IMG/VR virus record: IMGVR_UViG_3300027759_006101
Span: 62,001 to 126,000 of that record
DNA length: 64,000 bases
Direction: 5' to 3' (one strand)
Shown: positions 1-64,000 of the stretch, in pieces
Layout: each line of letters starts with the position of its first letter
Position numbering within the stretch: position 1 is the stretch's first letter
The notes under the pieces: generated by a model
The model's database searches: none
What the model was told of the DNA's origin: nothing
Seen by the model: only the letters and a program-made list of their open reading frames with translations
Made by a program: the position numbers and the translations under genes

Positions 1-42
1 GACTATAATAGTCTGAAGTATTCTGTAAATAGTACATTAGGT

Positions 43-2334
43 ATGGGCTACACCACACTTAACTTACTTTTACGAAAAGGCACAAATCTAAATGAATCTT
101 TAGCTATGTTTGTTTTACGTGGAGATGATATCACGAGATTAGGATATCCATCAAGCGAACAGAGAGATTTGCTCCTTGATCAAATTATAGAGGCTAAACC
201 AGAATTACAATATTTTCAAGATCATACAAGTGTAATCAACTTAATCAGACGTGGTGAAGGAAATTTTTACTTACCGCAAATAGAAGAATATATTTATTCA
301 GGAATTGATGAAAGCAAAGTTTTAGAAGTTCTTTTTAAATTATTGTTACATGGTACTCCACAAGATAAAGTTGCATCATTATTATCTTTACTTCCTAACA
401 AATATAGACTAGCAGTTGCAATAAAAATAGATGAGTACAAAGATTTTGAAAACTTCTCTAAAATTATGGCTTCTAAACTGTATTCAAGCATATCTGAACA
501 TGATTTCAATAGTGAAACTTCTTTTCTTGCAAAATTAAAATCTTTCAAAACTTTTCTTGAACTAATTTACAGTAAAGGAGACGAATGTACTCCGCTTTTC
601 ATACAAATGGGGCTTGCAAAACCTGAAGTTATAATTAGATATTTAGAAAAAAATCCAGAAGACTTTGAAAAATTTTCTGAGGATATTTTAGATAGTCTTG
701 GTGCTGAAGTTAAAAATAAAGTTGTTAAAAATGGTGTTCAAGCAAAAACAAGAATACAAAATGATGGTTTTGCTGCTTTAGAAAAAGCACAATCAGAAAA
801 AGTTATTGAAGTTAAAAAAGCAACTGAAACTTCCCTTAACTGGGCATATGGTAAAAATCCAAATAAAGTGACTGCTCCTAATGGTATGTCTGAAAGTGAG
901 CTCAGACAGAAACAAAAAACAGATGAAGTTTTCGATAAATTTATGATTTCTTACGAAGACCGTATGAAGCAAGAATCACCTTTTGCTGGTGTCAGTGAAG
1001 AAAACATTGAAAAATATTCTGATCAAATGGTCATTATAGAGTTTAGCACTTGGGCTCTCAAAGATTTTATGAGAAGGAATAATATTCCTAAGTTGAAATT
1101 AGGTCCAGTTGATTTCACCGAAGAAAAATGGGGAGGATTATTTGTACCAAGATTTCCAACAAAGGATAGAGGTCCTGTTCCTGCAATCATTATCAAAACA
1201 GATATATGGCAACAATTAGCATATCACAAAGCATTAGCAGAAAATATAGGTATGGATGCTCAGCATTATCTTGAAGCAACAAAAAGACACGAAGTTGCTC
1301 ACGCCTTACAATATCTTCAGTCTGGTGATTTTTCATTGCAAGATTCTGTTGAATTAAATCCAGAATTAACTCCAGAAGAAGCATATATTGCAAACCCGTC
1401 AGAACTTTATGCAAGAGTTCACGGAGATATTCCTTATCTCTCTAAAATATTTGATGCTCATATTGGTAAATTAATGTCAGATCCAAAGATATATCAAGCA
1501 GCCAAAGAACAATGGATACTTGATATTCAAGACGAAATGGTTCACTTAATGTCTGGTGGCACTAACGCCAAAAGATTACTTGAGGATATGGAAACTGGCA
1601 GATTTGGTAGTTACACAACATCTACTGGTCAAACAATAAAATTATCAGATCCTCTTGAAGCAATTAATAAAATGTTGCAACGTCAAAGGAATAGATTAGA
1701 AATGATCTTCCATGAGACATTCCAAATTCAAGGAAGAAGAGATTATAGAAGAGGTTTAATAGGTAAAAAAAATCAACTTGCTAGACAAATTGAATCTTCT
1801 CCAATTGATAGTCCTGAAAGAACAAAATTAGAAAAAGAATTAAAAGAAGTGCAATCAAAATTAGTTGAATCTGGAAAAATGTTAATCTTTGACGTAAAGG
1901 ATGTTACTGAAGGAGTGATCGAAGGATACCTAGCAGATTACTTTGGTAAAATTGCAAAGGCCGTAGCAGATGGTTTGCTCACTACTGATGTTGTAAATCC
2001 AGAAGGTGAAGACAGAGTAAAAGAAAATGCTCTCTTGCGTGAAGATGCAAAAAAACAAGAGCCTCCAACAGCTAGAGATATAAAACAGCATTCAAGATTT
2101 CAAATTGAACAATCAGAACCTATCCCTAGTGGAAGAAAACTTGATGTTATATTGCCAAGGTATAAGGGTGAAGGAATGCCACCTGGAAATTTCCCTGGTT
2201 TTGAAAACGCTGAACAAGATGACAAGCAAGTTGATATTACTATAGAAAGAGAGCAAGAAGAAACAGAAGAAAAGACTGCTAGTGTCTACAACCATAGAAT
2301 ATCAATCAAACAAAAAGTCTTCTCCAAGTATTAA
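43..2334 (+). CDS. Large orphan protein with a zincin-like metallopeptidase motif
   Basis: 763-aa ORF. HEVAH (HExxH) at nt 1288-1302, followed by EEAYIANPSELYAR, the Y..xPxExxAR pattern of phage zincin-like domains. Confidence 0.55.
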   Translation: MGYTTLNLLLRKGTNLNESLAMFVLRGDDITRLGYPSSEQRDLLLDQIIEAKPELQYFQDHTSVINLIRRGEGNFYLPQIEEYIYSGIDESKVLEVLFKLLLHGTPQDKVASLLSLLPNKYRLAVAIKIDEYKDFENFSKIMASKLYSSISEHDFNSETSFLAKLKSFKTFLELIYSKGDECTPLFIQMGLAKPEVIIRYLEKNPEDFEKFSEDILDSLGAEVKNKVVKNGVQAKTRIQNDGFAALEKAQSEKVIEVKKATETSLNWAYGKNPNKVTAPNGMSESELRQKQKTDEVFDKFMISYEDRMKQESPFAGVSEENIEKYSDQMVIIEFSTWALKDFMRRNNIPKLKLGPVDFTEEKWGGLFVPRFPTKDRGPVPAIIIKTDIWQQLAYHKALAENIGMDAQHYLEATKRHEVAHALQYLQSGDFSLQDSVELNPELTPEEAYIANPSELYARVHGDIPYLSKIFDAHIGKLMSDPKIYQAAKEQWILDIQDEMVHLMSGGTNAKRLLEDMETGRFGSYTTSTGQTIKLSDPLEAINKMLQRQRNRLEMIFHETFQIQGRRDYRRGLIGKKNQLARQIESSPIDSPERTKLEKELKEVQSKLVESGKMLIFDVKDVTEGVIEGYLADYFGKIAKAVADGLLTTDVVNPEGEDRVKENALLREDAKKQEPPTARDIKQHSRFQIEQSEPIPSGRKLDVILPRYKGEGMPPGNFPGFENAEQDDKQVDITIEREQEETEEKTASVYNHRISIKQKVFSKY

Positions 2335-2868
2335 CTTCATTTCTTCAAGAGCTTTTGAAAGTCTTTTAGAAAAAGCACCTTGAGTAATCCCTAAAGTTTG
2401 TGCGCATTCTTTTTGGTCTAACCCATCAAAGAAATAGACTTGGATTACTTCTCTATTTTTTTCGCTCAATTGTTCTAAAGCTTGATGTATACAAATTGCA
2501 TTGTCAATTTTATTGAAAGGATCTTGAGCTTCTTCTGGGAAGTAATCATCATTAGATAATTCTTCTTTTGGAAAATATTTATCAGTTGAGTATCTAAATA
2601 AATTGATGTCTATTCTTGTCGATAAGAAATAAGAAAAATAAGATAATTTAGGATCGTATTGTTCAATTAATTTTCTTAAAACAAAAATACAGTCACTTAA
2701 TATATCTTCTCTATGTAATGAAAGGCGAGATTCTTTTTGAATTATTCTTTTTACAGATGAAATAAAAAGTGGCTTATAAAATTCATATAATTCAAAAAGC
2801 GCAGAATCATTTCCAGCTTTGTACTTATATAAAAGCTTATTTATTTCATCGTAATTATTCTCGGCCAT
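2302..2868 (-). CDS. RNA polymerase sigma-70 family factor (ECF-size, regions 2 and 4)
   Basis: Region-2-like YKAGNDSALFELYEFYKP...EQYDPKLSYFSYF. Region-4 HTH ALEQLSEKNREVIQVYFFDGLDQKECAQTLGITQGAFSKRLSKA. Confidence 0.85.
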   Translation of the reverse strand: MAENNYDEINKLLYKYKAGNDSALFELYEFYKPLFISSVKRIIQKESRLSLHREDILSDCIFVLRKLIEQYDPKLSYFSYFLSTRIDINLFRYSTDKYFPKEELSNDDYFPEEAQDPFNKIDNAICIHQALEQLSEKNREVIQVYFFDGLDQKECAQTLGITQGAFSKRLSKALEEMKLILGEDFLFD

Positions 2869-2875
2869 ACAAGAA

Positions 2876-3877
2876 TTATACAGAGGCGAGTTTTGAAATT
2901 AATATTGGCACTGAATGATTGGCAGATCCACTGGTTCTTAAATCAACAATACTGTCAACAAGTAAAGTTATCATTTTTGAATACTGCTCAGAGCTATACA
3001 TATTTTCTTTGCTTGATTGTATGCGAATTCTTATAGGATTTTGAACTTTTACTACAAATGTAGGTTCCTTGTATTCATCATTTAAATACTTACCTAATAT
3101 GTCACGTAACTCAACAATTTCTTGAACTTCTGATAAAGGATGAAATTTTTTATTAGTTTCTGAAATAATAAGCATGAAATTCAGTTGGCTTAATAAAACA
3201 AGTAAGAATCCTTGTTCTCCCATAGAGTCAATAAGAAGATCTATTTTTGTTAAGCAATAATCTAAATTCTTATTCATCAGTTGTTCGATAAATTCGAATA
3301 TGTCGCATTCTTCATTGAAAGAGGCGTTTTGTATGTCACGTAAAAAAATCTTATCTGTGTAGGAAATTATTTTTTCTAATTCCTTAAAAAGAATATCAAT
3401 ATCATAGCAGATAATTTCTTTCTTGCTTCCAGATTGTTTTGATTTTATGCGTAAGACAGGGCATATTTCTAAAAGGTGATTTAAAGTTTCGCCGTTTATA
3501 TTTGCATTGTTTTTCAAAACATAATTATTTATATGACGTTTGAGAGCGTTAGTATCTCCCGCAAGAGGATAGCTACAATCGAAAATCAAGTTATTCTTTT
3601 TGGCTTTAGCTATAAGAGACAATCTTCCATCAAAGCTGTCGTCATCATATAAAATGACGTGTTTTATCCCTAGCTTTTCACTCTTTTCTTGAATAAGTTT
3701 TATGTCTTCATTTGTAATTTTTGTATGGACATATAAATTATCACTATCAAAAAATTTAGAATAGTTATTTATTATTTTATCTACATCATTGTCAAACAGA
3801 AGAACAAGATCAGGGAATTCTTCTCTAATCTTGTTCAGCGATATGGTAGTTGATCCGTAATAAATTCGTGGAAACAT
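2876..3877 (-). CDS. holA: DNA polymerase III delta subunit-like (clamp loader)
   Basis: ELEKIISY and DIFEFIEQLMNKN motifs, about 330 aa, directly after dnaN. Start moved to the ATG at 3877 (MFPRIYYG). Confidence 0.65.
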   Translation of the reverse strand: MFPRIYYGSTTISLNKIREEFPDLVLLFDNDVDKIINNYSKFFDSDNLYVHTKITNEDIKLIQEKSEKLGIKHVILYDDDSFDGRLSLIAKAKKNNLIFDCSYPLAGDTNALKRHINNYVLKNNANINGETLNHLLEICPVLRIKSKQSGSKKEIICYDIDILFKELEKIISYTDKIFLRDIQNASFNEECDIFEFIEQLMNKNLDYCLTKIDLLIDSMGEQGFLLVLLSQLNFMLIISETNKKFHPLSEVQEIVELRDILGKYLNDEYKEPTFVVKVQNPIRIRIQSSKENMYSSEQYSKMITLLVDSIVDLRTSGSANHSVPILISKLASV

Positions 3878-3878
3878 T

Positions 3879-4976
3879 TTAGTCCATTGGAAAAAGGATA
3901 TGCTTGAAATTTTCAGCTTCAAGCATTAACAAAATAAAATCATTATGTTTAATAAAATTGAGTCTTAACTTTTTACCATCTAACAATTCTAAAACTCTGA
4001 TTAGATGAGAAGACACATATGATACGGATAAAACTTCATAATTTTCAACTTCTATGGTATCAACGACAGCATTTTTTTCATTACTTGTTGCTGAAACTAT
4101 AAGCTTATTGATGTCTAAGGTCAAGTTTATCATATGAGAATTGGCAATACTTGATACGAACTTGACACTCTTAACTAATGCATCTTTTTCCAAATCCAGA
4201 GATAAAAAGAAACTATCACTAAAAAACTGATTGAAATTAGAAAATATTTTTTCGTAATTATTCTTCTCAAGACTACAAGAAAGTTCTCCGCCATCCCAAG
4301 TTAAATAAAGTTTATTATTAAAGAGTGAAAAAACGACTCCTGGTATTTTGTCAATATAGTAAAGAATTACATCTGAGATAGTTTTAGAAATCAAGTAAGA
4401 TGACTGCAATTCGTACTTTTTACCAAATACACTTATTCTATGTTTATCAGAAGATTGAGTGTTAATTTTACCATCTTCAAAAAACCAAAGTATAGAAGTA
4501 TAAGGATGTTCATCAAAATCAGGAGCGCATGAAAAAGAAGTCATTTTAATGCTGTGAACAAAATCTTCTACTGTAATTTCCAAAGTTTCTTCATTATTTG
4601 AAAAACTAATTACAAAATTATCTACAGGAACAGTTGCTAAAGATACTCTGGTTTTCTTGTTACCAAATATAAGCAAATTGTCTTCAGGATTGTAAATAAA
4701 TTGAACTTCTTCTGTTGGAAAGTTACTAAGTGCATTAAAAAATGAAGAGATGTCCAATCCAAAAGTACCATTTTCTGTAGATTGAACATTCTTAAGTAAA
4801 AATTTTGAACTGCAGAAATTATTCTCTGACTGGACATAAAGTTTTCCATCAATTGCGTGAAAAATAAGACTACTTGACGCAGCTTTATTCTCACGCATTG
4901 AAAGCTTTGATTTTTCAACTTTATTCAGTAATGCAAAACATACAAGATGCTGTGCCTTATTCAACTTAAATTTCAA
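3879..4976 (-). CDS. dnaN: DNA polymerase III beta sliding clamp
   Basis: About 365 aa with three-domain beta-clamp pattern and SSDKHRIS (=TDGHRLA). TTG start at 4976 overlaps the purA stop (TTGA). Confidence 0.75.
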   Translation of the reverse strand: MKFKLNKAQHLVCFALLNKVEKSKLSMRENKAASSSLIFHAIDGKLYVQSENNFCSSKFLLKNVQSTENGTFGLDISSFFNALSNFPTEEVQFIYNPEDNLLIFGNKKTRVSLATVPVDNFVISFSNNEETLEITVEDFVHSIKMTSFSCAPDFDEHPYTSILWFFEDGKINTQSSDKHRISVFGKKYELQSSYLISKTISDVILYYIDKIPGVVFSLFNNKLYLTWDGGELSCSLEKNNYEKIFSNFNQFFSDSFFLSLDLEKDALVKSVKFVSSIANSHMINLTLDINKLIVSATSNEKNAVVDTIEVENYEVLSVSYVSSHLIRVLELLDGKKLRLNFIKHNDFILLMLEAENFKHILFPMD

Positions 4977-5968
4977 TGTAGTTGTCCTTGGAATTGGATA
5001 AATATACCAGGAAGTACCATACCAACTTCTTTCCAAATATTAGAAACAAATGTATCTTCATTTGCACAAGAAATCAACATATTGTTTTCGTAATAATTCC
5101 AAGCACTGTCAACTTGTCGAAGAACATCCATTTTGTTGACAACAAGCTTAGTGACACCATTCATTTGACAAGCAGTTATAACTTCTTGGATGTTTAGCCA
5201 GTCAATTTGTCTTGGTCGTCCTGTCGTGGCTCCATACTCTTGCCCAATTTCTCTGAGCTGCTCAAATCGCTCGTCATCTTTTTGGTATCCTTTAGCTCCA
5301 ACATAGGTAGAATAACACTTGATAACCCCGATAACATCCCGTACTTGCTTATAATTGAAACCATTATTTAATACTGCTCCTACTCCGGTGTTTGAAGAAG
5401 TGACATAAGGATAATCACCAAAATCAATGTCAAGCCAATATCCTTGAGCACCTTCAGCTAAAAATTTTTTTGGGGAAGAATGAATTAGACTGTACATATC
5501 AACGAGATATGGTGCTAATTCTGGAACATCTTTAGCACGAAGACCTGTACGACCAACTTTGTCTTTATAACAAGGGCCATTTCCAGTTCGAGTTGTTCCA
5601 ATAGTTGTATCTTTGGAATCTTCGTCAATATGTTCTTGAGTAATTATATGGGCGTTTTCTGCAATCTTCAGAAGCGTTGTGTCAAATCCAAATCCTTCAA
5701 GATACGCAAGTTCGTCAAATAATTTTTGCGTATTGATAACACAACCATTACCGATGACACTAGGAATGCCATGCAGAATACCACAAGGAACCAAATGTGT
5801 AACAATTTTCTCTCCATTGAGGTAAATTGTATGACCGGCATTTCCTCCACCGTTAAAACGGACAACGTAGTCATACTCACCTGATGCAGCCATTTGATTG
5901 GCTATTTTGCCTTTTCCTTCATCGCCATACTGCATACCGATAACTACATCAACAATTGAAGTTTCCAT
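4973..5968 (-). CDS. purA: Adenylosuccinate synthetase, compact 331-aa form
   Basis: GMQYGDEGKGK, GGNAGHT, IGTTRTGNGPCYKDK, EGAQG..LDIDFGDYPYVTSS, GATTGRPR. Confidence 0.95.
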   Translation of the reverse strand: METSIVDVVIGMQYGDEGKGKIANQMAASGEYDYVVRFNGGGNAGHTIYLNGEKIVTHLVPCGILHGIPSVIGNGCVINTQKLFDELAYLEGFGFDTTLLKIAENAHIITQEHIDEDSKDTTIGTTRTGNGPCYKDKVGRTGLRAKDVPELAPYLVDMYSLIHSSPKKFLAEGAQGYWLDIDFGDYPYVTSSNTGVGAVLNNGFNYKQVRDVIGVIKCYSTYVGAKGYQKDDERFEQLREIGQEYGATTGRPRQIDWLNIQEVITACQMNGVTKLVVNKMDVLRQVDSAWNYYENNMLISCANEDTFVSNIWKEVGMVLPGIFIQFQGQLH

Positions 5969-6006
5969 ATGCGTATCTTACTACATTGCAAGATTAATGG
6001 CAAGAG

Positions 6007-6630
6007 TTACAATTCTATATCTTTTTCTTCGTCAAAAAACTCTCTATCATCCACACCATTGAATTGAACATCAACGTGGGCATCAGGGAATTTAAGTCTT
6101 ATTTTGCTTATTGCTGCTTCTGTGTCGTAATCTTCTAATGGTAAATTAGTGGTGAAAACAACATCGTGAGAAATTTCTTCAGCATCTTCTTCCTCACTAT
6201 ACATATTCTCTAACCCAGGAATTGAAAGTTGGTCTGTTAGCAATTTGCCTTCTTTGTCAGAACCTTTTGATAGTGCTTTGAAAGATAAAGGGTCCATAAA
6301 GAAGAATTTCCAAACACCATTTTCAGGAAATAATAAAATTTGAGGATAAAGCTCAAAATGCCTTCTTGTTCCTTTGGATCTTTCAACAAGTTGTTCCATA
6401 GGATCTTTTGTTGGATCAACAGTAAACTTTTCATCACCAAGAATATCTATTGGATCTCTTCTTTCTTTTCTTGATTTAGTAAGTACAAAATCTGATAATG
6501 TTTCGGGATTTTTATATACTGTATCAAAGTCCAAATCAGATGGATCTATGGCAAGTTTAGTCAACTTATCTGCCAATTTGTGTCTTCCAATACTGTCTAA
6601 AAAAGAAGCAACTCTTAATAGTATTTGCAT
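6007..6630 (-). CDS. Hypothetical protein with N-terminal helical-hairpin tag
   Basis: 207-aa ORF beginning MQILLRVASFLDSIGRHKLADKLT. Confidence 0.6.
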   Translation of the reverse strand: MQILLRVASFLDSIGRHKLADKLTKLAIDPSDLDFDTVYKNPETLSDFVLTKSRKERRDPIDILGDEKFTVDPTKDPMEQLVERSKGTRRHFELYPQILLFPENGVWKFFFMDPLSFKALSKGSDKEGKLLTDQLSIPGLENMYSEEEDAEEISHDVVFTTNLPLEDYDTEAAISKIRLKFPDAHVDVQFNGVDDREFFDEEKDIEL

Positions 6631-6633
6631 AAT

Positions 6634-7344
6634 CTATTTTTTAGGTAGCTTGTGAGATACATCCTGTTTTTCGTCTTCTTTAAATTGAGTATAGACTTCA
6701 GAAGCTTTTTTTCTAATTCTTGTAAGTGCGTTGTCTACACATTTAGCTGGAACTTGTAGCGTTTGAGAAATTTCTTTGTATGATGAGTTTTGGCCATACT
6801 CAACAAAAATTTCCGCTTCTAATGATGTTAATTTATTTAAAAGCATTGTTGAATTGATTTCAAGTTCTTCTCTTACAATTATATCTTCAACTAGATTGAC
6901 TTCAGGAGATTCATCGAAGGGGTTTTTCTTATCAGGTATGTAATCTCCAAGTGAATGAAAATTGCCATCATCATTTAATATAAATGGAGCATCTAAAGAA
7001 ACTGAATCATTCAACGCTGAATTTTTCATTCTTTTTGCCGATGCTATGGCTGTTGCTAAATGTCTCTTGCAAACAAGATTGACACAAAAGTTTTTAAATG
7101 TAGTGTCTTTGGTGCAATCATAGGAATTTACAGCTTTAAATACACCTAATCTCAATTCTTGCATCACATCTTCTTTATCTCCGCCAACAATAAAAAAGTG
7201 AGGTGCAATTTTCTTGAGATCTGGTTCTACCATCTTGAGCAGTCTTTTAAATGCTGCTTGATTTCCCGCTTTTGCTCTATTTACTAATCTGACTATTCTA
7301 AAATCTTCGGTTGCCATCAAAACTCCCGAAGGCACTTTCTTCAC
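6634..7344 (-). CDS. sigH: SigH (Spo0H)-like RNA polymerase sigma factor
   Basis: FFIVGGDKEDVMQE, TTFKNF, RHLATAIASAKRMKNSALNDSVSLDAP, SYKEIS...KCVDNALTRIRKK. These track B. subtilis SigH (YFLIGADREDIVQE...SYQEIS...KSIDNALQRVKRK). Confidence 0.85.
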   Translation of the reverse strand: MKKVPSGVLMATEDFRIVRLVNRAKAGNQAAFKRLLKMVEPDLKKIAPHFFIVGGDKEDVMQELRLGVFKAVNSYDCTKDTTFKNFCVNLVCKRHLATAIASAKRMKNSALNDSVSLDAPFILNDDGNFHSLGDYIPDKKNPFDESPEVNLVEDIIVREELEINSTMLLNKLTSLEAEIFVEYGQNSSYKEISQTLQVPAKCVDNALTRIRKKASEVYTQFKEDEKQDVSHKLPKK

Positions 7345-7353
7345 TACATCTTT

Positions 7354-8415
7354 TTACGCATTTTCTTTTTCAGCGTATCTTTCAATTGTTTTGAGAACAC
7401 CTGTTGTTGCTACAATGTCCTCAGAAACCGTTTGCCTTATGTCTTTTGTAATGTTATACAGTTGTTCTGCAATATCAATAAGCAACAAAGTATTTACAGA
7501 TCTTGCTATATTTTCTATATCAACATCTCTTTCAACCTTTTTGGTCTTAATAACAACATACCTAAATGCTTCAATGAAATTTTGAGATGTTTCAAGCAGC
7601 AAATTACTTAGGCTTCTACCTTCAGAGTGAGATGCTTGGATAATACGGAAGGCATTAGCATAATTTTTTTGAATTATAGCGTAAGACAAATCAATAGAAA
7701 GTTGTTTGGGTGATCTGTCAAGTAACTCTCTAATATTATCTTCTGATATATCATTCATAGAAGCTTGTTCAAGAATAGAAAGAGCAGTTCTGGCACTTCC
7801 TTCGGCATCAGAAGCAATAAGATTCAATGCTTCATCATCATAAACAAGATTTTCTTTCTCGCAAACTTCACCTAATAATTCAACTAAATTTTGTTTATTC
7901 AATTTTTTCATCAAGAATGTTTGACAACGAGTATGAATAGCACGGAGAATTTTATGTGGGTCAGTTGTGCAAAAGAAAAACTTTACATAACTTGGCGGTT
8001 CTTCAGTAAGCTTGATAAGAGATGTTTGAGCTTGAGTGGTGAGCATCTGAGCTTCATCAAGAATAAAAATCTTATACTTACCTAAAGTTGGAGCAAGACG
8101 TGACAATTGAACAACATTTTCACGTATATGATCAACACCATTGTTTACTGCACAATTAATTTCATAAACATCTGGATGCTCATCGTTCAATACCATTTCT
8201 TTCAAATCAGCTTGTTCACTATTACAAAGAAGATGAGCTGAAGCAACACGAGCAAGAGTTGTCTTACCAGTACCAGGAGGGCCTGCAAAAATATAGGCGT
8301 GAGTAGTCCTATTATTCTTGATCTGTGTCTCAAGAATTTCTGCTGATTTGCTGCCCTTTATGTCTTTAAATGTTTTAGGGCGGTATTTATTGTAATAGCT
8401 TTGACTAATCATCAT
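7354..8415 (-). CDS. dnaX: DNA polymerase III gamma/tau clamp-loader ATPase (short form)
   Basis: YNKYRPKTF, GPPGTGKTT, DVYEIN, ILDEAQML, TRCQ, EGSARTALSILEQ. Confidence 0.92.
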   Translation of the reverse strand: MMISQSYYNKYRPKTFKDIKGSKSAEILETQIKNNRTTHAYIFAGPPGTGKTTLARVASAHLLCNSEQADLKEMVLNDEHPDVYEINCAVNNGVDHIRENVVQLSRLAPTLGKYKIFILDEAQMLTTQAQTSLIKLTEEPPSYVKFFFCTTDPHKILRAIHTRCQTFLMKKLNKQNLVELLGEVCEKENLVYDDEALNLIASDAEGSARTALSILEQASMNDISEDNIRELLDRSPKQLSIDLSYAIIQKNYANAFRIIQASHSEGRSLSNLLLETSQNFIEAFRYVVIKTKKVERDVDIENIARSVNTLLLIDIAEQLYNITKDIRQTVSEDIVATTGVLKTIERYAEKENA

Positions 8416-8887
8416 CTTCCATCGGTAAAATTAAAGGTAAAGCGTGAGAGCCTTCTAACAAAGAAGGCAATCCATCTTTCAGCATCCAATAAGGACCAAT
8501 TCCAGCTCTTACAAAATATTCTGTAATAAACCCATAGTCCTGAACATCGAACGAACGAATTTTACCATCTTGTGAAGGACTGATGGAGTATAAACAACGA
8601 AAAATGATCCATTCTTTTTTAGATTGTTCTAATTCTTCCCATAGATCAGACCACACACCAAGACAATAAATTTTGCCGTTACCAAGAGATTGCAAAATTC
8701 CCCTAGCCCAAGATTGAGTTAGCCCCGACATAATATATGGCGGGGCATTCTTTCCTTTATATCCATCCATTTCTACAAAGTGAACTAAATCTAAATTTAC
8801 ATATCCAATGAATGGATAGTATTTAGAAACTAGTTTTTCTGCAATATCTTTGCATTCTTCGGACTCTATAAATTCTGGTTCACTCAT
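8405..8887 (-). CDS. Phage metallopeptidase-like protein, probably inactive
   Basis: Fits the W..L...K..I.(HEL.H)...DV..F layout, but the HExxH position reads FRCLYS. Confidence 0.4.
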   Translation of the reverse strand: MSEPEFIESEECKDIAEKLVSKYYPFIGYVNLDLVHFVEMDGYKGKNAPPYIMSGLTQSWARGILQSLGNGKIYCLGVWSDLWEELEQSKKEWIIFRCLYSISPSQDGKIRSFDVQDYGFITEYFVRAGIGPYWMLKDGLPSLLEGSHALPLILPMEDDD

Positions 8888-9219
8888 AGCGATAACTGAG
8901 TAACTGCTACAACTTGATTGTTCTCATCACGAATTGCTGATGGTCCTGTATCAACACAGAATACATCTTCACGATCAAATGAAACAAAGTCCATTGTCAC
9001 TCTATTTACAATATAGTAAACTCCATCTTCAGGATCAGGTAGATTTACAATTTTTTCAAAGTGAGTTTCAACAATAGGAATCCCAGTCAAATAAGCAACA
9101 ACTCTTTGCTTTGTCTCTACGTGGCAAGGATTTTCACATCTTGGTAAAGTTGCGTGTCCTGAAATTGTAATATCATGCCCAATAAGATTTACAAACTTCT
9201 TAAATTCTGGATACATCAT
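8884..9219 (-). CDS. Conserved phage hypothetical protein
   Basis: FVNLIGHDITI...LPDPEDGVYYIV...IRDENNQV pattern, recognised from phage proteins. Confidence 0.55.
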   Translation of the reverse strand: MMYPEFKKFVNLIGHDITISGHATLPRCENPCHVETKQRVVAYLTGIPIVETHFEKIVNLPDPEDGVYYIVNRVTMDFVSFDREDVFCVDTGPSAIRDENNQVVAVTQLSL

Positions 9220-9593
9220 AAATCTAAACCTGCTATGCCTTCGTTACGTTTTGGCTGATAAACAAATGCTGATTGGTCTCCATTGGGTCTCAAATCATTA
9301 ATGAGAACTCTAGAACCACCACCAATTCCCATCACCAATTGATCATAAACAATACCAGCATAAGAAAGTTGCTTGACTGTAACATCACGCAAGCTCTCTT
9401 TGCGTCCGGTAGTAAGAATGATCTTGTAGCCTTTACTATCCCATTCACGAACTTTATCTACAGATCCGTAAATAATTTTAGGTTGATATCCGGGCTTTGC
9501 AATTTCAGTTGGGTCACCTTGTTCCCAAAGTGTTCCATCTAAATCACAAAAAATAGTGTAATTCTTTGTGGCTTGATCAATATTATGTTCCAT
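9216..9593 (-). CDS. HAD-superfamily phosphatase (capless)
   Basis: IFCDLDGT motif I, ILTTGR motif II, INDLR motif IV. Confidence 0.8.
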   Translation of the reverse strand: MEHNIDQATKNYTIFCDLDGTLWEQGDPTEIAKPGYQPKIIYGSVDKVREWDSKGYKIILTTGRKESLRDVTVKQLSYAGIVYDQLVMGIGGGSRVLINDLRPNGDQSAFVYQPKRNEGIAGLDL

Positions 9594-10123
9594 TACTTAC
9601 CTGTACTACCTAATCCACCCTTACGAGATGTCTTGTCAGTTTCACCAAATTCTTCTACTTCAACCAATTCGTGAACTGCCAGTTTAGCGACAACCATTTG
9701 GGCAATTCTGTCACCATGCTTGATTGAAAATGGAATCTTATTGTGATTAATAAGAATCACCTTGAGTTCAAAATCTTCCCCATCACCACAATAGTCACTG
9801 TCAATAGTACCTGGAGTATTAAGGACAGTAACACAAAACTTAGCAGCCAAACCAGAACGAGGGCGTATTTGAATTTCATAGCCGTTAGGAATATTTACGT
9901 TCAAACCAGTTGGAACAATCAAAGTTGAATGCGGAGCAATAAGAGTTTGCTCTTCGTATGAGTCCTTAACCCAAGCGCAAAGATCGTAACCAGCAGCACT
10001 TTCTGTTGCTTTTTTTGGAATTACTGCTCCTTCACGAAAAGCCTTAATCTCAACTGTTGCTTTAGGTCCAGTTATATTGCTGGCTCCTTTTCCTGTAACT
10101 TGTCCACTAGCTGATGTAGCCAT
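9593..10123 (-). CDS. dut: Trimeric dUTPase
   Basis: AAGYDL, RPRSGLA, GTIDSDYCG, GDRIAQ, RKGGLGSTG. Confidence 0.95.
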   Translation of the reverse strand: MATSASGQVTGKGASNITGPKATVEIKAFREGAVIPKKATESAAGYDLCAWVKDSYEEQTLIAPHSTLIVPTGLNVNIPNGYEIQIRPRSGLAAKFCVTVLNTPGTIDSDYCGDGEDFELKVILINHNKIPFSIKHGDRIAQMVVAKLAVHELVEVEEFGETDKTSRKGGLGSTGK

Positions 10124-10124
10124 T

Positions 10125-10442
10125 TTAAATACCTTCCTCGTTCTTAATCATATCTGTTGTAATTTCTTCGTCAGTTGGATTGAATACAAGAGACAAAGGC
10201 GTTTCACGATTTTTCAATGCAATCGTAAAATTGATCAATTCTCTTCCTTCTAAATATCTGTCCATTTTAGAAAGTTCTTTTATATCATCTAAACTTAAAA
10301 TAGCAGTATAAACTCTTTCGGACTTTAAATCTTGAAGTTGCAGCCAAATGTATTGAACAATTTTAGGATCGTCTTCAGTACCTTCGTCTTCCTTAAGCAC
10401 TGCATCAAGTATTTTTACTTCTCTAACTGTAGCTTTAGCCAT
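10125..10442 (-). CDS. Hypothetical protein
   Basis: ORF. Start moved to MAKATVRE (ATG at 10442) to avoid overlap with the divergent gene. Confidence 0.55.
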   Translation of the reverse strand: MAKATVREVKILDAVLKEDEGTEDDPKIVQYIWLQLQDLKSERVYTAILSLDDIKELSKMDRYLEGRELINFTIALKNRETPLSLVFNPTDEEITTDMIKNEEGI

Positions 10443-10445
10443 AAA

Positions 10446-10482
10446 AGGATTATATATTGTAAATAGTAAAATGTAAATAGTA
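10446..10482 (+). promoter_or_regulatory. Candidate phage late-type promoter: AGGA-N10-TAAATA plus tandem TGTAAATAGTA
   Basis: AGGA at 10446-49, TAAATA at 10460-65. TGTAAATAGTA occurs at 10458-68 and 10472-82, and also at 24-34 upstream of the first ORF. Confidence 0.4.
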
Positions 10483-10823
10483 TGTGGTACAAATCTGCTC
10501 AAATGACCTTTATGCAATCCCCTGAAACAAATGAGGAATGGTTAAGCAGACATAAGGTTGAAAAAGATGGCGATAAATATGTTTTTTATCACGGGTCTAG
10601 AATAAAATTTACTGAATTAAGAGCAGGCTCATTACTTGCTACATCCCCTCAAGAAGCTGCAGATTTTGGCGATACAAACTTTTTCAACGATAGAAGAAAA
10701 ACTTTAATCATCTACAAAGTTTTAGTTTCTCCCGATGAAATAATCCCAGGCTTTTGGGCAAAAGTTAAAAATAATCATCCTGTAGAAATTTACTATAAAT
10801 TATCAAGAAAAAGTACATCATAG
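10482..10823 (+). CDS. Small protein with ADP-ribosyltransferase-like motifs and an MWY tag
   Basis: Starts MWYKSAQ. YVFYHGS...F...LATSPQEAADF...IYKV resembles the H-G-[ST] / S-T-x-x-x-x-A ART pattern. Confidence 0.4.
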   Translation: MWYKSAQMTFMQSPETNEEWLSRHKVEKDGDKYVFYHGSRIKFTELRAGSLLATSPQEAADFGDTNFFNDRRKTLIIYKVLVSPDEIIPGFWAKVKNNHPVEIYYKLSRKSTS

Positions 10824-10845
10824 TTCACAATAAAGAGAAAAATAA

Positions 10846-12630
10846 ATGTGGTATTCTAAAACAATTTTAGCAGGAATTGAAGATGCGATTGAGGCCTTAA
10901 AAACAAAAGGCGTAAATGAAGAGATAATTAATTTTGTAACCAATCTTCCTGATGATAAAAAAGGTAAAGCTATTGGTGCGTTGAATCAAAATCCTTCTAT
11001 GATGATTGATGATTTGAAAAGTTTATTTCAATCCGGTTATAAGCCCTCAAGTCAAGAAAAGCAACTTGTTAAAGATTATGACCCAAGATTTCAAAGTTGG
11101 GCTTTGTATCAATATAAACTTTTGAGAGCTAATAAACTTACAGACGATCCTAATGACGACAGATGGGAATACAAGCAACCACTATCTGGCTATGCTGGAA
11201 TTAAAGACGATTTAGATGAAATTCACGACTTCTTTAGAGCACACACTTTAGACAATCCTAACTATAATCTTGGAACAAAATCATTCCAAGAAGCTTATGA
11301 TGACTCTGTTGAATGGCACAATGCTATGACAAAAAGAGGATCTGGAAAATTCTATTTACCATTTAAGAGAGATGAATCTGGAAATATAGTTGATGAAAAG
11401 ATTGTTCATAGATACGAAGATGGGTCTATGATGGTCAGAATAGACGATCCTAATGATTTAGATGTCGAAGGCAACTTTATGCATCACTGTGTAGGTTCAT
11501 ATGCAGATAGTGTAAAGTATGGAGACTGTACTATTTATTCCTTGAGAAATAAATATAATCTTCCTCAAGTCACAATTGAAGTAGACAAAAGTGGTGCAGT
11601 AAAACAAATCAAGGGACCAAGTAATAAATCTGTTGAAGATGATGAACAAGTAGAAAAAATTAAAGAATTTTTCGAAGGCAATGACAGTATCAAAAAAGAA
11701 TCTGGAGAAGGAATTGCCCATCAAAGAGCCAGAGATTGGTATCCTGCAGAAACTTATTGGGAAACAGGTCCAAAAGAAATTGGATATTCAATACACGAGT
11801 TTTCTTATGGTCCTTACTTAGCTGATTATGGTGATGGGTACGACAATACTCAATTTTCTCGTTTTGGTATTGGACCGACTGAATTTGACCAAGATGGATT
11901 TGGGAGAAAAAATCTTGAAAATGTTAATATGGATGAGTTAGTCAAAGAAACAACAGAAACGCTTGATAAGGGCTTAAGAGAGAAATACGAGTTAGATGAT
12001 TATAACTTTGAGAGATTAGCAGATATTATAGCAGAAGTTGGATATAATAAACTTGATTTAATGATTGATGATGTCTATGAATCAGAAGAAGATTTTTACA
12101 AGCAACATTCATATTATGTCCATAGATACGAAAATTACGAAGACTATAAAAAACAAAAAGCCCAACAAATACTAAGAAATAATCCATTGTTAGACTTAGT
12201 GTTTAATTTTGCAGAATCATTCAATCAGTTTTCAGAAAGTGTTAGAAATCCATATGACGATAAATATGAGCGTTTTGAAGATGAGAATGAATATGCAAAA
12301 AAAGCATTTGCGAAAATGCAAGATTCTGAATTTAGATTAAAAACAGAAATTGCTAAACAAGTTTATAATAACTATAGAGACAATCCAATAGTACAAAAAT
12401 TTCAAAATAAATTTGGAATGATATTTACTTTACCGGATACTACAGACATTCCTGAGACATACAAAGCACCAATGTCACTATTGACTAATACATACGAAGC
12501 ACCAACTCAACTAAGATTCCAAGATCTTCCAGAAGGTGGATCATTCAATTTAGCAAAGCATAGAAAAAATCAACAACAGAATCTTGAAGATGATAATTTA
12601 AAAATTCCTTTTGAAGATGATTTTGAATAA
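10846..12630 (+). CDS. PcfJ-like domain protein with MWY tag
   Basis: DLDVEGNFMHHCVGSY...IYSLRN....QVTIEV....VKQIKGPSN matches the PcfJ C-terminal pattern. Starts MWYSKTILA. Confidence 0.65.
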   Translation: MWYSKTILAGIEDAIEALKTKGVNEEIINFVTNLPDDKKGKAIGALNQNPSMMIDDLKSLFQSGYKPSSQEKQLVKDYDPRFQSWALYQYKLLRANKLTDDPNDDRWEYKQPLSGYAGIKDDLDEIHDFFRAHTLDNPNYNLGTKSFQEAYDDSVEWHNAMTKRGSGKFYLPFKRDESGNIVDEKIVHRYEDGSMMVRIDDPNDLDVEGNFMHHCVGSYADSVKYGDCTIYSLRNKYNLPQVTIEVDKSGAVKQIKGPSNKSVEDDEQVEKIKEFFEGNDSIKKESGEGIAHQRARDWYPAETYWETGPKEIGYSIHEFSYGPYLADYGDGYDNTQFSRFGIGPTEFDQDGFGRKNLENVNMDELVKETTETLDKGLREKYELDDYNFERLADIIAEVGYNKLDLMIDDVYESEEDFYKQHSYYVHRYENYEDYKKQKAQQILRNNPLLDLVFNFAESFNQFSESVRNPYDDKYERFEDENEYAKKAFAKMQDSEFRLKTEIAKQVYNNYRDNPIVQKFQNKFGMIFTLPDTTDIPETYKAPMSLLTNTYEAPTQLRFQDLPEGGSFNLAKHRKNQQQNLEDDNLKIPFEDDFE

Positions 12631-12636
12631 ATAAAA

Positions 12637-15492
12637 TTAAGTCTTTTTTCTTATCATATAGGTTAGTTTATCTGCTAACCTATATTCTTTTTTAAAATCT
12701 AGTTTTTGAGCAATTTTTAGCATAGATTTAACAGAAGCTAATACATCTTCATCATCTTCATCATCTTCATCATCATATTCATCTTCATCTTCTTCATCAT
12801 CTTCATCATCTTCATCATCTTCATCATCTTCAATGAGGTTTTGTTGATTTTGTGCTTGTGGTTGATATGGCCTGTTATATTGTTCTTGTCTATCTAATTG
12901 AAATTGTCTATATTCTTCCAATTTTTCTCTTGAAATATTTTGGAATAATTCTGGGTTTTGTTGTTTAAATTGAGGTGTAGTATTCATCAAAGGAATATAT
13001 TCTTTGAATAAATGTGGTTTTTGATTTGCAAAAATAGAAATCATACCAGGAGACAAATACTGTCGTGATGATTGTAAGATTTTGATAAAAGTTTGGTCCG
13101 AAAGTTTATTCAAAACCTCTGGATACCAAGAGATTAATGTTTCAAATTTACTCAAATCCCAAAAACTACTACTTAATTTTTCCAAAAGCTCAAATAATAA
13201 ATTTTCATCATTGTTATTACTAATTAAATTAACAATAAAAGTATTTGGCTTAAGAATTACAATACTTCTCCAAGCTTGACCAGAGTCTAAATATTCTCTT
13301 ATATTCTTAAAATATTTTTCATATTCATTAACATTTGTACGATCTAGCACAAAAGTCATCACGTCTTTACGTGCGTGTGACTTTACAATATTTACAAATT
13401 CATCAGAAGAAGATACTTCTTTTGGAAGATAATCAAAAAACATTGATAATCGTTGATATTGTTTGTCAGAATCTTCATCAACTTCATCTTCATCGTAGTT
13501 ATCATCATCTTCGTCACCTATAGGATGTAAAAGATGAATTTTTTTGAAAACACTACCAACTAATTTATCAAAATATTCGATTGATGTTTTCCAGAATTCA
13601 ATATTATTCTTATCATTAGCATTGACATCTGCATAATCATCCATCAAATAAATAATTCTTGTCAAATTATCCAAAATATTTCCAGGTTGAGATGGTGGAA
13701 GATTTTGATAATCTTTATAATCAAGATAATTTGCTTTATCTACTGCTTTGTAAACTATAAATTCAGGATCGTCCTTAAATTTATCAGGAACAATTTTCCA
13801 TAAATCCGACCATTTAGAAAGCTCATTAACATTAAAGAGCATGTCTATATTATATTTTTCATTTCTTGCTCTTTCTAATAATGGTGCTATTGCTTCTGGA
13901 ATTTGCAATAACAATCTTGTATTTTCTAAAGTTGGGTATTTTTTGTATACGCTTTCTATTCCTTTGATAATAGCTAACTTGTTTACAAATTCATCATTGA
14001 AATCTATTTCGGCATTATTATCAGTGTTTTTGAGTCCAATTTGAGGGAGAGCTATAGACCAGTTTTGAGGAAAATTTCTGAATTGCCCCCCTTTTGAAGA
14101 TCTATCTAAAATCTTTTGCTTTACTTCTTCATTATTAGTGTCAATATATTCGAGGAATGCAAAATTAGTATTTGCACCTTGTTCAACACCAGCAAGTTGT
14201 TGTTTTAAATAAGAATTTAGCAATTGTCTGTTTTTGCTAATTCTATCAGTTTGATTTTTTGGAAGAGTCAAACCAGTATTTACATATTGAACAAGAATAT
14301 TGTTTCCACCAGGAGTATCGAAAAGATAATTGAAAATTCTGTCAGGCAAAATCCAACCTGTTCCAATAAATTTAGACAAATATGTTTTTGCATCATCTGT
14401 CTCAACTATAATTTTTGAATACACTTCCTTAGAAGGATCATTGCCAAAAGGAATTTTAGAGACTATACGTTCTTCAGGTAAAATTAATGGATGATAACCA
14501 CGGACTTCATTTACAAAAGGAATAAATTTTCCTCTTTCTTGTAAAAAATATGCGTTATTTTCTTCAGGTGAAAATTTAATTTCAAATTTTCCCTTATCCC
14601 ACATTCTCAAATCTTCTTCAGTAAAGGGACTTTCACGTTTACCGTAAGCATAAGATTTTACATAATGAGATAATTCAGATATCAATCGCTCCTCTGGAGA
14701 TATGGGTTTGTTTTTTAAGATCTTTTCTTCTTTGCCAGTTTCAGGATTAATTGTTCGAGCGTCAATATTTACGCCTTTGCTCTTCAAATATTTAAGATAT
14801 GTTGGAATGTCTCTTCCGGTAATTGTTCGACCTTTGTACTCAAAAGAAATATCTTCAGTTAATTGTGGACCTGTTCTGTTAACTGTATCAGTGATTTTAA
14901 TATCTTTTGAATTATATTGCAATGCTACTTTTCTTACGTTAGATGTAGGAGGATTTTCATCCCAAACAATAAAAAATGTAGCAGCTTGATTACTTCTATA
15001 ACTTTGCCACATATTATTGGGGCCTTTGTAAGCTATACACCAAGAAGTATCAGCAGCTAAATCTTTGCTGTCCTGTGCTTTTTCTACCTTAAATATTTGT
15101 ATACCATCACCAGTCAAGACAGGAGTATGTTCCGAAATATCTGCTTCAGGTTGTACTTCTTGCTTTTTGACTATTGGGAATTTGCCGTGAACAAAATCTA
15201 TTAGCTCTTCTAAATCATTTAATTGATTATCATTTATAACAACAAAACTTTTAGATACTTTGATATTGGCTGGATTTAATTTTTTAATATTAATATATTC
15301 AGTAAGATGGCTAACAATATCATTAATAGCAAATTCATCAGAATCTCTTGCTAACATCCAAGCAGCAATAGGTTTAAAGACAGAACTATAATTATTTACA
15401 ATTTCTTTATAGCTGTTATAATCTTTTCCAACAGACTTGAAAATTGAAATAAATAATTCTTTATTTGCTATTACTATACGATTATTAAACAT
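12637..15492 (-). CDS. Large orphan protein, paralog of 15485-18511, with C-terminal acidic tract and helical-hairpin tag
   Basis: Shared block T[SR]WCI[AG]YKGPNNMWQSYR...FF.V.D.NPPT.N.RKVAL and NPETG.E.ILKNKP. Ends KIAQKLDFKKEYRLADKLT. Confidence 0.7.
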   Translation of the reverse strand: MFNNRIVIANKELFISIFKSVGKDYNSYKEIVNNYSSVFKPIAAWMLARDSDEFAINDIVSHLTEYINIKKLNPANIKVSKSFVVINDNQLNDLEELIDFVHGKFPIVKKQEVQPEADISEHTPVLTGDGIQIFKVEKAQDSKDLAADTSWCIAYKGPNNMWQSYRSNQAATFFIVWDENPPTSNVRKVALQYNSKDIKITDTVNRTGPQLTEDISFEYKGRTITGRDIPTYLKYLKSKGVNIDARTINPETGKEEKILKNKPISPEERLISELSHYVKSYAYGKRESPFTEEDLRMWDKGKFEIKFSPEENNAYFLQERGKFIPFVNEVRGYHPLILPEERIVSKIPFGNDPSKEVYSKIIVETDDAKTYLSKFIGTGWILPDRIFNYLFDTPGGNNILVQYVNTGLTLPKNQTDRISKNRQLLNSYLKQQLAGVEQGANTNFAFLEYIDTNNEEVKQKILDRSSKGGQFRNFPQNWSIALPQIGLKNTDNNAEIDFNDEFVNKLAIIKGIESVYKKYPTLENTRLLLQIPEAIAPLLERARNEKYNIDMLFNVNELSKWSDLWKIVPDKFKDDPEFIVYKAVDKANYLDYKDYQNLPPSQPGNILDNLTRIIYLMDDYADVNANDKNNIEFWKTSIEYFDKLVGSVFKKIHLLHPIGDEDDDNYDEDEVDEDSDKQYQRLSMFFDYLPKEVSSSDEFVNIVKSHARKDVMTFVLDRTNVNEYEKYFKNIREYLDSGQAWRSIVILKPNTFIVNLISNNNDENLLFELLEKLSSSFWDLSKFETLISWYPEVLNKLSDQTFIKILQSSRQYLSPGMISIFANQKPHLFKEYIPLMNTTPQFKQQNPELFQNISREKLEEYRQFQLDRQEQYNRPYQPQAQNQQNLIEDDEDDEDDEDDEEDEDEYDDEDDEDDEDVLASVKSMLKIAQKLDFKKEYRLADKLTYMIRKKT
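12746..12832 (-). repeat. Low-complexity GAT/GAA repeat encoding a poly-D/E tract
   Basis: TCATCTTCA-type iterations on the + strand. Encodes EDDEDDEDDEDDEEDEDEYDDEDDEDDED. Confidence 0.85.
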
Positions 15493-18400
15493 TGTATTTT
15501 CTCAATATATTTGTAAACTTATCTGCTAACTTGTATTGATAATTAAAATCTAATTTCTGTGCTATTTTCACCATTGATTTTACAAAGGCAGTAATAGGTT
15601 CTTCTTCTTCATCTTCTTCAGTTTCTTCTGACGCAAATGGATCAGGTAATTCTTCTTGTGTCCCAGGCGGTGTAGGTCTTTTGCCTTTCATCACTTTGCC
15701 AGTTTCTTCATCAAAATATCCAGTGCCATATTTTGATTTTCTTTCATATGCAAGAATTCTTGGAGCAAGGTTAGGATACATATGAACTAAAGCTGCCCTT
15801 ATTTCTGGCAATATATCCACATAAACATCTCTCTCTAAAATTCTCGTTTCAAAATATTTAGGATAATTTCTTAATAAATGCAATTGATGATTTAAATTTG
15901 GACGATTTCTAAAATAACTAAATATTCCTAAATTATAAAAATTTGGATCTTCTTTTACTTCTGGATAATGATGTGTATATATATCCAAAAATTCTAACAT
16001 AATATCTGGTGTAAAGTTGTTAAATGAATCAATTTCTTCATCACTAAATTTTCTTTTTTCAAGTATTTTTGAGAGGAATTCAAATGCATAACTTCTACCA
16101 CGATATAATACTCTGTAAAATTCAGATCTTACATTTCTTTCACCATCTAGAAATTGATTTATGTAGTCTTCATATAGCCAAGGTGTTTTTTCAATGTCTA
16201 TATTAGACATAAAATTCTTAGCAGAAATGCTGTTCATTCTTCTCTGCAAAAATTCTTTAATTTCAGGATCTTCTAAAAATTCTTGTGGAATAAACTTTAA
16301 AATGTTTGCAAAATCATTTTCACCAAAATTAAGTTCACTACCTATCCAATCAGCAAAATGATCTATATTCTTAAAGAAATTTTTCCAAAAATTTATATCT
16401 TGTATTGCATTTTGAAATTCTTGGATTGCATCTCTGAAATTTTCTTTTGCTTCATCACTCATCTCTAATTCTTCAAACTTCTTAAATAATTTGCCATCAT
16501 TATAAATAGCCCATAATAAAGTTTGATTTGCATTATTAGGAACAATTTCTTCTGGTCTATCTTTGTATGCGTAGTGTGCGTCTTTTAAGATTGTTTGTTC
16601 GTGTTCTTTAAGATCAAATGCAAAATTTATGGTTGGATTATCACTCCAATCAGAATGGTAACTTTCAGTAAATTCGTCATAATTATTAAAAGAAAATTCA
16701 CGCAAAACATCTACATTTTTAATTTGAGAAATTAACGAAAGATCAAATGGATCGTTAGAATTGTAATATTTAACAATTTTTTCGGAAGGTTTTGGACATA
16801 ATATTGAATACTTTACTTCTTCCAATACCCCAAGTTCTTTTGCTTTTTCAAAATCTTCTGCATTGAAACCAGTTGCCATTGCCACTTCTTTGATAAGTGA
16901 TTTATCCCCTGATTGCAATACGACATTTTTCAAATCTTGTTTTGGAAAAGCCGAAGTAAAATCTACTAAATCTTTATCTGTCAATCTATTTTTTGCATAT
17001 AATAAATATAATTCAGGAAATTTAGGATCTTCGAAAATAAAATTTCGTATACCATTTGGAACAAAAGTTTTTACAGTGCTAATATATTTTATCAACAAAT
17101 CTCTGTCGTTTAAATCCAACAATAAATCGGCATCAGCAGTTTCGGCGTATGTTGAACCTGATTGCAAATAGTCTTTTTCAATCAAAGTTTCAAGATAAAT
17201 TCTCAATAAATCTGGTTTTTTTCTTAAGTCTTGTCTAGCAACTTCATTTATACCGCCCTGTTTTTCAATTAATTGTTTAAATAAATCTTTTCTATTTAAG
17301 TTTATTAAATCAATTTGCATAAGAGGGCTAAATCTTCTACCAGCTATAATTTGACTTCTTAAGTATGAAGTAAGTAAATTTTTGTTATTTCTAAAAAATT
17401 GATATTGCGTTTCAGAAAGTTGCAAACCAGTGTTGACATATTTCATCAACAAATCTTCACCACCAACACTTCTAGATAAATATTCTAAAACTTCATCTTT
17501 TACACGTTTGCCTAAACCCATCCATCTCGAAGTATAGAATTTAGCATCAGGGTTATTAAGGATGTACGCAATACCAGATCTATCTGAAATCTCTTCTATA
17601 ATATCTAAACTATTTTTATCTATTCTTTTTATGTCACTATCTTCGCCATTGACTTTAGATTTTCCAGATTGCCATAAAAGAATATCTTCCACACCCAAAG
17701 CAGCTATATAATTGAATGTGCCATTTTGTAATCTTTCTTCTGTAGTTTTGGGTTTGTTCTTGAGAATTAATTCTTCTTGACCAGTTTCGGGATTTTGTCT
17801 TGTTGCCTGTAAATTAATTCCCTTACCAGTCAAGTATTCAGAATATTTATCCCAATCCCATCCATTTGAAAGTTGATGTCCTGTCATATTTGGAATGTCT
17901 GTTAATAAAACATTACCTGAAGCAAAATCAAGAGCAACTTTTCGTTGATTTTCTGTAGGAGGATTATTATCAAAAACTACAAAAAAAGAAGCATCGTGCG
18001 AATCTCTATAAGATTGCCACATATTATTTGGGCCTTTATAGCCGATACACCATCTTGTATCATCACCAACTAATCTTCTACCATCGTTGGCATCATTTAT
18101 CTCAAATATCTTAATGGAATTATCTTTATTTGCTACAACAGGAACATCTTCAATTTCAGTATTTTCAGCCTGTTTTTCAGCTTGCAAAATAGGAAATTGA
18201 GCGTGGATATATTCTGTTAGTTTAATTGCATCATCAAAAACTTTATCGTTTATTTTGACAGCTTTTGCGCCAACTGAATATTTAGTAATTCTTCTTGAGT
18301 CAATATATTTTTGTATAGCTTCAATATATTCATTTGGTTCAATATTACGGGCCAATAACCAAGCAGCAAATACTTGATACTTTTGATCATATTGCTTTAC

Positions 18401-18511
18401 TGTTTCTCTTAAGTCTTGATAATATTCTGCATCTTTGCCCAAATGATTACAAATACCTTGAATATCTTCTTTTATGCCAGCTGTAACAATCCTGAGACTA
18501 TACCTTTTCAT
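15485..18511 (-). CDS. Large orphan protein, paralog of 12637-15492, with C-terminal helical-hairpin tag
   Basis: 1008 aa. N-terminal ~270 aa aligns by eye with its neighbour. Ends KIAQKLDFNYQYKLADKFT. Confidence 0.7.
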   Translation of the reverse strand: MKRYSLRIVTAGIKEDIQGICNHLGKDAEYYQDLRETVKQYDQKYQVFAAWLLARNIEPNEYIEAIQKYIDSRRITKYSVGAKAVKINDKVFDDAIKLTEYIHAQFPILQAEKQAENTEIEDVPVVANKDNSIKIFEINDANDGRRLVGDDTRWCIGYKGPNNMWQSYRDSHDASFFVVFDNNPPTENQRKVALDFASGNVLLTDIPNMTGHQLSNGWDWDKYSEYLTGKGINLQATRQNPETGQEELILKNKPKTTEERLQNGTFNYIAALGVEDILLWQSGKSKVNGEDSDIKRIDKNSLDIIEEISDRSGIAYILNNPDAKFYTSRWMGLGKRVKDEVLEYLSRSVGGEDLLMKYVNTGLQLSETQYQFFRNNKNLLTSYLRSQIIAGRRFSPLMQIDLINLNRKDLFKQLIEKQGGINEVARQDLRKKPDLLRIYLETLIEKDYLQSGSTYAETADADLLLDLNDRDLLIKYISTVKTFVPNGIRNFIFEDPKFPELYLLYAKNRLTDKDLVDFTSAFPKQDLKNVVLQSGDKSLIKEVAMATGFNAEDFEKAKELGVLEEVKYSILCPKPSEKIVKYYNSNDPFDLSLISQIKNVDVLREFSFNNYDEFTESYHSDWSDNPTINFAFDLKEHEQTILKDAHYAYKDRPEEIVPNNANQTLLWAIYNDGKLFKKFEELEMSDEAKENFRDAIQEFQNAIQDINFWKNFFKNIDHFADWIGSELNFGENDFANILKFIPQEFLEDPEIKEFLQRRMNSISAKNFMSNIDIEKTPWLYEDYINQFLDGERNVRSEFYRVLYRGRSYAFEFLSKILEKRKFSDEEIDSFNNFTPDIMLEFLDIYTHHYPEVKEDPNFYNLGIFSYFRNRPNLNHQLHLLRNYPKYFETRILERDVYVDILPEIRAALVHMYPNLAPRILAYERKSKYGTGYFDEETGKVMKGKRPTPPGTQEELPDPFASEETEEDEEEEPITAFVKSMVKIAQKLDFNYQYKLADKFTNILRKYNV

Positions 18512-18598
18512 AACATTTTTATTCCATTATTTAGTATACAGTTTCCTATTTTTAGCTTATCAGAAGGAACAAATAATTCTTGAATCAAATGAATTAGT

Positions 18599-19075
18599 AT
18601 GTGGTACAGAACAGCGCAATCAACTTACGAAATTCATCCAAAGGAAGATCAAGCCAGAAAATACTATGGTATTACTACAAATGCATACAAAGCTGGCTAT
18701 ATATTAAGAGATGGAAAATTTCTTGATTATTCTGAAGGGCAACCTGAAAGAACTTTAGACCATAGAGATATACAAAATATTATGGATGATCCTGAAGAAT
18801 CTAAAGGTGATAGATATTCTGATTATGTTGAACCATTTCTCAATCTAACAGGTGCAATTAGAGCTTCTTATCAAAATGGTGAATGGAGTGTTGACTTTAA
18901 TACAATTCCCACAAGCAATCAAATCAGTGAAATACTAAAATGGGTCATTCCAGGCAAATATTTCCATTATGATATAGAACCGCTTGGAATTAAAAGTTCT
19001 ATAGAAAATGCTAATAAAAGAAAAGTTGAGAATAAGCTTGAGGAAATAAGAAATCTTTTATCAGGTGTAATGTAA
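18599..19075 (+). CDS. Hypothetical protein with MWY tag and a GYILxDG...DHRxI domain
   Basis: Starts MWYRTAQ. YGITT....AGYILRDGKFLDYS......DHRDI...GAIR. Confidence 0.55.
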   Translation: MWYRTAQSTYEIHPKEDQARKYYGITTNAYKAGYILRDGKFLDYSEGQPERTLDHRDIQNIMDDPEESKGDRYSDYVEPFLNLTGAIRASYQNGEWSVDFNTIPTSNQISEILKWVIPGKYFHYDIEPLGIKSSIENANKRKVENKLEEIRNLLSGVM

Positions 19076-19092
19076 TTTCTTAAGTATACAAT

Positions 19093-19125
19093 AAAAAAAA
19101 GAGGGGATTTCTCCCCTCTTTTTTT
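19093..19125. terminator. Bidirectional intrinsic terminator
   Basis: A8-GAGGGGA-TTTC-TCCCCTC-T7 between the convergent 18599 gene and nrdA. Confidence 0.9.
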
Positions 19126-21568
19126 ATGCTCCGCAGCTTTCGCAGTCTGGGTTATCTAGAGAACATACCTTTGCAGTAAAATCGGTAGAATCAAAATCCT
19201 TCATTTGTTCTACTTCTTTGGGTTTTTCTACTTCTTGGATTGATGCACTTGAAAGATCAATTCCAAGCCCCTTTAATGCTTGGGCTTTAGGCTTGACACG
19301 GAGATAATACATTCCAGTCTTCAATCCTAATTTCCAACCAAACATATGAGCAGAAGAAAGCTTGGATGCAGTAGGTTCAGCCATAAACATATTCAATGAT
19401 TGTGACTGATCGATAAAGAATGAACGATCACGAGCCATTTCAAGAATAGACTTTCCCTTCATCTCCCAGACTGTCTTGTAAACTTCTTTAATATCAGTTG
19501 GAATTTCAGGAATGTTTTGTACTGAACCATTCTCATTGAATAACTTTAATCTAACATTGTCACTCCAGATACCAAGGTTGACAAGATCTTCTACAAGATG
19601 CTTGTTGATTACAGCGTATTCACCACTCAAAGTATTACGCTTGTAGAGATTGGTAGTGAAAGGCTCAAAACACTCGTTATTTCCAAGAATTTGAGCTGTT
19701 GAAGCTGTAGGCATTGGGGCAACTAACAAAGAGTTTCTCAAGCCAAATTGCTTGATTTCTTCTTTGAGCGCTGAAAAATCCCACATACCGGAGAGATCAT
19801 TTTCAGTAAGTCCCCAGAGGTCATATTGTAATAAGCCTTGAGATGCTGGAGATCCTTCAAAAGACGAATAAGAGCCATACTTCTTTGCTAAATCCTTAGA
19901 TGCAGTAAGAGCAGCAAAATAAATTGTTTCAAAAATATCTTTGTTCAATTTCTTTGCTTCATCTGATTCAAACGGCAAGCCCATCATAACAAAGGTGTCA
20001 GCTAATCCCTGGACACCTAAGCCAATAGGACGATGCTTGTTATTTGAATTCTTTGTTTCAGGTGTAGGGTAGAAATTTACATCAATAACTTGATTCAAAT
20101 TGACTGTTGCTTGGTAAACAACTTCGTATAAGAATTTGAAATCATATCTGCGTAATTTTTTATCCTTCTCACGAACTTTGCCAGATGGAATGACAACATA
20201 CTTAGGAAGAGCAACAGAAGCAAGATTACATACAGCAATTTCACTCTTGTCCGTATATTCTAGGATTTCTGTGCACAAATTTGAAGATTTGATTGTTCCA
20301 AGATTCTTCTGATTGCTCTTGTAATTACATGCATCCTTGTAAAGCATATAAGGAGTGCCAGTTTCAACTTGTGAATCTAAAATCTTTTCCCACAATTCAC
20401 GAGCCTTGATAGTCTTAAGCGCTTTACCTTCAGCTTCATACTTCTCAAAAAGCTCAGTAAAAGATTTCTTGTCTGGAGAATCGTATGCATCAATTAAACC
20501 TGGAACTTGATCAGGAGAGAATAATGACCAATTACCATCAGCTTCTACTCGCTTCATAAATAAGTCAGGAATCCACATAGCTAAGAATAAATCCCTTGCA
20601 CGTAATTCTTCTTTACCTTGGTTCTTACGAAGTTCAAGAAAATCAAAGATATCTCCGTGCCAAGGCTCAAGATAGACAGCAATTGAACCCTTACGCTTAC
20701 CACCACCTTGATCAACGTAACGAGCAGTTTCATTGAATACCTTGAGCATTGGGATAATGCCATTAGAATATCCATTAGTACCCTTGATGTAACTACCCTT
20801 TGCACGAATCTTGTGGATGTTAATACCAATTCCGCCAGCAGACTGAGAAATTAATGCACAATCTGAAAGTGTCTTGTAAATGCCTGGAATACTGTCATCG
20901 TCAATATCGAGCAAGAAGCAAGATGAAAGTTGAGGACGATTCGTTGAAGCATTGAAAAGAGTTGGTGTAGCGTGTGTGAAAAGGCCTTGTGAAAGCATAT
21001 CGTATGTCTTTTGAACCATTTCCAAATTGTCACGCCAGATACCAACAGCAACTCTCATATAGAGATGTTGTGGAGTTTCTGCTGAGACATTGTCGATTTT
21101 AAGTAAGTAAGATTTGCGTAAAGTCATAAATCCAAAATAATCAAAATTAAAATCTCTATCATGAACAATCATTGCATCAAGTTCTTGAGAGTATTTCTGG
21201 ATGACAGCATAAACTTCATCAGAAATCATTCCAGCACTATCACCAGTCTTTGGATTGATGTACTCGTAGAGCTTCTTAGCAATTACAGAGAAATCTTTTT
21301 CGACATCTTTGTAAAGTGCCGTAATAGCAATACGAGCAGCAAGTTTGCCAAAGTCAGGGTGTACAGTAACCATAGAAGCTGCTGTCTCTGCACTAAGCTG
21401 GTCAAGCTCAGTGCTAGAAACGCCATCATAAAGCCCAGAAACAACTTTGGTGCTTACAATATCGGGATCTACACGCTCATTCAAGCCATATGTCAGCTTC
21501 TTGATACGTGAGGAAATCTTTTCTAATTTTACTGGCTCTTTAGAACCATTACGCTTAAGGATATCCAT
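19124..21568 (-). CDS. nrdA: Ribonucleotide reductase class Ia alpha subunit with ATP cone
   Basis: N-terminal ATP cone, HATPTLFN, QLSSCF, SNLCTE, VCNLAS, PMPTAST, KTGMYYLR, C-terminal CESC. Confidence 0.97.
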   Translation of the reverse strand: MDILKRNGSKEPVKLEKISSRIKKLTYGLNERVDPDIVSTKVVSGLYDGVSSTELDQLSAETAASMVTVHPDFGKLAARIAITALYKDVEKDFSVIAKKLYEYINPKTGDSAGMISDEVYAVIQKYSQELDAMIVHDRDFNFDYFGFMTLRKSYLLKIDNVSAETPQHLYMRVAVGIWRDNLEMVQKTYDMLSQGLFTHATPTLFNASTNRPQLSSCFLLDIDDDSIPGIYKTLSDCALISQSAGGIGINIHKIRAKGSYIKGTNGYSNGIIPMLKVFNETARYVDQGGGKRKGSIAVYLEPWHGDIFDFLELRKNQGKEELRARDLFLAMWIPDLFMKRVEADGNWSLFSPDQVPGLIDAYDSPDKKSFTELFEKYEAEGKALKTIKARELWEKILDSQVETGTPYMLYKDACNYKSNQKNLGTIKSSNLCTEILEYTDKSEIAVCNLASVALPKYVVIPSGKVREKDKKLRRYDFKFLYEVVYQATVNLNQVIDVNFYPTPETKNSNNKHRPIGLGVQGLADTFVMMGLPFESDEAKKLNKDIFETIYFAALTASKDLAKKYGSYSSFEGSPASQGLLQYDLWGLTENDLSGMWDFSALKEEIKQFGLRNSLLVAPMPTASTAQILGNNECFEPFTTNLYKRNTLSGEYAVINKHLVEDLVNLGIWSDNVRLKLFNENGSVQNIPEIPTDIKEVYKTVWEMKGKSILEMARDRSFFIDQSQSLNMFMAEPTASKLSSAHMFGWKLGLKTGMYYLRVKPKAQALKGLGIDLSSASIQEVEKPKEVEQMKDFDSTDFTAKVCSLDNPDCESCGA

Positions 21569-21570
21569 AA

Positions 21571-22527
21571 CTAAAAGTCCTCATCAAATGAAATCTGTTC
21601 TTGAGCTTCGCCAACACCACTCTTTACATAGTCAGCAACACGTTTCTCAAAGAAGTTAGTTTTATTCTGCAGTGCAATGTTAGCCATAAAGTCAAAAGGA
21701 TTCTCAGTATTATAGACCTTTCCTACACCTAAGTCCATAAGGAGGCGATCAGAAACATATTCTAGATACTGCTTCATCAATTCAGAATTCATACCAATCA
21801 AAGAAACAGGCAGTGCTTCAGTGATAAATTCTTTCTCAATTGTAAGAGCCGAATCAATAATTTCAAGAATACGCTCACGAGAAAGCTTGTTCTCAATATG
21901 ATGCTTGTAAAGATGAACTGCGAAGTCTGTATGCAATCCTTCATCACGAGAGATTAATTCGTTTGAGAAAGAAAGACCAGGCATCAAACCACGCTTCTTC
22001 AACCAGAAAATAGAGCAGAAGGAACCGGAAAAGAAAATTCCCTCAACAGCAGCAAAAGCGATAAGACGCTCTACAAAAGACTCTGAACCAATCCATTTGA
22101 GAGCCCATTCTGCTTTCTTTTGAACAGCAGGAACAGTATCAATTGCGTTAAAAAGATGGTTTTGCTCTTCTTTGTCTTTGATATATGTGTCAATAAGAAG
22201 GGAGTATGTCTCGGAGTGGATATTCTCCATCATAATTTGGAAGCCGTAGAAAAATTTAGCTTCTGTGTACTGTACTTCGGCAACAAAATTTTCTGCTAAG
22301 TTTTCATTGACAATTCCATCAGATGCAGCAAAGAATGCCAGAACGTGCTTAACAAAATGTTGCTCTCCTTCATTTAGCTTTTCCCAATCAGTTAGATCTT
22401 GAGCTAGATCAATTTCTTCAGCAGTCCAAAAAACCTGCTGAGCCTTTTTGTAATAATCCCAAATGTCGTGATGTTCGATTGGGAATAAAACGAACCGATT
22501 CTTGTTCTCTTGTAATATCTTTTCCAT
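21571..22527 (-). CDS. nrdB: Ribonucleotide reductase class Ia beta subunit
   Basis: [44 protein letters not shown]. Confidence 0.97.
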
Positions 22528-22541
22528 AATGTTTCGACAAT

Positions 22542-22577
22542 AAAAAATATCTGAAAGTAAACTATCAGATATTTTTT
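22542..22577. terminator. Terminator-like hairpin directly upstream of nrdB
   Basis: AAAAAATATCTGA-N10-TCAGATATTTTTT. Confidence 0.6.
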
Positions 22578-22604
22578 ATCCCTTCCTTTTATTAGTATGA
22601 GGCT

Positions 22605-23042
22605 TTAAGTAAAATTTTGCAACTCTTCTGAGTCTATATTTTTGAGTTTTTGTATTATTACATCTAAATTCTTTTTATATAATCTATTTGCAATCATATA
22701 GTCTAAGAGAGTCTCTCTAATAATTTCAACATCTTCTTCCATACTACCGTCATAAATTTCACTGACTTTTTTATTAAAAGCAGTGTCTATCAAATGTTGA
22801 GCGTCTAGATTATCTGTCTTAAATCCACTTGGGTTCACATCTAATGAGGACAGCACAAAGAAACAATGAATTCCTTTAGCTTGTTCAATCAGAGTTTGCC
22901 AAGACTGGTTAACTGCACTATTTATATTCTGTTTTTTAGAAGAATTTTCCTGAAGATCAACCTTAATATTTCCGTCATTTCTTTTAGAAAAATAATCGGA
23001 TAAGAATTGTTTTTTCTGCTGAAGCCAAGTATATTTGTTCAT
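22605..23042 (-). CDS. Hypothetical protein
   Basis: 145-aa ORF in operon context. Confidence 0.55.
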   Translation of the reverse strand: MNKYTWLQQKKQFLSDYFSKRNDGNIKVDLQENSSKKQNINSAVNQSWQTLIEQAKGIHCFFVLSSLDVNPSGFKTDNLDAQHLIDTAFNKKVSEIYDGSMEEDVEIIRETLLDYMIANRLYKKNLDVIIQKLKNIDSEELQNFT

Positions 23043-23044
23043 AT

Positions 23045-23431
23045 CTATAGGGCAAATTTTATATCAATTGCAAAGATTCTTGTAGATATTCCCTTAGTTT
23101 TTTTTCCAGCAACTTCTGCATGATATTCTGACTGTCTGCACACTAATACAGATCCATTTGTAAGGCTTTCAACTTCTCTACTTGCAAGCCTAAAAGCAGA
23201 CATTACAGAATTGAGAGCAGTAGGACCAACACTTAAAATTCTGACATATTCATGATCTTTCAAAACGTGCAAAATGCTTCTACTTAAACCTACAGGATCG
23301 GTTGGCCTTCTACTAGGGTCTTCACTGTTAGGATCTCCTCCTCGGGCCTTTAAGATTCTAGGGTCGTTAATTTTATTCTTTGATTTATCATTTGTTGCAA
23401 TAGTGCTAACAGGATCTTCTAACTTTTCCAT
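23045..23431 (-). CDS. spoVS: SpoVS-like protein (Alba-like fold)
   Basis: ILK...DPVGLSRSILHVLKDHEYVRILSVGPTALNSVMSAFRLA...LVC...EVAGKKTKGI parallels SpoVS ILKV...PNSVAGALAGVLRERGAAEIQAIGAGALNQAVKAVAIA...LIC...IDGEERTAI. Confidence 0.7.
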   Translation of the reverse strand: MEKLEDPVSTIATNDKSKNKINDPRILKARGGDPNSEDPSRRPTDPVGLSRSILHVLKDHEYVRILSVGPTALNSVMSAFRLASREVESLTNGSVLVCRQSEYHAEVAGKKTKGISTRIFAIDIKFAL

Positions 23432-23433
23432 TT

Positions 23434-24408
23434 TTAATTTTCCTCTAAGCCAATAATTGATAATTTTGACTTAATATTTTCTACAGCGTTATTGAACTCT
23501 ATAGCAGTGCAATTGTATAATTTTGAATCAAACTTCAATTTAGACGAACCGTTCAAAATATTGTTAATAATTTTTGTTTCGACATCAGACATTGTCAAGT
23601 TTAATAAATCATTTACTTTATTTGAATCTTTGATATTGTCGTAATAACAAACATCTTCATTTTCATCTTCCTCGGACATATAAACACTTAAAGCCCTTGG
23701 AGAAACTGTCTGATGGTTAGGATGCAACTCATTGAACTTTTGAAATAACATACTCGAGTGCTTTGAAAGAATATGTTTTTTAATTACGGCAGTTCTTTTT
23801 TCAATCATACATTTTTCACAAGCGCCATCAACTTTATCTTTACAATCATCTGAACAATCATATGATCTTGGCATTTTGTGATTTTTACAAAAAGGACATC
23901 TTTCTAAATCTTCTAAAATAATCCCTGTGTTCTTTAAGTGATCCCAAAGAATATGATGATGATGATTGAGGATATGAGTGGAAAGTGGATTTACCCATTT
24001 TTCACAAATTGGGCATTTTTGAGTTGGATTTCTTTTACCAGCATTGTCAGCTTTTACTAAGTTGATATAGTTATGCTGAAGCGCTCCAATAAAATAATTT
24101 TTGAATTCACCACTACCGCCATATCTAGAAATTTTTCTAGTATTGCGTGGTTTCCAATTTGATAAAACATTGCAGAATATTTTAATATAATCTGAGGCAA
24201 AATCTTCTTGAGAGTCGTACAAATAATGATACTGACTCCACCACTCTTGCATGTGTAAATAAGGAGGATAGAGCTTACAAACTTCTTTGTATCCTCTATC
24301 TATCTTCCATTTATTTCCGGTTAATAAAGAATCTTGATAACGAAGTATTGCCTTTTCTAAGTTTTCTTGATTTTTCAACTTAATTTGTTTTGTAATATCC
24401 TGTTCCAC
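23434..24408 (-). CDS. Sigma-factor-like protein with inserted Cys/His zinc-finger region
   Basis: Region-2-like DFASDYIKIFCNVLSNW...EFKNYF...YINLVK...KR, then CPICEKWVNPLSTHILNHH, CPFC..H, C..C, HILSKH, then a degenerate region-4-like end. Confidence 0.45.
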   Translation of the reverse strand: MEQDITKQIKLKNQENLEKAILRYQDSLLTGNKWKIDRGYKEVCKLYPPYLHMQEWWSQYHYLYDSQEDFASDYIKIFCNVLSNWKPRNTRKISRYGGSGEFKNYFIGALQHNYINLVKADNAGKRNPTQKCPICEKWVNPLSTHILNHHHHILWDHLKNTGIILEDLERCPFCKNHKMPRSYDCSDDCKDKVDGACEKCMIEKRTAVIKKHILSKHSSMLFQKFNELHPNHQTVSPRALSVYMSEEDENEDVCYYDNIKDSNKVNDLLNLTMSDVETKIINNILNGSSKLKFDSKLYNCTAIEFNNAVENIKSKLSIIGLEEN

Positions 24409-24459
24409 AGTAGAACTCCTGAATATTACAATTATACTTTAATAACTTTAAAAGTAAAC

Positions 24460-26250
24460 TTATGCTGATTTTATATCTTCTATTATCATCACCAGATTAT
24501 TATTACCAGACCAGTTATCAAGTTCAAGGGTGTAAACTACGTCAACTTTATCGCCTGGTTTGAATTCGTTACAAATATATCCACGTCTCCAAGCATTAGC
24601 AGAAACCCAAGTCTTTTCACCATTTGACAACTTAAGCTTAGCGTGTTTGCCTTGTGTAAGAGATTTAGCTTCAACAAGAGTCATATTCTTAGTGATGAAT
24701 ATTGGATTATGGTTTCCACTTCCAAAAGGAGATATTTTCGATAGATGAACATATGTTTTTATATTCAAATCACTAAAAGGCATACGAGCATCAATATCAA
24801 TAATTTTCTCACTACTTGGTTCACCTAATTTATCTTGAGCATAATTATTTAATGCTTTTCTCATTGCTGGAATATTGTCTATCGGAAGTTCAAAACCAGC
24901 AGCAAAAGCATGACCTCCACAAACAGTACTACCATCTGCTCTTTTCTTAAATAATTTCCAAGCTTCTTCTGACTTAAGAGCATCCAAGATATTAAAATCT
25001 CGAGTAGAACGACAAGAGCCTTTAGCATATCCATCTTTTTTAAATGAACAAACCAGAGTAGGCTTATTGTACATTTCTGCAATTTTGCCAGCAATAAGAC
25101 CAATCAATCCTGGGTGCCAATCTTCTTCACCCAAAATCAATATATGCTCTTTCTCTAAATCAAAATTTCTCTCAACAAAATCAATTGCCTGTTGAGTAGC
25201 TTTTTCTTGCTGTTCTTGGCGGCGAGTGTTAGCGTTGTTCATCTGCTTGGCTAGATTAGCTGCTGTAATGTCATCTTTTGAAAGCATCAAGCTCAAAGCA
25301 GTGCCAGCATCAGCAAGTCTACCTATGGCATTGATTCTTGGGCCAATTTGAAAGCCAATAGTCGTGGGAGTAACATCTTTTACTCCAGCTATACGAAGAA
25401 GTTCTTTGATTCCAGGTTTGTTACTGTTTGAAAGAATTGAACAGCCATAATTTACAATAACTCTGTTCTCATCAATCATTGGGGCAACGTCAGCAACAGT
25501 GCCTAATGCTGCAAATTCAATAAGTTCATCAACAAATTCATAAACATTAAGTTTACGATAACGGGCTAATCCGAGCATCAATTTAAAAGCAATTCCACAA
25601 CCAGCCAAATAATCAAATGGATAGCGCTCAAAACTATCTTTCTTATGTGACTTAAAATGCTCTCCTGGATAGAAAGGATCGTCTCTGTTAGGATTGACTA
25701 CTGCCATTGCTTCAGGCAACGATCCATCTTCACTAGGATGATGGTGATCAGTAATAATCAAGTCAAGATTTTTCTCTTTTGCATATGCCCCAGTTTCAAA
25801 AGCAACAATTCCACAGTCAACACTCATAAGAAGAGTTGCACCAGAAGCCAAAGCCTGATCGACAGAATGAATCTTGATATCGTATCCATCTTCCATCCTA
25901 TGAGGGACTTTGTATTCTATATTTGCTCCCATTTTTTCAAGAGCAGTAACAACAATAGCCGTAGAAGTAATTCCATCTACGTCATAATCTCCCCAGACAA
26001 ATATTTTCTCTCCAGAGTCAATTGCTTTACTTATGCGTTTTATAGCTATGTCAGCATCAGGCAAAGACATTGGGTTGTGAAGTTTTTTGATTTTCAAGTC
26101 AAGGAATTGCTCAGCTTTTTTCACTGAATCAATACCACGAGTCATCATAACTTGAGCAATTGACAATGGCACTTCAAGTTCACAGGCAAGTTCTTTGACT
26201 GAACTCATATCACAACTACGCATTTTCCAAACTGTTTCTATTTTATCCAT
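24460..26250 (-). CDS. recJ: Single-stranded DNA exonuclease RecJ
   Basis: GDYDVDGITS, RMEDGY, VDCG, ITDHH (DHH), GTVADV, GPRINAIGR, GSCRS, GGHAFAAG, PFGSGNHNP. Confidence 0.95.
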   Translation of the reverse strand: MDKIETVWKMRSCDMSSVKELACELEVPLSIAQVMMTRGIDSVKKAEQFLDLKIKKLHNPMSLPDADIAIKRISKAIDSGEKIFVWGDYDVDGITSTAIVVTALEKMGANIEYKVPHRMEDGYDIKIHSVDQALASGATLLMSVDCGIVAFETGAYAKEKNLDLIITDHHHPSEDGSLPEAMAVVNPNRDDPFYPGEHFKSHKKDSFERYPFDYLAGCGIAFKLMLGLARYRKLNVYEFVDELIEFAALGTVADVAPMIDENRVIVNYGCSILSNSNKPGIKELLRIAGVKDVTPTTIGFQIGPRINAIGRLADAGTALSLMLSKDDITAANLAKQMNNANTRRQEQQEKATQQAIDFVERNFDLEKEHILILGEEDWHPGLIGLIAGKIAEMYNKPTLVCSFKKDGYAKGSCRSTRDFNILDALKSEEAWKLFKKRADGSTVCGGHAFAAGFELPIDNIPAMRKALNNYAQDKLGEPSSEKIIDIDARMPFSDLNIKTYVHLSKISPFGSGNHNPIFITKNMTLVEAKSLTQGKHAKLKLSNGEKTWVSANAWRRGYICNEFKPGDKVDVVYTLELDNWSGNNNLVMIIEDIKSA

Positions 26251-27007
26251 TGTTTTTTCTTATGATTATCTTATCTCTGCCCAATTCAATAGTTTCTAAA
26301 ATTACTTCATCTAATTTTGATAATGAGTTGTTTCTAGCAAGATCGTCTGGGTCCATACCATCACACAAATAAATACTAATTACATTTATTTGAAGATTTT
26401 TTATTGTTTCAATTGCTTTCTCTGTAGCTATTCTTCCAGGGTAATCACCATCCATCAATAAACAGATATTATCGCAATACCTTGAGGCTAGTGCTACTTG
26501 ACATTCATGTAGAGATGTGCCACATATAGCAGCAACATTTTCTATGCCTTTATCATACAATGAATAGACATCAAAATATCCTTCGGTTAATATGATGTAA
26601 TTTTTTTCTCTAGCTTTGTCTTTTGCTACATCAAGAAAAAATAAATTTCTATTTTTTTGATAAGGTTCATTAATCCATTTTCCTCTTTTCCACTTATCAA
26701 TTCTATCTTGGCATTTAGCAGGTTCATTGCCAAAGCTATTCCACATTGCTTCGATAGTTATCTCTTCTAATTCTGGAATTTGTCTACCAGCTAAAGCAAT
26801 AATTTCTCCGTATACATTTTTTATAGGAACAATTAATCTACCTTTTAGATAAGGAAAACTATATCTAGAGAACGGAGGACAAAAAGCTACCAATTTGTTT
26901 TCAGTAATCTTTTCTGAAAGATGTCTAGTTTTAAAATATTCTTGAACAACTTTATTTTCATCATAGTTGCGCAAAAATTGATTGTAGTTCAATTCAAAGC
27001 TGTTCAT
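26243..27007 (-). CDS. dnaG: DnaG primase catalytic core (TOPRIM) without its zinc-binding domain
   Basis: RLIVPI...IIALAGR, TEGYFDV, AAICGTSL, LMDGDYPGRIA, GMDPDD. Start moved to the ATG at 27007. Confidence 0.85.
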   Translation of the reverse strand: MNSFELNYNQFLRNYDENKVVQEYFKTRHLSEKITENKLVAFCPPFSRYSFPYLKGRLIVPIKNVYGEIIALAGRQIPELEEITIEAMWNSFGNEPAKCQDRIDKWKRGKWINEPYQKNRNLFFLDVAKDKAREKNYIILTEGYFDVYSLYDKGIENVAAICGTSLHECQVALASRYCDNICLLMDGDYPGRIATEKAIETIKNLQINVISIYLCDGMDPDDLARNNSLSKLDEVILETIELGRDKIIIRKNNG

Positions 27008-27085
27008 CAAACAAATTGTATCATTAAAGGTAAGAATAATCATCTACAAAGAAATAAAGAATATCATTTTATTCAAGGTTTAAGA

Positions 27086-28456
27086 ATGGATAAATTTCAG
27101 AAACTTTCACAATTATCAAAAGAAATACAAATTTTAGAGACTGCAGGTAAAATTAAGGCAGCAGAAGTCCTTCATAAAAAATTCATCAAGGAATCACAAT
27201 ATATGATGCCACAAATGATGCCTATGATGATGATGCCTCAAATGATGCCTCAAATGATGCCTCAAATGATGCCTCAAATGATGATGGCAAGACCAACAGC
27301 TACTGTCGCTCCAGCTGCAGTAGCTAGACCAGTTGTCAATCAAACTCCAACTTCGGCACCTACACCAGTAGTTGCTCCAACTCCAGTACAGCAAGGGCAG
27401 ACAGGGCAAACTGGGCAAGTTACGCCTCCTGCTCAATCTACGACACCTCCTACTACACAGCCACCTGTAGTAAACCCACCTGTGACAACTCCTCCTCCTA
27501 TGCCTATTGATAAAGTTAAGAGACAATACGGTGATGGTCAATCAAAAAATGAAGAGTTGCAATATCTTGATAAAGAGAAAAGAAGACTAGAAGAATTAGG
27601 TTACAATGATCCCAAAAGCCCCTTTTATCAACAGTATCTGACTATTATTGGTATGATAAATAGAAATAAAGGCGGCTCAATAATCAAAAAGAGTGAAAAT
27701 ATGAACAAATTACAAAAGTTAGCACAATTAAATAAAGATATTGAATTATTAGAAAACGCTGGAAAGTTCAAAGCAGCTGAAATTTTACAAAAGAAATTAC
27801 TTAAAGAAGCACAAACTTTTGGTTATGGTGACACAAGTAGTAATTTTGATGCTCCTGGATATTCTGGACCAAGACAAGATATGCCTGACACATATGCAAA
27901 CGTAGAACTTAATGAACAAATAAGACAGAATTTAAGAAATAATAAACAACAAAATCCTTCAACTCAAACATCAAATCCTACTGAGTCTGATACAGCTAAT
28001 GTAAATGCTTTCAATGAAGGTATGTATGGTCAAATAAACCCTTTATCTTCAACTTCACAGCTTGATTACAAGACATTAATCAACCAAGCAAAAAATTACA
28101 TTGCGAGTGGTGATATGAATACAGCTGCTCAAATTAAGCAGCAAGCATTAAATTCTAGTATGACTCCTCAACAAAAAGCAGCGTTTCAACAGCAATACAA
28201 CACTATAGTTCAAAATTATTCCAATACAGCTAATAACCCTGAAGCATTTCAGTCGCAAGAAAATGCTCAGAATGCAATCGCTAAAGCTGCTCAATCACTG
28301 GGCATAAACACAAATGATCCACAAGCAATAAGAAAGAATGAATTAAAACTGAGAAGCAAATTACAGCAAATGGGATTACTAAAAGATAAAAATGTCCAAA
28401 GTTTACTAAGACAAATTTCTTTAAGAGGTTACTATATACAGAACCCTAATAAGTAA
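27086..28456 (+). CDS. Low-complexity orphan protein made of two tagged modules
   Basis: MDKFQKLSQLSKEIQILETAGKIKAAE (27086) is repeated as MNKLQKLAQLNKDIELLENAGKFKAAE (27701). M/P/Q/T-rich. Start moved to the ATG at 27086. Confidence 0.65.
   Translation: MDKFQKLSQLSKEIQILETAGKIKAAEVLHKKFIKESQYMMPQMMPMMMMPQMMPQMMPQMMPQMMMARPTATVAPAAVARPVVNQTPTSAPTPVVAPTPVQQGQTGQTGQVTPPAQSTTPPTTQPPVVNPPVTTPPPMPIDKVKRQYGDGQSKNEELQYLDKEKRRLEELGYNDPKSPFYQQYLTIIGMINRNKGGSIIKKSENMNKLQKLAQLNKDIELLENAGKFKAAEILQKKLLKEAQTFGYGDTSSNFDAPGYSGPRQDMPDTYANVELNEQIRQNLRNNKQQNPSTQTSNPTESDTANVNAFNEGMYGQINPLSSTSQLDYKTLINQAKNYIASGDMNTAAQIKQQALNSSMTPQQKAAFQQQYNTIVQNYSNTANNPEAFQSQENAQNAIAKAAQSLGINTNDPQAIRKNELKLRSKLQQMGLLKDKNVQSLLRQISLRGYYIQNPNK
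27203..27286 (+). repeat. 12-bp tandem repeat ATGATGCCTCAA encoding (MMPQ)n
   Basis: Four near-perfect consecutive units plus degenerate flanking units. Confidence 0.9.
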
Positions 28457-28457
28457 T

Positions 28458-28485
28458 AAAAAACCCCTCTTTCGAGGGGTTTTTT
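28458..28485. terminator. Bidirectional intrinsic terminator
   Basis: A6-CCCCTC-TTTC-GAGGGG-T6 between convergent genes. Confidence 0.9.
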
Positions 28486-28487
28486 AT

Positions 28488-29705
28488 TTAGTCTAACATT
28501 TCTTTTGCTGCAATATCAAAAGTAATTCCACCATCATCGTCATCGTCATCGATATCAATGTCGTCAGAAGATGGGCCTTTACTAATTGCTTCAACAAGAT
28601 CGGTAAGTGGTTTTCCAACTACTTTCAAGCGACCACAGATAAATTCAAATGCTGTAGTAGAATTATCATTACGAGTGCGCTTTTCAGGAGCTGGTTGAGT
28701 CATCAAAAGTTTACAGAATTCATATGCATCTTTAGATTCAATTACTTCTCCAGTGTCAATGTTCGTGTAAATAAACTTCTTACGAACCTCTTTGACGTAT
28801 TCAAATCCCTTAGCCTTAGCCTTATAGAGAAATTCATCAACAGGATTAGTAGTTTCATCATCAGTGAACATAATCTTGAATTCACCAGTGACACCAGGCT
28901 GACCATATCGAGTCTTCATAACAAGAACTTTGCTCTTGCCACCAATTACGACATCTTTACCTTCTGCATCTTTCTTGGTAACTTGTCCAGCAGCCCCATT
29001 AATCTTATTGATCCACAGACGCATATGAGTAAAGTAGTTCATAGCATTACCGCCAGAAGCAGTTTTTGCCATTGTCCCAGGCATTACTCCAGCACCCATA
29101 TAGAGCTGATTGATAAGTACAACAATAGTGCCCGATGCAGCAGTTTTAGCAGTTAAATCTTTGGTTAATCTTTTTACAAATCGTGCATGTAGTCCAATAG
29201 TCTGAACTTGCTCCATAGATTTTACTAATTCGTCATTTGGTATCATTGCTGAAATAGAGTCAACAATAATGACAGAATAGTCTCCTGTCTCAACCATAAA
29301 TTTGAGCAATTCACCATATTTTTCTGCGGATCCAACATTTTCAACAAGCAAAAGTTGAGCAGTGTTGACACCACAAGATAAAGCACGTAAAGGATAATAT
29401 GAATTCTCAACATTGAAGAAAGCACACTTCTTACCCAATTTTTGAGCTTCAGCAATTAACTTGTAACCAAGCCAAGTTTTGCCAGATTGTGATTCACCAC
29501 AAAATTCAATCAATGTACCAGCAGGAATTCCCATACCTGCACCAAGGATTGAATCAACTTCAAAAACACCTGTAGGAATAAATTCAATATTCTCTACATC
29601 ACCAGACTTAACACACTTCTCGTCAATTCCAAGTGCTTTAAGTTTTTGCTTTAGTAAACGCTCTTGATCTTTATCAATAGCTTCGTTTAGTTCTTTTCTA
29701 GCCAT
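28488..29705 (-). CDS. recA: RecA/UvsX recombinase
   Basis: IPTG...DSILG, GESQSGKT, IIVDSISAM, VVLINQ, SGGNAMNYF. Confidence 0.93.
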   Translation of the reverse strand: MARKELNEAIDKDQERLLKQKLKALGIDEKCVKSGDVENIEFIPTGVFEVDSILGAGMGIPAGTLIEFCGESQSGKTWLGYKLIAEAQKLGKKCAFFNVENSYYPLRALSCGVNTAQLLLVENVGSAEKYGELLKFMVETGDYSVIIVDSISAMIPNDELVKSMEQVQTIGLHARFVKRLTKDLTAKTAASGTIVVLINQLYMGAGVMPGTMAKTASGGNAMNYFTHMRLWINKINGAAGQVTKKDAEGKDVVIGGKSKVLVMKTRYGQPGVTGEFKIMFTDDETTNPVDEFLYKAKAKGFEYVKEVRKKFIYTNIDTGEVIESKDAYEFCKLLMTQPAPEKRTRNDNSTTAFEFICGRLKVVGKPLTDLVEAISKGPSSDDIDIDDDDDDGGITFDIAAKEMLD

Positions 29706-29716
29706 GATTTATCCTC

Positions 29717-29745
29717 AAAAAGGGATGGAATAAATCCATCCCTTT
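29717..29745. terminator. Hairpin between the ssb-like gene and recA, abutting the recA RBS
   Basis: AAAAGGGATGGA-N5-TCCATCCCTTTT. On the minus strand it is followed immediately by GAGGATAAATC-ATG. Confidence 0.7.
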
Positions 29746-29751
29746 TATCAA

Positions 29752-30735
29752 TTACTTAGTGCCCATCCAACCTAATGACAATTCATCATCAGAATCATCA
29801 TCATTTTCATCCTCATCAAAGACAGGTTTTGACACAGGCTTTTTCTTAGGCTCAGGAGCAGGAACTGACACTTCATCTTGATCTTCATCCACAGCAACAG
29901 GTGGTTTTACAGAGTAAGAAGATTTTACTGGAGCTTCAGGAACTTCAATATTTTCACCACGAGGAGGTGTAAATTTGAAAATCCTATCTAATGGATAACC
30001 ATAAGCAAAGAAATCTTCCCACTTTGGCATATTAGAATCATTCTTCCTATCTGCCTCGTAACCAAGACGCTCACGCTCTAAATCAGCAACTGAAGGTTCG
30101 CCTGCTTTACGTAAAAGCTCAACCATCTCATCAGTGATATAAGTTGGTTTACCCTCAAAATATAGAGTGTAATCAACAGAAAGAGGAGGCTCTTTGCCAG
30201 TAGCAGCAGCAGTAATCTTTACACAAGGAGAATTTCGGGTGCCATAATGACGGCCATCACCATCTTCATTTTCCTGATCTTCGTAATTCTGAATGGTTTG
30301 TTCAGCAACACGATTGAAGATGCTCTTACCTTTCTTGAGAATCTTAACTTCCCAGGTACCATCTTCTTGCTTTTCAAGAACATTCTGAGCATATTGAACA
30401 TTTCCAATATAACCCATTTTCTTCCAAGGACATTGAGAAACGTCATCGTTGCCAATTCGATTGAATGACTTGTTAAGATGAGCATCTGGAAATGGAATCT
30501 TCATAGTCTTTCCACGAAGTGAAGGATCATTGCCTGGGTTTGGAACATACACTTTATCAGTATATTCGATGAACATATAAGGGTCGCCAATGAGCTTTAG
30601 ACGGCGAACAACCTTAGGTGAATCTTTGACTGAAAGATTTACAAGAATATCTTGCAAACGAGGAAATGAGTTGCGAGGTGCAGAGCTGGCTGCTTGTTGT
30701 GCAACCATCTGAGATGCTGAAACACGTTTAATCAT
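29752..30735 (-). CDS. Phage single-stranded DNA-binding protein (gp32-like)
   Basis: CPW...QYAQNV...VKIL..GKSIF core and acidic C-terminal tail (DEDENDDDSDDE...W), next to recA. GGAG RBS supports the start at 30735. Confidence 0.55.
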   Translation of the reverse strand: MIKRVSASQMVAQQAASSAPRNSFPRLQDILVNLSVKDSPKVVRRLKLIGDPYMFIEYTDKVYVPNPGNDPSLRGKTMKIPFPDAHLNKSFNRIGNDDVSQCPWKKMGYIGNVQYAQNVLEKQEDGTWEVKILKKGKSIFNRVAEQTIQNYEDQENEDGDGRHYGTRNSPCVKITAAATGKEPPLSVDYTLYFEGKPTYITDEMVELLRKAGEPSVADLERERLGYEADRKNDSNMPKWEDFFAYGYPLDRIFKFTPPRGENIEVPEAPVKSSYSVKPPVAVDEDQDEVSVPAPEPKKKPVSKPVFDEDENDDDSDDELSLGWMGTK

Positions 30736-30819
30736 AATTTTCTCCAATTGGGCTCTTCCGTCCCACACTTATAAGTTTACTTTGAATTTTTGGCTTTAGC
30801 AATAAGATTTTCAAAAAAA

Positions 30820-31596
30820 TTAAATTCTTGAATTTCTAGTCCGAACTGTAGCCTGATTCCTATTTATAGGAGTTTTATCTTTCGAAAAAAGATTGGACAT
30901 ACCCTCTTGATTGAAGGAATGATTGATTCTTGAAAGCGCTTGATGCTCTCGTAAAATTCTGTCCATTTGACTTGCTGCAAATTCAATATTTTTTAGATAA
31001 TGCTCCAAATATGTTAGCAGCCTTTTGGAGTTTGTCATCGGAATGACAAATGGGTGAACAGTGAAAGCAGCATTTGCTTCTTTATCTTTCGCTGTTCCTG
31101 ATGATAATCTGATAGCCATTTCTCTAAGATTTTTATGTGCTTGAGAAATCATTTCATAATGTGCATAAACTACAGAAATTATTTCTGTCAATCTGTTTCT
31201 ATATTGAACTTGTAATGCATATGAAGCAGAAAATGATTCAAAATCATAGTCATCTTTAGTAGGAATTGCAATATCCCATTTTCTAACTTCATTTCTAATC
31301 TCAAGTTCATCATAAATTGGCAAAAGACTAATAGCATCTTGCCAATTTTGCACTTCTTTAGCAAAACTTTCTTCGCTAATACCTTTGAGACGACTAACTA
31401 AATCTTTGGAAAAGTTAGGATCTTGCCAGGAAATACTTTCTGGCATAGGAGCCCAATCTAAATTAGCTACAAGGATAGAATTTTCTTCATCATATCCCTC
31501 TTCGCCCTCAGACTTAATGACAAAATCTTCATTGGCGTAGTCTGCATAATCATCAAAATCTAAATCTTCCATAGCATCCTCAATCGAATAATTCAT
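30820..31596 (-). CDS. Hypothetical helical protein, possible UvsY-like recombination mediator
   Basis: Long amphipathic helices with the SGTAKDKEANA motif. Position next to the ssb-like gene and recA. Confidence 0.35.
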   Translation of the reverse strand: MNYSIEDAMEDLDFDDYADYANEDFVIKSEGEEGYDEENSILVANLDWAPMPESISWQDPNFSKDLVSRLKGISEESFAKEVQNWQDAISLLPIYDELEIRNEVRKWDIAIPTKDDYDFESFSASYALQVQYRNRLTEIISVVYAHYEMISQAHKNLREMAIRLSSGTAKDKEANAAFTVHPFVIPMTNSKRLLTYLEHYLKNIEFAASQMDRILREHQALSRINHSFNQEGMSNLFSKDKTPINRNQATVRTRNSRI

Positions 31597-34500
31597 CGCT
31601 CAAAAGGTGATTGGAAACTCTTGCAGTGTTTAATTGTTTCTTTTCACCACTTACAATACTATCATAGGACATTGAGTTTTTTTCAGCAAGTTTTCTTAAT
31701 CTTAAGGCTTGTTTTTCCTCACGAGATCTATCTAAAACTAACTGGTCCCAATGTAAAAGAAAATCTTCTACATACTCAAATTCATCAGCATCAGGCAAAC
31801 AGCACAAAGCATTAGCTTCAGCTAGTGCAGCAACAGTGCCTCTATTAGGTCTTGCTCTGTAACAAAAATCTTTAATGTCTTCATAAGGCTGGCTTTCAAC
31901 AATTTCAACTGATCTTGTTCCAACTCCTTTGATAGTCGATAATGGAAGTAAAATTTCACCTTTTTTATTGACACTTGTCTCAACACCAGACTCATTAATG
32001 TTTGGGTTTTTGATAGGTATTCTTTCCATATCGCATTCTCTTCTTAAGACTGCAACTTTATCTTCATCAAGCCTATCAATTTGTATACAAGCAGCAAGCC
32101 ACTCAGAAGGGTAATAATTACGCAAATAAGCTGTGTAGTATGATAAAAGTGCATATGAGCAAGCGTGTGACCTATTGAAAGCATATCCTCCGAATTTTGC
32201 CATCAATGCAAGAACTTCATCAATCACTTCTTTAGATATTCCGTTTTCAGCACTTTTAGAAGCAAATAAACTACAAACCTCATCAAAATCCTTGCCAGAT
32301 TTTTTAGAAATAGCTTTGCGTAATTTGTCTACTTGCTGCCAAGTAAAGCCTGCCATATCACGAGCCAAAAACATTGCTTGCTCCTGATACACCATAATTC
32401 CGTATGTCACTGAAAGATGTTTTTCAATAATGGGATGAGCATATTGAATTGTTTCAGGATGCCTTTTACCTTCAGCATACTGTGGAATATAATCCATAGG
32501 ACCTGGACGATAAAGTGCTGCAACAGCAATTAAATCTTCAACACTAGAGGCATTGACATCTCGTAAAGCTTGTTGCATTCCTTTAGAAGCAAATTGAAAA
32601 ACTGAAGCTGTTTTACCTTTCGCATAAATATTCTTGAAAATCTTCTGGTCATCAAGATTTATTTTTTTGAAATCGATTTCTTTATTGTGAAGTCGTTTGA
32701 TATGTTGCAAACACAAAGAAACTTGCTGGAATGCTGCTAAGCCCAAAAAGTCATATTTTACAAGGCCTACACGTTCTACATTCTTCATATCGTATGCAGA
32801 ACACAAGTTGCCTTTTGAGTTTTCGATAGGTGCGTGATAAGAAATTGGTTCTGAAGATACAAGCACTCCAGAAGCGTGGACACCAAAGTTAGAAATAGTT
32901 CCAACTAAATGAATTGCATTATCAATTTCAGGTTTCCATTTCCTGTAGTACATCTTGAAATCTTCATTTTCAATAAGAGTATCTTCAATAGTAGAGCCTG
33001 GTTTTTTAGAAATCAATGCAGAGATATTTAGTGCCTGGTTATGAAAATCATCAGGATATTTTGCCTGAAATCTTTCGGATGATTTTAGACAACCAACAAC
33101 AGCGGCTTTTGCACCATATCTTCCCCAAGTACCAATTTGCGCAACGTGGTCATCACCAAAACGGTCTTTGGTCCAATCAATAACTTCTGAACGCCTAGAA
33201 TCGTCAATATCTGTATCAACGTCAGGAAGAGCAGCAACTTTAGAGACAATTAAACCAGACTCAGGCTTTTCATCAGTTATTCCTAATATATGAGCGGTCC
33301 AAAGTTGTGATTCATTCGTTTGGGTTTTTATGCCTAATTTAGCTAAACCATAAATATACGAAGACAAGCCTTGATTCTCTAATACCCACAATTCTTTTTC
33401 GATATCAGGTTCATACTTTTGATATTGCGGAAAATGCTCAAGCCACTTTTGAGTGTACTTCTTGAGTTTTTTAGTGTATGGAATTTGTTCTTGATCACCA
33501 TATTCAGAAAGAAATTGTGAATGTGGGAACTCAGAAATATCAATCTTGTATTGAGTGCCTCTTCCAGGATTCAAAAAACGTTCAAACATCAAGTTCCAGC
33601 GAACAGGATCTACATTGCAAACTTCAAGACAAAAGTTCACTAAAGAACCTACCCCAGAACCACGAATTCCAAAGTGAATATTCTTTTGTTTTAAGAATTC
33701 AACCATTTCTCTTTGAATTAAAAAATAGTCTGTAACACCCATATACCAAATTTGTTTAAGTTCATAATTCAAACGTTCAAGATATGTTCTATTAAATAGA
33801 CCGGCAGCTTTCAAACCATTCAAGCACAAGTAAGCAAGATACGCCTCATTATCTTTATGATAAGGAAGCTTTGAATTCTTAAATGCAGCAAATTCTGGAT
33901 TAGTGACTGGTACTTTTGCCGATGGTAATAAGTGAGGTACATCAAGCTTGAAAAAATCTTCCACCATCTCTGATATAAGTACAGAATTCTTCAAAGCTTC
34001 AGGAACTTGAGCACCAAATATTTTATGCATTTCATCATAAGACTTCAGATAAAATTGATGGCTGCCGTAAGCTTCTTTCTTACCGCCACCTTTTCTGTCA
34101 GTCCTAGAGTCACGTTGATCCCTCATTTGAATTAAGACATCGTGAATAGTCCAGTCTAATTTATCTAAATAATGAACATCATTTGAAGCGACCAATGGCA
34201 CATCAAACTTTTTAGCAACATTAAGTAAATGCTGCATATTGTGTTTTTGTTCTTCTATTCCATGATATTGAAGTTCAACAAAATATCTATTGCCAAAAAC
34301 ATTCTTGAAACGTGACGCAATTTTATTTGACTGTTCTAAATCTTCCTTGATTATAGATTGATTAAGTTCAGATGCTAAGCAGCCAGATAAAGCAATCACA
34401 CCTTCACTATGCTTTTCGATGCATCCCCAGTCTACACGAGGAGAGTAATGAAAAGCATCAGGATCATTACCAATAGCAGATAACGCTAATAAATTTTTAT

Positions 34501-34819
34501 ATCCTGTTTCATTTTGAGCAAGAAGGGTTAGGTGATTGAGTTTCTTTCGACGACCATCTTCTGTCTTGCTTTTATCAAAACGATCTTCACAAGTGTAAAC
34601 CTCAATTCCAACAATTGGTTTGATAGTTTCGTAGTCACATTTAACACGGCAAGCTTCAACAAATTCTACTGCTCCACCAAGTTTTCCGTGGTCAGTAATT
34701 GCAGTAGCTCTAAAGCCCATTTCTCGTGCTTTAAGGGCGTATTTAGCAGGAGTAGGAAGTGCGTCTTGTATTGAAAAATGTGTGTGTGCGTGAAGATGCA
34801 CAAAATCTTTATTACTCAT
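31580..34819 (-). CDS. dnaE: DNA polymerase III alpha subunit
   Basis: PHP domain (HLHAHTHFS, TDHG, SNDVHY), FERFLNP, LPDVDTD, HASGV, KYDFLGL, YQEQ, YAFNRSHA, HhH IKGVG. Start moved to MSNKDF (34819). Confidence 0.95.
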   Translation of the reverse strand: MSNKDFVHLHAHTHFSIQDALPTPAKYALKAREMGFRATAITDHGKLGGAVEFVEACRVKCDYETIKPIVGIEVYTCEDRFDKSKTEDGRRKKLNHLTLLAQNETGYKNLLALSAIGNDPDAFHYSPRVDWGCIEKHSEGVIALSGCLASELNQSIIKEDLEQSNKIASRFKNVFGNRYFVELQYHGIEEQKHNMQHLLNVAKKFDVPLVASNDVHYLDKLDWTIHDVLIQMRDQRDSRTDRKGGGKKEAYGSHQFYLKSYDEMHKIFGAQVPEALKNSVLISEMVEDFFKLDVPHLLPSAKVPVTNPEFAAFKNSKLPYHKDNEAYLAYLCLNGLKAAGLFNRTYLERLNYELKQIWYMGVTDYFLIQREMVEFLKQKNIHFGIRGSGVGSLVNFCLEVCNVDPVRWNLMFERFLNPGRGTQYKIDISEFPHSQFLSEYGDQEQIPYTKKLKKYTQKWLEHFPQYQKYEPDIEKELWVLENQGLSSYIYGLAKLGIKTQTNESQLWTAHILGITDEKPESGLIVSKVAALPDVDTDIDDSRRSEVIDWTKDRFGDDHVAQIGTWGRYGAKAAVVGCLKSSERFQAKYPDDFHNQALNISALISKKPGSTIEDTLIENEDFKMYYRKWKPEIDNAIHLVGTISNFGVHASGVLVSSEPISYHAPIENSKGNLCSAYDMKNVERVGLVKYDFLGLAAFQQVSLCLQHIKRLHNKEIDFKKINLDDQKIFKNIYAKGKTASVFQFASKGMQQALRDVNASSVEDLIAVAALYRPGPMDYIPQYAEGKRHPETIQYAHPIIEKHLSVTYGIMVYQEQAMFLARDMAGFTWQQVDKLRKAISKKSGKDFDEVCSLFASKSAENGISKEVIDEVLALMAKFGGYAFNRSHACSYALLSYYTAYLRNYYPSEWLAACIQIDRLDEDKVAVLRRECDMERIPIKNPNINESGVETSVNKKGEILLPLSTIKGVGTRSVEIVESQPYEDIKDFCYRARPNRGTVAALAEANALCCLPDADEFEYVEDFLLHWDQLVLDRSREEKQALRLRKLAEKNSMSYDSIVSGEKKQLNTARVSNHLLSDELFD

Positions 34820-34860
34820 AACAATCCATTCTATAAGCGCCGTCAAAGACAGTCATTCAC

Positions 34861-35679
34861 TTATACGTAAGAGGACATCGTTTTATTATTATCAGATGTC
34901 AAACATCCATTTTTTGTATCATACTTCTTCTTGCTTAAATTGGCAAGAATACACTTATCAATTTCCCTCAGACATTTAGGCCTATACTTAAAAGGCAATC
35001 TATCCAGTCCATACAAATGGTAAGAATTGGGTATTTGCTTTATCAGTAAAAAACCATCTTCTTTTTTTATAATGCGAAGATTATACGGATGATTGTCATT
35101 AATAATTATTTTTGTAAGATTTTCTCTTTTTTGATCAAAAGACAATATTTCATAATTTTTCTTAGTCTTTACTAAGTTGCAATTATTCAAAGCATTCCTG
35201 ATTGAAGATTCACTAATATATAAAAATTTTTCTAATGAACTAATACTAATGGGAGAATCATTTTCATATCTAGCGGCAAAAATTGAAATGTAAAGCTCTT
35301 TGACATTTTTGGTACTAAAACCATCAATTACCGACAATGGGATTGCTACAGGTTTAGACCTAGTTACATTCGGATTTAGTCTGGATACTATTTTAGAAAT
35401 AGAAAAAAGACAAATCTTTTTATTTCTGATTTGTCCGTGAGGTTTTGTCCAATATAAATCTATTCCTAGTTTAAGTTTTTCATAAACAAACTTTGACTTA
35501 TAATTGAAAAGTTTTGTGCAGATATTAAGTAATTCCTTAACTTCAATTATGCCAGAACCATTGATATCAACTAATTTTGCAACATTCCAAATAGTAAAAA
35601 TATCGCACTCATTCTGTTTGATAATTTCTGGCAATAACTCAGGATTTACTATAAATGTTTTCTTAATCATCTTCTGCAA
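34861..35679 (-). CDS. Hypothetical protein, possibly winged-helix DNA-binding
   Basis: 272 aa, basic. SPISISSLEKFLYISESSIRNAL is HTH-like. Confidence 0.45.
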   Translation of the reverse strand: MQKMIKKTFIVNPELLPEIIKQNECDIFTIWNVAKLVDINGSGIIEVKELLNICTKLFNYKSKFVYEKLKLGIDLYWTKPHGQIRNKKICLFSISKIVSRLNPNVTRSKPVAIPLSVIDGFSTKNVKELYISIFAARYENDSPISISSLEKFLYISESSIRNALNNCNLVKTKKNYEILSFDQKRENLTKIIINDNHPYNLRIIKKEDGFLLIKQIPNSYHLYGLDRLPFKYRPKCLREIDKCILANLSKKKYDTKNGCLTSDNNKTMSSYV

Positions 35680-35890
35680 ATTTTTCTAATTCTCGATTTA
35701 TACCAGAAGTTAATATATATTTATAAATTGATTCTTCAGTTAAATCTGGGAATGCTGTTATCATTATTTGCCTTAATAGTAACATTTTTTTAGCAGCAGA
35801 ACCAGTCAAAATTAAATTGACCGCAACTTCATCAGAAATATCTTTTAGTGATTCTTTAATTTGATTAAGATTGAAATTTGGTTTTAGCAT
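35663..35890 (-). CDS. Hypothetical protein
   Basis: 75-aa ORF overlapping both neighbours. Confidence 0.5.
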   Translation of the reverse strand: MLKPNFNLNQIKESLKDISDEVAVNLILTGSAAKKMLLLRQIMITAFPDLTEESIYKYILTSGINRELEKFAEDD

Positions 35891-36522
35891 AATTTTAACT
35901 CTTTCGCTTTTTCAGATGACAAATTATTAAACTTCTTCCATTCATTACGAATTTTAGTATAATTTTTTTCAATGATTAGTTTATCCATCATTTTATAATA
36001 ATCTTCTGTCCAAGATAATATATCAGAATTAAAATTAAACTTTCTTTCAAACAGTTTTATCTTTTCAGCCATCAAAACTAAAAAATTACCTTCATCCATA
36101 CCACCAGGAAAATTATCAGAATTTTCGTTTCTTACTAAATAAGTTTTTATGGAATCTGAAAGTTCATTGACTAAAGACTTGAGCTCTAAATCAGAAGTTT
36201 CTACATCTAATTTAGCAAAGACAGAAATCTTTTGTATTGCCTCAATGAAGTTAAGATTCTCAACTTCTTGAACTAAACTTATTAAGTCACCCTTAGCATT
36301 ACATCCAAAGCAGTTGTAATTGTTGTCTTTTATGTTAACACCAAAAGATGGGCTTGAATCTTCGTGATTTGGCAAAGGGCAATTAGTATTAGCCCAGTCA
36401 CTACCATTTGAAAAGCTAAATTCACTCCCATAACAATCTTCCATAAACTCAACAATATTTGTGTTTTTGTTGAGTTTATCAATAAAAGAGCGAGTAATTT
36501 TTTCTTTCAAGACAGCATCCAA
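35884..36522 (-). CDS. Stand-alone CHC2 zinc-binding domain of primase plus helical C-terminus
   Basis: CPLPNHEDSSPSF....YNCFGC...GDLISLVQEVENLNFIEAIQKI. Confidence 0.85.
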   Translation of the reverse strand: MDAVLKEKITRSFIDKLNKNTNIVEFMEDCYGSEFSFSNGSDWANTNCPLPNHEDSSPSFGVNIKDNNYNCFGCNAKGDLISLVQEVENLNFIEAIQKISVFAKLDVETSDLELKSLVNELSDSIKTYLVRNENSDNFPGGMDEGNFLVLMAEKIKLFERKFNFNSDILSWTEDYYKMMDKLIIEKNYTKIRNEWKKFNNLSSEKAKELKLC

Positions 36523-38078
36523 TCTGAAACATCTAATTCTTCATCATTAGACATATCTATCTTCGCAATTTCTTCTTCGTCTATTTCTTTATTGTCAAAC
36601 ATTTCTTCAGAGTTGAAAGCATTAGTTTTGTCTTTGATTGGTGTTTTATCACTTGTTTCCTTGACTATTTTATTGCCTGTAGCTACTCCGTGAAGTCCCA
36701 TAATCTGCTGTTGTTCTTCTTCGTCAATTTCTTCAACTTTGTTGAATATACTATTGAGTCTGACAGGAAATGGATGAAACCAAGCATCACGCATTTTTAC
36801 AGGATGTAATACACAATAGCCTAAATCACGATTAGGCTCCATAGCGATAGCATAAGTACAAAGGTGCATCAAATTTTGACCACCTGAAGCTGCTGCTTGA
36901 TCATAACTCATAAACTTATTTGCGTCTTTAGATTTTCTAGAGTCACGAATAGTTTCTCTGTTAATCTGCTGTGCTGTAATTACTGGAATGTTATATCTTT
37001 TAGCAAGCAAGAATAATCCCTGAACAGCTTTTGATTGATTTTCCCAATCTTTTGAGCCATTAGGTGCATTTCTTACAGTCATATTTCCAATATAGTCAAC
37101 CACTAAAAGATCTGGTTTACCTTTTGTAGCAATAAGTTCTCGAATTTTTGAATCAATATAATCTGGAGTAGGATCTTCCATATTGACATCATATTCAAAA
37201 TATGGTCCTTGCTCTTGTTTTTTCAAGCCTTCTATAATTGTTTTAAGCTCGTCTTTTGATAAATTTGTACCTTTGATTTGATCATAAGGAATTTCAAAAC
37301 TCAATGCTATATGGCGTAACATACAAAGCCAAGCATTCATTTCAAAGGACATATATAGAACTTTTTTCCCACAAATCTTATTAGCGTGTAAAGCTGAATT
37401 AAGCATCATCACGGATTTACCTCCAGATGATGGCGCAAGAAAAACTACAATCTGTCCAGGCATCCATCCAAAAGTTTTATTGTCTATATTGGAAATGCCA
37501 CAATTGATACCCTTAAATAATTCAGGACTGTTAAGTCTCTTATTGTATTCATTTTCAAAGAATGTACTAGATTCAGTAACGTCAAAACTTTGCTTTTCGT
37601 TTACATAATCTAACAATTCATTATTGATCGATGCTAAACTGTTTTCGATAACATTAATAGCTTCTTTGATAGTATTGGTTTTAAGTTTACTAGCACTCTC
37701 TTGCAGTGAGCTTGAAAATATTTTTAAAGCTTGTCTATTTTTAAGTTGACTAGTAATTTCATAAAAATTATTTTCGTCTACATCGCAATCTTCTAGCAAT
37801 GACCACAAAGAAAAAAACTTCTTCCTATGACCAGACGGAATTTTCTTAGAATCAAGTGTGGACTCTAAGACTAAATCAGTAAATAAAGAATTGCTTACTT
37901 TCCAATAATCCATAATAAATGTGAATAATTGCTTAGAGTAAGAAATTATGTCACCATCTGCTTGAAATTCAAAATGCTCATCAGTTATATTTTTTGAAAG
38001 CAAACTTTCCATACACTTGAAGCTTTTAGTAATAGAGGCTAAGCAGTAAATTTCTAAATTTTTATTATCTAATTTCAT
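36507..38078 (-). CDS. dnaB: Replicative helicase DnaB-like
   Basis: GISNID..TFG, APSSGGKS Walker A, LYMSFEM, LLVVDYI, ITAQQINR. Confidence 0.88.
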   Translation of the reverse strand: MKLDNKNLEIYCLASITKSFKCMESLLSKNITDEHFEFQADGDIISYSKQLFTFIMDYWKVSNSLFTDLVLESTLDSKKIPSGHRKKFFSLWSLLEDCDVDENNFYEITSQLKNRQALKIFSSSLQESASKLKTNTIKEAINVIENSLASINNELLDYVNEKQSFDVTESSTFFENEYNKRLNSPELFKGINCGISNIDNKTFGWMPGQIVVFLAPSSGGKSVMMLNSALHANKICGKKVLYMSFEMNAWLCMLRHIALSFEIPYDQIKGTNLSKDELKTIIEGLKKQEQGPYFEYDVNMEDPTPDYIDSKIRELIATKGKPDLLVVDYIGNMTVRNAPNGSKDWENQSKAVQGLFLLAKRYNIPVITAQQINRETIRDSRKSKDANKFMSYDQAAASGGQNLMHLCTYAIAMEPNRDLGYCVLHPVKMRDAWFHPFPVRLNSIFNKVEEIDEEEQQQIMGLHGVATGNKIVKETSDKTPIKDKTNAFNSEEMFDNKEIDEEEIAKIDMSNDEELDVSDWMLS

Positions 38079-38875
38079 CTTATATGCGGCAATCTAATTG
38101 ACAAACAATTGGTGACTAAAGAATTCCATCCAGAGCCAGAACTAATATTTGAAGTGCTTCCTAATACCATTAAAAAAATGGGTTTGCCAGAATTGAGTCT
38201 TGATTTGGCAAGTCTGTCCAAATTTTGAACAAAGTGAGGATGCGTGTAGCTATATTGTTCGATGCCATCTATAACAATAAAATCTAAGTTTTTGAATTCA
38301 TCATTGATAATTTCAAATTGTTCTTTTTTATCAAAGTCAGTAATGATGCTTATAAGGTCTGACCACTCGTAATATTTAGCAGTAAGATTTTTTCTAATTG
38401 CAGCCTGGACTAAGACAGAAGCAATAAATGTTTTTCCACTGCCACTTTTTCCATCAAAAAGTATAGAATGCAGCTTTGAAACAAGATTGCCAGAGTGTCT
38501 AATTTTGGGACATTCGTTATCTGCAATTAACTGCAATTTCTTTTCGTAAAACTTAAGAATTGTAAAAACTCTTTCACTTACTTGTTCTTCAGCTCCCAAA
38601 TCTTTACCAGCAGAATCAGTTCTCGTGTTCCAATCATCTAAAGTTTTGCCTATGTATAGCAATGGAACATTAGATTTACGATAGACGCTTTTGTAAAATC
38701 TTTCTTTTTCACAAGAACATAATACAGCTTTATCATTCTCAGATTTTGTATATCCTGTGTAGTTACAAAGAACGCAGCCTTTGCCTTCACTCATACGACG
38801 TAGTTTGTCTTTTTCGTTTAAGTTTTTAGTTGTGCGTTCTAAACCAAGTATTTCATCAAATGACACATCAGACAC
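38075..38875 (-). CDS. dnaC: DnaC/DnaI-like helicase loader ATPase
   Basis: N-terminal C..C...G....CSC zinc motif, GKSGSGKTF, FIVIDGI. Adjacent to dnaB. Confidence 0.7.
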   Translation of the reverse strand: MSDVSFDEILGLERTTKNLNEKDKLRRMSEGKGCVLCNYTGYTKSENDKAVLCSCEKERFYKSVYRKSNVPLLYIGKTLDDWNTRTDSAGKDLGAEEQVSERVFTILKFYEKKLQLIADNECPKIRHSGNLVSKLHSILFDGKSGSGKTFIASVLVQAAIRKNLTAKYYEWSDLISIITDFDKKEQFEIINDEFKNLDFIVIDGIEQYSYTHPHFVQNLDRLAKSRLNSGKPIFLMVLGSTSNISSGSGWNSLVTNCLSIRLPHIR

Positions 38876-40479
38876 TATAAATCATCCTCATCATTATTAT
38901 ATCTTCTTAAATCAGAATTACCATTACTAGCATTTCTAGCTCTTTCAGAAGCCCAAGCTCTCAGCAATTCAATTTCTTCTTTCATAAGTTTGGATATAGG
39001 TACAGATTCTTTCAAGGACTGAAGTATATCATAGGTTGTAATGTCTCTTTTATTATCACTAAAAGCTTCATACAATGCACTTTCTATAGCAGCTTCGATT
39101 TCAGCTCCAGTGTATGATTCGGATACATCTGACAATTTATCTAAGTCATAATGTTTTGGATTTCTAGCTCTTTTTTGAAGATGTATTTCAAAAATTATTC
39201 TTCTCTCAGAAAACTTAGGCAAATCAACAAAAAATATTTCATCAAATCTGCCTTTTCTTAAGAGCTCTGGAGGAAGTGTTGTTACATCATTGGCAGTAGC
39301 AACAACAAATACAGGCTCTTTTCTGTCTTGCATCCAAGTAAGCCAAGAGCCTAAAACTCTACTAGTAGTTCCGCCATCAGTTGAAGAAGATGCTCTACTT
39401 CCTGACATACCTTTATCAATTTCATCGCACCACAATATGCAGGGAGCAACACTTTCGGCAACCTTAAACACCTGACGCATATTTTGTTCAGAGCTTCCTA
39501 CAAGCCCTGAAAAAACTTTGCCCATATCCAGTCTTAGCAATGGGAAATTCCAAAATGAAGAAATTCCCTTAGCAAATAGAGACTTTCCAGCTCCTTGAAT
39601 TCCTACAAGTAAAATGCCCTTAGGATTACTAGGTAAGCCATATTCGACTGCTTCTCTTGAAAAAGCATCTTTACGCTTACTTAACCATATTTTCAAGCCT
39701 TCAAGACCACCAATACTATCCATATTGATACTCTCATCAATCCAGTCTAGAAGACCTGATTTCTTGATGATGTCTCTTTTTTGTTGAGATATAGTTTCAG
39801 GCAATAGAGAGGAATGCTTAATCATACAATATGTGCAAACTTGTTCACACTCAGACAAAGTAAGACCACGAAATGAATTTATAATATTGTCCTTCTCTTC
39901 ATTACTATAAGTTGTTTTGAATTTAGCAGACAAATCAGCTCGTTTACTTGCTCTTTCAAGCAAATTATTGATTTTTGTATTTATCTCAAACTTGGTTGGC
40001 AATGGGAAATCAATTAATGGCACAATCTTTTCAAGGTCATTAGGTAATTCTAAGACTGACGAAAGAATAATGATTGCTTTATTTTGGACAGTGAATTCAT
40101 TCGTAAGATTTTTGAGATGTCTTATGATTTTAATTTCTACTTGTCCCTTATAATTTCCAGACCCAAAAAATTTATTAAAGTCTTTAAGAACTAAAATACA
40201 AAATTTGTTTTTAGGAACAATTAAGTTTTGAAACCAAGAAAGAACTTCAGATTGGTCTAATTGTTTTTCAACTTCTTTTGTAGGCAAAAATTCAGGAAAA
40301 GTAGATTCTAATCCTGAAACAACGTCCCACTTTATAAGATCCCACGAAGTATCAGCTTTAGAACACATTTGCTCTAAAGCTGACAATACTCTGTTTTCCT
40401 CTTGAGAAACGATATAAATAACGGTTCTTTTGGACCTTACAAGAAGTTCAATTTCTTCTAACGTACTTATGCTATCCAT
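38875..40479 (-). CDS. Ycf46-like AAA+ ATPase
   Basis: IGGLEGLK.WL, GILLVGIQGAGKS, PLLRLDMG, LVGSSE, WCDEIDK, ATAN...LPPELLRKGRFDE. Confidence 0.85.
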   Translation of the reverse strand: MDSISTLEEIELLVRSKRTVIYIVSQEENRVLSALEQMCSKADTSWDLIKWDVVSGLESTFPEFLPTKEVEKQLDQSEVLSWFQNLIVPKNKFCILVLKDFNKFFGSGNYKGQVEIKIIRHLKNLTNEFTVQNKAIIILSSVLELPNDLEKIVPLIDFPLPTKFEINTKINNLLERASKRADLSAKFKTTYSNEEKDNIINSFRGLTLSECEQVCTYCMIKHSSLLPETISQQKRDIIKKSGLLDWIDESINMDSIGGLEGLKIWLSKRKDAFSREAVEYGLPSNPKGILLVGIQGAGKSLFAKGISSFWNFPLLRLDMGKVFSGLVGSSEQNMRQVFKVAESVAPCILWCDEIDKGMSGSRASSSTDGGTTSRVLGSWLTWMQDRKEPVFVVATANDVTTLPPELLRKGRFDEIFFVDLPKFSERRIIFEIHLQKRARNPKHYDLDKLSDVSESYTGAEIEAAIESALYEAFSDNKRDITTYDILQSLKESVPISKLMKEEIELLRAWASERARNASNGNSDLRRYNNDEDDL

Positions 40480-41296
40480 TTAGGAACATTTCAATTTTAA
40501 ATCTTGGTTGTCCTGGGTAATCATCAGAGCGCCACCAAATTTCATTCTTAAATTTTGCTATATCTTGTTGAAATAAATTGCGCCAATCAAGAAGTTTGAA
40601 ATCTGAAGGGTAAGGTGAACGTGAAATAGATTTTTGGATAATGTCACTGAGTAGTTTTTTCTCTTGTGCGTTTCCCTTAGACATTTGAATAAATAAATTC
40701 TTCAATCCATTAGTTAAGTCTTGATCGTTAACTTTTTTGTATTTAGCATAATATGTGCTTGCTATTGGAATGCCATACTTGCTAAATAATTCCTTAGACT
40801 TACCCTCGGATGCTAATAGATGAACTTCTGGGAAAATATCTATAAGTGAAACAGAAGAATTTGACTTGATGACATCTTGAAAAAATCTATTTAAAAGATT
40901 AGGAAATTCAGCAAGTAAAAAATGGCCTGCTCTTTGCAAAACAATATTTTTATTTAAGAAACACCAATCAATAAATTTCTTGGTCCACTCATTCTTATCA
41001 AGATTATTTTCGGCCATAAAGTCCATAATGATATTGATTATTTTGTTGTCAGAAGTGTAAGTAATTTTGTATGCACCATCAAAAACTCTTTTATATTCTT
41101 GAGCAAAATAATCAGAGAAATGCTTAGGTGTCCAAAGTGCAACATCTTCTGGAATGTCTTTTGTTTTTACGGGTACAGTCTTTTTTCTTTGCCTTTTGTT
41201 AGCATTGAAAGGATTTGACAATTCACTTTGAAGAGGAACGTGTTGCATATAAATCGCCTTTACAAACTCAAATGTCGGATCGCTAACTGGTTTCAA
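40472..41296 (-). CDS. Hypothetical protein in the replication cluster
   Basis: 274-aa ORF overlapping both neighbours. Confidence 0.55.
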   Translation of the reverse strand: MKPVSDPTFEFVKAIYMQHVPLQSELSNPFNANKRQRKKTVPVKTKDIPEDVALWTPKHFSDYFAQEYKRVFDGAYKITYTSDNKIINIIMDFMAENNLDKNEWTKKFIDWCFLNKNIVLQRAGHFLLAEFPNLLNRFFQDVIKSNSSVSLIDIFPEVHLLASEGKSKELFSKYGIPIASTYYAKYKKVNDQDLTNGLKNLFIQMSKGNAQEKKLLSDIIQKSISRSPYPSDFKLLDWRNLFQQDIAKFKNEIWWRSDDYPGQPRFKIEMFLNG

Positions 41297-42018
41297 GGTA
41301 TACCCACCGTTTCATCTTCAAGCCCAAAATTTTGCATTTCTAAAATTTCTTCATGAGAAACTGATTTAATTTTTGCTATTCCATCTTCTTTGAAAGTCAA
41401 ATAGTTGACACTTGAAATCAATGAAAATTTGTCCGCAGAGTGTGATATCAATATAACTTGCAAATCCAATTCATCTATGTATGATTTCAAAAAAGCAAGC
41501 ATATTTGCCATTACAACATCTTTTGAAACAGCTGCTAAAGCTTCATCAAATATATAAATGCCTTTGTAGTCATTGTAAGTACCAAAAGCTATACGCAAAA
41601 GTACACTAATAATTTCCTGAAGACCACCACCATTAGAGCCCTTAATAGGTCTCATTACTCTTTTGCCATTGATGGTTTTTTCAATACAAGGCAAGATTGA
41701 AAATTGGCCAGAAAAGTCATCATCTTTAGAGTGAATTTCTTTTATCTCAAAAGAAAAGACATAATCATCACCATAAATTTTTTGGATAGCGCTTGTTAAT
41801 ATCTCTTCAATTGATGCAAGAGCTTTGAGACGAGTATCAGAAGCTCTTTGCCTTAAGAAAATTTGAGCTTTTTTTGTATTGCCCTTTTTATTCTCAAGAT
41901 TTTTTAAGTTATTTTCTTGCTCAGTTAATATGTTCTGTAAAGTATTACGTTCCGATTCCTGACCAATCAAATGTCTTTCAATCTTATTAATTTCTTTTTT
42001 TATTTCAGAAAATTCCAA
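41293..42018 (-). CDS. sbcC: SbcC/Rad50 C-terminal half (coiled coil, signature, Walker B)
   Basis: GSNGGG signature, IFDEA Walker B, ILISH switch. Confidence 0.8.
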   Translation of the reverse strand: MEFSEIKKEINKIERHLIGQESERNTLQNILTEQENNLKNLENKKGNTKKAQIFLRQRASDTRLKALASIEEILTSAIQKIYGDDYVFSFEIKEIHSKDDDFSGQFSILPCIEKTINGKRVMRPIKGSNGGGLQEIISVLLRIAFGTYNDYKGIYIFDEALAAVSKDVVMANMLAFLKSYIDELDLQVILISHSADKFSLISSVNYLTFKEDGIAKIKSVSHEEILEMQNFGLEDETVGIP

Positions 42019-42019
42019 G

Positions 42020-42274
42020 CTAATCTCCTTGCAATTCTTCTAATTTAACTTCTATTTCTGATAATTTAGATTCTAAGTCAGTTTGCTTTCTGACAATAAG
42101 AGACTTTAATTCTTTTGGCTGGCAGTTATAATCAGTTTCACATTTTTGCACCAATTTATCGTGCTCAATCTTATACTTATTCAATTGCTCAGTAAGCAAT
42201 TGAACTCTTCCCTCAGCAGCTGATTTTTTTGATTTAAGTGCTTCAATTTGATCTAAAATTTCTTGTGCCGTCAT
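42020..42274 (-). CDS. Small coiled-coil protein
   Basis: 84-aa heptad pattern, between sbcD and the sbcC C-half. Confidence 0.6.
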   Translation of the reverse strand: MTAQEILDQIEALKSKKSAAEGRVQLLTEQLNKYKIEHDKLVQKCETDYNCQPKELKSLIVRKQTDLESKLSEIEVKLEELQGD

Positions 42275-43257
42275 TGTGTATTTACCTTTCTGACTGCTTC
42301 AACTGCTATTTCTGCAATATCATCAGAAACATCAGCTTTTTTAGCCATATCCTTAAGAGCCACCAGTTTATCATCAAGAGAAGTAAATTGCCAAGAGTGA
42401 GTTCTCATACTAGCAACTTTGAACTTAAATTCTTGAGTGTCTGATTTTTGTTCTTTAGCGATTTGAATTTCTTCCAATTTAAATACCTGATCGTAAGGCA
42501 ATGCAGATTTGAGTTTATAATATTCTTCGGAAATAATATCCCCATCCAAAGAATATTCTAATAATAATATTTGAATGTCTTTTTTCAAATTATCTTTAGA
42601 GGCTGAATATCTACTAATTGCACCAGGATTTATGAAGCGTTTTCCGTCACTTCTAACTTGCTCCATTGCGTGATGTATGTGACCTGAAATAACTAAGTTA
42701 GTATTTGGATGTAATGGAGTATTTTCAAATAAGAAAGTAAATTCTTCAAATCTATCTAAAGCTGTTGATATAGAAGCATGACAAACCCATATGATAGCCG
42801 AGGATGATGTCAAATAGCCCTCTTTTATATCCTTATCTAAGCTTGCGGTGTAATGAGCAAAAGATATACCTAGAGATGGTTCATAGCCTGTTTTGATTAG
42901 ATATCCAGCGTTTATTAGAGTACCTAAAGTTGTTTTTTCTAAATTACAAGAACTATCTAAATCGTGATTGCCTACACACACATAAATTGGAAATGACCAA
43001 GAGATATTTCCATTAGGCACACCCTTGAGAATGTCTAATGTTTGATTGCGTAATAATGGACCTACTTCATATGATTCGAATAAATCCCCGAGCAAAACAA
43101 CAGCATCAAGTTTTCGTTCTTCAGCTAACAATAAACACTCAGTCAGCTTTTTTTTGATTGCTTCACAATAATTATCAAGTCTGTTTTTTGGCTGTCTATC
43201 TGATAAATGAATATCGCCAATAAACATAACTCTCTTTGTTTTTATTTCGTTTTTCAT
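42271..43257 (-). CDS. sbcD: SbcD/Mre11 metallophosphoesterase nuclease
   Basis: GDIHL, LGDLF, VGNHD, SGHIH, NPG. Start at 43257 forms an ATGA overlap. Confidence 0.88.
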   Translation of the reverse strand: MKNEIKTKRVMFIGDIHLSDRQPKNRLDNYCEAIKKKLTECLLLAEERKLDAVVLLGDLFESYEVGPLLRNQTLDILKGVPNGNISWSFPIYVCVGNHDLDSSCNLEKTTLGTLINAGYLIKTGYEPSLGISFAHYTASLDKDIKEGYLTSSSAIIWVCHASISTALDRFEEFTFLFENTPLHPNTNLVISGHIHHAMEQVRSDGKRFINPGAISRYSASKDNLKKDIQILLLEYSLDGDIISEEYYKLKSALPYDQVFKLEEIQIAKEQKSDTQEFKFKVASMRTHSWQFTSLDDKLVALKDMAKKADVSDDIAEIAVEAVRKVNTQ

Positions 43258-44381
43258 ACAGGTTTTCCACAAGTATCACATAAGTCAAAATTTTCAGAAA
43301 GATATTTTTTCAAACGCTCAATCTCTTTGTTGCTTTCTAAAATAATTTTGTTTTCATCAGACGTGTTTTTTTCAGTTTCGCTAATACTATCAGATACTTC
43401 TTGCAAACATTCTTTAAGTTCATTAGCTAGAGTGTATTCTAATTGAAGTTTCACAGATTCTGAAATTAAGTTACCAATGGTTCCTTCAGAAATTTCAAAA
43501 TATTTTTCGTATTGCTTTTTGGACTTGAAAAAATTATCTCTTGCTTTAGAAATTTCTTCAATCATTTTCAATCCATCTTCTATATCACTGAATGAGTCTT
43601 CCAAAAGTGGTATAGATTCTGAGAAAAAATTAATTAGTACGCTCGTATGATTTATTTCATTTTTGCAGTCTCTAACTCTATTGATTAAGGTTGCAATATC
43701 ATTGAAAAAAGATTTGGCATCGTGTATGTATGTTTCACAATCTTGATATTTATTTATCAAATCATTTAGTTTTTCTAAACTTTCTAGCTTTTCATCAAGT
43801 CCTTCAAAAGGTTCTAATTTCTTTTTTGTATTTTCGATTTCAGTATTTGCTCTTTTAATATCACCAGAAATTTTATTTATATCAGAACCTAAATTTGATG
43901 CAGCTTCTTCTAAATCGTGAATGCCTAATAATCTGGAAATTTCCTTTGGTAGAGCTTCGTCGCTTAGATTGATAAGGAAAAGTTTATCTTCTTGATTGGC
44001 AAAAGAAAGAGCGCCAGTTGAAGTTTTAGGAATGTGACCGAGAAAGTCTAATGCTTCTTGTGGAAATTGTTTAGAGAATCTTGAATGTTTTTGTAATTCT
44101 TTACCAGCATATTGGAATTCAAGCTCATTAGTATCGCCCTTGATTCTTTTGTAGTAATCACCATTTTTAAAATTTATAGTGATTTGAGCGTTCTTTTGTC
44201 CATCTCTTACATCTTGTTTTCTAAAGATATCAAGAAATGCTGTTGAGAGGGATCTGAATAATCCAGATTTGCCACTATCGGAGCTTCCTGTTATCAAATT
44301 CAAACCTGGATATAGTTTGATGTGAGTATCTTGGTGATTTTGAAAATCCTGTATGCGTATTGATTCTATATGCCTATTCAT
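43254..44381 (-). CDS. sbcC: SbcC/Rad50 N-terminal half ending in a zinc hook
   Basis: IQDFQNH, NLITGSSDSGKS Walker A, FANQ Q-loop, coiled coil, terminal CDTCGKPV. Confidence 0.82.
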   Translation of the reverse strand: MNRHIESIRIQDFQNHQDTHIKLYPGLNLITGSSDSGKSGLFRSLSTAFLDIFRKQDVRDGQKNAQITINFKNGDYYKRIKGDTNELEFQYAGKELQKHSRFSKQFPQEALDFLGHIPKTSTGALSFANQEDKLFLINLSDEALPKEISRLLGIHDLEEAASNLGSDINKISGDIKRANTEIENTKKKLEPFEGLDEKLESLEKLNDLINKYQDCETYIHDAKSFFNDIATLINRVRDCKNEINHTSVLINFFSESIPLLEDSFSDIEDGLKMIEEISKARDNFFKSKKQYEKYFEISEGTIGNLISESVKLQLEYTLANELKECLQEVSDSISETEKNTSDENKIILESNKEIERLKKYLSENFDLCDTCGKPV

Positions 44382-44746
44382 CGCAAAATTATTGTAGACA
44401 AAATATCTGGAAAATGCAAGTCAACAAAGTTAGATCTTGCCCTTAATATGCTAGAATTAACTTGAGTAACATCTGGAATTTCGATTTTGTACAGCTCTGC
44501 TTTATTAATCTTTATGGGAGAATTTTCTAAAGAGCAGCATTTAGATGATTTGCCATTGTGTATTTTATTGCAAGACATACAAGTAAAGTCATTGCTTCTA
44601 AAATGTGGAATGAAATATTGGACACTATAATTAATTTCTATCTTCTTAAATCGAATATAAGAACTGCCAGAAAAATCTTTATTAGTGCTGCAAATCTTAC
44701 GAAAGCTTGTTCCACTACATTCTACCAATATCGTTGCTGGAACCAT
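44378..44746 (-). CDS. Cys-rich hypothetical protein (start uncertain)
   Basis: CMSC..H....KCC motif. The long ORF overlaps a divergent gene, so a conservative ATG was chosen. Confidence 0.35.
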   Translation of the reverse strand: MVPATILVECSGTSFRKICSTNKDFSGSSYIRFKKIEINYSVQYFIPHFRSNDFTCMSCNKIHNGKSSKCCSLENSPIKINKAELYKIEIPDVTQVNSSILRARSNFVDLHFPDILSTIILR

Positions 44747-44864
44747 TATAGAATAATCTTTTGTAAAAACAAGTTTAGTATCTGACAAAATTCCTGGGCT
44801 GGCTAAGCATCCTAAAATTTCGTTATTTGATATTATGAATCTGTGCAGAGATGGCAAAAGCATT

Positions 44865-45062
44865 ATGAAAATAAATATAGACAGGGATATGTTGTTAACT
44901 GAATTATACGATTTACGGTCAGTTTTGGCTGAAGCATCATTAATTTCGGATGAGGCTAGAGTTGGCAAAGAAAAATTAGACAAAATTATAAATCTAATTA
45001 CAAATTGTCCTCAAGCTGAAGGCAACTCATCATATCCTAAGCCAAAGTTAAGGAGAGGGTAA
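44865..45062 (+). CDS. Hypothetical protein
   Basis: MKINIDRD... start. Stop overlaps the next ATG (TAATG). Confidence 0.5.
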   Translation: MKINIDRDMLLTELYDLRSVLAEASLISDEARVGKEKLDKIINLITNCPQAEGNSSYPKPKLRRG

Positions 45063-45301
45063 TGACACAGAATAGACTTAATGATTTGAATGAAAAAATA
45101 GAGAAAGAAACTATTTCTCTAAATGAAGTAGCTGAAATTTGTAGCGCTGCTTTAGAATCTTCCAGCAAGCATTCTAAAGATATCAAGAATATGCTTAAGA
45201 GTTTCGAAGAAAAATTATGTTCTTTAGAACAAAAAATCCAAGAATTAGAAGATAAATCTAATCTTGGATTTAGTGTAATTTTAGAAGATGAGGAAGACTA
45301 A
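45062..45301 (+). CDS. Small coiled-coil protein
   Basis: 79 aa with heptad pattern. Confidence 0.5.
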   Translation: MTQNRLNDLNEKIEKETISLNEVAEICSAALESSSKHSKDIKNMLKSFEEKLCSLEQKIQELEDKSNLGFSVILEDEED

Positions 45302-45765
45302 ACTTCCTCATCTCTAGTTTTAATTCTGACTACAAAAGGCTGGTCTGTTTCATAACTCGCCCAAGTATTAGAATCCAATTGATATACATCTGAGGATCCT
45401 GTATATGGACAAACAATATTGATATCGTCATCCATACTTTCGATAACTAAGTTTACAACTGCAATCCTATCTCTAATTTTTCTGTCAGTTGCTTCATTTG
45501 ATGTTGAGTCATAATCACTATCAATAAGCCCCAAAGAACGCTCACCTTCTTCTGTAAGGTCTTCATCATCAAAGTCATCTAATAAATCAATGTCATCAAT
45601 AGGCACTTCTATTTCTAACATTTGACCATCTTTCTCTACTAAAACAGTGTGAGTTTTCATATTGTGATAAGTATTATCAACATCCATCAATTCTGCTAAA
45701 GCTTCTTCTGATTGACGCTTAGCAGTAAGTTCATCTACTATAATGCCTTCTGTTTTTCTTTCCAT
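45298..45765 (-). CDS. Acidic hypothetical protein
   Basis: 155-aa ORF with CPYTGSSDVYQ near the C-terminus. Confidence 0.55.
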   Translation of the reverse strand: MERKTEGIIVDELTAKRQSEEALAELMDVDNTYHNMKTHTVLVEKDGQMLEIEVPIDDIDLLDDFDDEDLTEEGERSLGLIDSDYDSTSNEATDRKIRDRIAVVNLVIESMDDDINIVCPYTGSSDVYQLDSNTWASYETDQPFVVRIKTRDEEV

Positions 45766-45772
45766 AATATTC

Positions 45773-46618
45773 CTATGCCATATTATCAGTAAAATAATTT
45801 TTTAGTTGAAAATCTAATCTTATTGGGTAGTTCAATCCACCTAAAGGAATGAACGTAAATGTTTCAGCTTTGTTTTTTTCAACATAGACTGACAACACTT
45901 CATAAGTTTTTTTAGCTGGTAATAGTTTTGTCGTATGTATTATACCTCTATGAGAAAAAACAAGTATACCTTTTCCACCCCTTGGGGAAAATGAAAGTTT
46001 CAAAATTCCAGTCTGTTTTGGATATACTTGAATATTTATATTAGAGCCATACTGTCCATCAACTTTACCATCAATAATTTCACCAATATTAAAACTATTT
46101 TTTTGATCTAATGATAATGCAAAATTTTTATTTATTTCATAGTCAAGCTGATAAACATCTAGGCTATTTATTTTATTATTTTCATTACCGATTTTGCATA
46201 TGACATTTGTTCCCTTTTCAATTTCTCCTTCAAAAATTCCAGAAATAGTTTCTTCTGGTTCTAAGACAGAATATATATTAAGAAATGTGAATATGACAGG
46301 ATTTGTAAAAAAATTTTTTACCGCAAAAGCTCCTGCATATTCTGGGCTATTATGAGAACTAAATGATTTTTTCAGATTCTTTATTTTTTTATCTGATGTC
46401 ATATAAAATTTCTGATTTTTGTCAGTCCCATTTTTGTAATGGACAAAGTATCGAACTTTAGAATTACTTGTATATTTTTTTTGATGAAGTATTCCAGAGA
46501 TTTTAACTGTTTCGGGGTTATTCAAGTATAATAAATAATTATTATCCAAAGAATATAAAGATAATAGCAATACGACTATCGCCTTTACAGATAAGAAAAG
46601 TTTGTGAGTTAACGCCAT
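45773..46618 (-). CDS. Hypothetical protein with N-terminal hydrophobic signal or anchor
   Basis: MALTHKLFLSVKAIVVLLLSLYSL, then beta-rich sequence. Confidence 0.5.
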   Translation of the reverse strand: MALTHKLFLSVKAIVVLLLSLYSLDNNYLLYLNNPETVKISGILHQKKYTSNSKVRYFVHYKNGTDKNQKFYMTSDKKIKNLKKSFSSHNSPEYAGAFAVKNFFTNPVIFTFLNIYSVLEPEETISGIFEGEIEKGTNVICKIGNENNKINSLDVYQLDYEINKNFALSLDQKNSFNIGEIIDGKVDGQYGSNINIQVYPKQTGILKLSFSPRGGKGILVFSHRGIIHTTKLLPAKKTYEVLSVYVEKNKAETFTFIPLGGLNYPIRLDFQLKNYFTDNMA

Positions 46619-46724
46619 TGTTTCCTCCCTTAAGAATAACCTAACACACAATTATTTATTCTATATTGTAGGAGCAGAAACTTAGGGAGAAGAAAAAATA
46701 GATATATCACTTTCGAGTTCAACT

Positions 46725-49271
46725 ATGTTTAATTTCAAAAATTTCAAAACTGCCGCTGATTTAACAAAGAAAATCAATCCTCAAGACATTCCAGGAGCCA
46801 CTATTGAACAAAAGGCTGCCTATATTTCTGAGTACTTAGATAAAGAAATTGGCGAAAGATTAAAGTCTGGTGAAATAGACATTGATACCGCTTACAAACT
46901 TTTATCAGAGACTAAAGTTACTGGTGTTGCTGCAGACTTAGATTTTCTTGAAAAATATCGTTTCAACATTGCTCAATTACTTCAACAAGCAAGTTTTATA
47001 AAATCTGAAATGAGTGACACAGGATTAAATGTTGAACAAATTTCACAGTTGATTCTTAAGAAACTTCTGGAAAGAGTAAATCAAGTTTTTATTCCTGAAC
47101 TAGTTGAGCTTAACAGAACTGCTAAAAGGTCATCTGAAGAAGTTTTAAGACTGCTTTCAAACCTTACAACATACGAAGAGCCTGAACAAATCTCATCTAT
47201 CAAATTGTTTATTTCAAGAGAAATTGAACGTGAAATAAATGAAATAGTAAATGAATTCAAAGATATTAGAGAAAGAGCATTGAAGATTCGAGACTTCAAT
47301 GATTCCGATCTTTTGATTATGCTCACTCACACTCCCGTTGAATCTTTAAAAGTAATTTTTCCAGATAGAAGAAAAACAGGCGATACTCCATTACCGTCCA
47401 AATTTAATGATCCTGAAGTAGTAAGACAAGTAGAATTTGCCAACGATGAAGTTCAAAAGTTAGCAAGAAAAGTTACTTTAAAAGGCGATGCAGGATGGGC
47501 TAAAGTATTGGGTCTTTCTGAAAAATTACCTCAGGAAGAACTTGAAAAATGGAAGCGTTTGATTGAACATCCAATAAAGTTTAATCTTTATGAGATTGTA
47601 AAGAATGCTGGTTTGATGAGTGCTGGTTTAAGTGAAGACAGAACAGAAAAACCAGAAGCTGTAAGAAATGCAGGATTCAGAAATCCTGTGTTGAGAGAGA
47701 GATACTATTCTGTGTTTAGACCACAGTTAGATCCATCTACGGGTAGACCATTCTTATCAGAATCCGAAATGAGATATATGGATGAAAAATTTGGTGGTAA
47801 ATCTCCAAGTGAATTACCATTTGATATAGACGATAGATTAAACTTCATCAAAAGATCGCAGTCTGGTCTCAGAAATAAATATACCCTAGACAGACTGTAC
47901 GAATTTATTTCAGAAGGTTATGATGGGCAACAACTTAAGACCTTAGTCTTATCTAACAATATACCATTAGATCAAGCAGGATTGGCTATTCAGTTTTATT
48001 TTAGAGTAATTTGCAAAAGCGACAGAGACTTGTTCTTGAGAGACTTACGAACTTTGGGCCTTGAAGAACATTATGGCGCTTTGTCTGAAGTTGGATTAGA
48101 AGTAGACGAAAGTTATGAAGCTGTGAGATTAACTGTCAACTCCAATCAAGAATACAAAATAATCAAAGTTTTAAGAAATGAATTTGGCATTGATGCAGTA
48201 CCTTTTCCTGTTTTGATTCCTGTTCCTACTGACTGTCCAACAAATACTGAAAATTTTGACATCGACTTTATGATATTTGTAGATGTATTAGATTACATTG
48301 ACCCAGAAACATTTCAGCCAAAGATTACTCAAAAGGCAGTTTTTGTCGGAGAATATTTTGGCTTTAACAGTGACAAAGAAAAAGAGATAGTAGATAGGGG
48401 GCGTCCTTGGGTCACTCCTGAAGGAAAAGTTTTCACACCGGCACCTAAGATTAGTACAGTCACAGGAGAAGTCTTAAAAAGATATTCTCCATTAGAGCCT
48501 GGTAAAAAATCTAGAGAAGGCCATATTTACGACTTGAAGACTATGTGGAAAAAGTTTACTTATAACACAGTCTCTCACATAATGGGCGCAGATGCATTAT
48601 ATTTTGATGATGCTGACTTAAAAATTCCTTATAAGTCAATTGCTCAAAAGTTAGATGATAAGGACATTATTTACAATTATTCTGGCTGTTCAAATGCTAA
48701 TGACTTATGTAAGGCTAAAAAGATGATTGAAAACAGCACTGCATTTGAATTAAAAGAAAACTTAAATAATCCAGAATATCATCAAAGAAATGTTTATAAT
48801 GAAAAAAATAAATGTATTAGGCTTGTTGACAGTATTGTTATAAACTTCAAATTTCAAAAAGTATTGCGCAGAGTAAAAAAAGAATTTATTGGAAAAAGTG
48901 GATTTGATAGACAAACAATGTTCTTTCACAGAGAGTATATGGACTCTCTACGTAATAATGTTCAGAATGCGCTTAGAATATTAAGCAGTAATAAAGCTAG
49001 TATGCAAGAAAAACTTTCAGCTCAACAAGCCATAGAAAGAAATCAAGCTGAAATGAGAAGCTTAGAATATTCACCTCTTTATGCATTCAAACAAAGATAC
49101 GAAGAATTGCTAAAACAACCTGAAATTGCTGGAACTCTGAATCAATTAAATCAATTAAGAGAAGCAATTTTAAGTGAAGATGTAGAGCCAACTCTTAGCA
49201 ATGTTAGAGGATTGATGTTGCAAATTGATGAGGGAATTTTTGGTTTTGTGCCTAATCCTGAACAATCATAA
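46725..49271 (+). CDS. Large tagged orphan protein with a central PD-(D/E)XK-like nuclease pattern
   Basis: Starts MFNFKNFKTA. Internal NSNQEYKIIKVL....GI...IDFMI...VGEYFG...Y..K..WK..Y. Confidence 0.5.
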   Translation: MFNFKNFKTAADLTKKINPQDIPGATIEQKAAYISEYLDKEIGERLKSGEIDIDTAYKLLSETKVTGVAADLDFLEKYRFNIAQLLQQASFIKSEMSDTGLNVEQISQLILKKLLERVNQVFIPELVELNRTAKRSSEEVLRLLSNLTTYEEPEQISSIKLFISREIEREINEIVNEFKDIRERALKIRDFNDSDLLIMLTHTPVESLKVIFPDRRKTGDTPLPSKFNDPEVVRQVEFANDEVQKLARKVTLKGDAGWAKVLGLSEKLPQEELEKWKRLIEHPIKFNLYEIVKNAGLMSAGLSEDRTEKPEAVRNAGFRNPVLRERYYSVFRPQLDPSTGRPFLSESEMRYMDEKFGGKSPSELPFDIDDRLNFIKRSQSGLRNKYTLDRLYEFISEGYDGQQLKTLVLSNNIPLDQAGLAIQFYFRVICKSDRDLFLRDLRTLGLEEHYGALSEVGLEVDESYEAVRLTVNSNQEYKIIKVLRNEFGIDAVPFPVLIPVPTDCPTNTENFDIDFMIFVDVLDYIDPETFQPKITQKAVFVGEYFGFNSDKEKEIVDRGRPWVTPEGKVFTPAPKISTVTGEVLKRYSPLEPGKKSREGHIYDLKTMWKKFTYNTVSHIMGADALYFDDADLKIPYKSIAQKLDDKDIIYNYSGCSNANDLCKAKKMIENSTAFELKENLNNPEYHQRNVYNEKNKCIRLVDSIVINFKFQKVLRRVKKEFIGKSGFDRQTMFFHREYMDSLRNNVQNALRILSSNKASMQEKLSAQQAIERNQAEMRSLEYSPLYAFKQRYEELLKQPEIAGTLNQLNQLREAILSEDVEPTLSNVRGLMLQIDEGIFGFVPNPEQS

Positions 49272-49273
49272 AA

Positions 49274-50197
49274 ATGGGAATTTATACTTCTACTCATATT
49301 GGTAAATGGCATTGGCTAAAATATGACGGCTATGCAATATTGACAGAGCAATTTTCTAGTCAAATTCAAAGAGCAATTCAGCCAAAGAAATTACTTATGG
49401 GTGATGGTGGAACTCACGTAATATCTCATAATGGAATTGAAAATACTGTATCTCTTCAGTCCAGCGTATTACTTAGAAATAGCCTTAGAGATTCTTTTAA
49501 GGGGCCAAACAATAATGATGGGCAATTGCATATTGTTGAAGCTCCTATGCAATCATCTTATTTATATAGAGATGTCTTTGATTTACTGATATCTGATTTT
49601 GAAAGAATCAGAGCATTTATAATTACATTTAATCCATACAATAATAGAACTTATGGCACTGGAATAGGTTCAAGAAATTTATTAACTTCTGCTTCTATCA
49701 ATATTTCTAATGGCGTTACTTGTTCACTAAATTACAATTGTTTGTTTGATCAGTTTGTTGAAATACAATTTGCAGATGTTTTCCCAACCAATTATGATTT
49801 TTTAGCCAGAACTGCTAAGAACTACGACTGTAAATTCTTTGTAACTGATGATCCAACAACATCATATAAAATTCTTTCTGCAGACATAAATATTAGTGTG
49901 AATTACAGCAAGATTTATCTAATAAATCAAGAATCAGAGTATCCATTATATGGACCAGAGACATATGATGTTTCTGGAACATTAAAAATACCTGCGCAAA
50001 ACTGGTACACAATTAGAAACTTTTTCAACGCAACCAACAATCGGCAAATGATAGCTAAAAAGGTTAACTTCTCTATTTTAGTAGGCACAAGATATTTAAG
50101 ATTAGGGCAAGTATTAGTTGAAGATAAAGTGGAATTCTCAATGTCTGATGGATTGATGACAGCTACAATTTCTTTCAAGGGTTTTGCGAGATTATAA
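49274..50197 (+). CDS. Beta-rich structural protein, possible tail-tube-like; paralog of 50197-51141
   Basis: Two-repeat beta-rich layout, similar to its neighbour at the N-terminus and C-terminus (ISFKGFAR / VSFQAFVR). Confidence 0.35.
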   Translation: MGIYTSTHIGKWHWLKYDGYAILTEQFSSQIQRAIQPKKLLMGDGGTHVISHNGIENTVSLQSSVLLRNSLRDSFKGPNNNDGQLHIVEAPMQSSYLYRDVFDLLISDFERIRAFIITFNPYNNRTYGTGIGSRNLLTSASINISNGVTCSLNYNCLFDQFVEIQFADVFPTNYDFLARTAKNYDCKFFVTDDPTTSYKILSADINISVNYSKIYLINQESEYPLYGPETYDVSGTLKIPAQNWYTIRNFFNATNNRQMIAKKVNFSILVGTRYLRLGQVLVEDKVEFSMSDGLMTATISFKGFARL

Positions 50198-51141
50198 TGC
50201 CAATTTTATCAACAGAATTATTAGCGAATTACTACACTCTTCTTTTGAATGGCAAAAGATATATTCTTGATTCTTGGAATGAGAATATGCAACAAGATGT
50301 TTCCGAAAAATCTTTTATTCAAGGAGACATTGGATCAAGAATAGTTGAGTTTTCTAATCCATTTCATCAAGCAACAATGAATGGGCCAATATTGATTCTT
50401 AAAGATTTAGATGCTGAATTAGATTATGCAGGAAATCAAAATCAAACTCTTAGAGATCAACCTACTGGTCTTTACGATATATACGACTTGATCATAGACA
50501 ACTTAAATACTATTTCAAGACCACTTGTAAATAATAGCAATGAATATATTGCACCAGAACTGCTACCCTTTTTTTTAGACAGTGCAACCATTTCCCTTAA
50601 TTCATCCGAAGTTAGTACTACTGCGACTATGACAAGTATCTATCCTAGAGGATTTATGGCAGATGACTTCTCGCTTACAACTCCTTCAACTGGCTATAAA
50701 CTCTACGGAGAAACTAGAATTATGGGAAGATTTGTAAAATTTTGGGATTTTAGATTAAGATTGTTTGGTGATCATTACGCTATGACTCAAGCAACAATTA
50801 ATGTAAAAGTAGTTTCTGAAAAAGTTACAAATATTGGAAATAATTTTACTAATGGAAACGTCACTCCTGATTTCATAATTACTGGATATTCTATATCAGG
50901 GGATGCAATGATTTCTATTTCCACACAACAATTACAAAGTTTAAGGTTATATCAAGGCCCAGGATATTTTAGTGTTTTTCAAAATTCAATAGGCTTGGGT
51001 TTGATTGACAATTATCGAGGCAATAGAGTTTTTGATTTTGGTAGTTTCTTAGTTCCTCCAAGAGTTGAATTTGATATGCGTTCAGGTCAATTAAATCAAG
51101 CACGAGTTTCATTTCAAGCATTTGTACGTCGGTCTTATTAA
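50197..51141 (+). CDS. Beta-rich structural protein, possible tail-tube-like; paralog of 49274-50197
   Basis: TAATG coupling with the upstream gene. FIQGDIG vs LLMGDGG, ATINVKV vs ADINISV, SISGDA vs DVSGTL. Confidence 0.35.
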   Translation: MPILSTELLANYYTLLLNGKRYILDSWNENMQQDVSEKSFIQGDIGSRIVEFSNPFHQATMNGPILILKDLDAELDYAGNQNQTLRDQPTGLYDIYDLIIDNLNTISRPLVNNSNEYIAPELLPFFLDSATISLNSSEVSTTATMTSIYPRGFMADDFSLTTPSTGYKLYGETRIMGRFVKFWDFRLRLFGDHYAMTQATINVKVVSEKVTNIGNNFTNGNVTPDFIITGYSISGDAMISISTQQLQSLRLYQGPGYFSVFQNSIGLGLIDNYRGNRVFDFGSFLVPPRVEFDMRSGQLNQARVSFQAFVRRSY

Positions 51142-51156
51142 TGTACAAGTCTTGAT

Positions 51157-51657
51157 ATGGACGAAATATTAAGATTTACAATTCCTGGCAATCCTGTTAC
51201 TAAAAAAACCCATCAAAGAATTATGCGTGTTGGTGGATATCCTCGCATTTTTCCCTCAAAACAATACGAAGAGTATGAGAAATATTGTAGATCTTATTGT
51301 TTGGATGTTTGGAAAAATCAAGGCAAAGAACCTATTAAATATGGTGTTGCAATTCAAATTAAAGTTTGGCTTTCTCGATGGATTCTTCCAGATCACGTTG
51401 GTATTTTGCAGTCTATTGGTGACATTCTAGAAAAATGGAGTGTTATTGATAATGATAAATATATTCATTGGACTGACACTGATGCAAATAATGTCCGTGA
51501 GCATTGGTTCCAAGGTATAGATAAGGAAAATCCAAGAATAGAAATAACAATCTTTCGCTTTAAACATCTTTACGAAGACTACACCCAGGAAAAAGATGAA
51601 AAAGAAGCTGCAAAGTTAGAAAGAAAAAAAATTAGAGAAAGCAAAAAAACTGGATAA
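51157..51657 (+). CDS. rusA: RusA-like Holliday junction resolvase
   Basis: FTIPGNPVTKK, PD......IGDIL....IDND..I, DKENPRIEITI. Confidence 0.75.
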   Translation: MDEILRFTIPGNPVTKKTHQRIMRVGGYPRIFPSKQYEEYEKYCRSYCLDVWKNQGKEPIKYGVAIQIKVWLSRWILPDHVGILQSIGDILEKWSVIDNDKYIHWTDTDANNVREHWFQGIDKENPRIEITIFRFKHLYEDYTQEKDEKEAAKLERKKIRESKKTG

Positions 51658-51662
51658 TAAAA

Positions 51663-51935
51663 ATGATTATTATAGTAAATTTCGGAGTCAATGAAGACTT
51701 TTCCGAAACACCTCTATTAGATAATTTGTGGCAAACACTTTCAGTATGTAAATATTTTGAATCTTTGCCTGAACTTTGGAAATTAAATGATTTATATTCT
51801 GATAGTGTCTGTAAATATTTAGATATTAGAAAAACTCAATTAATTTACACAAGGCTTTGGGGAATTGATATCGATCAATCTAATAATGTTGGTCTAATTG
51901 CAAAAGAAAAATTCTATCCATTAATTAAGACATAA
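51663..51935 (+). CDS. Hypothetical protein
   Basis: 90-aa ORF followed by a terminator. Confidence 0.5.
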   Translation: MIIIVNFGVNEDFSETPLLDNLWQTLSVCKYFESLPELWKLNDLYSDSVCKYLDIRKTQLIYTRLWGIDIDQSNNVGLIAKEKFYPLIKT

Positions 51936-51964
51936 AAAAAAGCAGACAAAAGTCTGCTTTTTTT
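51934..51964. terminator. Bidirectional intrinsic terminator
   Basis: A8-GCAGAC-AAAA-GTCTGC-T7 between convergent genes. Confidence 0.9.
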
Positions 51965-51979
51965 ATTTAGAAAAGAACC

Positions 51980-52312
51980 TTATGCATTTGGAACAATGAA
52001 GTGAGGCTCAGAATCTACAATTGTAAACTCTCCGGCAATTCCAAGAGGAGTTACAATTTCTCGCATTCGCTCTTGGAGAGCTGATGAATTCTCATTCAAA
52101 GCTTCATTAAGAGCATTGAGTTGTTGCTGAGCTTGTTGCAACTGGGATGCATATTGCTGAGCAACATTGACAAATTCAAGAACATCAGCCTTCTGAGCCT
52201 TAAGCTCAAGCAATGACTGGCGCATAGAAACCAACTCTAAATACTCATCGTGAGTAATTGTAGGGCGCTCTTCGCTTACTTCGACTTCTGAGTCAACTGC
52301 ATTTTCATCCAT
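51980..52312 (-). CDS. Coiled-coil hypothetical protein
   Basis: 110 aa with a Q/L heptad run. Confidence 0.55.
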   Translation of the reverse strand: MDENAVDSEVEVSEERPTITHDEYLELVSMRQSLLELKAQKADVLEFVNVAQQYASQLQQAQQQLNALNEALNENSSALQERMREIVTPLGIAGEFTIVDSEPHFIVPNA

Positions 52313-52437
52313 TTGTTATATAACCTCGAGATCAATTGATCAAATTTATGTTACCTGATTTTTTTGTAAATGTAAACTTGTTTTTTGTATTTTTTTCAGG
52401 TATGATCGACATGTATGTTTATACAGAAAGTTGAAAT

Positions 52438-53127
52438 ATGAAAACAATTTTGCTTAGCCCGTCCGATTTAGCGTTCTTATATGAAGAAAGTCACTGGGGG
52501 TTTTATCAAAAGTACACTTCAGGTATCAAAAGACCTCCAGTCATTATACCCAAAGTTTTTACTACTATAGATGTTCTCACTAAGTTGACATTCTTGAACA
52601 AGAGTATGGTCAATTTTGACTCATCATTTCCTGATGCTTTACTTGTAGACGCTGACAAATGGGTTAAGAGCAAGTCTATTAGCAATCCAGATTATCCTGA
52701 TATCGAAATTTGTGTCAGGGGTAAAATTGATGGTTTATTGCGCTATTCTGATATGTCTCACAGTGTCATCGATTTCAAAACCTGTGAGATTAATGAGATA
52801 ACATTAGCCAAATACATCAGGCAATTGTCTTGTTATGCATACGCTTTGAGATACCCAAACTCTTCAATAGATTATTCAGTTTCTGTGAATGAAAAAATTG
52901 GATTGTTTGTTTTTCAACCCAATTCCTTTGATGTGACTCAAGAAGGAGCTGCGAATTTAAGTGGAGACTTCAAATATATCGAATACACCTGGGATGAAGA
53001 TGATTTTGTAGAATACATTAGAAATAAAATTATCCCTTTACTGGCTGGAAAAGAACCTGAGCCTAAAGAAAGTGATCCTTGTTGGGCTTATCTCAAGCAA
53101 TTTGGATTTGCTTACGAGGAAGAATAA
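52438..53127 (+). CDS. PD-(D/E)XK (RecB-like) nuclease
   Basis: RGKIDGLL...VIDFKT...QLSCYAYAL. Confidence 0.8.
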   Translation: MKTILLSPSDLAFLYEESHWGFYQKYTSGIKRPPVIIPKVFTTIDVLTKLTFLNKSMVNFDSSFPDALLVDADKWVKSKSISNPDYPDIEICVRGKIDGLLRYSDMSHSVIDFKTCEINEITLAKYIRQLSCYAYALRYPNSSIDYSVSVNEKIGLFVFQPNSFDVTQEGAANLSGDFKYIEYTWDEDDFVEYIRNKIIPLLAGKEPEPKESDPCWAYLKQFGFAYEEE

Positions 53128-53132
53128 TTTAG

Positions 53133-53166
53133 AAAAGAGAATTGAAACTATATCAATTCTCTTTTT
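53133..53166. terminator. Intrinsic terminator-like hairpin
   Basis: AAAAGAGAATTGA-N7-TCAATTCTCTTTT-T after the nuclease stop. Confidence 0.75.
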
Positions 53167-53183
53167 GTTATAATTTATTTAGT

Positions 53184-54053
53184 ATGAAAACGACAACCAA
53201 AATTACATATAACCACAAACTTGCTCAATCTAAAGAAAGTTGGGAAACAAATTTCTTAAGTAAAATCAATAACGCTAATTCACTGTTATATTTAGCAGCT
53301 ATCAAATCAAATAATTATGCTAAGATAGATGATAAATATTACACAGAAGAAAACAAGCCAAAAATTTTATCAACTTTGGATGGCATTGTTAGCGCACCTT
53401 ACAACCAAAGATTTCACAAAGTATTTGAAACATTTTTAGCAGAAGCTAAAGCTAAACTTGATAGTAAAATTGCTGGAAATGCATCTGCAACTCAGTCAAC
53501 AAAACAGCAGCCAGCTCAACAACAGCAACAACCAGGTGTCGCAGTAAGTCAAACCCCAGATGGCAAAACTAAGTTTACTTCTAGTGTTCAAACATACGAA
53601 GGCGATCAAATAAGAGATATCTTTGCTAAAGCTCAACTTATTTTAGATAACGATCCTCAGCAGTTTAGACAGCTTTGGCCAGGATTGAGGAAACAGGTTG
53701 TTGCTCTTTGGCAGTATACTGACGATAATGAAAAAATTGAGTTTAATTCACAATTAAGAAATTTTGATCTAAAAATAAACTTGATGAATAATCCTCAAGG
53801 CGGAGACACTACATCAAGAGGTACTTTCTTCGCATACAGGTTTGAAGATCTAGTCCCTCAATTATATAACGCTCTTAGAATGAATGATGTCACGCAGGCT
53901 AATGATGTTGTCTCTAAAATTCAAGTATTGCGTGATAAAGACCCTCGTTATGAGCCATATATTACTGAAAGCAGAAAGTTGAATTTAGATATTTCCAGGT
54001 ATAATGGAAGAAATATAGGCACTGATGCTGCTAAAGTTAACACTATCAGATAA
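53184..54053 (+). CDS. Hypothetical protein with tag-like N-terminus
   Basis: The track start lies inside the terminator. ATG at 53184 (TAGT-ATG context) gives MKTTTKITYNHKLAQ. Confidence 0.55.
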   Translation: MKTTTKITYNHKLAQSKESWETNFLSKINNANSLLYLAAIKSNNYAKIDDKYYTEENKPKILSTLDGIVSAPYNQRFHKVFETFLAEAKAKLDSKIAGNASATQSTKQQPAQQQQQPGVAVSQTPDGKTKFTSSVQTYEGDQIRDIFAKAQLILDNDPQQFRQLWPGLRKQVVALWQYTDDNEKIEFNSQLRNFDLKINLMNNPQGGDTTSRGTFFAYRFEDLVPQLYNALRMNDVTQANDVVSKIQVLRDKDPRYEPYITESRKLNLDISRYNGRNIGTDAAKVNTIR

Positions 54054-54241
54054 TGCCTAAGCCAGTTGACGATTTAGTCAAAACTTTATTAGACGACCCA
54101 GATTTTTACCCCAAAAAAGGTACAGATGATAGGGAATCTACCGCTTGGGCAATTGCTTATTCACAATATAATAAAAATAAGAAAAGAAAAAAGAAGTCTT
54201 TTAATATGAAAGACTATCGTACAGCACAAAAACCAGACTAA
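54053..54241 (+). CDS. Small basic protein, ChaB-like AWAIA motif
   Basis: MPKPVDDLV...RESTAWAIAYSQ. Ends SFNMKDYRTAQKPD. Confidence 0.45.
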   Translation: MPKPVDDLVKTLLDDPDFYPKKGTDDRESTAWAIAYSQYNKNKKRKKKSFNMKDYRTAQKPD

Positions 54242-54253
54242 GTCTGGTTTTTT
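54228..54253. terminator. Intrinsic terminator
   Basis: AAAAACCAGAC-TAA-GTCTGGTTTTTT, with the stop codon in the loop. Confidence 0.8.
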
Positions 54254-54268
54254 ATTTATAATACCCTT

Positions 54269-54976
54269 ATGAGTACACTTTCAATTATTATGCTTACTAA
54301 TACTGTCAATGAAGATATCTTCAAGATGACTCAATACGCTTTAGATTCCTTGAATCAATCAATTGGTTCAGAAAATTTCAACGTAGTTTTAGTAGAGTCT
54401 AACAAAGAACATAATTGGAATTATAATCACGTTAATTTTTATTTGAAGCCTACCGTTGATTTTAATTACAATACCTATCTCAATATTGCTATAGAAAACT
54501 GTGATTCAGACTATATATGTATTTCAAATAATGACGTAAATTTTCACAAAGACTGGTGGCAAAAATTAGAAAAAGCTATGATAAGCAAAAATCTTGATAC
54601 AGCTTCTCCTAGATCGCCAACCGAACAAAAAGGCATCGTCCCTCACGCAGAAATCAAACACAGATATACGCCTGATTGTGTAATTAGGGAAGGATTTGAA
54701 TTAATTGTAAATTTTTGTGGTTGGTGCTGGGTGATGAAAAGGGAAGTAAAAGACTGGCTCTTTCCTTTAGATGAACAATTCTCATTTTTCTTTCAAGATA
54801 ACGATGTTATTATGAGATTAAAACAAAAGGGCTGCAAGCACGGACTAGTAGGTGGTTCTAAAGTTAATCATTTTGGTCAATCTTCTCACGGAATTTTTAA
54901 ATCTAGGGAAGACTGGTACAAAAATACATTTGGATTGGAAAAAGCATTTATAGAAAAATGGAGGAACTATTTATAG
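54269..54976 (+). CDS. Glycosyltransferase, family 2-like (GT-A)
   Basis: LSIIMLT, FNYNTYLNIAI, ICISNNDV (DXD-like), LDEQFSFFFQDND, VNHFG. Confidence 0.8.
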   Translation: MSTLSIIMLTNTVNEDIFKMTQYALDSLNQSIGSENFNVVLVESNKEHNWNYNHVNFYLKPTVDFNYNTYLNIAIENCDSDYICISNNDVNFHKDWWQKLEKAMISKNLDTASPRSPTEQKGIVPHAEIKHRYTPDCVIREGFELIVNFCGWCWVMKREVKDWLFPLDEQFSFFFQDNDVIMRLKQKGCKHGLVGGSKVNHFGQSSHGIFKSREDWYKNTFGLEKAFIEKWRNYL

Positions 54977-54990
54977 TTCCTCCATTTTGT

Positions 54991-55920
54991 TTACTTTGTG
55001 TGCAGTTTGATTTCTTTAAGGAAATGCTCGGAATTCTTGACTGTAGTATTATATCTAAGTAAATGTTCCATCATTTCATTTTGGAAATACTCGTAATTCT
55101 TATCAAGCCACTTTGGATCGTTCTTCTCGAAAAATGCAACCTTTGTCCATAGTGCTTTTGGAGCTCGCATCATTACATATCTTGGGCAGTGTGGAATCTC
55201 CTCAAAAAGAGGAACGCATCCATTAGCCATAATTTCATAATGACGCATACAGTCCCAACCAGCCTTCTTAGTTGTACGAGCGTATTTTGAAAATTTATAA
55301 TCCTGGTAGTACTCTACTTCTGTATTGTAAACATAAGTATTTTTGTTTCTTGGATCAATATATGCAATTCTTCTCTCTTTCTTTGCACCACTAGAGACTT
55401 TTCCAGTAGGCATTGCAAATTGAATTGGAAGAACATTCTTCATATGCTCTTGCAAATGAGCTTGCTTTTGATCTGGATACAACTCTCTCTTAAAATAAAT
55501 TGTCTCATCCTTGATTCTATCGTGGAATAAGTTTGTATCTTCACCATCAACATAAATGATTTGCTTCTTGTCATAAGTATCTAAAACAAGCTGCAAATGA
55601 TCCTGACATCGCCAAATGCTTCCATAAACGACAAGATCAAAAAATTTATTTTTAATCTTTCTGATGATATCTTCTCTATCAGTATTGTCTGAGGTGAGGT
55701 TTCTGCAAATAGTAAAACCCTTACCATATTCTGTTGCAAATTGATCATCTGAATAGTCAGAATACAAATGGTGTCGTTTATTACAATCTACAACATCGTC
55801 GCCATGCAATTCCTTAAGGCCCAAAAGCAAACAGTCATCTTGATAGTCTGTAAGCCAAGGGAATTGTGGAGACCTTTGATTGCCAGAGATATATAAAATT
55901 TTCATAAAGATATTGTACAC
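54991..55920 (-). CDS. Putative glycosyltransferase (GT-B-like C-terminus)
   Basis: IIYVDGED, YFKREL, KKAGWDCMRHYEIMANGCVP. Confidence 0.6.
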   Translation of the reverse strand: MYNIFMKILYISGNQRSPQFPWLTDYQDDCLLLGLKELHGDDVVDCNKRHHLYSDYSDDQFATEYGKGFTICRNLTSDNTDREDIIRKIKNKFFDLVVYGSIWRCQDHLQLVLDTYDKKQIIYVDGEDTNLFHDRIKDETIYFKRELYPDQKQAHLQEHMKNVLPIQFAMPTGKVSSGAKKERRIAYIDPRNKNTYVYNTEVEYYQDYKFSKYARTTKKAGWDCMRHYEIMANGCVPLFEEIPHCPRYVMMRAPKALWTKVAFFEKNDPKWLDKNYEYFQNEMMEHLLRYNTTVKNSEHFLKEIKLHTK

Positions 55921-55932
55921 TCCAAAGCAAAA

Positions 55933-56487
55933 TTAAGCTCTTACTTCAATTGTACATTTTATATCAACTTCGTAATCTATGCAAACAAGAATCAATCTTT
56001 CTAAAATTTTTAAGTTGTTTATCATTACAAGATTAGTCGGATCAGGATTCGATATAGAAATTAACTCTAATGCGTTTTGTATTTTTTTACTCATCACAAA
56101 CGGATTATAAGATTTATTTTTCATCAAATCTAATATAAACATCATTGGTAAAATATATTCAGATGAGATTTCTACTTTGTTTTTGGTGCTTGATAAATCG
56201 CAAGCAAAAATTTGAAATGAATAAGAAACTAACTCACTATCTTTGATTATATATTCCTTGCAGTATTCATGATCAAAATTTAACTCATATTCAAAATTAT
56301 TATCTTTCAATATACTAAGCCATTGTTCTAAAGTTCTTCGATTGTTTAATTCAATTAAATCTCCTAAAAGAGTTATCATAATTGAATTGTAATTAGGAGG
56401 AGAACTAATTTGGCCTTTCCATAAAATAAATTTTGGATCTACTTGAGTGACAGTATAAGGTTCAAAAATAAGTGAGGTGTAACTCAT
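55933..56487 (-). CDS. Hypothetical protein
   Basis: 184-aa ORF. Confidence 0.5.
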   Translation of the reverse strand: MSYTSLIFEPYTVTQVDPKFILWKGQISSPPNYNSIMITLLGDLIELNNRRTLEQWLSILKDNNFEYELNFDHEYCKEYIIKDSELVSYSFQIFACDLSSTKNKVEISSEYILPMMFILDLMKNKSYNPFVMSKKIQNALELISISNPDPTNLVMINNLKILERLILVCIDYEVDIKCTIEVRA

Positions 56488-56502
56488 ATATTTATTTTAC
56501 AT

Positions 56503-56967
56503 TTAAGAAATTATTTTTTCATAAGTCTCAAAAAATTCTTGAGCTGCTATCCTGTAAACTTCTTGATATGAAGGAGACGGAGAAACTATATAATCCCCAG
56601 TTTTTAGGGTCATTAATCTGCCCCATTTAGCTACAAATTCTAATTCTGAGCCATAGTATCTACAAGCTATAATTTTGCCCTTAGGAATATATACTGCGCC
56701 ATTTTCATAAAAGTAGAAAAATTTGTATCTACTAAAAAGCATATCACAAGGAACAATATATTCTTCTTGACATTCAGTATGCAAATTCTTAACTACAAAA
56801 TCCCCTTCTTTTGCATAATTTGTAGTTTCCAGGCCATCAGCAGTCCAAGTCTCTATATATTGATTTAAAGTGGCAGGATAGGCATAAATTAAACAAGTCT
56901 TGTAATATTCTTGCCCATTATCTCTTATTTCAGGAAAAAAATAAGAGTATGCTTCCTGTTGTGTCAT
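56503..56967 (-). CDS. PGDYG-family-like protein (two repeats)
   Basis: AKEGDFVV...Y.V....F..RY and WG..M.LKTGDYIV...Y.I....F.ETY repeats. Confidence 0.6.
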   Translation of the reverse strand: MTQQEAYSYFFPEIRDNGQEYYKTCLIYAYPATLNQYIETWTADGLETTNYAKEGDFVVKNLHTECQEEYIVPCDMLFSRYKFFYFYENGAVYIPKGKIIACRYYGSELEFVAKWGRLMTLKTGDYIVSPSPSYQEVYRIAAQEFFETYEKIIS

Positions 56968-57056
56968 CAAAGATCGCTTATTTTTGATTCAAGAGAATAT
57001 AAACTTGTTTCAGCTTCATCTTTGGAAATTGCTAATTTTATTCTTGAGTACCACAT
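56967..57056 (-). CDS. 29-aa micro-ORF with MWY tag (not in the ORF track)
   Basis: Hand translation MWYSRIKLAISKDEAETSLYSLESKISDL*. The TGA overlaps the ATG of the downstream gene. Confidence 0.55.
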   Translation of the reverse strand: MWYSRIKLAISKDEAETSLYSLESKISDL

Positions 57057-57154
57057 AACTTTTATATACTAGTTTGTTTCTTAATAACCCTAACAGAAGG
57101 AAAAAGGATTTGTTATTTTATAATAAATACTATATCTCTGTTTAGGATTTGTGT

Positions 57155-58252
57155 ATGTACAATAATCGAAACTATAAATTTTCTCAAAAATCAGTTGATG
57201 AAGGATTAGCTAATTTAAAAGATTACTTTCAGGGCGCAGGTGCAAAAACTGTTGAATCAACTGAAGCGCTTGCAATTTTGAGCAAAAATGGATTTAATGA
57301 TTTCCCTTCATTTACCAAAGGTCTACAAAACGGAGAAGCTAATGCTATAACTGCTGCAAAAGAACTATCAGAAAAAGTCTATGGAATAGCAAGTTATTTA
57401 TTGCCGTTCTACGCTGGAGATAGAGCTGTATCAACCATATTAAATAAAACAAATCCAAGAATAAATCCAACTACCAAAGTAAAGCTTCCATTTGAGCCAC
57501 CAACAAAAGGTGGTCCAGGATTACTTAAGAATATTGGCCTTGGAATGGCCGGAACTTTAGGCGCAGAAGGCGTTATGAGTGTTGCTGAAAATCTTAAAGG
57601 GGATTTGGCAATTTATAAAGACTATTTAGGTGATTATAATAAGGATTTAAATGCAATTCTTGAACAATATCCAAAAAATGAAGACATCAGCATACTTGTA
57701 GATTTGTTGAAAACTAAAGGACAAAAAGGTCTAAAAATTATTGAAGATGCAAAAAATCAAGTTGTTTCTAATAGAAAACGATATAAAATTGCAATCAAAG
57801 GCGAAGCTAATATTGGATCATACTTACATCAATTCTTATCTGGTGCAGCTGGTGGTGCAGCTGCTACAAAAACCTGGCAAGGCGCTCTTATAAGTGGCTT
57901 AGGAGATATGGCTTACGATATTGGCAAAGACGTTTATCATAATTTGCAAGACACTGATTATAAAGCTACAGCATATGCAGCAGAAGTTGTTGAAAAAGTA
58001 GAAAGTATGGCAAACCAAGTAGAAAAATATGACAGAGAGTTTGCTAATGATTTGAGAAATACTGCAATGCAATTTGAAGCCTGGTTTAGAAAAAATATTT
58101 ATAAAGTTTCAGAAAATAAATTAAACCCAGATTCCTGGAGAAATTATTTAGAAAAAAATGTATTTAATAAAAAAGACGAGTTAGAAGAAGTAGCAGATAC
58201 TTATCAAATGGATGAATATTTGAGATTAAAAAAAATGAATAAGGATATATAG
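57155..58252 (+). CDS. Hypothetical protein with Gly/Ala-rich membrane-like helices
   Basis: AGGA RBS before the ATG at 57155 (MYNNRNYKFSQ). GLGMAGTLGAEG and SGAAGGAAAT...GALISGLG glycine-zipper-like segments. Confidence 0.55.
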   Translation: MYNNRNYKFSQKSVDEGLANLKDYFQGAGAKTVESTEALAILSKNGFNDFPSFTKGLQNGEANAITAAKELSEKVYGIASYLLPFYAGDRAVSTILNKTNPRINPTTKVKLPFEPPTKGGPGLLKNIGLGMAGTLGAEGVMSVAENLKGDLAIYKDYLGDYNKDLNAILEQYPKNEDISILVDLLKTKGQKGLKIIEDAKNQVVSNRKRYKIAIKGEANIGSYLHQFLSGAAGGAAATKTWQGALISGLGDMAYDIGKDVYHNLQDTDYKATAYAAEVVEKVESMANQVEKYDREFANDLRNTAMQFEAWFRKNIYKVSENKLNPDSWRNYLEKNVFNKKDELEEVADTYQMDEYLRLKKMNKDI

Positions 58253-58254
58253 AT

Positions 58255-59652
58255 ATGTCATTTACTGGATTAATAAAACAAGCACAACTAGCAGATAAAG
58301 TTGGAAATTATAAGTTAGCAGATATTTTGACTAACAGATTGATCAAAATCGCTAAAACTTCTCCTGTAAAAGTTTTTTTAGATGCACTGGACTTAAAAAA
58401 AGTAGTTGTTGATGCTGTAGGTGGTGCTAAAAAAACTATTGCACAAGTAGCTCAAAAATCAACATCAGACTTAATTTTATTATATTCAAAGCCTGCTGGC
58501 AAAGCTGAAGCCTTAAAAATCATAGATGAACTTGCCCTTCCAGTTAGAACTAAAGCTTCATTGATTAGAAAATTAGATTCAGGCGATGACAAAGCAATTG
58601 AACAGCTGAATAAAATTTTTACTGCTAAATATCAAGCGATGGCTGATGCTGGTTACAAAGTTGAAACCAAACTAGATCCTAAACTAGAACCTAAACCAGA
58701 AACCAAACTAGAGCCTAAGCCTGATGAATCAACTATTATAACAAGGTTAGACGAAATCACAAAGACTTTCAAGGGTAATAAAGAAGAATTAGTGGCAGAG
58801 CTCAAAAAGTTAGGGTTTACAGATGATGAAATAAAGGCAGCTGGAATTATTAAAGCTGATGGAGGACTAAACATTGTTAATGTCAACAAGCTTATCAACA
58901 ATGCATCTCCTGAAAGAGTTGTAGAATTAGAATTAAATGCTAGTACAATAAATATTGGCGGAAGAGCAACATCTTTAAGCGGTATGGTTTACGCTCAGTT
59001 AGCAGACTTACTAAGAAGAACTGATTTAAATCCTGCGGACCAAACGAAGATTATTAATAAAATTAAAATTCAATTGAGAAAAGATCCTAATTTGGTTGTT
59101 GACGAAGATTTAAGAAGATATTTCTCAGTTGAATTCCATTCACCGAGACCTCCAAAGCCTGACGCTCCAAAACCTGACGCTTCAAAACCTGACGCTCCAA
59201 CTACTCCAGGTTCTACTGCTGATGAGATAGCTGAAGGTGCATCCAATACTGGTAAAAAACCAAAAGACTGGAAAGCTTGGGCAATGCTTTTAGGAATTCC
59301 GGCACTATTAGCATTAGGATGGACCGTGTATAATGGTAAAATCGTCAATAAAGATACAGGTAAACCTATATCTGATGAGGAAGGAAACGGAGCTATGAAT
59401 AGGGCGGGTGCGGGAACAGGAGCAGGGACTGGAAAGTTCGACTCTAAAATGTACGATGATCGTATGAAAACAACTCCCAATCAACAAATGATGAAAGGTA
59501 ATAAACCTCAAGAGTTTGTTAATGCAAATAAAGACAAATACAAAACACAAAGAGAATTTTATAATGCAGCTCTAGCAGCTGGAGATGAAAACTTCGCAAA
59601 TAGTGTTATTGCTCTTGTTAAAAAAGATATGTCTTTGGACATTGAAAAGTAA
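58255..59652 (+). CDS. Hypothetical membrane protein with N-terminal helical-hairpin tag
   Basis: LIKQAQLADKVGNYKLADILT, PKPE and KPDA repeats, transmembrane segment WAMLLGIPALLALGW. Confidence 0.6.
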   Translation: MSFTGLIKQAQLADKVGNYKLADILTNRLIKIAKTSPVKVFLDALDLKKVVVDAVGGAKKTIAQVAQKSTSDLILLYSKPAGKAEALKIIDELALPVRTKASLIRKLDSGDDKAIEQLNKIFTAKYQAMADAGYKVETKLDPKLEPKPETKLEPKPDESTIITRLDEITKTFKGNKEELVAELKKLGFTDDEIKAAGIIKADGGLNIVNVNKLINNASPERVVELELNASTINIGGRATSLSGMVYAQLADLLRRTDLNPADQTKIINKIKIQLRKDPNLVVDEDLRRYFSVEFHSPRPPKPDAPKPDASKPDAPTTPGSTADEIAEGASNTGKKPKDWKAWAMLLGIPALLALGWTVYNGKIVNKDTGKPISDEEGNGAMNRAGAGTGAGTGKFDSKMYDDRMKTTPNQQMMKGNKPQEFVNANKDKYKTQREFYNAALAAGDENFANSVIALVKKDMSLDIEK

Positions 59653-59665
59653 GATTCAAATTAAC

Positions 59666-59698
59666 AAAAAAAAGACCCTGATTACTCAGGGTCTTTTT
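59666..59698. terminator. Bidirectional intrinsic terminator
   Basis: A8-GACCCTGA-TTAC-TCAGGGTC-T5 between convergent genes. Confidence 0.9.
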
Positions 59699-60257
59699 CG
59701 TTAAAATCAAATTTCTGCTGTCCAGTAATTATTTCATCTAAAGTTTTACTATTATCAATTCCGTAGAGAAAAATACGCTTCAAAGAATCTAATTCTTTTT
59801 TTGACAAATCAAGCTTTAAATGAATAACAAGATTATTGAAATTTTCTTCAATTTCATCAGGAGTAAATATAGCATTATGAAGAGCAAACATTCCGCTTGA
59901 ATATCCTAAACCATATACCTCAGGACCAAAATCAAATTTATCATATAATAAGCCTCTGTATGAGCCTTTATGATTAAAATAATTTTCATATATGGTGTTA
60001 GTTATATGATAGAACAAAAGATGCTTAGTATCTGTATCTAATGTTTCAAAATATTCTTTAGCTTTTTTCTTATAATCTAATTCTGCGTTTACTTCAGCCT
60101 CAAGAAATTGTTGATACTCTTCTGATTTTAAATATTCAGAATATGATTTATAAGTTTTGCCATTCTTTTCAACTGGATTAGGATTCTTCACCATTGGATT
60201 ACCTGTACTTTCTCTTATTGAATCTTCTTTACGTTGTCTAATTTCTTCCCAAGTCAT
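59682..60257 (-). CDS. Hypothetical protein
   Basis: 191-aa ORF. Confidence 0.55.
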   Translation of the reverse strand: MTWEEIRQRKEDSIRESTGNPMVKNPNPVEKNGKTYKSYSEYLKSEEYQQFLEAEVNAELDYKKKAKEYFETLDTDTKHLLFYHITNTIYENYFNHKGSYRGLLYDKFDFGPEVYGLGYSSGMFALHNAIFTPDEIEENFNNLVIHLKLDLSKKELDSLKRIFLYGIDNSKTLDEIITGQQKFDFNEKDPE

Positions 60258-60258
60258 A

Positions 60259-60480
60259 TTAATCTTTTACAGGAGTAATATGAATGCACTGAGCTTCTTC
60301 TTTCCTCAATGCAATGTGACTTTCTCTACAGTTTACAACCATCATATCTGTGTGTTGTTTGTTCAAAATTTTAATCTCACAGCCAGGATTGAAACCTAAT
60401 TCAGAAAGTCTTAATCTGACAGTTCCGCAAATTGATTCAATCCTATAAGTTTCACCAGCAGAACCATCAAATAATGTCAT
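60259..60480 (-). CDS. feoA: FeoA-domain protein
   Basis: L....GE..RI..I....RLRLSELGFNPG.EI.IL......VV......IALRKEEA..I.I. Confidence 0.8.
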   Translation of the reverse strand: MTLFDGSAGETYRIESICGTVRLRLSELGFNPGCEIKILNKQHTDMMVVNCRESHIALRKEEAQCIHITPVKD

Positions 60481-60481
60481 C

Positions 60482-60937
60482 TCACCACCACAATTCAAAC
60501 CAAAGTTTAGAAAGATATTCTACCGCTAACTTCACATCATCAGTAAGTTTTTTTCTTTCTTCAATATCTACTGAATTGAAATATTTATCAGAAACATAAT
60601 AATTTTCAAAAGCTTGAATGATAAATCTCAATTTTTCATCATAAGATTCTTCAGTCTCGCCAATAGGAATACCATTATTTACTTCAATAAATCTTTTTAA
60701 TCTAGGAATTATGAATAATGCCATAGTGCGATCCATATGCCAAGTTTCAGTGTCGTCAAATCCTCTTTCAAATCTTTGTTGACGATACTGCTCTTTTTTC
60801 ACAAGATCTTTTTCATAAACATCATCAGATACACTAAAACAAATATTATTTAGTCCCTCTGGCTTTATAGATAATTGCAAGTAGTCTTTTGATTTCTTCT
60901 GGGTCGATTTTGATTCTTTTTGGCTCATCTTTATCAC
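60482..60937 (-). CDS. Conserved phage hypothetical protein
   Basis: QRFERGFDDTETW..D.T.A.FI.PRLKRF pattern, recognised from phage proteins. Confidence 0.55.
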   Translation of the reverse strand: MIKMSQKESKSTQKKSKDYLQLSIKPEGLNNICFSVSDDVYEKDLVKKEQYRQQRFERGFDDTETWHMDRTMALFIIPRLKRFIEVNNGIPIGETEESYDEKLRFIIQAFENYYVSDKYFNSVDIEERKKLTDDVKLAVEYLSKLWFELWW

Positions 60938-60960
60938 TCATTTCAATTCCATTATAACAT

Positions 60961-60989
60961 AAAAAAGAAGGCTTTGCAGCCTTCTTTTT
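60961..60989. terminator. Intrinsic terminator
   Basis: A6-GAAGGCT-TTGC-AGCCTTC-T5. Confidence 0.85.
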
Positions 60990-61230
60990 ATTTACTGAAT
61001 TCTTGAAAATATGGACAAGTTTGAAATCCAGCACCATCTCTCACCCAGCCATTGCCTTTACACTTTTCTTTACCTTTTCCCAAGCACTCACAAACTCCAA
61101 TAGGCTTGCCATTTCTGATAATCATATAATCAATTTTAGCTTGCTCTTCTGGCGTAAGGTCAAGAAATTCAGCAATTGATCCAACACGAAATCCAGCTTC
61201 TTCTAAATGCTTCTTCTTATCATCAGTCAT
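60988..61230 (-). CDS. Small protein: XRE/antitoxin-like N-terminal peptide plus Cys-rich C-terminus
   Basis: KKKHLEEAGFRVGSIAEFLDLTPEE, then CEC......C......CP. Confidence 0.45.
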   Translation of the reverse strand: MTDDKKKHLEEAGFRVGSIAEFLDLTPEEQAKIDYMIIRNGKPIGVCECLGKGKEKCKGNGWVRDGAGFQTCPYFQEFSK

Positions 61231-61642
61231 CAATATCTTCTTCTTCATCCTCTAGTTCATCTGCCATCAAAACAGCAGATAAATCTTCAGGGACATTATC
61301 TACAGTATAGCCTTTTTCATCAATTGATTCTGTATCATAAGAGTCTAATTGATCAAGCCAATCTCGATAATCATCATAAGTGTCATCAAATGCTTCTTGT
61401 AAAGTATCAAAATCGAGTGTGTATTCTTTTTTGTAGAACTTCATTGCTTTATCAAAAATTCCACAGTCTGAATCAATCTCAAGATAAGCATAACCATCTT
61501 CATTAAGTGGTTCTTTGCCATTGCCTAAATAAGAATATTCTGAAATTGCATCAAAAATATTCAAACTATCAAGTAAATCTAAACTTACTTTCCAGTAGTC
61601 ATGTCGATAACAGTCAATTGCTTGAACAATAATTTTTTCCAT
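61223..61642 (-). CDS. Acidic hypothetical protein
   Basis: 139-aa ORF containing YLEIDSDC. Confidence 0.5.
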   Translation of the reverse strand: MEKIIVQAIDCYRHDYWKVSLDLLDSLNIFDAISEYSYLGNGKEPLNEDGYAYLEIDSDCGIFDKAMKFYKKEYTLDFDTLQEAFDDTYDDYRDWLDQLDSYDTESIDEKGYTVDNVPEDLSAVLMADELEDEEEDIDD

Positions 61643-61648
61643 AATTAT

Positions 61649-61810
61649 TTATTTCCCTTTTTGGCTATTTTTAATGAGCTTGCTTATAATCTTAACTAGC
61701 AAGGCTATAATTACGCCAGGTATTGCAACTAAAACAACTAAAATAAAAGGTCCGAAAGGAATCAAAAGCATAGCAGCTGTGTTGAGAAAATCTTCATCAA
61801 ATGCATTCAT
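61649..61810 (-). CDS. 53-aa membrane peptide (not in the ORF track)
   Basis: AAGGAGG RBS, then MNAFDEDFLNTAAMLLIPFGPFILVVLVAIPGVIIALLVKIISKLIKNSQKGK*. Confidence 0.6.
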   Translation of the reverse strand: MNAFDEDFLNTAAMLLIPFGPFILVVLVAIPGVIIALLVKIISKLIKNSQKGK

Positions 61811-61812
61811 AA

Positions 61813-62055
61813 TTATTCCTCCTTATCTTCTTCAGTATCCCAATAATCAATGTCCCAATCATCAGCAATTAGATCACTGGGGTATAAATCAAGAGTCAAA
61901 GACCATAATTCATACCTGCTTTCAATGTCATCCGGAAAACGTACAAGCACAAAACAAATTTCATCTTTGTCGTAATACATATATTTTTGTTCCCAGGAAG
62001 TTCTTGTGATTGGCTTGCCTTCCATTAAAGAATCTAATACTTCAGTGAATTTCAT
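61813..62055 (-). CDS. DUF2829/Tad2-like protein
   Basis: MKFTEVLDSLMEGKPITRTSW...DLIADDW. Confidence 0.65.
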   Translation of the reverse strand: MKFTEVLDSLMEGKPITRTSWEQKYMYYDKDEICFVLVRFPDDIESRYELWSLTLDLYPSDLIADDWDIDYWDTEEDKEE

Positions 62056-62266
62056 CTACTATCTCCCAATCATCTTCAAGAAAATCACCACTATCAAGAG
62101 CATCAAAAATACTAACATAGCTCTCAAATTTAGGATCATTTGGAACATATTCTGGGACTTCTTTGACATCAGAAAAATAAGCCCTGCACTTTATATCAGG
62201 CTCCCAAGATTTTCGCCTTAATGTAAAGCCATCTTCTAATTTATCTAATGCTTCTTTACCAGTCAT
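62042..62266 (-). CDS. DUF2829/Tad2-like protein
   Basis: MTGKEALDKLEDGFTLRRKSW...DFLEDDWEIV. Confidence 0.6.
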   Translation of the reverse strand: MTGKEALDKLEDGFTLRRKSWEPDIKCRAYFSDVKEVPEYVPNDPKFESYVSIFDALDSGDFLEDDWEIVDEIH

Positions 62267-62481
62267 TCTTCAATAACTTTCTTAAAAATATATTTTGCTT
62301 TCATTGGCAAAATAAGATATTGAACTGTAAGCCATTCTGTGACGCCTGATTTATGTTTTACTTTATTTTGAATTTCGTTATCTTTAACACGCCAAGCTGT
62401 AACGTTTGTACCGTCATCAATAGCTAAATAATATCCATCATTTAGTTTTTCAACAACATCAATAGGGATAGGTAGGCTCAT
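62263..62481 (-). CDS. Hypothetical protein, possibly a degenerate DUF2829-like copy
   Basis: DVVEKLNDG resembles the family N-terminus, but the C-terminal DW motif is missing. Confidence 0.4.
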   Translation of the reverse strand: MSLPIPIDVVEKLNDGYYLAIDDGTNVTAWRVKDNEIQNKVKHKSGVTEWLTVQYLILPMKAKYIFKKVIEE

Positions 62482-62737
62482 TTTGTTTCCTGAAAGTTTC
62501 TCTTACATTTTTATCCCAAAGTAATTCAGACGCAAAACCAATAGTACCAGAATCAAAATGAACCCAGACAGTTTTACCATCATCAGATAGACTTACTTCA
62601 ATAATATCATCTTTATCGTATTGAAATTCTTCACAAAAAATAGATGCTATTTCGTGTAAATATTTTCTGAATCTGACAAAACTATAGATACGACCCTTAA
62701 CATATTCTTCACTATAAATTCTTTGATCAGTTTGCAT
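62459..62737 (-). CDS. Hypothetical protein
   Basis: 92-aa ORF in a coupled gene run. Confidence 0.5.
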   Translation of the reverse strand: MQTDQRIYSEEYVKGRIYSFVRFRKYLHEIASIFCEEFQYDKDDIIEVSLSDDGKTVWVHFDSGTIGFASELLWDKNVRETFRKQNEPTYPY

Positions 62738-62915
62738 AAGTGTACCTAACCAGTAAACTAACGATAAATAATAACAAAGATATAATAATTAAGAGCTTAG
62801 TATTCATTTCAATAAAAGATTTGTCTTTTTCGAAAATAATTTTCCACACTCCAGCCATAAAGTAACCAACTAAAATAAAACATATAAAAGATAATGCTAA
62901 TAAAAGAATAGTCAT
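62727..62915 (-). CDS. Small two-helix membrane protein
   Basis: Two hydrophobic stretches. First gene after the sigma70-type promoter. Confidence 0.55.
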   Translation of the reverse strand: MTILLLALSFICFILVGYFMAGVWKIIFEKDKSFIEMNTKLLIIISLLLFIVSLLVRYTYAN

Positions 62916-62918
62916 AAA

Positions 62919-62961
62919 AAAATCCCTATAAACAGTATACTGCCTATAAGGATTTTGTCAA
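62919..62961 (-). promoter_or_regulatory. Sigma70-type promoter overlapped by an imperfect palindrome
   Basis: Minus strand TTGACA (62961-56), N16, TATACT (62939-34). Palindrome AAAATCC.TATA..CAGTATACTG..TATA.GGATTTT at 62919-62956. Confidence 0.75.
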
Positions 62962-62972
62962 GAAAATATATT

Positions 62973-63161
62973 TTAGACAAGTTGCCAAGTGTCTACTTTT
63001 ACATCTTCATCATTTAGATTTTTCTGCACCCAATTTGAGTTGCTGTCAAATTTCTTCATAATCTTGTTATCTTCAAACTTTATATAAACAAAATCAGAAT
63101 TTACAGGTCTTTTTGCAACAGAGCCATTCTTCACAGAAACCCACACATCATAAAAAGTCAT
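62973..63161 (-). CDS. Divergent DUF2829/Tad2-like protein
   Basis: MTFYDVWVSVKNGSVAKRP...EDVKVDTWQLV. Confidence 0.5.
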   Translation of the reverse strand: MTFYDVWVSVKNGSVAKRPVNSDFVYIKFEDNKIMKKFDSNSNWVQKNLNDEDVKVDTWQLV

Positions 63162-63202
63162 TTGTATCCACCTCTATTAGTATATTTTCAGAACAACACC
63201 TA

Positions 63203-63970
63203 CTAACCTTTCCTGTGTTCTTCTTGTATTTTATTTACTTCAGCTACAACATCCACAACTTCCCAATCATCAGCAATTAAATCTAAATAAATAATTTTAC
63301 CATATCTAGAATATTTACCGACACCCCAATCAGGATGCCAACTTTTACGTCTAATTGTTTTTCCCGCATTTAAATCGTCCAAAACATCTTTGAATGATTT
63401 ACTCTGCACCACCACCCAATCCTCAGCAAAAAGATCTACTGTGGTTATTGTAGATTCAGCATGGTCATATTTTTTAGGAAATAATGTAAGACTAGGATTG
63501 CCTTCTCTTGACATCATTTTGCCGTGCTCCAACATTTTTACAGCCCAATTAATATCTCTTTTAAGTTCTATATTATTTGTCTTAAGAAAACTATCAAAGC
63601 TACTTCCTATATGTTTATTCTCAACAGCATAAGGTAAATAATCTTCACCTAGATCTAAAGTATATGGGAAATTAGTCTTATCCAACTTAGCAGCTTTCCA
63701 AGTTTTGTCTTTATTTTGATGATGTGTAAAGTCTTTAACTTCAGCACCCCATTGTTTGGTTTCATAATAATATTTGTATGTCTTACCATTTACATAAGCA
63801 AAACCATACATTTGCCAGTTTGTACCATTTGAACGAGGATCTTCTTCTGCTAATAAACCATGGTAAATGTAGCATTCATGTTTTTGCATCATATCCATAG
63901 CAGCTGGAGTGTTATATTCACAATTTTCAATATTGCAATCGTAAATTTTACTCACACCCTTGACATTCAT
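63203..63970 (-). CDS. Multi-domain protein with two tandem DUF2829/Tad2-like domains
   Basis: INWAVKMLEHGKMMSR...DLFAEDW (63404-63559) and SFKDVLDDLNAGKTIRRKSW...DLIADDW (63251-63403), preceded by KHIGSSFDSFL. Confidence 0.6.
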   Translation of the reverse strand: MNVKGVSKIYDCNIENCEYNTPAAMDMMQKHECYIYHGLLAEEDPRSNGTNWQMYGFAYVNGKTYKYYYETKQWGAEVKDFTHHQNKDKTWKAAKLDKTNFPYTLDLGEDYLPYAVENKHIGSSFDSFLKTNNIELKRDINWAVKMLEHGKMMSREGNPSLTLFPKKYDHAESTITTVDLFAEDWVVVQSKSFKDVLDDLNAGKTIRRKSWHPDWGVGKYSRYGKIIYLDLIADDWEVVDVVAEVNKIQEEHRKG

Positions 63971-64000
63971 ACTTTTACCTGTACGCTTCTCAAACTCACG

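What the first reader, a model, noticed from the sequence alone, without database searches (positions are those of the whole stretch)
41293..44381. SbcC/Rad50 split at the zinc hook, with SbcD and an 84-aa coiled coil between the halves
Seen: the N-half (Walker A, Q-loop, coil) stops four residues after CDTC. The C-half (coil, signature, Walker B, H-switch) is two genes downstream. Both use clean start/stop overlaps, so this is not a frameshift. Known: Rad50/SbcC is one chain folding back at the CxxC hook. Inference: a heteromeric SbcC whose returning coil is supplied by the C-half and perhaps by the small coil protein, i.e. a three-piece ATPase.
Basis: partly seen in the sequence, partly recalled or inferred. 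Interest (0 to 1): 0.6.

Follow-up and report, generated by a model that had tools for sequence, protein, structure and literature searches.

The report
Three-piece SbcC/Rad50 split after the hook
This jumbo phage makes its only Rad50/SbcC DNA-repair ATPase from three separate genes (a front half ending at the zinc hook, an 84-residue helical protein, and a back half), and the same arrangement is conserved in many phages and in about one in seven sampled Bacillota-type genomes, although I found no paper describing it.

Summary
Four translationally coupled genes lie on the minus strand:
- N-half, 375 aa: Walker A, Q-loop, about 205 helical residues, CDTC, then four residues.
- SbcD, 328 aa.
- An 84-aa helix-loop-helix protein.
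- C-half, 241 aa: about 48 residues of coil, then signature, Walker B and H-loop.

The split is not a local accident.
- The four-gene order persists in metagenomic phages down to about 25% C-half identity.
- Standalone C-halves form 599 clusters, and nearly all of the best 150 are 195-285 aa.
- In every lineage I could read, the N-half ends 2-29 residues after a CxxC.
- A homologous 77-96-aa protein sits directly before the C-half in all but one short contig.
- In Bacillota genomes the order is sbcD, N-half, small, C-half, next to recA or herA-nurA. 55 of 401 sampled genomes carry it.
- One genome fuses SbcD, N-lobe and C-lobe with no coil, which ties the halves together.

The structure of the arm is not settled. 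The small protein plus the C-half coil total about 125-158 residues in all lineages. The N-half coil varies from 144 to 341 residues (207 here). So a simple three-piece return strand does not balance, except roughly in one Microcystis phage. The complex prediction gave no verdict. I rate it a new variant of a known kind.

The parts
43254..44381 (-). SbcC/Rad50 N-half (375 aa): ABC N-lobe (about residues 1-160), helical arm (helices 157-192, 195-264, 270-299, 301-364), CxxC hook, four-residue tail
   Evidence: Pfam AAA_23 8e-10. PHROG 16465 'exonuclease' 1.1e-28. NCBIfam Rad50 5e-17 over profile positions 2-359 of 878. AF2 model. N-lobe matches P. furiosus Rad50 at Z 12.1, rmsd 2.9 over 115 residues.
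44265..44288 (-). Walker A / P-loop GSSDSGKS (residues 32-39)
   Evidence: Translation. G32, S34, D35, G37, K38, S39 invariant in 44 relatives.
43269..43280 (-). CxxC zinc-hook motif CDTC (residues 368-371), four residues before the stop
   Evidence: F365, C368, C371, G372 invariant. Every other N-half read ends 2-29 residues after a CxxC.
42271..43257 (-). SbcD/Mre11-type nuclease (328 aa) with all metallophosphoesterase motifs (GDIH, GDLF, GNHD, GHIH)
   Evidence: Pfam Metallophos 5.7e-9, PHROG 100 'SbcD-like'. Sequence. It is the only Metallophos hit in the 358-kb genome.
42020..42274 (-). Small third subunit (84 aa): helix 3-49, loop with invariant C45, C51, P53, helix 53-82
   Evidence: AF2 pLDDT 85. 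52 relatives of 84-96 aa at 56-98% identity. Alignment A2. hhalign to the Bacillota small proteins: probability 87.9%, E 3.2e-6. No Pfam family above cut-off and no named PHROG.
41293..42018 (-). SbcC/Rad50 C-half (241 aa): about 48 residues of free coil, then the ABC C-lobe with signature (GSNGGG), Walker B (IYIFDE) and H-loop (LISHS)
   Evidence: PHROG 15167 'ATPase' 5.9e-25, a profile only 211 positions long. A family profile that includes this protein hits the P. furiosus Rad50 C-lobe chain 3qkr_B at E 2.6e-15. Invariant N129, G130-132, D158, E159, Q187.
40472..41296 (-). Conserved 274-aa protein of unknown function, coupled to the C-half by a TTGA overlap. Possible further partner; membership not shown.
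   Evidence: Follows the C-half (271-287 aa) in L002-L005, L016, L019 and two contigs listed without DNA. No Pfam, PHROG or PADLOC hit.

Best explanation
The locus encodes the phage's only Mre11-Rad50 (SbcCD) type DNA-end and hairpin nuclease. Its Rad50/SbcC ATPase is assembled from three polypeptides instead of one.

The N-half carries the Walker A/Q-loop lobe, the outgoing helical arm and the CxxC hook. The C-half carries about 48 residues of coil and the lobe with signature, Walker B and H-loop. The two lobes must dock non-covalently to form one ABC head, because neither is a complete ATPase on its own. This is how the separately expressed N and C fragments of P. furiosus Rad50 behave in crystal structures.

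The 84-residue helix-loop-helix protein is a conserved third subunit. It most likely packs on the hook-proximal part of the N-half arm, taking the place of the returning strand that is cut off right after the hook. SbcD is the nuclease, and the four genes are translationally coupled.

The arrangement is an old, stably inherited architecture shared by many phages and by Bacillota chromosomes.

Shown: gene structure, motifs, conservation, synteny, family size, and a Rosetta-stone fusion of the two lobes. Inferred: lobe docking, the position of the small subunit, and the nuclease function.
For: Gene structure and motifs.

N-lobe is Rad50-like. C-lobe is Rad50-like: E 2.6e-15 to 3qkr_B; Bacillota C-half against archaeal Rad50 profile positions 658-868 of 872.

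This is the only AAA_23/SMC_N hit and the only Metallophos hit in the 358-kb genome, which is 89% complete.

The same four-gene order occurs in phage contigs at 54%, 39%, 38%, 28%, 26%, 26% and 25% C-half identity and apparently in Microcystis phage Mvi-JY20. Bacillus phages 0305phi8-36, phBC6A51 and vB_BboS-125 also have an N-half ending at CxxC, a small protein, and a C-half.

Standalone C-halves: 599 clusters at E<=1e-3. Nearly all of the best 150 are 195-285 aa; the rest are shorter fragments, and none is full length.

All 29 Bacillota loci have sbcD, N-half, small and C-half in a row, with varying frames and gaps. Their context is recA...rny or NurA-HerA...uppP.

55 of 401 sampled genomes carry a C-half. 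Almost all open frames are 213-282 aa; the exceptions are the 702-aa fusion and two truncated matches. G001-G003 show no other SbcC-sized AAA_23 protein.

The G093 single-chain SbcD + N-lobe + C-lobe fusion links the halves.

Small-protein homology across clades. Two divergent small proteins both map to positions 358-435 of the ASRP profile, just after the stretch matched by the N-half.
Against: There is no direct evidence of binding: the three-chain complex prediction scored 0.07, which is no verdict.

The coil lengths do not balance. The ascending arm is 207 residues here, against 84 + 47 for the small protein plus the C-half coil. In relatives the return sum stays at 124-158 while the arm runs from 144 to 341. 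Part of the N-half arm must therefore fold on itself, stay unpaired, or bind something else.

The similarity of the small protein to any post-hook Rad50 segment is weak (E 0.066 and 3e-5 to one profile) and could be coiled-coil noise. It shows no similarity to E. coli SbcC.

The window C-half alone gives no significant PDB or Pfam hit; only the family profile does.
Confidence: 0.8

Rival explanations
1. The N-half and C-half do form a two-chain Rad50. The small protein is not part of the arm. It is an accessory factor (adaptor, regulator or clamp) that docks on the coil base, the head or SbcD, much as the helix-loop-helix Rad50-binding domain of Mre11 or a kleisin-like partner does. The surplus N-half coil folds back on itself.
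For: AF2 gives a helix-loop-helix of 47 + 30 residues. The length of the small protein is constant (77-96) while the N-half arm varies 144-341, so it does not scale with the arm. Bacillota versions end in a conserved LIPW-D-L-like motif that looks like a docking peptide. AF2 predicts breaks in the N-half arm at 193-194, 265-269 and 300, at conserved Pro/Gly positions.
Against: In Bacillota its gene always lies between the N-half and the C-half, colinear with where the post-hook coil would be. SbcD keeps its own C-terminal helical region. The small protein maps weakly but reproducibly to the post-apex part of an SMC-related profile.
Confidence: 0.3
2. In this clade the hook zinc site is completed in trans by the small protein. 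N-half C368/C371 and small-protein C45/C51 together bind one zinc, tying the loop of the small protein to the end of the arm. This would replace, or add to, the usual zinc bridge between two Rad50 molecules.
For: C45 and C51 are invariant in 32 relatives at 56-98% identity and lie at the inter-helix loop. The L015 lineage (38% C-half identity) has the same C-x5-C together with a bare two-Cys tail. L016 and L019 keep one Cys or an H-x-C there.
Against: Small proteins of Bacillus phages, the Microcystis phage and all 18 tabulated Bacillota loci have no Cys, so this cannot be the general mechanism. N-half tails in Bacillota resemble canonical hooks, CP[VLI]C followed by L-x-x-E, compared with the E. 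coli hook read. No structural test was possible.
Confidence: 0.12
3. The pieces are joined into one chain after or during translation, by recoding, ribosomal bypass or protein trans-splicing, so the split exists only at the gene level.
For: None found. Considered because phages do use bypassing and split inteins.
Against: A complete SbcD gene lies between the N-half and the rest. In 18 tabulated Bacillota loci the three ORFs occupy all frame combinations, with N-half/small spacing from -74 to +147 nt. The N-half tail is 2-29 residues and the small protein starts with Met, which leaves no room for intein halves. The C-half has its own Shine-Dalgarno sequence.
Confidence: 0.02
4. The locus is a decaying SbcC, or an SMC-like anti-phage defence or counter-defence module, rather than a repair nuclease.
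For: The N-half has weak PADLOC hits to LmuB, PtuA and GajA N-lobes (best E 4.9e-10).
Against: Those hits are generic ABC N-lobe similarity and are weaker than the Rad50 and PHROG exonuclease hits. The other four proteins have no PADLOC hit. All catalytic motifs are invariant. The context is a replication module with AAA+, DnaC-like, DnaB and primase genes. In bacteria the operon sits by recA or herA-nurA.
Confidence: 0.03

Closest known systems
Canonical Rad50/SbcC with Mre11/SbcD (E. coli SbcCD, T4 gp46/gp47, archaeal Mre11-Rad50)
   Same: ABC head built from an N-lobe (Walker A, Q-loop) and a C-lobe (signature, Walker B, H-loop). Long helical arm. CxxC hook whose flanks resemble canonical hooks. 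Adjacent metallophosphoesterase nuclease. Genomic linkage to recA or herA-nurA in bacteria.
   Different: Encoded as three polypeptides, cut 2-29 residues after the hook. A separate 77-96-aa subunit is present. The outgoing arm (144-341 residues) is much longer than everything available to return (124-158). In the jumbo-phage clade sbcD sits inside the split.
Engineered two-chain Rad50 catalytic domain of P. furiosus (PDB 1F2T/1F2U, 1II8, 3QKR, chains A + B)
   Same: Separate N and C fragments, each with a stub of coil, form one ATPase head. The family profile aligns to chain B of 3QKR at E 2.6e-15 and the N-half to chain A-type fragments. That these fragments reconstitute an active ATPase is from my own knowledge of Hopfner et al. 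2000, not read here.
   Different: Those are laboratory truncations lacking arm and hook. Here the split is natural, keeps arm and hook, and adds a third subunit.
Bacillus phage 0305phi8-36 gp8/gp7/gp5, phBC6A51 BC1852/BC1854/BC1855, vB_BboS-125 gp32/gp34/gp35 (PHROGs 16465, 18563, 15167)
   Same: Same three pieces. The N-half ends at CPTC/CPLC plus 9-17 residues, the small protein is 77-92 aa, and the C-half is 211-236 aa.
   Different: Deposited as unrelated 'exonuclease', 'hypothetical' and 'chromosome segregation ATPase' entries. Yoshida et al. 2011 (PMC3175470) noted only that one P-loop segment 'was not observed' in the 0305phi8-36 fusion. SbcD is fused to the N-half (0305phi8-36) or lies after the C-half (phBC6A51), not between the pieces.
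Genes-in-pieces made by homing endonucleases in phages (for example split nrd genes of T4-like phages)
   Same: An essential enzyme is split into separately translated, still functional parts. An AP2/HNH-type gene sits exactly at the split in vB_BboS-125 (gp33), with a similar 169-aa gene in contig L011.
   Different: Here the split is ancient and also chromosomal, and most members have no endonuclease gene at the junction. This parallel is from my own knowledge and was not tested.

Membership tests
Rad50/SbcC ATPase of the Mre11-Rad50 (SbcCD) nuclease | ABC N-lobe with Walker A and Q-loop | tested here: met
   GSSDSGKS and Q130 are invariant. Rad50 NCBIfam 5e-17. PDB Rad50 N-lobes E 3e-8. Structural Z 12.1.
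Rad50/SbcC ATPase of the Mre11-Rad50 (SbcCD) nuclease | ABC C-lobe with signature motif, Walker B, D-loop and H-loop | tested here: met
   GSNGGG, IYIFDE and LISHS. The family profile hits the Rad50 C-lobe 3qkr_B at E 2.6e-15. The window protein alone is below threshold.
Rad50/SbcC ATPase of the Mre11-Rad50 (SbcCD) nuclease | Both lobes on one polypeptide that folds back at the hook | tested here: not met
   Three ORFs with a complete sbcD between them. No sign of recoding.
Rad50/SbcC ATPase of the Mre11-Rad50 (SbcCD) nuclease | CxxC zinc hook at the apex of an antiparallel coiled coil | tested here: inconclusive
   CxxC is present and invariant and follows about 205 helical residues. The apex position, zinc binding and the pairing partner could not be tested; the complex prediction gave no verdict.
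Rad50/SbcC ATPase of the Mre11-Rad50 (SbcCD) nuclease | Partner Mre11/SbcD metallophosphoesterase encoded alongside | tested here: met
   Metallophos 5.7e-9 with all motifs present. Adjacent in every relative.
Rad50/SbcC ATPase of the Mre11-Rad50 (SbcCD) nuclease | ATP-dependent nuclease activity on DNA ends and hairpins | not testable with these tools
   Needs biochemistry.
Three-piece split SbcC family (defined here; PHROGs 16465 / 18563-like / 15167) | N-half ends within about 30 residues after the CxxC | tested here: met
   Four residues here. 2-29 in every other N-half read.
Three-piece split SbcC family (defined here; PHROGs 16465 / 18563-like / 15167) | 77-96-aa helix-loop(Pro)-helix protein encoded directly upstream of the C-half | tested here: met
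   84 aa, with the loop Pro in register with the Bacillota family.
Three-piece split SbcC family (defined here; PHROGs 16465 / 18563-like / 15167) | Standalone C-half of about 205-260 aa with about 40-55 residues of free coil | tested here: met
   241 aa with the C-lobe starting near residue 48.
Split-intein or recoded (bypassed, frameshifted) gene | Intein halves at the break, or a conserved frame relation and recoding signal | tested here: not met
   The tails are too short for an intein. Frames and spacers vary between loci.
SMC-like defence ATPases (Lamassu LmuB, Septu PtuA, Gabija GajA) | Full-length match to the defence ATPase together with its effector partner | tested here: not met
   Only weak N-lobe-level hits (best 37 bits). 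The other genes have no PADLOC hit.

The most novel reading that the evidence does not exclude
The zinc hook of this clade is a hetero-junction. The two cysteines at the C-terminus of the N-half and the two invariant cysteines in the loop of the 84-residue subunit share one zinc. The metal would then staple separate polypeptides of one arm together rather than, or in addition to, bridging two Rad50 complexes. More broadly, the Rad50 arm would be a multi-subunit assembly with a previously unrecognised obligatory small subunit.
Probability: 0.12. Interest if true: 0.8.

Novelty: new variant of a known kind. Interest (0 to 1): 0.62.

Why it matters
Rad50/SbcC is the textbook case of an SMC-like ATPase whose single chain runs out along a coiled coil, turns at a zinc hook and returns to complete its own ATP-binding head. 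How arm length, arm continuity and the hook pass signals to the head is still debated.

A natural, conserved version cut just after the hook has three useful properties. It has a dedicated small subunit. Its outgoing arm is up to 2.7 times longer than everything available to pair with it. It also allows the three parts to be expressed, mutated and titrated separately.

It appears to be the only Rad50 in the three Bacillota genomes I checked. It was found in 55 of 401 sampled genomes of that phylum, beside recA or herA-nurA. It is also the only SbcCD found in this jumbo phage. So it is a working solution, not a curiosity.

Its pieces are annotated as unrelated 'exonuclease', 'hypothetical' and 'chromosome segregation ATPase' proteins. 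Genome surveys will therefore miscount SbcC presence and miss the third subunit.

Tried and rejected
1. Complex prediction of N-half + C-half + small protein, with my own alignments and the small protein as partner: score 0.07 and 0.06, no verdict, controls not run. This is neither support nor evidence against binding.

2. The window C-half clade profile (A3) against the PDB, and hhalign of A3, A1 and A7 against E. coli SbcC: nothing useful. Only the broad family profile A4 reached the Rad50 C-lobes.

3. Megablast of the locus against phage records: no match.

4. Reading the arm topology from the AF2 N-half model. Coordinates are not exposed, and Foldseek and VIA hits cover only residues 1-152. 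Whether the arm is extended or folded back stays open.

5. A cis 'zinc knuckle' in N-half tails that carry extra Cys/His. I dropped this as a general idea, because the Bacillota tails look like ordinary hooks with the first turn of a returning helix.

6. ESM Atlas look-alikes for the small protein and for the 274-aa neighbour: only unnamed viral clusters.

7. Literature. Seven searches and several papers gave no description of a split SbcC/Rad50. The ABC-ATPase classification by Krishnan et al. 2020 (NAR 48:10045) is not held, so I cannot exclude that it mentions this family.

8. Read mapping and expression were not attempted. No alternative genetic code was used.


Full report
**What the window is.** The window is bases 62001-126000 of a 358-kb IMG/VR virus record, estimated 89% complete, with GC about 32%. 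It is a jumbo phage.

**What the locus holds.** The finding lies in a long minus-strand operon. In order:
- a 201-aa ORF;
- the N-half, 44381..43254, 375 aa;
- SbcD, 43257..42271, 328 aa;
- a small protein, 42274..42020, 84 aa;
- the C-half, 42018..41293, 241 aa;
- a 274-aa protein of unknown function;
- an AAA+ ATPase, a protein whose relatives give weak or faint IstB_IS21 (DnaC-like) Pfam hits, and a DnaB-like helicase.

In relatives a primase-type zinc-ribbon protein follows.

**Observation check.**
- The N-half has GSSDSGKS (Walker A) and an invariant Gln in ANQE (Q-loop). It ends CDTCGKPV-stop.
- The C-half has GSNGGGLQ (signature), IYIFDE (Walker B) and LISHS (H-loop).
- Three junctions are four-base overlaps (ATGA, ATGA, TTGA). 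The small/C-half junction is TAG-C-TTG, with AAGGAG six bases upstream.
- Relatives have ATG where the window has TTG, which supports that start.
- SbcD has all the metallophosphoesterase motifs (Pfam 5.7e-9).

**Identity of the halves.**
- The N-half matches AAA_23, PHROG 16465 ('exonuclease', 1.1e-28) and archaeal Rad50 models over profile positions 2-359 of 878.
- Its AF2 model (pLDDT 77) has an N-lobe that superposes on P. furiosus Rad50 at Z 12.1, rmsd 2.9 Å over 115 residues.
- The lobe is followed by helices 157-192, 195-264, 270-299 and 301-364, then a short hairpin holding the CxxC.
- The C-half matches PHROG 15167 ('ATPase', 5.9e-25). That profile is only 211 positions long, so it was already a family of short proteins.
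- Alone, the C-half gives no significant Pfam or PDB hit.
- A profile of 102 diverse family members, headed by the window protein, hits the C-terminal chain of the two-chain P. furiosus Rad50 head (3qkr_B) at E 2.6e-15. Other Rad50 and SMC C-lobes follow.
- 34 of the 102 members reach SMC_N on their own.
- The genome has no other AAA_23/SMC_N hit and no other Metallophos hit. This appears to be its only SbcCD. Iyer et al. 2021 call that complex practically universal in jumbo phages (PMC7824862).

**The split is conserved, not local.**
- Word-index searches found 67, 52 and 90 relatives of the C-half, small protein and N-half. Lengths were nearly fixed at 232-244, 84-85 and 375-381 aa, apart from a few shorter, probably partial hits and one 96-aa small protein. 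Identities went down to about 45-56%.
- Contigs carrying C-halves at 65%, 59% and 54% identity have the same order, about 375-381 / 328 / 84 / 236-237 aa.
- An exhaustive HMMER search with the C-half found 599 clusters of 50%-identity representatives at E<=1e-3. Nearly all of the best 150 are 195-285 aa; the rest are shorter fragments, and none is full length.
- Sampling those at 25-39% identity again gave N-half / SbcD / small (85-94 aa) / C-half, usually followed by the same replication genes.
- Annotated phages carry the pieces under unrelated names:
  - 0305phi8-36: gp8 (SbcD fused to the N-half), gp7 (92 aa) and gp5;
  - phBC6A51: BC1852, BC1854 (77 aa) and BC1855;
  - vB_BboS-125: gp32, gp34 and gp35;
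  - Microcystis phage Mvi-JY20: four unannotated genes in what looks like the window's order.

**Where the cut falls.** In every lineage I could read, the N-half ends 2-29 residues after a CxxC. Those were the window clade, L005, L011, L014, L015, L016, L019, four named phages and 29 Bacillota loci. The Bacillota tails are typically CP[VLI]C followed by L-x-x-E-x-V-E-like residues. They resemble the E. coli hook CPLCGSTSHP read. So the cut falls at the very start of the returning helix.

**The family is also cellular.**
- A scan of species-representative genomes with one temperate-phage-type C-half returned 29 loci. All but one are in Bacillota, and one lies on a Paenibacillus plasmid.
- Every locus that extends far enough shows sbcD, N-half (429-534 aa), small (77-96 aa) and C-half (216-249 aa) in a row.
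- All three frames are used, and spacers run from overlaps to +147 nt. That excludes a conserved recoding signal.
- The flanks are chromosomal:
  - in Peptoniphilus indolicus the order is pgsA, cinA, recA, then the four genes, then rny;
  - the RNase Y-like 520-522-aa ORF also follows in four other genomes;
  - in a Syntrophomonadaceae MAG the order is NurA, HerA, then the four genes, then uppP.
- In an even sample of 401 genomes of that phylum, 55 carry a strong C-half match. Almost all open frames are 213-282 aa; the exceptions are one 702-aa frame and two truncated matches.
- In three such genomes the other AAA_23 proteins have lengths suggesting SMC, RecN and RecF (my inference from length only). 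No SbcC-sized protein appears.

**A fusion that ties the halves together.** The 702-aa open frame is a single chain: SbcD (6-324), N-lobe (334-496) and C-lobe (520-682). It has no coil, no hook and no small-protein segment. It links the two halves and SbcD functionally. It also marks the lobe boundaries: the N-lobe ends near residue 160 of the window N-half, and the C-lobe starts near residue 48 of the C-half.

**The small protein.**
- AF2 gives helix 3-49, a three-residue loop, and helix 53-82 (pLDDT 85).
- The N-terminal 23 residues and the loop are its most conserved parts. C45, C51 and P53 are invariant in the clade.
- Bacillota small proteins share the plan: a roughly 45-residue helix, G-V-x-P-E-x-L, a roughly 25-residue helix, then a conserved L-I-P-W motif.
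- Profile-profile comparison of the two sets gives probability 87.9%, E 3.2e-6, with the loop proline in register.
- No Pfam family passes its cut-off. The Bacillus versions form PHROG 18563, 'unknown function'.
- The window protein and the Peptoniphilus one both map weakly to positions 358-435 of the archaeal SMC-related ASRP model. That is directly after the part matched by the N-halves. It fits descent from the post-hook segment but is not proof.
- One 4-kb contig (L012) has an unrelated 89-aa ORF before its C-half.

**Coil bookkeeping.** I used the fusion boundaries. 'Arm' is the N-half coil up to the CxxC. 'Return' is the small protein plus the free C-half coil.

| Lineage | Arm | Return |
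|---|---|---|
| Mvi-JY20 | 144 | 130 |
| L019 | 188 | 128 |
| L016 | 197 | 140 |
| window | 207 | 131 |
| L026 | 235 | 124 |
| 0305phi8-36 | 245 | 139 |
| L036 | 247 | 145 |
| L021 (Halalkalibacterium) | 294 | 132 |
| vB_BboS-125 | 295 | 126 |
| L039 | 340 | 158 |
| phBC6A51 | 340 | 125 |
| L023 | 341 | 126 |

The return side is nearly constant and the arm is not. In the window about 75 arm residues have no assigned partner. AF2 places breaks at conserved Pro/Gly positions (193-194, 265-269, 300). This fits a fold-back insertion in the arm, but I could not see the model's tertiary arrangement.

**Most likely mechanism.**
- The two lobes dock to form one ABC head. That step is inferred from three things: neither half is a complete ATPase, the G093 fusion, and the laboratory two-chain Rad50 heads.
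- The C-half coil pairs with the first part of the arm.
- The small subunit binds the hook-proximal arm.
- The variable middle of the arm folds on itself.
- The CxxC dimerises two complexes through zinc, as in Rad50.
- SbcD supplies the nuclease.

The complex prediction returned no verdict, so binding remains untested.

**Rivals.** The small protein may be an accessory adaptor rather than arm material. In this clade it may instead complete the zinc site through its invariant Cys pair. That idea is attractive here, but the small proteins of most other lineages lack Cys. Recoding, trans-splicing, gene decay and a defence role are each contradicted.

**Novelty.**
- I found no paper describing a naturally split Rad50/SbcC.
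- The closest remark is in Yoshida et al. 2011. They noted that one P-loop segment 'was not observed' in the 0305phi8-36 Mre11-Rad50 fusion (PMC3175470). That segment is gp5, three genes downstream.
- The Krishnan et al. 2020 classification of ABC ATPases could not be read.
- No NCBIfam model passes its cut-off for any piece.
- I rate this a new variant of a known kind. The window is one ordinary member of a large but apparently unrecognised family.

Noticed in passing
L052:3152-5254 (minus strand; genome G093, contig C6): A 700-aa single chain fuses SbcD, the split-family N-lobe and the C-lobe, with only about 25 linker residues. It has no coiled coil, no CxxC and no small-protein segment: a natural 'head-only' Mre11-Rad50.
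   Followed up: partly
window 42122-42142 (minus strand; small-protein residues 45-51): Two cysteines spaced C-x5-C at the inter-helix loop are invariant in 32 relatives and recur in lineage L015. Other lineages have one or none. They may be zinc ligands working with the N-half CxxC.
   Followed up: partly
L009:5410-5982 (vB_BboS-125 gp33) and L011:3958-4467: An AP2-domain gene (gp33), and a similar 169-aa gene in L011, sit exactly at the split between the N-half and the small protein. 0305phi8-36 has an HNH endonuclease (gp9) just upstream of gp8. They look like homing-endonuclease genes and hint at how the gene was, or keeps being, cut.
   Followed up: no
window 40472-41296 (minus strand): A 274-aa protein with no detectable family is translationally coupled to the C-half and conserved (271-287 aa) at that position in distant phage relatives, ahead of the AAA+ / DnaC-like / DnaB / primase genes. 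It may be a further partner of the nuclease or a helicase-loading factor.
   Followed up: partly
L008:6468-6845 (BC1856) and L009:6882-7238 (gp36): In the Bacillus phages the gene after the C-half encodes a 118-125-aa protein that begins M-C-x-K-C (PHROG 23683, unknown function). This is a second CxxC next to a split hook.
   Followed up: no
L023:7276-11641 and L028:6922-11261: In a Brevibacillus MAG and in Ammoniphilus, a second SbcD-like gene (418-436 aa) and a 1012-1039-aa ATPase without any CxxC lie 300-650 bp downstream of the split operon.
   Followed up: no
L005:548-1693 (N-half, 381 aa) and protein P0203: One sub-clade of the window's family extends the hook tail to C-x-x-C-G-R-F-C-T-C, adding two more cysteines after the CxxC.
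   Followed up: no
window 38875-40479 (minus strand): A 534-aa AAA+ ATPase (PHROG 8638, 2.7e-142, unknown function) is conserved immediately downstream of the nuclease genes in all the jumbo-type relatives.
   Followed up: no

What the first reader, a model, noticed from the sequence alone, without database searches (positions are those of the whole stretch)
61813..63970. Array of at least five DUF2829/Tad2-like domains, including a tandem fusion: candidate diversified immune-signal sponge arsenal
Seen: the [FG].[ED][AV]L..L..G....R..W ... D[LF].[AE][DE]DW frame occurs in 61813-62055, 62042-62266, twice in 63203-63970, and more divergently in 62973-63161, with a possible relic at 62263-62481. 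The middles are completely different. Known: Tad2 of phage SPO1 belongs to this family and sequesters Thoeris gcADPR, and homologs also bind CBASS cyclic dinucleotides. Inference: paralogs or hetero-oligomers with varied pockets could cover several, perhaps unknown, signalling molecules. The tandem fusion with an extra N-terminal domain is unusual.
Basis: partly seen in the sequence, partly recalled or inferred. Interest (0 to 1): 0.75.

Follow-up and report, generated by a model that had tools for sequence, protein, structure and literature searches.

The report
Array of short Tad2-like phage genes
A 358-kb freshwater jumbo phage carries a tightly packed, fast-changing operon with four certain and one probable copy of a shortened Tad2-like domain; they are good but untested candidates for proteins that soak up bacterial immune signals, and they lack the binding residues of the Tad2 proteins studied so far.

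Summary
On the minus strand, 61813-62055, 62042-266 and two domains of the 281-aa protein 63203-64048 (which runs past the window end) are significant PF11195/Tad2-like domains. 62973-63161 is a probable divergent fifth. The "relic" at 62263-62481 is not Tad2-like; it belongs to a separate conserved small-protein family. Two more copies lie elsewhere in the genome. Related freshwater phages carry 1-7 such genes in the same slot, about 13 paralogue types in 14 loci. An AlphaFold model of the tandem part (pLDDT 86) matches only solved Tad2 structures (Z 6-7), but just the ~50-residue core. The sponge interpretation is plausible and unproven. These are short-form domains: the gcADPR-pocket residues are largely missing (the second Trp in 0 of 55 lineage domains), and the fusion's domains lack the insertion that binds cyclic dinucleotides. 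Oligomer prediction gave no answer. The tandem fusion is not unusual: 63 of 149 top database clusters have two domains. Lactobacillus phage Semele has six tandem paralogues. The N-terminal extension is dispensable in relatives. Verdict: a new variant of a known kind, ligands unknown, moderate interest.

The parts
63203..64000 (-). Fusion gene, 281 aa. The true start is at 64048, 48 nt beyond the window end. It has a variable or dispensable N-terminal part (aa 1-~144) followed by two short Tad2-like domains.
   Evidence: ORF and homologue lengths. Pfam. dN/dS is 0.09-0.21. The tandem part is 85-95% identical in most orthologues (58% in L011), while the N-terminal part is 42-93% identical or absent.
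63401..63559 (-). Tad2-like domain A of the fusion (aa 164-216). It has Gly in place of the W25-equivalent Trp.
   Evidence: HMM E 1e-16 and 2e-5. AF2 model pLDDT 86. VIA-align Z 6.7-6.8 to SptTad2 and SPO1 Tad2.
63248..63400 (-). Tad2-like domain B of the fusion (aa 217-267). This is a minimal 50-aa core carrying RRKSW ... DLIADDW.
   Evidence: HMM E 1e-19 and 2e-11. VIA-align Z 7.1 to SPO1 Tad2, with 50 residues at 1.8 A.
62973..63161 (-). 62-aa ORF: a probable, very divergent short Tad2-like protein. Among the 14 related loci it is present only in L011.
   Evidence: Genome-wide HMM E 0.04 with a full-length match, and hhalign 86% over the N-terminus. Atlas scores 0.90-0.91 to clusters that partly carry PF11195. 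dN/dS 0.33.
62916..62972 (.). The intergenic gap at the head of the overlapping gene run. It holds an 11/12 sigma-70-like promoter match (62961->62934, minus strand) overlapping a 30-nt palindrome.
   Evidence: This is a consensus match only; the number of promoter-like sites in the region is no higher than in shuffled sequence.
62727..62915 (-). 62-aa predicted membrane protein, first gene of the overlapping operon.
   Evidence: Hydrophobic sequence. Conserved position in relatives as cluster 12.
62459..62737 (-). 92-aa conserved protein of unknown function (family c3).
   Evidence: Present in 13 of 14 related loci at 61-86% identity. No Pfam hit. Not Tad2-like.
62263..62481 (-). 72-aa protein of a separate conserved multi-copy family (c2). 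It is not a Tad2 relic.
   Evidence: 12 distinct members, 1-3 per locus. hhalign to Tad2 profiles 5-16%. Atlas gives no Tad2 link. dN/dS 0.13-0.35.
62042..62266 (-). 74-aa single-domain short Tad2-like protein (ORF2, pI 4.2). Its start overlaps the upstream gene by 4 nt.
   Evidence: Pfam 24.2 bits. Lineage HMM 1e-26. Broad HMM 3e-14. dN/dS 0.14-0.56.
61813..62055 (-). 80-aa single-domain short Tad2-like protein (ORF1, pI 4.05). It overlaps ORF2 by 14 nt. The ORF2-ORF1 pair is conserved in most relatives.
   Evidence: Pfam 29 bits, above the cut-off of 25. PDB Tad2 matches over the full length. Lineage HMM 1e-23. Synteny. dN/dS 0.16-0.68.
61649..61810 (-). 53-aa predicted membrane protein directly downstream, with a strong AAGGAGG ribosome-binding site.
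61223..61642 (-). 139-aa very acidic protein (pI 4.05), a conserved neighbour that completes the small-gene run before the terminator-like hairpin at 60989-60962.
   Evidence: dN/dS 0.12-0.21. No family match.

Best explanation
The stretch is part of a hypervariable accessory operon of an uncultured freshwater jumbo phage. The operon encodes a family of short-form Tad2-like (Pfam PF11195) proteins: one conserved protein with two minimal domains in tandem, and a variable number of fast-evolving single-domain paralogues (two certain and one probable here, up to seven in relatives).

Shown:
- Family membership.
- The Tad2 core fold for the tandem part.
- Purifying selection on all copies.
- Copy-number turnover between related phages.
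- A conserved N-terminal helix/strand and C-terminal D-x-x-A-D-D-W helix around an indel-prone middle.

Inferred: like characterised Tad2 proteins, these assemble into small oligomers whose interfaces bind and sequester nucleotide-derived host immune signals. The tandem protein could act as a built-in dimer, so that two chains would equal a tetramer. The paralogues would cover different molecules.

The pocket residues of known Tad2 are not kept, and the fusion's domains lack the cyclic-dinucleotide-binding insertion. The ligands are therefore probably not bound in the known way and may be unknown molecules.
For: - Pfam and custom HMM hits.
- The lineage profile matches all solved Tad2 proteins end to end at E 1e-9 to 4e-5.
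- The AF2 model of aa 145-281 has pLDDT 85.9. Its 24 best PDB matches are all Tad2 entries, and VIA-align gives Z 6.1-7.1 against 3.1 for the next fold.
- The W25- and D79-equivalent residues and several invariant Arg/Lys are conserved.
- Arrays of 1-7 copies, about 13 paralogue types, sit in the same slot in 14 related loci, beside variable cargo.
- dN/dS is below 1 for every copy. The middle evolves about 3 times faster than the termini at non-synonymous sites.
- Six database clusters fuse a short-form domain to a canonical Tad2 domain. Sponge domains are known to be fused to each other (PMC12265669).
- The Tad2 family is known to have many specificities, and 19 of 84 tested sponges had no known target (10.1101/2025.08.24.671296).
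- Near-identical contigs occur in river and wetland metatranscriptome libraries.
Against: - The gcADPR-site residues are not kept. These are W25/N26/W73/S76/T78/D79 in SPO1, and W21/N22 and S90/T92/D93 in HgmTad2. The W73 equivalent is found in 0 of 55 lineage domains, and N26 is E, E or H in three of the four window domains. Domain A has Gly for W25 but keeps the Asn.
- Only about 50 of about 85 Tad2 residues are matched. The loops, strand beta4 and the insertion that line the known pockets are missing from the fusion's domains.
- All Tad2 homologues that were active in the published screen carry both Trp residues. The short Tad2_80 was inactive wherever it could be tested.
- The dimer prediction for the tandem part gave no answer.
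- No ligand, host or defence system is known for this phage.
- The RNA-library contigs could come from carried-over DNA.
Confidence: 0.5

Rival explanations
1. Same fold, different job. The short-form DUF2829 domain is a small protein- or nucleic-acid-binding module, for example an inhibitor of a host protein or another host-takeover factor. It is not a small-molecule sponge.
For: - The canonical ligand residues and pocket-forming loops are absent.
- The short, non-canonical homologues tested in the published screen (Tad2_69, 72, 80) showed no activity.
- ORF1 and ORF2 are strongly acidic, pI about 4.1.
- A DUF2829 protein was once reported as an anti-CRISPR.
Against: - The anti-CRISPR activity was not reproduced, and that protein is a sponge.
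- Every member of the family with a known function is a sponge.
- Short-form domains are fused to canonical Tad2 domains in 6 clusters.
- The W25- and D79-equivalent residues and conserved basic residues are kept.
Confidence: 0.25
2. One or two composite sponges rather than five separate ones. The conserved ORF2-ORF1 pair, like the tandem protein, forms a single hetero-oligomer with asymmetric pockets. The 'arsenal' is then smaller than the domain count suggests.
For: - ORF2-type and ORF1-type genes are adjacent in 8 of the 13 related loci that reach the slot, and they overlap by 14 nt here.
- Two-domain proteins are very common in the family.
- Domain A lacks the Trp that domain B keeps, which fits an obligate asymmetric pair.
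Against: - ORF1-type genes occur without ORF2-type genes in L016-L018.
- HMMs of the N- and C-domains of tandem proteins do not assign ORF2 and ORF1 to the two classes.
Confidence: 0.3
3. Chance motif matches in non-coding or decaying sequence.
For: The ORFs are very short (62-80 aa) and the genome is AT-rich, so spurious ORFs are common.
Against: - HMM E-values go down to 1e-26.
- Orthologues exist in many related contigs, with 318 database proteins for the fusion.
- dN/dS is 0.09-0.68.
- The genes form an overlapping, same-strand operon.
Confidence: 0.01

Closest known systems
SPO1 Tad2 (gp34.65; PDB 8SME/8SMF/8SMG), the founding Thoeris anti-defence 2 sponge
   Same: - Same Pfam family.
- Same core: an N-terminal helix, a strand ending in R-x-x-W, and a C-terminal D-x-L-A-E-D-W helix plus strand. 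Domain B superposes on 50 residues at 1.8 A, Z 7.1.
   Different: - SPO1 Tad2 is 89 aa, single-copy in its genome, and a homotetramer.
- It binds gcADPR with W25, N26, W73, S76, T78 and D79. The window's copies are 50-80 aa, keep only the W25 and D79 equivalents (domain A lacks even W25), and occur as 4-5 copies plus 2 elsewhere in the genome.
HgmTad2/AcrIIA7 and SptTad2 (PDB 8KBI-8KBM, 8WJD), dual gcADPR and cyclic-dinucleotide sponges
   Same: Same family and fold, Z 6.1-6.7. The variable middle of the window's copies corresponds to their beta2-beta5 insertion, which Li et al. describe as highly variable among distant homologues.
   Different: Their 35-41-residue insertion builds the cGG/cGAMP pocket. 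The fusion's domains have almost no insertion, and the middles of ORF1 and ORF2 are unrelated in sequence. The W21/N22 and S90/T92/D93 site is not conserved.
MoTad2 (ModTad2 in the PDB entries 9EIB/8V3E), Tad2_70 and Tad2_71: Tad2 homologues that bind His-ADPR, cUMP/cCMP or N7-cADPR
   Same: ModTad2 is the best sequence match among solved structures, at E 1e-9 to the lineage profile. These proteins show that the family has evolved many specificities, which is the basis of the 'arsenal' idea.
   Different: All are long-form proteins (87-97 aa) with the GWNGK and W-x-[PA]-S-x-[ST]-D motifs. None is a short-form or tandem protein, and none comes from a multi-copy array.
Sponge-sponge fusion proteins (Tad2-Acb4, Tad2-Sequestin; PMC12265669)
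   Same: A Tad2 domain is joined to another small domain in one chain. Fusion was used there as a guide to new sponge families.
   Different: Here the partner is a second Tad2-like domain plus an unassigned N-terminal region. No Acb4 (PF13876) or Sequestin (PF21825) is found anywhere in the genome.
Six-gene paralogue array of Lactobacillus phage Semele (MG765279, 113015-116093) and the four-gene array of phage Bacchae (MG765277); uncharacterised and annotated as hypothetical
   Same: Tandem, same-strand arrays of genes that each start with a short-form Tad2-like domain, HMM E 1e-10 to 1e-13.
   Different: These are cultured Herelleviridae of a Gram-positive host. Each paralogue carries a shared ~60-aa C-terminal domain that is absent from the window's genes. 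No function has been tested.

Membership tests
Tad2 / DUF2829 (Pfam PF11195) | Significant match to the family profile. | tested here: met
   ORF1 scores 29.0 bits against a cut-off of 25. ORF2 scores 24.2, and the fusion 24-25 (31.8 when summed in frame). The lineage profile hits ModTad2, HgmTad2, SPO1 Tad2 and SptTad2 end to end at E 1e-9 to 4e-5. ORF6 is only probable. 62263-62481 fails.
Tad2 / DUF2829 (Pfam PF11195) | Tad2 fold: helix alpha1 followed by an antiparallel sheet and a C-terminal short helix. | tested here: met
   Tested for the fusion's two domains only. The AF2 model has pLDDT 85.9. All 24 top Foldseek PDB matches are Tad2 entries. VIA-align gives Z 6.1-7.1 against 3.1 for the next fold, but only about 50 of about 85 residues are matched.
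Tad2 sponges (functional class) | Homotetramer (dimer of dimers) with ligand pockets at protomer interfaces. | tested here: inconclusive
   Complex prediction on two copies of the tandem part scored 0.01 and returned 'no answer', which is not evidence either way. ORF1 and ORF2 oligomers were not tested.
Tad2 sponges (functional class) | gcADPR pocket residues: SPO1 W25, N26, W73, S76, T78, D79, equivalent to HgmTad2 W21/N22 and S90/T92/D93. | tested here: not met
   The W25 equivalent is kept in ORF1, ORF2 and domain B, and is Gly in domain A. N26 is E, E or H, and Asn only in domain A. The W73 equivalent is absent from all 55 lineage domains and present in 16 of 204 related database domains. 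The S and T positions are not kept. The D79 equivalent is kept.
Tad2 sponges (functional class) | Cyclic-dinucleotide pocket built by a 35-41-residue insertion between beta2 and beta5. | tested here: not met
   The fusion's domains are 52-54 aa in total, with almost no insertion. ORF1 and ORF2 have ~35-aa middles with no sequence similarity to HgmTad2 or SptTad2. For those two the test is inconclusive.
Tad2 sponges (functional class) | Binds and sequesters an immune signal, and rescues phage from a signalling defence system. | not testable with these tools
   This needs biochemistry and phage assays. The only related published data are that short, non-canonical homologues (Tad2_69, 72, 80) showed no activity in the systems where they could be tested, out of seven.
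Phage accessory / counter-defence gene island | Gene content and copy number vary between closely related phages within a conserved backbone. | tested here: met
   The backbone is the 898-aa gene, the fusion, c3, then the acidic 139-aa, 86-aa and 148-aa genes. Within it there are 1-7 Tad2-like genes and variable cargo: HD, PNP_UDP_1, methyltransferases and a sugar dehydratase.

The most novel reading that the evidence does not exclude
Short-form Tad2-like domains are a large, unstudied branch of the sponge family. They work as two-domain units, either as tandem proteins or as adjacent gene pairs, and these units pair into pseudo-tetramers with asymmetric pockets. The variable arrays in this freshwater jumbo phage lineage, and in Lactobacillus Harbinvirus phages, would be multi-specific arsenals. 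At least some members would capture immune signalling molecules that have not yet been discovered.
Probability: 0.2. Interest if true: 0.8.

Novelty: new variant of a known kind. Interest (0 to 1): 0.55.

Why it matters
Sponge proteins have repeatedly led to the discovery of new immune signals: 3'cADPR through Tad1 and His-ADPR through MoTad2. About a quarter of tested sponge homologues have no known target.

A phage lineage that keeps five to eight divergent Tad2-like domains, none with the known pocket, is a compact set of candidates for new ligands. Each domain has a conserved frame around a fast-changing middle.

The work also shows three things that the papers I could search do not discuss:
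- Two-domain Tad2-like proteins are common in sequence databases.
- Paralogue arrays exist in cultured, tractable Lactobacillus phages.
- Canonical Tad2 is almost always single-copy, with 339 places in 328 GenBank phage records.

If the short forms are not sponges, automatic 'Thoeris anti-defense 2-like' annotation of such proteins would be misleading.

Tried and rejected
- The full-length fusion model from a 17-sequence orthologue alignment was unusable, with pLDDT 41. It was replaced by a model of aa 145-281 built on 58 diverse tandem homologues.
- Complex prediction on the tandem part as a dimer gave 'no answer'. The cap then prevented tests of ORF1 as a tetramer or of ORF1 with ORF2.
- The N-terminal 150 aa of the fusion could not be assigned. 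There was no Pfam or PHROG hit, and Atlas scores were about 0.6, which is noise.
- Megablast and tblastn against GenBank phages found nothing for the locus or the tandem part.
- tblastn with a database tandem protein found only three weak hits.
- The search for related loci with the diverse alignment failed because no conserved stretch was available.
- The 'relic' at 62263-62481 was rejected.
- The idea that ORF2 and ORF1 are a split tandem was tested with N-domain and C-domain HMMs and gave no discrimination.
- A crude pooled dN/dS for the variable middles stayed below 1 (0.20-0.47), so there is no evidence of positive selection.
- No Acb4 or Sequestin homologue was found in the genome.
- One literature search was too loose to be useful. 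A stricter search found no paper that discusses tandem or multi-copy Tad2.
- The promoter and terminator scan found no more sites than in shuffled sequence.
- The host was not identified.
Full report
**Where the window lies.** The window is bases 62001-126000 of a 358,269-bp IMG/VR virus record. CheckV estimates 89% completeness, GC is about 32%, and the record is linear. Near-identical DNA is found in many freshwater and lake metagenomes from 2017 to 2025. No GenBank phage matches the locus. The host is unknown.

**Anatomy.** From 64048 (48 nt beyond the window end) down to about 60960, the minus strand carries a run of small genes, most of them overlapping or abutting:
- a 281-aa protein (63203-64048)
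- a 62-aa ORF (62973-63161)
- a 57-nt gap with an 11/12 sigma-70-like promoter match and a palindrome
- then, with overlaps of 4 to 23 nt: a 62-aa membrane protein (62727-62915), a 92-aa protein (62459-62737), a 72-aa protein (62263-62481), a 74-aa protein (62042-62266) and an 80-aa protein (61813-62055)
- then, abutting with gaps of a few nt: a 53-aa membrane protein and a 139-aa very acidic protein, followed by an overlapping 86-aa protein and a terminator-like hairpin.

**Check of the observation.**
- Pfam PF11195 (Tad2-like) matches the 80-aa protein above the curated cut-off, 29 bits against 25. The 74-aa protein and the long protein fall just at or below it, or above it when the in-frame pieces are summed.
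- An HMM grown from the locus and its relatives finds four strong domains in this stretch: the two single-domain genes and aa 164-216 and 217-267 of the long protein. A second HMM, built only from 204 domains of unrelated database clusters, finds the same four. Both also find one more strong domain outside the window, listed under additional copies below.
- The 62-aa ORF is the next best of 3,682 six-frame segments, with E 0.04 over its full length. Its hhalign probability is 86% over the N-terminal part. Its protein-language-model neighbours score 0.90-0.91 and lie in clusters that partly carry PF11195. I count it as probable.
- The suspected relic at 62263-62481 is not related by any test. 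It belongs to its own conserved family, which occurs 1-3 times per related locus.
Homologues are 281-287 aa, with the first 26 residues conserved.
- Two additional copies lie outside the window, at genome 129659-129892 and 160401-160613.

**Relatives.**
- The fusion protein has 318 database relatives. Fourteen viral contigs carry the locus.
- Synteny is conserved for a backbone: the 898-aa lipoprotein-like gene, the fusion, the 92-aa gene, the acidic 139-aa gene and onward. The number of Tad2-like genes between them ranges from one to seven, falling into about 13 sequence types.
- The same slot also takes up an HD-domain protein, a PNP_UDP_1 protein, methyltransferases and a GDP-mannose dehydratase in different relatives.
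- Seven related loci have a fusion protein without the first ~100 residues.
- The tandem part is the most conserved piece. It is 85-95% identical in most orthologues (58% in L011), where the N-terminal part is 42-93% identical or missing, and dN/dS is 0.09-0.21.
- The single-domain genes are the fastest-evolving, with dN/dS up to 0.56-0.68. Their middles change about three times faster than their ends.
- All values stay below 1, so these are functional genes with no proof of positive selection.

**Fold.**
- A model of the whole fusion was useless, with pLDDT 41.
- A model of aa 145-281 built on 58 diverse two-domain homologues is good, with pLDDT 85.9 and pTM 0.68.
- Its 24 best PDB matches are all Tad2-family entries: SPO1 Tad2, ModTad2, HgmTad2/AcrIIA7 and SptTad2.
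- The second-look aligner gives Z 6.1-7.1 for ten such entries and 3.1 for the next fold.
- Domain B superposes on 50 residues at 1.8 A, and domain A on 54-62 residues at 2.7-3.7 A.
- Only the core is present: alpha1, beta1, a short connection, the C-terminal helix and the last strand.

**Function.**
- The literature confirms that Tad2 proteins are homotetrameric sponges. SPO1 Tad2 holds gcADPR between W25 and W73 of two protomers, with N26, S76, T78 and D79.
- HgmTad2 needs W21/N22 and S90/T92/D93, and binds cyclic dinucleotides in a 35-41-residue insertion.
- Other homologues bind His-ADPR, N7-cADPR or cUMP/cCMP.
- In the window, the first Trp is kept in three of four domains and the Asp in all four.
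- The second Trp is absent from all 55 distinct domains of the lineage, and the Asn/Ser/Thr positions are mostly changed.
- In the published screen, every active Tad2 homologue has both Trp residues. The short Tad2_80, which resembles the window's copies, was inactive wherever it could be tested.
- The dimer prediction for the tandem part gave no answer.
- The sponge mechanism is therefore an inference from homology and genomic behaviour, not from conserved binding sites.

**How unusual it is.**
- A profile search of 1.84 billion representatives finds 2,863 relatives. Of the 149 best clusters, 63 have two complete domains. Six of these join a short-form domain to a canonical one. The tandem architecture is common.
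- Canonical Tad2 is nearly always single-copy in GenBank phages, with 339 places in 328 records. SPO1 and Vibrio phage nt-1 have one copy each.
- Lactobacillus phage Semele has six tandem paralogues and Bacchae four. Each has a short-form Tad2-like N-domain, and all are annotated as hypothetical.
- I found no paper that discusses such arrays or tandem Tad2 proteins.

**Expression.** Contigs with 0-1 mismatches from river and wetland metatranscriptome libraries cover parts of 61598-61987, 62205-62355, 62655-62805 and 63188-63365. DNA carry-over is not excluded.

**Verdict.**
- The family assignment is secure.
- The 'arsenal of sponges' reading is reasonable (about 0.5) but rests on homology. 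The known pockets are not conserved, so the ligands cannot be named.
- The finding is a new variant of a known kind and a useful candidate set for ligand discovery.

Noticed in passing
window 60259-60498 (-): A 79-aa phage protein with a full-length FeoA domain (Pfam 59.9 bits against a cut-off of 23). It is conserved in relatives at 36-95% identity.
   Followed up: no
window 62263-62481 (-); also L008:8802-9071, L010:7511-7741, L010:9421-9651 and others: A separate small-protein family (c2, 70-89 aa). It has 12 distinct members in 14 loci and 1-3 copies per locus, interleaved with the Tad2-like genes. It has no Pfam family, and dN/dS is 0.13-0.35. By position it could be another counter-defence family.
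   Followed up: partly
window 61223-61642 (-): A 139-aa very acidic protein (pI 4.05, with a C-terminal run of D/E), conserved next to the array with dN/dS 0.12-0.21. Its composition resembles that of DNA-mimic anti-restriction proteins, but it matches no family.
   Followed up: no
window 62912-62963: A 30-nt palindrome overlapping the best sigma-70-like promoter match (TTGACA-16-TATACT), in the intergenic gap at the head of the overlapping gene run. It may be an operator.
   Followed up: no
window 61828-62054 and 61877-61948: In lake DNA run X7, low-depth contigs join 62054 back to 61828 (a step back of 227 nt, about one gene unit) and skip 61877-61948. These may be copy-number or indel variants of the ORF2/ORF1 pair. 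The reads were laid at 85% likeness, so repeats or relatives could explain them.
   Followed up: no
L017:8123-8713, L022:4033-4578, L009:9059-10186, L021:6517-7482: Related phages carry other cargo in the same slot: an HD-domain phosphohydrolase (197 aa), a PNP_UDP_1 nucleoside-phosphorylase-like protein (182 aa, 38.8 bits), methyltransferases and a GDP-mannose 4,6-dehydratase. The first two could act on nucleotides.
   Followed up: no
L031 (Lactobacillus phage Semele MG765279, record 113015-116093); Bacchae MG765277, record 115051-116858: Six (Semele) and four (Bacchae) tandem paralogues of 117-131 aa. Each is a short-form Tad2-like N-domain plus a shared ~60-aa C-domain, and all are annotated as hypothetical proteins.
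   Followed up: partly
P0132, P0161, P0182, P0208, P0240, P0245 (database representatives): Two-domain proteins whose first domain is short-form and non-canonical and whose second domain is a canonical Tad2 with the W-x-x-S-x-[ST]-D motif. Five of the six second domains also carry GWN.
   Followed up: partly
L010:8708-9418: A 237-aa protein in a relative's array, with an N-terminal Tad2-like domain (aa 1-93) and about 140 further residues without any family match.
   Followed up: no
window 38875-44381 (-): An SbcCD-like pair (Metallophos 42271-43272 and AAA_23 43254-44381) and an AAA+ ATPase with lid domain (38875-40479).
   Followed up: no
genome 126122-128818 (window-equivalent 64122-66818, outside the window): An 898-aa protein with a lipoprotein-like signal sequence (…FISC) lies directly upstream of the fusion gene. 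It is conserved in relatives at 74-86% identity and was not scanned against family libraries.
   Followed up: no
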